From Nitrospinota bacterium (GTDB lineage: Bacteria; UBA8248): a stretch of DNA of 19,259 nucleotides. This document shows positions 1-19,259 of the stretch, piece after piece. The notes under the pieces are model-generated. The model saw only the letters and a program-made list of their open reading frames with translations. It was not told the DNA's origin and did not search any database. The position numbers were made by a program, and so were the translations under genes. The DNA lies in contig JAYGFR010000260.1 of NCBI GenBank assembly GCA_046581755.1, positions 1 to 19,259 of the forward strand. The letters run 5' to 3'. How positions within the stretch are numbered: position 1 is the first letter of the stretch; every line of letters starts with the position of its first letter.

Positions 1-138
1 CTCGCTCTCGAACATGGCTCCTAAAACCTCAAGGCCCGCCTTGAGGGCAAAAGCGTGCAATTCCGTGCGCAACAGCCCTTCCAGGGCGATCTCCGGGCTC
101 TCTTGGCTTATAGGTCCTCTTCTGACAGTCTTCTTCAT
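1..138 (-). CDS. Probable IS256-family (mutator-type) transposase, N-terminal 46 aa (partial, not in ORF track)
   Basis: ATG at 138 with AAGGAG SD at 150-145. Reads MKKTVRRGPISQESPEIALEGLLRTELHAFALKAGLEVLGAMFESE, open to the window edge. The L..FAL..GL.V...MFE.E pattern resembles IS256 transposase N-termini. Confidence 0.65.
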   Translation of the reverse strand, partial: MKKTVRRGPISQESPEIALEGLLRTELHAFALKAGLEVLGAMFESE

Positions 139-236
139 CGGTGGCTCCTTGGTATTAGGGTTGATGACATCCCCCGATCGTCTCATCAGGGCCAAGGAAC
201 CGCCACTCGAATTTCAACAGCCTTCGGGACTATGCC
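1..236 (-). mobile_element. Left end of a probable IS256-family insertion sequence (continues beyond window start)
   Basis: On the minus strand the low-GC membrane ORF changes abruptly after ...TGG CAG GAA GAA T into GGCATAGTCCCGAAGGCTGTTGAAATTCGAGTGGCGG, which resembles IS256-type terminal inverted repeats as I recall them. An AAGGAG SD and a transposase-like ORF follow. The exact end is uncertain by a few bases and the other end lies outside the window. Confidence 0.65.
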
Positions 237-492
237 ATTCTTCCTGCCATAACTTGCCAGCCCTATTAACCAAATACCATGCCACCGAAACCAGAAATCC
301 AAAATGTACCATGGCAAATTGCAAAAGAGATTTATTTTTTAACTGCACAAATGCAAAAAAAGAAGCGGCAATAAACAACCCAAAAAAGCCAGACCGTCTC
401 CATAAAAGGTCAATTTCATGACGTCTTGTCTCAACAACAATTTTGTATGCTTCAAAAATTCTTTTTTGAATTTTTTCCTCGTCTTCAGCCAT
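214..492 (-). pseudogene. Low-GC small membrane protein gene, 3'-truncated by IS insertion at about 236
   Basis: Two hydrophobic segments (SGFFGLFIAASFFAFV; FAMVHFGFLVSVAWYLV) and the motif RRHEIDLLWRRS...WYLVNRAGKLWQEEW. The last residues (HSPEGC*) appear to derive from IS DNA. AT-rich relative to its neighbours. Confidence 0.6.
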
Positions 493-536
493 GAAGGTTT
501 CCTATCCGACAAAATTCCTTTAGAGGCAATCAGCCC

Positions 537-1001
537 TTATTCATTATTTTTCGTTCTCCGCGTCAGTTCCCTATCCAGCGCGGAGGCGAATTTATGGGTG
601 TCGGTGGCTTCCATCTCCCGGGGGCCGCCCTGGACGAGGCCGCCCGAGCGGAGCTCGTTCATCAGGTTCCGGGCCGAGAGGCGCTCGCCGATGTTCTCCT
701 CGTCGTAGACCTCTCCCCTCGGATCGATGGCCACCGACCCGGCGGACACGACCCGGGAGGCGAGGGGAACGTCGGCGGTGATCACCACGTCCGCCGCCGA
801 GGCCTCGGCCGCGATATGATCGTCGGCCGCGTCGAAATTTTTCGAGACGACCACGGTCGAGATCAGTGGTGAGTCGGGAACCCGTATCACCTGGTTCGCG
901 ACCACCACCGCCTGAATCCCGAGCCGCTCCGCCGCCCGGAAGACGATCTCCTTGACCGCCCCCGGGCAGGCGTCGGCGTCGATCCAGATTTTCACATTCA
1001 A
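537..1001 (-). CDS. yaiI: YaiI/YqxD family protein (DUF188/UPF0178)
   Basis: Family motifs IWIDADACP, DAADDHI, DVVITADVPLA, IGERLSARNLMNELR, GGP..., KFASALDR. TTG start (alternative GTG at 995). Confidence 0.9.
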   Translation of the reverse strand: MNVKIWIDADACPGAVKEIVFRAAERLGIQAVVVANQVIRVPDSPLISTVVVSKNFDAADDHIAAEASAADVVITADVPLASRVVSAGSVAIDPRGEVYDEENIGERLSARNLMNELRSGGLVQGGPREMEATDTHKFASALDRELTRRTKNNE

Positions 1002-1017
1002 TCCGTCATGGCGGAGG

Positions 1018-1539
1018 CTACTTCGCCGCCGCCGCGGCTCTTTTCTTCCGGTGCTGAACGGCCTGGAGGACGTCCTGCCAGACGAGGCGGCCGAGCGGTC
1101 CCGAGCTATAGACCGAGATGTTCACCTCGCCCTCGGGGTTGAGCAGGAAGTTCGTGGTGTGGAGATAGGGCCTCGGCTTTCCGTTCGCCTCGGGCGAATA
1201 GAGGGCGCCGGTTAGCTCGGAGATTTTCGCCGGGTCGAGGCTGTGCCCCACCGGGAAATTCACCTTGCTCGCTTCGATGGACTGCAGGGCTTCATTTTCG
1301 GGGTCGGTGGAAGCCGCGATGACCTTGATGCCTTCCGCTTCGATTCTTTCTCCCGCCCGGGAGAATGCCGCGAGCTGCGCGACACAGTAGGGTCACCAGT
1401 GGCTCCGGTAGAAGAGGACGACGCCCCACGAGCCTTTCATGTATTCGGGCAGCGCGATCTTCCCGCCACCGACTTTGTCGATCTCAATTTCGGGGAAAAG
1501 GTCCCCTGTGTCGAGAATCAGATCGTTCACCTTCGGCAT
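1018..1539 (-). CDS. Peroxiredoxin-like (AhpC/TSA, thioredoxin-fold) selenoprotein, copy A; 173 aa with Sec49
   Basis: ATG at 1539 with GGAGG SD. Reads MPKVNDLILDTGDLFPEIEIDKVGGGKIALPEYMKGSWGVVLFYRSHW-TGA(1395-1393)-PYCVAQLAAFSR..., in frame with the track ORF 1018..1263. The TGA occupies the first Cys position of a WCPYC redox motif. Confidence 0.92.
1352..1392 (-). promoter_or_regulatory. Candidate bacterial SECIS stem-loop(s) 3' of the UGA of copy A
   Basis: mRNA after UGA: CCCUACUG-UGUCGCG-CAGCU-CGCGGCA (7-bp stem including one G-U pair, loop starting 16 nt after UGA), followed by UUCUCCC-GGGC-GGGAGAA. Folded by eye only. Confidence 0.5.
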
Positions 1540-1589
1540 AAATGCTTCCTCCAAAATCGAATAACGGCCAGAGGTCCTATTTTACCTGC

Positions 1590-1619
1590 AAAAAGGCCGG
1601 GAGCGCGAAGCCCCCGGCC
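1590..1619 (-). terminator. Intrinsic terminator between the two selenoprotein paralogs
   Basis: Minus strand GGCCGGGGGC-TTCGC-GCTCCCGGCC-TTTTT, starting 24 nt after the stop of copy B. Confidence 0.7.
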
Positions 1620-1642
1620 CATGTTTCGCAAACCCCGCCCGG

Positions 1643-2140
1643 CTAGCTCTGGGCGGCCATCTTCTTATAGAACTGCACGAGGGCGTGTACGTCCTGCCAG
1701 ACGAGGCGCCCGATGGGCCCTGTGCTGTAGACGCCCACCGCGATCGTTCCGTCGGGCTTCAGGACATAGCCCGTGCTGTGGAGGATCTGGCGCTTCTCTT
1801 CATAGAAGCAGCCCGTCAGCTCCGAGATCGCCTTGTTGTCGAGACCATAGCCGACCGGAAATTCCATCCCGCACTCCTCGACGGTCCTTTTTGCCTGCTC
1901 CTCCGTGTCCACGGAGGCTGCAACAACCTTGATACCTTCCTCGGCCAGTTTTGCGGCCCGCGAGAAGGCGGTCAGCTGCTGCTTGCAGTAGGGTCACCAG
2001 TGGCCCCGGTATAAAAGAACCACCCCCCAGCTGCCCGCCAGGTCGCCAGGCAGCGATATCTTGCCGCCTCCGACCTGATCGATCTCGATGTTCGGGAAGG
2101 CCTCTCCCGAATCGAGCATTTTGTCCGTCATGCGTGGCAT
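1643..2140 (-). CDS. Peroxiredoxin-like (AhpC/TSA, thioredoxin-fold) selenoprotein, copy B; 165 aa with Sec49
   Basis: ATG at 2140 with GGAGG SD. Reads MPRMTDKMLDSGEAFPNIEIDQVGGGKISLPGDLAGSWGVVLLYRGHW-TGA(1996-1994)-PYCKQQLTAFSR.... Track ORFs 1994..2212 and 1643..1912 are in the same frame, and the protein is colinear with copy A on both sides of the TGA. Confidence 0.92.
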
Positions 2141-2238
2141 GGAACATCCTCCGTATGGATGAGAACACAACGATCGGCCAGGACCCTCTCGGCTCTCACA
2201 TCGCATATCCAATTTTACGGGATTACCATCAACTGCCC

Positions 2239-2267
2239 CTTATACTGATATGACTGGGCGAATTCAA
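2239..2267 (-). promoter_or_regulatory. Putative sigma70 promoter for selenoprotein copy B
   Basis: Minus strand TTGAAT-17 nt-TATAAG, about 100 nt upstream of the ATG at 2140. Confidence 0.5.
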
Positions 2268-2312
2268 TCGAGAGGAAGCGCGATCCCCGATTTTGGGGAT
2301 GGGGCCGAAGGC

Positions 2313-2342
2313 TTGACACCGCCCCCTCCGGGTCACTAGCAT
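2313..2342 (+). promoter_or_regulatory. Putative sigma70 promoter for the Cys-rich ORF (divergent from the selenoprotein promoter)
   Basis: TTGACA-18 nt-TAGCAT, 36 nt upstream of ATG 2379. Confidence 0.55.
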
Positions 2343-2378
2343 TCGGGGACGTTTCGACTGGAATCCCGGAGACAATAG

Positions 2379-2654
2379 ATGGGCGAAAAAATACCCTGCG
2401 CGTACAGCAAAATTTTCCCTTGCGATGACTGCAAGCAGGCCGAAAGCGGTTGCGCCCGCGAGGTGGAGCTCACCGAAGAGGACGCCGAGCGCTATCTGCC
2501 CCGCGAGGACCAGAACAACATGATCATCCCCCGGGATTGCCCGATCCCGCCGATGAGCAGCATCATCCGCTACGGGCCCGATTATTATGTGGTCAAGGCG
2601 GGCCGGGTCATCAGAAAAGAATTCGAGCGCGCCCTCCCGAAATACAAGCAATAA
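2379..2654 (+). CDS. Hypothetical 91-aa protein with C-x7-C-x2-C-x6-C motif
   Basis: GGAG SD, genome-like GC3 codon bias, upstream promoter and natural amino-acid composition. No family recognised. Confidence 0.75.
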   Translation: MGEKIPCAYSKIFPCDDCKQAESGCAREVELTEEDAERYLPREDQNNMIIPRDCPIPPMSSIIRYGPDYYVVKAGRVIRKEFERALPKYKQ

Positions 2655-2797
2655 TCCGGCTCCCGTTCAATTGGCCCATGGGCCGCCAACGGCCCGTTCG
2701 CGCGACCGGCGCGGATCTCTTTCGCGCTTTGCGATATACTCAATCCCTGCCCCGATTTGGCGAATCACCCGGATAATCCGCAATGAGGGAGGCAGAC

Positions 2798-3157
2798 ATG
2801 CCGGCCGAGAAATTCACCTGGGACGATATGCCCGCCGAGCAGGTCACGGACACGTTCAGCCGCAAGATGGTCGTCGGTAAAAACGAAATGCTCCGCTGGT
2901 TGGAACTCAAGCCGGGGTGCAAGGTCCCGGAACACAGCCACGAAAACGAGCAAATCTCCCATGTTCTCAAGGGCCGCCTCCGTTTCGTCGTGGACGGGGA
3001 GACGATCGAGGTGGGGCCGGGAGAGATCCTTCTGATCCCCCCCCTCGCGGCGCACTCGGCCGAGGTCCTGGGCGAGGAGACCGTCCTCGACTACGATATT
3101 TTCAGCCCGATCCGCTCCGACTGGCTGGACGGGTCGGACGATTATCTGAGGAAATAA
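2798..3157 (+). CDS. Cupin domain protein (cupin_2-like)
   Basis: Metal-binding motifs PEHSHENEQISHVLKG and IPPLAAHSAE, with DIFSPIRSDWL near the C-terminus. GGGAGG SD before ATG 2798 (the track starts at 2783). Confidence 0.9.
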   Translation: MPAEKFTWDDMPAEQVTDTFSRKMVVGKNEMLRWLELKPGCKVPEHSHENEQISHVLKGRLRFVVDGETIEVGPGEILLIPPLAAHSAEVLGEETVLDYDIFSPIRSDWLDGSDDYLRK

Positions 3158-3200
3158 AATTTTGGAGCGGAACCCCTGGCCGTGAGGTGAGAGGAAAACC

Positions 3201-3869
3201 ATGACAAATCCAAAGAAAACGAAAGCTCTGGCGGCCGCTTTCGCGGCGCTGCTCATTCTCGGGGGATGCGCCACCTCCCGCGTCGAGCGCCGGATCCTCC
3301 TCGCCTACGAAGGCCCGAGGCCGGACAGCCTGCTCGCACCCTCCGTGAAGGCGTTCAAGGGGGTTATCGTCGTTCCGTTCGTGGATCTGCGGAGAGACAA
3401 AAACACCTACGGGACCTACACCTGGGGCAACATGTCGGTGAACTACACCTCGGGCGCGGAATCCGTCTCCACCGGCATCACCCGCATGGTGATGGAATTT
3501 CTCTCCCGGGCGGGGATGCAGCCCGCCGCCGGCAAGTGGAACGGCCGGATCGACACCCTCCCCAAAATCAAGGGGAGCCACGCCATATTCGGCGAGATCG
3601 AACGGCTCGATTTTTCCGGCAAGGGGCGTTTTTACGAGGCGAAAAAAACCGGCATGATCCGGATCGTCATCAAATGGGGGAACCGGGCCGCGGGGAAGAT
3701 CGTCACCCAGACGGTGGAGGTAACCCCGGACAACCGGGAGTTTCACCTATTCTCGACCGGCTTCGATCATGTCTCTAAAATGGAAGAACTCATCCGGAAG
3801 ACGGTGAGCAAGGCCATACGTGAAAGCATCACCACCGTATTCAAGTCCCCCGCCGGAGCCGGAAAATAA
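3201..3869 (+). CDS. Putative lipoprotein of unknown function
   Basis: Basic N-terminus, hydrophobic stretch and lipobox LILGGC. GAGG SD. Pattern VVPFVDLR...GEIERL. Confidence 0.8.
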   Translation: MTNPKKTKALAAAFAALLILGGCATSRVERRILLAYEGPRPDSLLAPSVKAFKGVIVVPFVDLRRDKNTYGTYTWGNMSVNYTSGAESVSTGITRMVMEFLSRAGMQPAAGKWNGRIDTLPKIKGSHAIFGEIERLDFSGKGRFYEAKKTGMIRIVIKWGNRAAGKIVTQTVEVTPDNREFHLFSTGFDHVSKMEELIRKTVSKAIRESITTVFKSPAGAGK

Positions 3870-4017
3870 GGCGGCCGGAATTTCCGCCTGGCGGCCCGCC
3901 CGCCGACGCCGGAGACGGATCGGACGGTGGGGTACCGCCCGAAATGGCGGATGCCGCCCTTGGCTGTCTGGGTTCTTTGAGTAGCTGGCTGAAGAGGGTG
4001 AAAATTAGTCGAATATT

Positions 4018-4425
4018 TCAGGCGAGACGATTCAGGCGGTCCCCGCGAGGGGCGGTTTTCGCGGCGGGATTTCCCCGGCGGCTTCCGGCGCCCGATTCCA
4101 CGGCATTCACTATCCGGCGGCGGGCGGTGAGTCCGGGGCGCGCGCCCGGGGGATTCTCCCCCTCCGCCGCAATCTCCAGAACCGGGCTCTTTCGGCCGGA
4201 GCCAACCGGCGAGGCGAGGCGGCCGGCGATTATTTTTCCCCGTCCAAATTCCGCCATTAATTGGCGGGCAAGGACCTGAACCTCCCCGGCATCCGCCCCG
4301 CTCAAAACCCCCCCGCCCGCTGGCGGAAGGCCGGGGACGGCGAAATCTCCGCGCCGGGCCTGGGGCCGGTTGCGCTGCACGGGCACCGGGATTTTCGTCA
4401 TCCGGGATGGAATCCGGTCAGTCAT
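4018..4425 (-). CDS. Possible hypothetical low-complexity protein (135 aa) downstream of hflC
   Basis: Fills an otherwise empty gap of about 600 bp. GAGG upstream of the ATG. Gly/Arg/Pro-rich, ending GDRLNRLA. Could be a GC-driven spurious ORF. Confidence 0.4.
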   Translation of the reverse strand: MTDRIPSRMTKIPVPVQRNRPQARRGDFAVPGLPPAGGGVLSGADAGEVQVLARQLMAEFGRGKIIAGRLASPVGSGRKSPVLEIAAEGENPPGARPGLTARRRIVNAVESGAGSRRGNPAAKTAPRGDRLNRLA

Positions 4426-4474
4426 CGCCTTGCCTCAAACCGCTTCGCGCCGGGGGGCCGGCCCTCCCGGGCGG

Positions 4475-5383
4475 TCAATTCGATTTTTTCATCCCTTGGG
4501 CCGGAGCCGCTTTCGAGGCTTTCAGGAAGCGCAAAAATTCGCTGTCCGCGGGCATGAGCAGGGTGGTCTTGTCCTTCAGCGAGGCCCGGTAGACCTCGAG
4601 GCTCTTCAGGAACGAGTAGAATTCGGTATCCTGGCCAAAGGCTTTCGCGGTGGTTTCGATGCTTTTCGCGTCTCCGAATCCCTTGAGGTTCTGCTCTTTC
4701 TCGTAGGCATCGGCCAAAAGAATGTCGCGCTCCTTATCCGTCGTGGCCCGGATTTTCTGGGCTTCCTCTTTCCCCTGGGAGCGGTACTGGCGGGCGATTC
4801 GGTTCCGCTCGGCCTTCATCCGCCCGAAAATGGCTATCAGGTTTTCATCGGGAAGGTCCGCCCGCTTGAGGCGCACATCCACAATCTCGATTCCGTACTG
4901 ACGTGCCTTTTTGTCGCTCTCTTTCGTGACCTCGGCCATCAGCGATTCGCGGTCCGTGGCGACGATGGCCAATAAATCCTTCCGGCCCAGCTCCTGCCGC
5001 AATTCACTGTAGATAATATCGTCGAGGCGCGCCTGGGCGCCGACCTCGTTGCCGACCGTCCTGAGAAATTTGAGCGGGTCGACGATCCGCCAGCGCGAGA
5101 AATTGTCCACTTTCAGCGATTTTTTGTCCTTGGTGAGGATATCGGTGGGATTCGAGTCGTATTCGAGCAGGCGCTTGTCGAAAAAGGTGAGCTGTTCGAC
5201 GAACGGAGTCCGGTAGTTCAATCCGGCTGTCCGGATGATCCGGACCGGCTTTCCGAACCGCGTGACGACCACCTGCTGGTTCTCGCGGACACTGAAGAAA
5301 ACCGAGTTCATCAGGATTACCGCCAGCACAATAACGATCACCATGCCTATGGTTTTTTTGGGCAGTTCGGGTGAATTTGCCAT
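4475..5383 (-). CDS. hflC: FtsH protease modulator HflC (SPFH domain)
   Basis: N-terminal TM segment; motifs VVTRFGKP, DKKSLKVDNFSRWRIVDPLKF, GIEIVDVRLKRADLP, RMKAERNRIARQYRSQG, FYSFLKSLEVY. TAATG overlap with the hflK stop. Confidence 0.95.
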   Translation of the reverse strand: MANSPELPKKTIGMVIVIVLAVILMNSVFFSVRENQQVVVTRFGKPVRIIRTAGLNYRTPFVEQLTFFDKRLLEYDSNPTDILTKDKKSLKVDNFSRWRIVDPLKFLRTVGNEVGAQARLDDIIYSELRQELGRKDLLAIVATDRESLMAEVTKESDKKARQYGIEIVDVRLKRADLPDENLIAIFGRMKAERNRIARQYRSQGKEEAQKIRATTDKERDILLADAYEKEQNLKGFGDAKSIETTAKAFGQDTEFYSFLKSLEVYRASLKDKTTLLMPADSEFLRFLKASKAAPAQGMKKSN

Positions 5384-6411
5384 TATTTTAGGACCTCCCG
5401 CAGGCCGCTTCCCCTGAGCGAGAGGATCGGCAAAACACCGGAGCCCCCTTTGCTCTTGTCTAGAATGATTTTATCGATGGTGGGCATCACGTCTTTCATC
5501 ATTTCGAGATAAAGGCGCTTCCGGGTGATATAGGGTGCCTTCTTGTATTCGGTCAGGGTGGCCAGGAAACGATCGGCGTCGCCCCGCGCCTGGCGGATTT
5601 TCGTCTCGCGGTAGGCCTCGGCCTGGCGGAGGACTTCGGCCGCCTTTCCCCGCGCCTCGGGAATCACCTGGTTTCGGTAGCCCTGGGCTTCGTTGATCAT
5701 CCGGTTCTTATCCTCCCGCGCGCTGGCGACATCCTTGAACGACTGGATGACCTCACGGGGAGGAGTGACGTCCTGGAGCTTCACCTCCATCACGAGAATG
5801 CCGACGCCGTATAAATCGAGGATTTTCTGGATCACGGCCTTCGTTTCATCCTGGATGATGGCCTTGCCCCCCGTCAACGCATCGTCGATGGGCCTGCTGC
5901 CCACCACCTGCCGAATCGCCGCCTCGGCCGCATGGCCCACGGTGGTCTCGGGGTTGCGCACATTGAAGAGAAACTTCGCGGCATCCCTAATCCGGTACTG
6001 GACAATGACATCCAGGTCCACCATGTTTTCGTCCCCGGTGAGCATCCGGGATTCACTGGGCTGGTCCTGATACCGGGCCGGGGGGCCGGGATCGATGGTC
6101 CTGAATCCGATCTCGACCCGCTTCACCTCGGTGACTTTGGGGGTATACGCCTCCTCGATCGGAAACGGCCAGTGGTAATTCAATCCGGACGACGTTTTTT
6201 CAACGATTTTGCCGAACCGGAGCACGATGCCCTGCTCGTCGGGACCGACTTTGTAAATCCCCGTAAGAAGCCATAGAACAATAATCACGCCCGCGATCAC
6301 CGCTCCGGACATTTTCATGTTCGGCATCCGGAAATCGGGAATCTTTATCTTCGGAGCTCCCATGCCTCCGCCCTGCTTTCTCGCCTTAAATTCATCCCAG
6401 TCCATCGGCAT
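5383..6411 (-). CDS. hflK: FtsH protease modulator HflK (SPFH domain)
   Basis: Motifs EQGIVLRFGK, GLNYHWPFPIE, MLTGDENMVD, SFKDVASARED, IPEARGKA, EYKKAPYITRKRLYLE. GAGGAG SD 8 nt before ATG 6411 (the track starts at 6432). Confidence 0.95.
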   Translation of the reverse strand: MPMDWDEFKARKQGGGMGAPKIKIPDFRMPNMKMSGAVIAGVIIVLWLLTGIYKVGPDEQGIVLRFGKIVEKTSSGLNYHWPFPIEEAYTPKVTEVKRVEIGFRTIDPGPPARYQDQPSESRMLTGDENMVDLDVIVQYRIRDAAKFLFNVRNPETTVGHAAEAAIRQVVGSRPIDDALTGGKAIIQDETKAVIQKILDLYGVGILVMEVKLQDVTPPREVIQSFKDVASAREDKNRMINEAQGYRNQVIPEARGKAAEVLRQAEAYRETKIRQARGDADRFLATLTEYKKAPYITRKRLYLEMMKDVMPTIDKIILDKSKGGSGVLPILSLRGSGLREVLK

Positions 6412-6510
6412 GAACGGTTCTCCTCGCGGCACTCGTAACCGGATGCGGGTCTATAAAAGCCCACCTCTTTTAATCCAAGGTATGAACCGTAAGCGGGTTG
6501 AATATCGAAG

Positions 6511-7485
6511 TCAACCGCGCGGTATCGCTTCGATGCGAACTCTTATCGCCGCGGCGCGGATGGCGCGCCGCCCGGGCAATCCATCCTGGGGCCCTCTTTT
6601 GAGAGTCGAAAGCGAGCCCGCCGCCACCGCGAACCGGACGGCATCGAGCATAGAGCTCTCCCCGGCCAGCGAGGCCGCGAGCGCCCCCGAAAAGGCGTCC
6701 CCCGCTCCGGTGGTATCGACCGGACGGATGCCCCCCGGCGGGCGGACCCAGTCGCTCCTACCCTCCCCCATGACCAGGGCGCCCCGCTCTCCCGCGGTCA
6801 GGACAACGGATTTCGCCCCCTTTTTCCGGAGCGCCTGGCACAGGCGAAAAAGGCCGGCCTCGCTCCGGGCCGGCGCCTTCCCCGCCAGGGCGGCGGCTTC
6901 GGTCTCGTTCGGAACGATGATGTCCGACAGGGAGAACACCCTGGTCGGGAGCGCTCCCGGAGCGGGAGCCGGGTTCAAAATCGTAATCGCTCCCCGCCTC
7001 CTCGCCGAACGGAATGCGGCTTCGACAGAGGGGAGCGGAATCTCGAGCTGCGCCAGCACGGCGTCCCCGAATTCGAGCACATTTTTTTTCGCGCTCAACC
7101 GGCGGGGCGTCAGCAAGGCATTCGCGCCCGGCGACACCGCGATCTGGTTTCTCCCCTCCTTGTCCACGACGATGAGGGCCGTCCCGGTCGGAGCCGGCAC
7201 CGTGAAAAAGCCCCGCCGCTGGATTCCCCGCGCGGCCAGATATTTCCGGTAGGTGGCGCCGTGGCGGTCCCTTCCGGTCGCCGCGACGAGGCGGACCTCC
7301 GCGCCCGCCAGGAGTGCGGCGAGGGCCTGGTTGGCTCCCTTTCCTCCCCAGTATTCTCGGCGATCGCCCCCGATGACGGTCTCTCCCGGCACCGGAAGGC
7401 GGCTGACCGGTATGACGATATCGAGGTTGGCGCTCCCGGCGACCAGGACCCTCGGCGCTCTTTTCTCCCGGTCAGGACCAGCCAT
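6511..7485 (-). CDS. rbsK: Ribokinase (PfkB family)
   Basis: Motifs GSANLD, GGKGANQA, PTGTALIVVD..GRNQI, QLEIP, LNPAPA, PNETEA and DTTGAGDAF. Confidence 0.92.
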   Translation of the reverse strand: MAGPDREKRAPRVLVAGSANLDIVIPVSRLPVPGETVIGGDRREYWGGKGANQALAALLAGAEVRLVAATGRDRHGATYRKYLAARGIQRRGFFTVPAPTGTALIVVDKEGRNQIAVSPGANALLTPRRLSAKKNVLEFGDAVLAQLEIPLPSVEAAFRSARRRGAITILNPAPAPGALPTRVFSLSDIIVPNETEAAALAGKAPARSEAGLFRLCQALRKKGAKSVVLTAGERGALVMGEGRSDWVRPPGGIRPVDTTGAGDAFSGALAASLAGESSMLDAVRFAVAAGSLSTLKRGPQDGLPGRRAIRAAAIRVRIEAIPRG

Positions 7486-8464
7486 GGTACGCCCTCAGCC
7501 TTTCGAGGAAAAACCGGATTAAACGCTTTTCGTCCACCTCAAGAGCAACTTCCACGCCGTCCGCCCGGCTGTGGGATACCCCGGCCCCGGCCCGAAGATC
7601 CACCACCGTCATCCCCCGGGCCGGGCCGCTCCCGCACTCGACCTCCACACGCCGACGCACGCACTGGACCAGATCGGGCTCCATCGCCGTCGCGACCGCC
7701 AAAGGATCGTGAAGGGTCACCCCGTCCACCCCGCGGCGGGATTTCGAATATTGGACATAGGGACGGACCAGGGCGCGGAGCGCACGGCGAAACGGCCCTC
7801 CGCCAGCCAGTGCGCGGGAGGGAAGAACCGCCTTCCGGGTGACATCCAGCCCGATCATCGTCACCGGCGCTCCGCAGTTCATCACGATATGGGCGGCCTC
7901 GGGATCGCAATGGGCATTGAACTCCGCCGTCTCCGTCGCGTTGCCCGGCATCCGGGCCGTCCCGCCCATGACGACGATACGCCCGACTCCGGCCATCGCC
8001 CTTCGATCGCGCCTGACCGCCAGGGCCAGGTTGGTCAGGGGGCCGACCGCGATAATGCAAAGGGCCGGGCCCAGCCGGCGGGCGAGAGCGGCGATGACCC
8101 CATCGGCGCGATCCTCTTTCCGGGGAGCGAGGGAGGGGCGCTTCGCATCCCGGAACAAATCGCCCAGGCCATCGGCTCCGTGGATGGCGTAGGATATGCG
8201 CCGGTCGATTCGCCCGCCCTCGAGAGGCTTTCCCGCGCCGGGGTATATGGGGGGGCATTCCCGGGCCGGATGCAAATGGGCCGCCAAAAACGAGGCCACC
8301 CGCCGGGCGTTGCGGAAGGCCCGGCCGGCCGGAACGTTGCCGTGCACCGTCGTAATGGCACGCAGGTCGAGTTCGGGCGAGGCCATGGCCAGGGCGAGCG
8401 CAAGAGCGTCGTCCACGCCCGGATCGCAATCAATAAGAGTTGGAAATCTTTTTTTCCTTGCCAA
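7472..8464 (-). CDS. Inosine/uridine-preferring nucleoside hydrolase family protein
   Basis: DCDPGVDD Ca-binding motif, plus HGADGLGD, GPLTNLA, MGG, AEFNAHCDPEAA and LHDPLAVA. TTG start with GAGGGAGG SD. Overlaps the rbsK start. Confidence 0.93.
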   Translation of the reverse strand: MARKKRFPTLIDCDPGVDDALALALAMASPELDLRAITTVHGNVPAGRAFRNARRVASFLAAHLHPARECPPIYPGAGKPLEGGRIDRRISYAIHGADGLGDLFRDAKRPSLAPRKEDRADGVIAALARRLGPALCIIAVGPLTNLALAVRRDRRAMAGVGRIVVMGGTARMPGNATETAEFNAHCDPEAAHIVMNCGAPVTMIGLDVTRKAVLPSRALAGGGPFRRALRALVRPYVQYSKSRRGVDGVTLHDPLAVATAMEPDLVQCVRRRVEVECGSGPARGMTVVDLRAGAGVSHSRADGVEVALEVDEKRLIRFFLERLRAYHGWS

Positions 8465-8519
8465 CGAGAACCTCCCTCACGCCCGGCGTCCGGATATGAT
8501 TTTCAGCCAGCGTCCGGAA

Positions 8520-8890
8520 TCGGGCAAAAATATGCAAATGAAGACAAATATATTCCGTTTTACTTACCAAAAATTCAAAATACAATCCTGTGGGCATCCT
8601 TGTTATGCAAAATATTAAATAATAAATGAAGTTAATTCAAATACTTGCAATGCATGCCTCACTTGTTTTATTATTATCATTATTGTTCGGGCCGCCAATT
8701 ATTGTTGTATCTAATTGAGATATAACCAGTTACTGGAGAATACACCTCCTGTACATTGACAACTCTCGGTTTTTATTGTACTTATAGCGCTTTGTCGCCC
8801 ATTCTTCCTTGGGTGCTCCTGATAAGCTAAAAGGGCATTTCACCCGGGGCGGAATACATTCCCCCATTGCAAAACCTTGAGCGGTAAATC
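8520..8890. promoter_or_regulatory. AT-rich divergent promoter/operator region
   Basis: Markedly AT-rich gap between divergent operons. TTGCAA-18-TATTAT (8645-8674), TTGACA-17-TACTTA (8756-8784), palindrome TTGTATCT-N5-AGATATAA (8705-8725) and CCAGT-T-ACTGG (8726-8736). Confidence 0.6.
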
Positions 8891-8894
8891 CCAT

Positions 8895-10997
8895 ATGGCA
8901 AATCAACCACGTTCAGCATCATCGGCCCGGCGCAGGCTTGTCACCGCAATTGATATCGGGGGAACCTTTACCGATATCGTCATCTACGACCAGAGCAGTG
9001 GCAAATCCCTCGTCGGAAAGCATCTCACGACACCCCACGATCCCTCCGTCGGGGCGCTGGCCGGCCTTCGCTCTCTCCTTGAGGAATTCAATCTTCGATT
9101 CAAGGAACTCAGCCAGGCGATTCACGCCACGACGCTGGCGGCCAACGCCATTATCGAGCGCAAAGGGGCCACCACCGGCCTTGTGACCACAAAAGGGTTT
9201 CGGGACATTCTCCTCATCGGCCGCGAGTCGCGGTACGACATCTACGACCTGGTGCCCGAATTTCCCGAACCGCTCGTTCCGGGGCCGATGCGCTGTGAAC
9301 TCACGGAGCGAATCTCCGGAACCGGAGAAGTCCTCCAGCCCATGAGTTCCCAGGAGATCAAGGTGACCATCCAGGAGCTCGTGGACAAGGGAGCCAACTC
9401 CATCGCCGTTTGCCTGCTCCATTCCTACATCAATTCCGAACACGAAAATTCCGTCGCCAAGACCATCACCGATTCGTTCCCGGACATTGACTTCAGCCTC
9501 TCCTCCAAGGTGTGCCCCGAAATCCGGGAATACGAACGGACCTCCACCACCGTGGCCAACGCCTACATTCAACCGATCATATCCAGGTATCTGGATGACC
9601 TCGAATCCAATCTCGACGATGTGCCCCTGTACATCATGCTCTCGAACGGCGGCATCGCGACGGCCCGCTCGGCCGCCGAATCCCCCATCCGCATGGTGGA
9701 ATCGGGCCCGGCGGGCGGGGCCCTGGCCGCGGCTTATTTCGGCGCCCTGAGCGGCTACGAAAACGTCATCGCCTTCGATATGGGCGGCACCACCGCGAAA
9801 TCGTGCATCATCGAAAACTCGCGGCCCCATTTCACCTTCAATTTCGAAATTGCCCGTGTCAAGCGTTTCAAGAAAAACAGCGGCCTGCCCATCCAGATTC
9901 CCTGCATCGAATTGATTGAAGCGGGCGCCGGCGGCGGGAGCATCGCCTATATCGACGAATTGGGGCTCCTCAAGGTGGGCCCCGAAAGCCAGGGCGCCTC
10001 GCCCGGCCCCGCTTGCTACGGGCTCGGCGGAAACAGGCCCACCGTCACCGACGCCGACCTTATTCTGGGCTACATCAACTCGGAGTATTTCCTCGGCGGT
10101 GCGATGGAAATTTTCACTGAGGCCGCCATTCAGGCCATCAAGAAGAACATCGCCGAGCCTCTGAAAATTCAGGAAGTTCAGGCCGCCTGGGGTATCCACG
10201 AACTCGTCAACGAAACCATGGCCTCCGCCACGCGGATCCAACTCTCCGAGCGCGGATTGGACCCGCGCAATTTCACCCTCATCGCCACCGGCGGGGCCGG
10301 ACCGGTCCACGCCTTCCATCTGGCCCGGAAGGTGGGCCTCCACCGCATCATCTGCCCGCCGGCCGCGGGTCTGGCCTCGAGCCTGGGGCTGCTGGCCGTT
10401 CCCTTCAAAGTCGATACGGTGGACAGCTACGTTTCCTCGCTCGAGGATGTGGACCTCACGAAACTCAACACGTTGCTGCTTGAGCGGGAAAAAGAGTGCC
10501 ACGCCCTCCTCAAGACGGCGGGCGTGAAGGAAAGAGACATCCGGATCGAGCGAATGGCAGACATCAGCTTCGAGGGCCAGGGATATCCCCTGACGGTTCC
10601 CATCCCCTCGGGAACGCTTAAACCCAACCATATGGAAATCATCGAACAATCCTTCCGCGACCGCTATATCGAAGCGCACGGGCGGGCCATCAAAAATGTG
10701 CCCCTCCGGGTGTTCAACTGGAGGATATTCGGAATCGGACCCTCGCCCGCGGTGAAATTCAAGTTCGCCAACTTCCCCACAAAAGGGGGAACCAATCCGG
10801 TCAAGGGAACGACAAAAATTTATCTGCCCGAAACCAAGGGATTCCGGAAGGTGAACGTCTACAACCGTTATCTTCTCCGGCCCTCGCAGAAATTCAAGGG
10901 CCCGGCGCTTGTCGAAGAACGCGAGACGACAACCGTCATCGGGGCCCGCTCGACCTTTTCGGTCGATAAAAACCTGAATCTCATCATCGAGTTGTAG
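8895..10997 (+). CDS. Hydantoinase/oxoprolinase family subunit A (ATP-dependent; HyuA/acetophenone-carboxylase-like)
   Basis: Motifs IDIGGTFTD, HATTLAANAIIERKG, REYERTSTTVANAY, ESGPAGG, DMGGTTAK, GAGGGSIA, GASPGPACYG, PTVTDAD. ATG 8895 preferred over TTG 8877. Confidence 0.93.
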   Translation: MANQPRSASSARRRLVTAIDIGGTFTDIVIYDQSSGKSLVGKHLTTPHDPSVGALAGLRSLLEEFNLRFKELSQAIHATTLAANAIIERKGATTGLVTTKGFRDILLIGRESRYDIYDLVPEFPEPLVPGPMRCELTERISGTGEVLQPMSSQEIKVTIQELVDKGANSIAVCLLHSYINSEHENSVAKTITDSFPDIDFSLSSKVCPEIREYERTSTTVANAYIQPIISRYLDDLESNLDDVPLYIMLSNGGIATARSAAESPIRMVESGPAGGALAAAYFGALSGYENVIAFDMGGTTAKSCIIENSRPHFTFNFEIARVKRFKKNSGLPIQIPCIELIEAGAGGGSIAYIDELGLLKVGPESQGASPGPACYGLGGNRPTVTDADLILGYINSEYFLGGAMEIFTEAAIQAIKKNIAEPLKIQEVQAAWGIHELVNETMASATRIQLSERGLDPRNFTLIATGGAGPVHAFHLARKVGLHRIICPPAAGLASSLGLLAVPFKVDTVDSYVSSLEDVDLTKLNTLLLEREKECHALLKTAGVKERDIRIERMADISFEGQGYPLTVPIPSGTLKPNHMEIIEQSFRDRYIEAHGRAIKNVPLRVFNWRIFGIGPSPAVKFKFANFPTKGGTNPVKGTTKIYLPETKGFRKVNVYNRYLLRPSQKFKGPALVEERETTTVIGARSTFSVDKNLNLIIEL

Positions 10998-11011
10998 GAG
11001 GTATTGAACAG

Positions 11012-12676
11012 ATGGTCCGAAGGGGAATCGACCCGATTACCTTGGAAGTTCTTTGGAGCCGGCTGATCGCCATCGCCGAGGAGGCGGACCGGGAGATCAC
11101 CCGCACGGCTTTTTCGACCACGGTGCGGGAATCGCACATGTTCGCCGTGGTCATTTTGGACACGAAGGGATACGCCATCTCCCAGGCCAGCTCCGCCATG
11201 CCCAGCTACGTGGGCTCCATGCCGCTGACCATTCGCAAGCTTTTGAAAATGTTTCCCTCCGAATCGTTCCGGCCCGACGACCTGCTCCTCACGAACGACC
11301 CCTGGCTCGGAACCGGACACCTCCAGGACATCACCTCGCTTTCCCCGGTTTTTCATAAGAAAAACCTCGTCGGTTTCATCGGAATCACATCGCACGTCGC
11401 CGACATGGGCGGTAAGCTCCGCTCGCCCGAGGTGAGGGACATCTACGAGGAAGGCCTTCAGCTTCCGCCTTGCAAGTACATGGCCGAGGGTCAGGTGAAC
11501 CCCGACATTTTGCGGATCATCCGCTCCAACGTCCGGGTCCCCGAGCAGGTCGAAGGCGACCTCATCTCCCACACGGCCGGCGTCAAGCTGGCCTCCCAGC
11601 GCATTCAGGCCATGCTCGAGGAATACAAGCTCCCCGATCTCGACCCGGTGGCCACGACGATCTTCCAGCGTTCCGAAAACGCCATGCGCGAGGCCATCAA
11701 AAAAGTCCCGGACGGGGAATACCGTTTCCACGTGAGCACGGACGGGTACGATGAGCCGCTGATTATCCGCGTCGAGGTGCGGGTGCGGGGCAGCAGCATC
11801 GTGGTGGACTTCACGGGAACCTCGCCCCAGGTGGACCGGGGGCTCAACGCCGTCCTGAACTACGTATTTGCCTACTCGGCATACTCGCTCAAGGCCCTGT
11901 TCTGCCCGACGGTGCCCAACAACGAGGGCAACTTCCGCCCCGTCACCGTCACCGCGCCCGAGGGAAGCATCCTCAACCCGCGTTATCCCGCGCCGGTGAA
12001 CGGGCGCTCGATGGTGGGCCAGTTCATCCCCTCGGCCATTTTCGGGGCCCTGTGCAAGGCCGTTCCCGACCTGGTCCAGGCCGCCAGCGGCAGCCCCACC
12101 TGGGCCATCAACGCCGCGGGCGTGGATAAGCAGTCGCGCCGCTTCGCCGGTAATTTTTTTCTGAACGGCGGCCAGGGCGCCTCCAAAAACCACGACGGCA
12201 TCAGCTGCTTGAGCTTCCCGTCGAACACCTCGAACACGCCCATCGAAATCCTCGAGCACATCGTTCCTCTCCTGGTGGAGCGAAAAGCCATCATCCGCGA
12301 CAGCGGCGGGACGGGCGAATTCGTGGGCGGAAACGGCCAGCAGGTCATCATCAAATCCCTTTCGGACGTCCAGATTCTCCTCAGCTTCCTGAGCGAGCGC
12401 ACGCGCCATCCCGCCTACGGCCTCTTCGGCGGAAAAAACGGCCGCATCGGCAAGGTGACGCTGAACGGGCGGCCCATCAACCCGAAGCGCCAGTGGGTCA
12501 TGAACCCCGGGGACCGGCTCGTGCTCGAAGTGCCAAGCGGCGGCGGCTACGGCGACCCGAAGGACCGCAAGCGCGAAAGCATCGAACTCGACTTGCGCGA
12601 AGGCCAGCTCTCCATCCAAAAAGCGCGCGCCGAATATACCTTCGACGGGGAATATTCCGGCATCTCATCGTCCTGA
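11012..12676 (+). CDS. Hydantoinase B/oxoprolinase family subunit
   Basis: Motifs DPITLEVLWSRL, RTAFSTTVRE, TNDPWLGTGHLQD, HVADMGG, IYEEGLQLPP, DFTGTSPQ, NTPIEILE, DSGGTGEFVGG, GGGYGDP. AGGAGGT SD. Confidence 0.93.
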   Translation: MVRRGIDPITLEVLWSRLIAIAEEADREITRTAFSTTVRESHMFAVVILDTKGYAISQASSAMPSYVGSMPLTIRKLLKMFPSESFRPDDLLLTNDPWLGTGHLQDITSLSPVFHKKNLVGFIGITSHVADMGGKLRSPEVRDIYEEGLQLPPCKYMAEGQVNPDILRIIRSNVRVPEQVEGDLISHTAGVKLASQRIQAMLEEYKLPDLDPVATTIFQRSENAMREAIKKVPDGEYRFHVSTDGYDEPLIIRVEVRVRGSSIVVDFTGTSPQVDRGLNAVLNYVFAYSAYSLKALFCPTVPNNEGNFRPVTVTAPEGSILNPRYPAPVNGRSMVGQFIPSAIFGALCKAVPDLVQAASGSPTWAINAAGVDKQSRRFAGNFFLNGGQGASKNHDGISCLSFPSNTSNTPIEILEHIVPLLVERKAIIRDSGGTGEFVGGNGQQVIIKSLSDVQILLSFLSERTRHPAYGLFGGKNGRIGKVTLNGRPINPKRQWVMNPGDRLVLEVPSGGGYGDPKDRKRESIELDLREGQLSIQKARAEYTFDGEYSGISSS

Positions 12677-12680
12677 TTTT

Positions 12681-13694
12681 ATGACCGCCGCCGCCCCCAG
12701 GTGGGTCGCCGTCACCGCGACGGAGGATTTTCCCGTCGCCCTGCCCTCCGTCCGGAAGGCGCTGCGAGGCGTCGCTCCCGTCCGGGTGGTCCCCCTGCCC
12801 TTCAGGCCGCTGGGCAAGACCCTCGAAAAAAAGTTCGCCAAGGCGCTCCGGGGCGCGGAGGGGATTCTCCTCCGGCCGGGCTACATCACGCCCTCTCTTC
12901 TGGATCGGTTGCCCGATTTGCGCGTCATCGGGGTTCACGGCGCCGGGGTCGATCAGGTGGACGTCGAGGCATGCACCGAGCGAGGGGTTCTGGTCACGAA
13001 CACGCCGGGCGCCAACGCGGATTCGGTCGCGGAGCTAACCATCGGCTTGATGCTCAGCCTCTTCCGCCGCATTCCCCAGAGCGCCGCGCGCGTCCGCGCC
13101 GAGCGGGTTTGGGGAGAGGCGCGCCACACGGGAAGGGAACTCAAGGGGAAAACGGTGGGCCTCGCCGGCATCGGCCAGATAGGCGAACGGGTCACGAACA
13201 TCGCCAAGGCCTTCGGGATGAAAGTCATCGCCCACGATCCGGGGCTCAGCGGAAAGGAAATCCGCGCGCGCGGGGCCAGGCCGGTGAAGCTCGACGCCTT
13301 ACTCGCGGGCGCCGATATCCTCTCACTCCATGCACCCCATATTCCGGCGACGCATCATCTCATCGGCCCCAAGGCGATCGCCAAGATGAAAAAGGGGGCC
13401 TTCCTGGTCAATACCGCCCGCGGGCCCCTCATCGACGAGAGGGCGCTCGCCCGCGCGCTTCGCTCCGGCCGCCTGGGAGGCGCCGCGCTGGATGTGCTCG
13501 AAGGAGAGCCCCCGGACCCCGAGAGCCCGATTTTCGGGGCGCCCAACGTGATCCTCACCCCCCACATGGCGGGCTCCACCCTCGAATGCCTCGAAGCCAT
13601 CGCCCGGACGGCCGGCGAGGACATCGCCCGTGTCATCCAGGGAAAACGAGCCAAATATCCCGTCAACAAGCCCGCGCGAAAACGCGGGGGCTGA
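12681..13694 (+). CDS. D-isomer-specific 2-hydroxyacid dehydrogenase (SerA/GhrB-like, NAD-dependent)
   Basis: Motifs GAGVDQVD, VTNTPGANADSVAE, GLAGIGQIG (Rossmann), VNTARGPLIDE, AALDVLEGEP, LTPHMAGST. Confidence 0.92.
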   Translation: MTAAAPRWVAVTATEDFPVALPSVRKALRGVAPVRVVPLPFRPLGKTLEKKFAKALRGAEGILLRPGYITPSLLDRLPDLRVIGVHGAGVDQVDVEACTERGVLVTNTPGANADSVAELTIGLMLSLFRRIPQSAARVRAERVWGEARHTGRELKGKTVGLAGIGQIGERVTNIAKAFGMKVIAHDPGLSGKEIRARGARPVKLDALLAGADILSLHAPHIPATHHLIGPKAIAKMKKGAFLVNTARGPLIDERALARALRSGRLGGAALDVLEGEPPDPESPIFGAPNVILTPHMAGSTLECLEAIARTAGEDIARVIQGKRAKYPVNKPARKRGG

Positions 13695-13697
13695 TCC

Positions 13698-14093
13698 TCA
13701 CTCCCGGTACTCGATGCGGGGCCACAGGTCCCACGCGCGCGCCACGAGCCGCGCCTCGCCCTGATCGAACAGACTCACCCGCACCCCCCGGCTCTGGTTG
13801 AACAGATCCTTGTAGAGGATGGGCACGTCCAAATCGCCCACGGCGTCGTCGAGGGCCCGGAATTTTTCGAGTCCCTTCCGCAGGTTGGCCATCCCCCCCT
13901 TATGCTGGCGCCGCTGGATCTTCACGAACCCGGCCGCGATCTGAATCAGCCCCTGGTAGAATAATTTAGGGTTCGGCTCGGACACGGCCCAGACATTCTC
14001 CCACGCCTCGTGGGCACTCCAGTACTCCCTCTGGTTGAACAAAAACACCCCTGCGTCGCTGTCGGCGCACCAGGGAATGGGGTAGCCAGCCAT
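13698..14093 (-). CDS. DUF309 domain protein
   Basis: GVFLFNQREYWSAHEAWENVW...FYQGLIQIAAG signature. GGAGAGAGG SD. Confidence 0.88.
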   Translation of the reverse strand: MAGYPIPWCADSDAGVFLFNQREYWSAHEAWENVWAVSEPNPKLFYQGLIQIAAGFVKIQRRQHKGGMANLRKGLEKFRALDDAVGDLDVPILYKDLFNQSRGVRVSLFDQGEARLVARAWDLWPRIEYRE

Positions 14094-14251
14094 CGATACC
14101 TCTCTCCGCAGGAATGCGAATCGATCGAGCGGGATTCATGAACCCCGCATACCGCCGGATCCTACCTCATTGACCCATTCCGATCCCAGCGGATAGACTC
14201 AACCAACGGCATGATAATATAGAACGTATAATCCTTACCGGAGGTTCTCCC

Positions 14252-17200
14252 GTGCAGTGTCCTCTGTGCCGGCATGAAAACCCCGCGCACGCGAAATTCT
14301 GCCTCGAATGCGGCACGAGCCTCGCGCTGATTTGCGCCAGTTGCGGAACGGACCTTCCTCCGGGCTCGAAATTTTGCCTCGAATGCGGCCACCGGCTGGC
14401 CGTGCCGGGAGTTCCCTCCGCCCCCGAACCGTCTCCATATGCCTCCCCAGAGACCTACACCCCCAAATACCTGGCCGAGCGCATCCTCACCTCCAAAACA
14501 TCTCTCGAAGGCGAGCGCAAACAGGTGCCCCTCCTCTTCGCCGACCTCAAGGGTTCGATGGAGATGCTGGGCGACCGGGACCCGGAGGAGGCCCGGGCGC
14601 TTTTAGATAATGTCCTCACCCGCATGATGGAGGCCGTCCATCGCTACGAGGGCACGGTCAATCAGGTGATGGGGGACGAGATCATGGCCCTTTGCGGCGC
14701 GCCGTTGGCCTTAGAGGACCACGCGCTCAGGGCGTGCTACGCGGCGCTCGCCATCCAGAGCGCCATGAAAACTTACGCCGAGGAAGCCCGGCGGGAGCAC
14801 GGGGTCACGGTTCAGACGCGAGCGGGCATGAACTCGGGCGAGGTCGTGGTGCGCACCATCGGCTCCGACCTCCGGATGGACTACACCGCCGTGGGCCAGA
14901 CGGTGAACCTCGCCGCCCGGATGGAGCAGATCGCGCCCCCGGGCAGCATCTACCTCACGGCGGACACGCTGAGGTTTGCCGAAGGGTTTGTACAGGTCGA
15001 TCCCCTCGGCCCGGTGCCCATCAAGGGGATGAGCGAGACGGTCGAGGTGTTCGAGCTAAAGGGCGCGGCCTCGGGCAGGACGCGCTTTCAGGCCACAGCG
15101 GCGGGCGGGCTAACCAAGTTTGTGGGCCGCCGGAATGAGCTCGATGACCTTCAAAGCGCTCTCGATAAGGCGGGCGAGGGTCGCGGCCAGATATTCGCGA
15201 CGGTCGCCGAGGCGGGTGTGGGCAAGTCGCGCCTCTACTGGGAGTTCATCCACTCCCCCCGGACGAAGGACTGGCTCATCGTCGAGAGCGGCTCGCTCTC
15301 CTACAGCAAGGCTTCGGCCTACAAGCCCGTCATCGACCTGCTCAAGGCCTATTTCGCGATTGAGGACACGGACGACCATCGCCGCATCCGCGAAAAAGTC
15401 ACGGGTAAAATCCTGACGCTCGACGAATCGCTCACGCCGGCGATACCACCCGTTCTCTCACTTCTCGAAGTCCCGATTGAGGATGAGGGCTGGAACAACC
15501 TCGACCCGGCCCAGCGGCGACAGCGGATGCTCGAAGGGGTAAAGGGCCTGATGCTCAGGGAAGCCAAGGTCCAGCCTCTTTGTCTCGTGTTCGAGGACCT
15601 TCACTGGATCGACACCGAAACGCAGGCGCTTCTGGACTCGATGGTGGAGAGCCTTCCGGGAGTGCGGGTGCTCCTTTTGGTCAACTACCGGCCCGAGTAC
15701 GAGCACGGCTGGGCGAACAAGAGCTATTACACACGTCTCCGCCTCGACCCGCTCTCCTCCGAGGGCTCGGATGAGCTTCTGGCCGCCATTCTCGGCGGGG
15801 ATTCCGATTTATACCCGCTCAAGACGCTCTTAATTGAGCGCACGCAGGGCAACCCGTTTTATCTCGAAGAATCCGTCCAGACGCTCGTCGAGAGCGGGGC
15901 GCTCGCGGGTGGTCCGGGAGCCTACAAACTGACCGAGGAGGTCTCCAAGATCGAAGTTCCCTCGACGGTTCAGGCCATCCTCGCCGCCTGGATCGACCGC
16001 CTACCGCTCGAGGATAAGCGGCTTCTTCAGGCCGCCTCGGTCATCGGGACGCATGTGCCATATCCCCTCCTTTCGGCCATCGCCGGGATGTCCGAGGAGG
16101 AATTGCACCGGGGTCTTTCGTCCCTTCAGGCATCGGAATTCATTTATGAGACGAATCTCTTCCCGGAGCGGGAGTTCACCTTCAAGCACGCCCTGACGCA
16201 TGAGGTGACATACGGAGGTCTCGTCCAGGAGAGGAAGCGCGGACTTCACGGCGCAATCGTTGAGGCCATTGAGAGAATGGAAGGCGACCAGCCCGATGAG
16301 CAGGTGGAACGTCTCGCCCAACACGCATACGAGGGGCAGGTGTGGGACAAGGCGCTCATTTACTTGCAGCGGGCAGGCTCCAAAGCTAGGAAACAATCGG
16401 CACATCAGGATGCAACCAGGAACCTGGAACATGCGTTAAATGCTCTCAAGAATCTCCCCGAGAGCCGTGAAGCGGTTGAACAATCGATCGATATTCGTTT
16501 GGCGCTCCGTGCATCGCTCCATGGGCTCGGAGAGTTCGAGCGTACGATTGATCATCTTCGAGATGCCGAAACCCTCGCCAAGGATTTGGACGATCCTCAT
16601 CGGCTTGGGCAAGTTTACAGCTATATGACGAATTATTTTAGCCGGACCGGAAAACCCGACCACGCCATTGATATGGCCCGACGCGCGTTGGCTCTCAATC
16701 AACCTCTCGGTGATCTCTCGATCGAAATTCCGGCCAGTTATTATTTGGCTGGCGCCCTTCTCAGTAAGGGGGAATATGCCCGGGCGAAGGAGGGATTTAT
16801 TCGGAACATCGCTCTCGTGACAGGGGAGTTGGTCTATGAACGTTTTCGGTTATCGGGTCTTCAATCCGTGATCGCCCGCACTTGGCTGGTTTGGTGCCTG
16901 GCCGAGCGAGGGGAATTCGATGAGGGTATGGGGTATGCGAAAGATGCGATACGGATTGCCGAGGAGTCTGATGAGCCGTTCAGCCTGGCGGCTTCAATCT
17001 TCGGGGCGGGTTTTCTTCTCCTCCGCAGGGGGCAAATCACCGAGTCCTTATCTGTCTTGGAACGAAGCCTTGAGGTCTGCCGTACGGCGAGCATCGGCAT
17101 ATGACTGCCCTGGGTAGCATCGAATACCGGGTTTGCCCATGTTCTTTCCGGACGTGTATCGGAGGGTTTACCGTTCATGCAGCAGGCAATAGAGAAGTCT

Positions 17201-17629
17201 GAATCAATGGGTCTTATGTGTCATTTCTCGCTGCGGGTGGCGAATTTAAGCAGGACCCACCTTTTGGCTGGAAAGGTGGGAGAAGCAATCCCGCTCGCCC
17301 ACCGTGCTTTGGACCTTTCCCGCGAGCACAAGGAACGTGGGCACGAAGCCTGGGCCCTCCGCCTTCTCGGCGAAATCCACTCCCACCCCGAAGCCCTTGA
17401 CCCCAAAAAGGCCGAGGACCACTACCGCCAAGCTCTCGCGTTGGCCGAGGAGCTCGGTATGCGGCCGTTAACAGCCCACTGCCGGAAGGGCCTTGGCGCG
17501 CTCTACGGGCGGACCGGGCGGGAAGAGAAGGCCCGCGCTGAACTTACGACGGCAATAGATATGTACCGCGAGATGGAGATGACCTGCTGGCTGGAGAAAG
17601 CCGAGACGGCGCTGGCCGGGGCGGGGTAG
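14252..17629 (+). pseudogene. Double zinc ribbon-class III adenylate/guanylate cyclase-AAA ATPase-TPR protein, interrupted by in-frame TGA at 17102-17104
   Basis: CPLC/CLEC/CASC/CLEC ribbons; cyclase motifs FADLKGS, MGD, TVNLAARMEQ; P-loop AEAGVGKS; Walker B FEDLHW; FKHALTHEVTY; TPR-like helices. The frame stays open from 17105 (LPWVASNTGFAHVLSGRVSEGLPF) into track ORF 17177..17629. TATAAT and GGAGG lie upstream of the GTG start. Confidence 0.8.
14292..14389 (+). repeat. Two 23-bp near-identical direct repeats encoding the duplicated zinc-ribbon motif KFCLECG
   Basis: CGAAATTCTGCCTCGAATGCGGC (14292-14314) and CGAAATTTTGCCTCGAATGCGGC (14367-14389), one mismatch, 75-bp period. Confidence 0.85.
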
Positions 17630-17647
17630 GTTCAAAGAAGAGAATTC

Positions 17648-18469
17648 ATGACGGAATCCGATGAGCAAAAAGAAATCGACACCGGCCCAGGTGAGGCGTA
17701 TCAGAGCTTTTATGCCCCTGCCATGTTCATCCCCTGGGGAAAGGACCTGGTGACCCGGGCCGATCCGAAGCCCGGCGACCGGGTGCTCGATTTGGCCTGC
17801 GGCACGGGCGTGGTCTCTCGGCTTGCGGCAGAGCGGGTCGTGCCCTCAGGAAAGGTCACGGGGTTGGATATCGACCTCGGATATCTGGCAGTTGCCCGAT
17901 CTATCCCGCCCGCTTCGGGTGGAACCGCCGATTTTCACGAGGGCAGCGCTTTGGAAATGCCTTTCGAGGATGGCTCTTTTGATCTCGTGCTCTGCCAGCA
18001 GGGGCTTCAGTTCTTCCACGGCCGGCCCGCCGCGCTCGCGGAGATAAAGCGCGTCTTCCGCCCGGGAGGAAAAGCGGCTCTGAGCGTCTGGCGGAAGGTG
18101 AAGTTTTGCCCCGGACACAATGCCCTTTCTGTGGCGATGGAGCGTCATGGCGGCCCGTCTGATACGAAGCCCCTTTCCTTTTCGCTGAACGATCCCGGGG
18201 AGCTCCGGGAACTGGCGGAGGGTGCGGGGTTCCGCGATGTGACAATTGAAGAGGCGACCCTGCCGGTGCGGTTTGAGTCGCCGGAGCGGTTTGTTGAGAT
18301 CGTCATCGCGGCGAGCCCCGCCGGTGGTATGGGCCTTGCGTTAGCCTAGCTCAACGAGCAGGGGCGCAAGGCCATGCTCGAAGACGTGAAAGCCGCTCTC
18401 ACGCGGTACATCACTCAAGCCGGCCTGGAGCTTCCGACTGAGGTCCACTATCTGACGGGCTACGTTTGA
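17648..18469 (+). pseudogene. Class I SAM-dependent methyltransferase (UbiE/Methyltransf_11-like), interrupted by in-frame TAG at 18347-18349
   Basis: Motifs VLDLACGTG, GLDID, FDLVLCQQGLQFF, RVFRPGG. After the TAG the frame continues for 39 codons (LNEQGRKAMLEDVKAALTRYITQAGLELPTEVHYLTGYV) to TGA 18467-18469, which looks like the usual C-terminus of this family. Confidence 0.78.
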
Positions 18470-18522
18470 TGTGCTGGATTTGAAAAGATCAATAAATGGT
18501 GCTTGGCGGGCTATATCCGCGC

Positions 18523-18565
18523 AAAAAAGCCCCGCCGATCTCGCGATCGGCGGGGCCGATTTTTT
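18523..18565. terminator. Bidirectional intrinsic terminator (rRNA operon end / methyltransferase end)
   Basis: AAAAAA-GCCCCGCCGATC-TCGC-GATCGGCGGGGC-CGA-TTTTTT: a perfect 12-bp stem flanked by A and T tracts. Confidence 0.9.
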
Positions 18566-18566
18566 A

Positions 18567-18683
18567 TCCCCGGCGGTGACCCACTCTCCCACGAAAAAGA
18601 TCGCAGTACCATAGGCGCTGGCGGGCTTAACTGCCGTGTTCGGGATGGGAACGGGTGTGGCCCCGCCGCAATAGCCACCGGAA
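18567..18683 (-). rRNA. rrf: 5S ribosomal RNA
   Basis: Reverse complement contains CCACACCCGTTCCCATCCCGAACACGGCAGTTAAG and GGTACTGC...GTGGGAGAGT. About 117 nt; ends approximate. Confidence 0.97.
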
Positions 18684-18778
18684 AATGCTTCGAAATCTTG
18701 ACAACCGAATCACGAGAGAGGTTGAATGCGCGCCCCGGGAAGCATCGACCAAATCGAAAATGAATGTATCAATTCAAA

Positions 18779-19259
<481 letters not shown>

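Follow-up and report, generated by a model that had tools for sequence, protein, structure and literature searches.

The DNA analysed here (the window, 19,259 nt in length, from a Nitrospinota bacterium) carries two adjacent genes on the minus strand, designated copy A and copy B. Copy A extends from an ATG at 2140 to a TAG at 1643 and encodes a 165-aa redoxin of the AhpC/TSA family (PF00578) with the predicted motif U49-P-Y-C52. Copy B, running from an ATG at 1539 to a TAG at 1018, encodes a paralogue of 173 aa, for which U49-P-Y-C52 is predicted in the window as well. An in-frame TGA, a predicted selenocysteine (Sec) codon, forms codon 49 of both genes (1994..1996 in copy A and 1393..1395 in copy B, minus strand), and GGAGG ribosome-binding sites are located 7 nt 5′ of the ATG of copy A (2148..2152, minus strand) and 8 nt 5′ of that of copy B (1548..1552, minus strand). 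This arrangement agrees with an earlier sequence-only reading of the same DNA, which had described two adjacent minus-strand genes, each with a GGAGG and a TGA at codon 49. It had also described the proteins as alignable before and after the TGA, and an identity of 56% over 162 columns was indeed obtained, extending to both sides of this codon. When translated with table 11, the genes yield C-terminal fragments only (1643-1912 for A and 1018-1263 for B).

Both TGAs are embedded in an identical context of 19 nt, as had been claimed, and this 19-mer occurs exactly twice in the 4.2-Mb genome, both times at the pair. It stops one base short of the third position of codon 52, this codon being TGC in A and TGT in B (1384..1386, minus strand). 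The identity of the 19 nt is not kept in related genomes, where synonymous changes are found at Pro50 and Tyr51. Since the relatives vary synonymously within it, the shared context was discarded both as a signal and as a trace of recent gene conversion. Independent contigs from two different studies contain both TGAs and the TGT unchanged. The contig of one study covers 900-2161 and differs from the window only at 1030, 1039, and 1507, and that of the second study covers 1353-2002 with one difference, at 1507. Contigs from RNA libraries overlap parts of both genes, which says nothing on transcription or its level.

Between the copies, a terminator-like hairpin with a T run is located at 1590..1620 (minus strand; −27.2 kcal mol−1, z −1.46). 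A long hairpin 3′ of copy A, often with a T run, is found in 28 of 33 loci when the first 75 nt are folded, and copy B may therefore be transcribed separately from A or at a lower level. A consensus scan returned no promoter upstream of either gene, nor was the intergenic hairpin among its entries.

The gap between the copies varies among relatives. In genus g8 (L032 and L062-L079), a TAACAT hexamer, often after TG, was seen by eye between the hairpin and the start of B, and it might resemble what a copy-B promoter could look like. The three loci of genus g4 (L043, L044, and L045; approximately 2.1 Mb, AT-rich third positions) have a gap of 24 nt without a hairpin, given which the pair may form one transcript there; all three have kept a copy B with TGA at codon 52 as well (UxxU). 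At G019:C101:2131-5973, approximately 3 kb separate copy B from a partial copy A, compared with 24-228 nt elsewhere.

Divergent from copy A, an ORF for a Cys-containing protein of 91 aa (2379-2654, plus strand) was noted, which has no Pfam match and only Atlas matches of 0.80 or lower. Its homologues make up 35 distinct rows with 47-82% identity (one being the window's own, 100%) and stand beside the pair in related loci. As the most constant neighbour, the 91-aa protein could be a partner of the pair; no redox partner is conserved among the flanking genes in the seven loci inspected. Elsewhere in the window, a cyclase/AAA/TPR gene (14252-17104, plus strand) ends in a TGA (17102-17104) that is in frame with a TPR ORF at 17177-17629, the frame being open between them. 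This TGA would rather be a nonsense change or an error than a Sec codon. At the contig edge (1-492, minus strand), an ORF at 214-492 matches PF24838 (8xMP) and runs into a frame that presumably resembles a transposase start.

Decoding of UGA49

The genome, which is 96.5% complete, encodes selA (569.8 bits), selB (374.7), selD (335.4), and tRNA-Sec (73.8), each above its cut-off, and its selD has one TGA of its own. RF2 is encoded in the genome, and UGA is therefore otherwise a stop. One tRNA with a TCA anticodon scores as tRNA-Sec, and one tRNA-Cys(GCA) and one tRNA-Trp(CCA) were found.

For comparison, near-full-length genes were extracted from fetched loci labelled Nitrospinota, Nitrospinae, or Tectomicrobia, with either Cys or TGA permitted at position 49. 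All 81 related genes extracted have TGA at this position and intact frames behind it, which goes beyond chance, as the sequence-only reading had argued from the two copies. Partial or frameshifted genes were left out; for copy B, these were the genes of G044 and G053 (each UxxC), and for copy A those of G012, G016, and G019. Across the phylum, a match at an E-value of 1e-20 or better was obtained in 47 of 51 genomes.

Among the 120 database matches listed, 93 begin at positions 53-77, just past the TGA, one has no column 49, and 26 are full length. Column 49 of the latter is Cys in 23, Trp in two, and Ser in one, and CxxC is present in 120 of the 135 distant representatives that cover the motif (best 150 of 1928). 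Cys homologues had been anticipated by the sequence-only reading, which had also held that Trp or another non-Cys residue at this column would speak against Sec. Among the full-length matches, such residues occur in the three proteins mentioned, and one of the two Trp proteins agrees with the TGA gene of a relative at each of the remaining 160 positions, so that its Trp49 most likely is a translation choice. Together with the Sec machinery, the Cys homologues, and a published family (discussed below), this bears out the proposed assignment to a recognised class of UxxC peroxiredoxin-like (Prx-like) selenoproteins. The truncated matches correspond to the fragments that had been predicted from standard pipelines, and a 48-aa product ending at Trp48 is also present as an entry among the distant representatives (best 150 of 1928).

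A rough coding-potential scan of the genome gave many further read-through candidates. With 41 candidates picked by motif and without a family scan, both window genes included, 34 of the 41 have a G-led hairpin at 14-38 nt downstream of the UGA, compared with 35 of 145 unpicked candidates. Most SECIS-like loops in the genome lie 15-25 nt after the UGA. Many paralogous read-through candidates were noticed on contigs C208, C358, C202, C226, and others of G000, and in most of them the UGA is followed at 16-25 nt by a G-led hairpin. Named by motif, we take six of them to carry a GFULL motif, about ten to be AhpD-like CxxU proteins, and several to be of UGSC-type and PrdB-like.

From the conservation of the codon and the gene content of the genome, it is highly likely that both UGA49 codons are decoded as Sec. 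Both genes are thus very likely selenoproteins that pipelines cut in two, and the Sec call corrects two split gene models. A decoding of UGA49 as Cys or Trp, which would require an altered genetic code or a tRNA of the SelC* type, is very improbable. The accessible part of PMC13582414 does report that tRNA-ReC, which reads UGA as Cys, is enriched in genomes with UxxU hydrogenases, and Trp does occur at column 49 in two of the 120 database matches listed. However, the lone tRNA with a TCA anticodon scores as tRNA-Sec next to a single tRNA-Cys(GCA) and a single tRNA-Trp(CCA), RF2 is present, and one of the Trp records matches a TGA gene at all other sites; Trp in particular was rejected on these grounds. 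Pseudogenes or assembly errors with a nonsense codon in the active site have a negligible probability, for although other lone in-frame TGAs occur in the assembly (e.g., in the window's cyclase/TPR gene), the independent contigs agree and the pseudogene reading is refuted by TGA49 in 81 of 81 relatives with intact frames.

Codon 52 and the hairpins of copy B

At codon 52, the two genes behave differently. All 36 copy-A genes extracted from the family are UxxC, whereas copy B, likewise in 36 family genes, has TGA (UxxU) in 20, TGC in 15, and TGT in one, which is the gene of the window. Copy B is UxxU in all four same-genus genomes, and it reads UPYU in L093. The order A then B is found in 33 of 33 loci holding both genes. 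A quick protein tree, for which positions 49 and 52 were masked, served as the protein phylogeny (its G030 row is a frameshifted second record) and separated a single B clade (SH-aLRT 99) from a single A clade (91), with seven genera represented. Neither clade takes in the genes extracted from eight genomes outside the family, all of which are UxxC. The constant order across seven genera and the single copies outside the family support the old duplication that the sequence-only reading had proposed. Its addition that Sec was retained in both copies holds for Sec49, but the copies are not equivalent, and B appears to have lost a second Sec.

On a careful copy-B DNA tree, for which codons 49 and 52 were masked, the gene of the window falls into a clade of six genes (97/96) of which the other five are UxxU, and the early branches of the larger groups enclosing this clade are UxxU, too. 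Because codon 52 is TGA in the five nearest relatives, the TGT of the window is interpreted as a Sec-to-Cys loss. With high probability, as far as can be judged from these sequences, the window's copy B lost Sec52 and descends from UxxU ancestors. Codon 52 changed its state at least 8 times on this tree, a count to which the meeting of the long branches g3 and g4 may add one change, and a topology that unites all UxxU genes in one clade is rejected (p-AU 1.7e-60). The change counts give no direction, and in genus g8 losses and regains of Sec52 are equally parsimonious on the copy-B tree.

Two hairpins follow these codons in copy B. Hairpin 1 (1368..1382, minus strand) has a 5-bp stem with compensatory changes and a loop 15 nt after UGA49, and it is a candidate for the ancestral SECIS of codon 49. 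Hairpin 2 (1348..1365, minus strand) has a 7-bp stem and a GGGC loop, spans codons 59-64, and is a predicted SECIS. Among 93 degenerate codons with a conserved amino acid in 33 copy-B genes, just 6 are written with the same codon in at least 97% of the genes, and these six are the consecutive codons 59-64, i.e., hairpin 2. Its 18 nt are exact in 31 genes and differ by one loop change in two UxxC genes, and this freezing holds even at a GC3 of 0.23-0.30. Of the 36 B genes, 33 retain the complete stem, among them all 20 with UxxU, and the hairpin is absent from three early-branching UxxC genes (g3 and g7). Its loop follows UGA49 at a distance of 34 nt and codon 52 at one of 25 nt, its folding energy is −9.8 kcal mol−1, and its dimensions lie within the four SECIS constraints quoted in the available text of PMC13188914 (loop of 4 nt, stem of 7 bp, GG first, spacing of 16-37). 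As hairpin 2 is invariant, it has zero covariation, and its role rests on the synonymous freezing and its position, which make it very probably a SECIS. Single-sequence folding downstream of each UGA gave z-scores of −0.03 to −0.99, none of them significant. A metagenome scan with hairpin 2 returned at least 120 matches, among which 15 represent the copy B gene, 12 being UxxU and 3 UxxC. One of these 3 has the TGT of the window, in a record that is possibly not independent of it.

We lean towards hairpin 2 serving both codons, 49 and 52, because it is frozen in three UxxC clades (2.9 synonymous-variable codons expected within it, 0 seen, P about 0.04) and because the nearer loop of hairpin 1 is without G in three g4 UxxU genes; in the window, neither of the first two positions of this loop is a G. 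For codon 49, the 34 nt would be a long spacing compared with the 15-25 nt usual in this genome. Such usual spacing would suit an arrangement with one SECIS per codon, in which hairpin 1 reads UGA49, hairpin 2 reads codon 52 only, and the latter is a relic in the window genome. Several further observations fit this arrangement. Hairpin 1 has 12 cells changed on both sides, with 0 of 500 shuffles as high, a control slide of +3 scoring higher on one covariation measure (0.152 vs. 0.122). In the single-copy outgroups and copy A of genus g4, the best hairpin loop lies at 16 nt, which is the place of hairpin 1, and the sole change seen in hairpin 2 concerns two UxxC genes. The synonymous constancy of hairpin 2 within UxxC clades and the missing Gs in the loop of hairpin 1 argue against it, however, and we consider separate elements for the two codons improbable.

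For copy A, no clear SECIS was found, and the strict test failed. Its only perfect-stem hairpin has the loop at 40 nt (−6.2 kcal mol−1). A looser SECIS test is passed by copy A, but also by 231 of 405 control positions (57%), and it was dropped as evidence because it did not discriminate on the controls. Three candidate folds were considered. The first, a proximal stem, is 90% paired without covariation; the second, at the place of hairpin 2, is 85.6% paired with 10 cells changed on both sides, its structure having been chosen by eye from the same sequences; and the third, of the RNAalifold type, is 93.3% paired, with 24 of 500 shuffles as high on covariation. According to the accessible part of the BSepDB article (PMC13326102), canonical SECIS elements are present in 87.4% of entries, and their absence is therefore not rare.

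The favoured reading, with hairpin 2 shared by both codons, can be extended to a history of the pair, which we regard as probable on the whole. It would begin with an old tandem duplication of a Prx-like redoxin with UGA49 read as Sec, after which copy A would have remained UxxC. The ancestor of copy B would have gained UGA at codon 52 along with hairpin 2. With its loop 15-16 nt after UGA49, the ancestral hairpin would have been just 6-7 nt from codon 52 and thus below the 16-nt minimum of the SECIS model, so that hairpin 2 would have been needed; the loop of hairpin 1 being too near to codon 52, a second element may have arisen with the second UGA. Hairpin 2, in range of both codons, would likely serve both, and several lineages including the window genome would later have reverted codon 52 to Cys with the hairpin kept. 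With slightly less confidence, we suggest that the new two-codon SECIS was required for the second Sec and that, once it was frozen, one-base changes could flip codon 52 between Sec and Cys (at least 8 times), while the twin never flips.

Fold and predicted chemistry

Both copies score above the cut-off of PF00578 (68.6 and 69.0 vs. 26), and no NCBIfam model reaches its cut-off for either protein, the best peroxiredoxin model being at 36 vs. 211. An AlphaFold model of copy B (pLDDT 94.5) has a Prx/BCP-like fold, with BCP/PrxQ and Prx6 peroxiredoxins as best matches. In a profile alignment to Prx6, Arg45 is placed at the Pro and Sec49 at the Thr of PxxxTxxC, and residue 52 at the peroxidatic Cys. 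Thr128 of B and Ser122 of A occupy the column of the presumed catalytic Arg of Prx6; Arg is found there in 4 of the 102 distant representatives covering the column (best 150 of 1928). Neither PxxxT(S)xxC nor the catalytic Arg of canonical peroxiredoxins is thus present, and membership in this group was rejected.

By these comparisons, the proteins have a peroxiredoxin fold in which the peroxide-binding site is missing. Since the Pro, Thr, and Arg of peroxiredoxin catalysis are absent, a thioredoxin-type oxidoreductase is likely. Neither the sequence nor the model, in which the fold begins at the N-terminus, gives evidence of an N-terminal anchor, and the proteins are likely cytoplasmic thiol-disulfide oxidoreductases. 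By analogy with CxxC oxidoreductases, the likeliest course is that Sec49 attacks and Cys52 resolves via a selenenylsulfide. For the chemistry as such, we slightly favour oxidoreductase over peroxidase activity. The proteins could also be atypical peroxidases with residue 52 as the peroxidatic and residue 49 as the resolving one, the invariant Arg45 or Arg151 replacing the catalytic Arg, and Sec52 being a faster peroxidatic residue. The best fold matches would agree with this, as would the alignment of residue 52 with the peroxidatic Cys, where known Sec-peroxiredoxins have Sec in TxxU, and the presence of Arg45 in 135 of the best 150 of 1928 representatives and of Arg151 in 101 of them. However, PxxxT and the catalytic Arg are absent, the NCBIfam peroxiredoxin models stay far under their cut-offs, and Sec is constant at 49 and dispensable at 52, so that such a peroxidase appears rather unlikely.

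Comparison with known systems

The window genes enlarge a family that has been catalogued before, and their lineage was already known to be rich in selenoproteins. Prx-like thiol:disulfide oxidoreductases (PF00578; UxxC or UxxU; 1-2 Sec) are predicted with high confidence in the available portions of PMC13188914 and PMC9312934, and the window proteins share their PF00578 domain and UxxC motif. BSepDB, as far as the accessible text goes, counts three UBA8248 genomes among the ten richest in selenoproteins (PMC13326102), one of which is the L093 isolate, and its sequence files may already hold these genes. In the GOS data (PMC2398784, accessible part), the first entry under the heading 'Prx-like 1' has YRGHWUPYC and a C-terminal YSSGPLGR, motifs shared with the window genes as judged by text search and by eye, without an alignment. 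RGHWU occurs 30 times in the accessible Dataset S1 and WUPYU 0 times in the accessible supplements; the UxxU examples given there fall into 'Prx-like 2'. Within the literature searched, which included few subscription journals and partly covered articles, no tandem UxxC/UxxU pair, changing codon 52, or frozen hairpin is described.

Among other thioredoxin-fold proteins, SelL has two Sec in UxxU with a diselenide bond and is known from aquatic organisms including marine bacteria, according to the available text of PMC2397514. The UxxU form of copy B in relatives (20 of 36) has the motif of SelL, but both window genes are UxxC and the SelL-related NF040769 scores 32.5 against a cut-off of 120, and SelL membership was therefore rejected. 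With peroxiredoxins (BCP/PrxQ, Prx6, AhpC; Sec form TxxU), the window proteins have the fold in common (TM-score up to about 0.8) and residue 52 at the peroxidatic Cys; unlike them, they are without PxxxTxxC and catalytic Arg and have Sec at the Thr position. In TlpA/ResA-type CxxC oxidoreductases, the first position is the nucleophile, as would be expected here by analogy. They are the best single-sequence PDB matches (E 2e-08), yet NF002854 reaches only 34.7 vs. 170, and the anchor is not evident here.

Should the proposed history be true, the pair would offer matched UxxC, UxxU, and reverted enzymes with which the purpose of a diselenide active site could be probed. It would also represent a repeated Sec-to-Cys change in a redoxin; according to the available text of the 2026 review PMC13188914, such changes are rare and concern mainly FdhA and SelD. 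It is the comparison that gives the family its value, for it provides a defined element of 18 nt, matched genes that either have or lack the second UGA, and changes that occurred independently several times, with which both UxxU decoding and Sec-to-Cys change become testable.

The pair would likewise be a natural experiment on the decoding of two UGAs three residues apart. Here, the closest counterpart is found in the UXXU Group 4 [NiFeSe] hydrogenases, which also have two UGAs at a distance of three residues and form a mosaic with Cys versions, and for which one downstream SECIS for both UGAs has been raised as a possibility (PMC13582414, 2026; accessible part). The hydrogenases differ in being unrelated proteins, in having a SECIS common to the one-Sec and two-Sec forms, and in that their Cys forms tend to drop the loop G, as described in the same portion of that article. 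In copy B, by contrast, a new frozen hairpin would have arrived with the second UGA and stayed after the UGA was lost.
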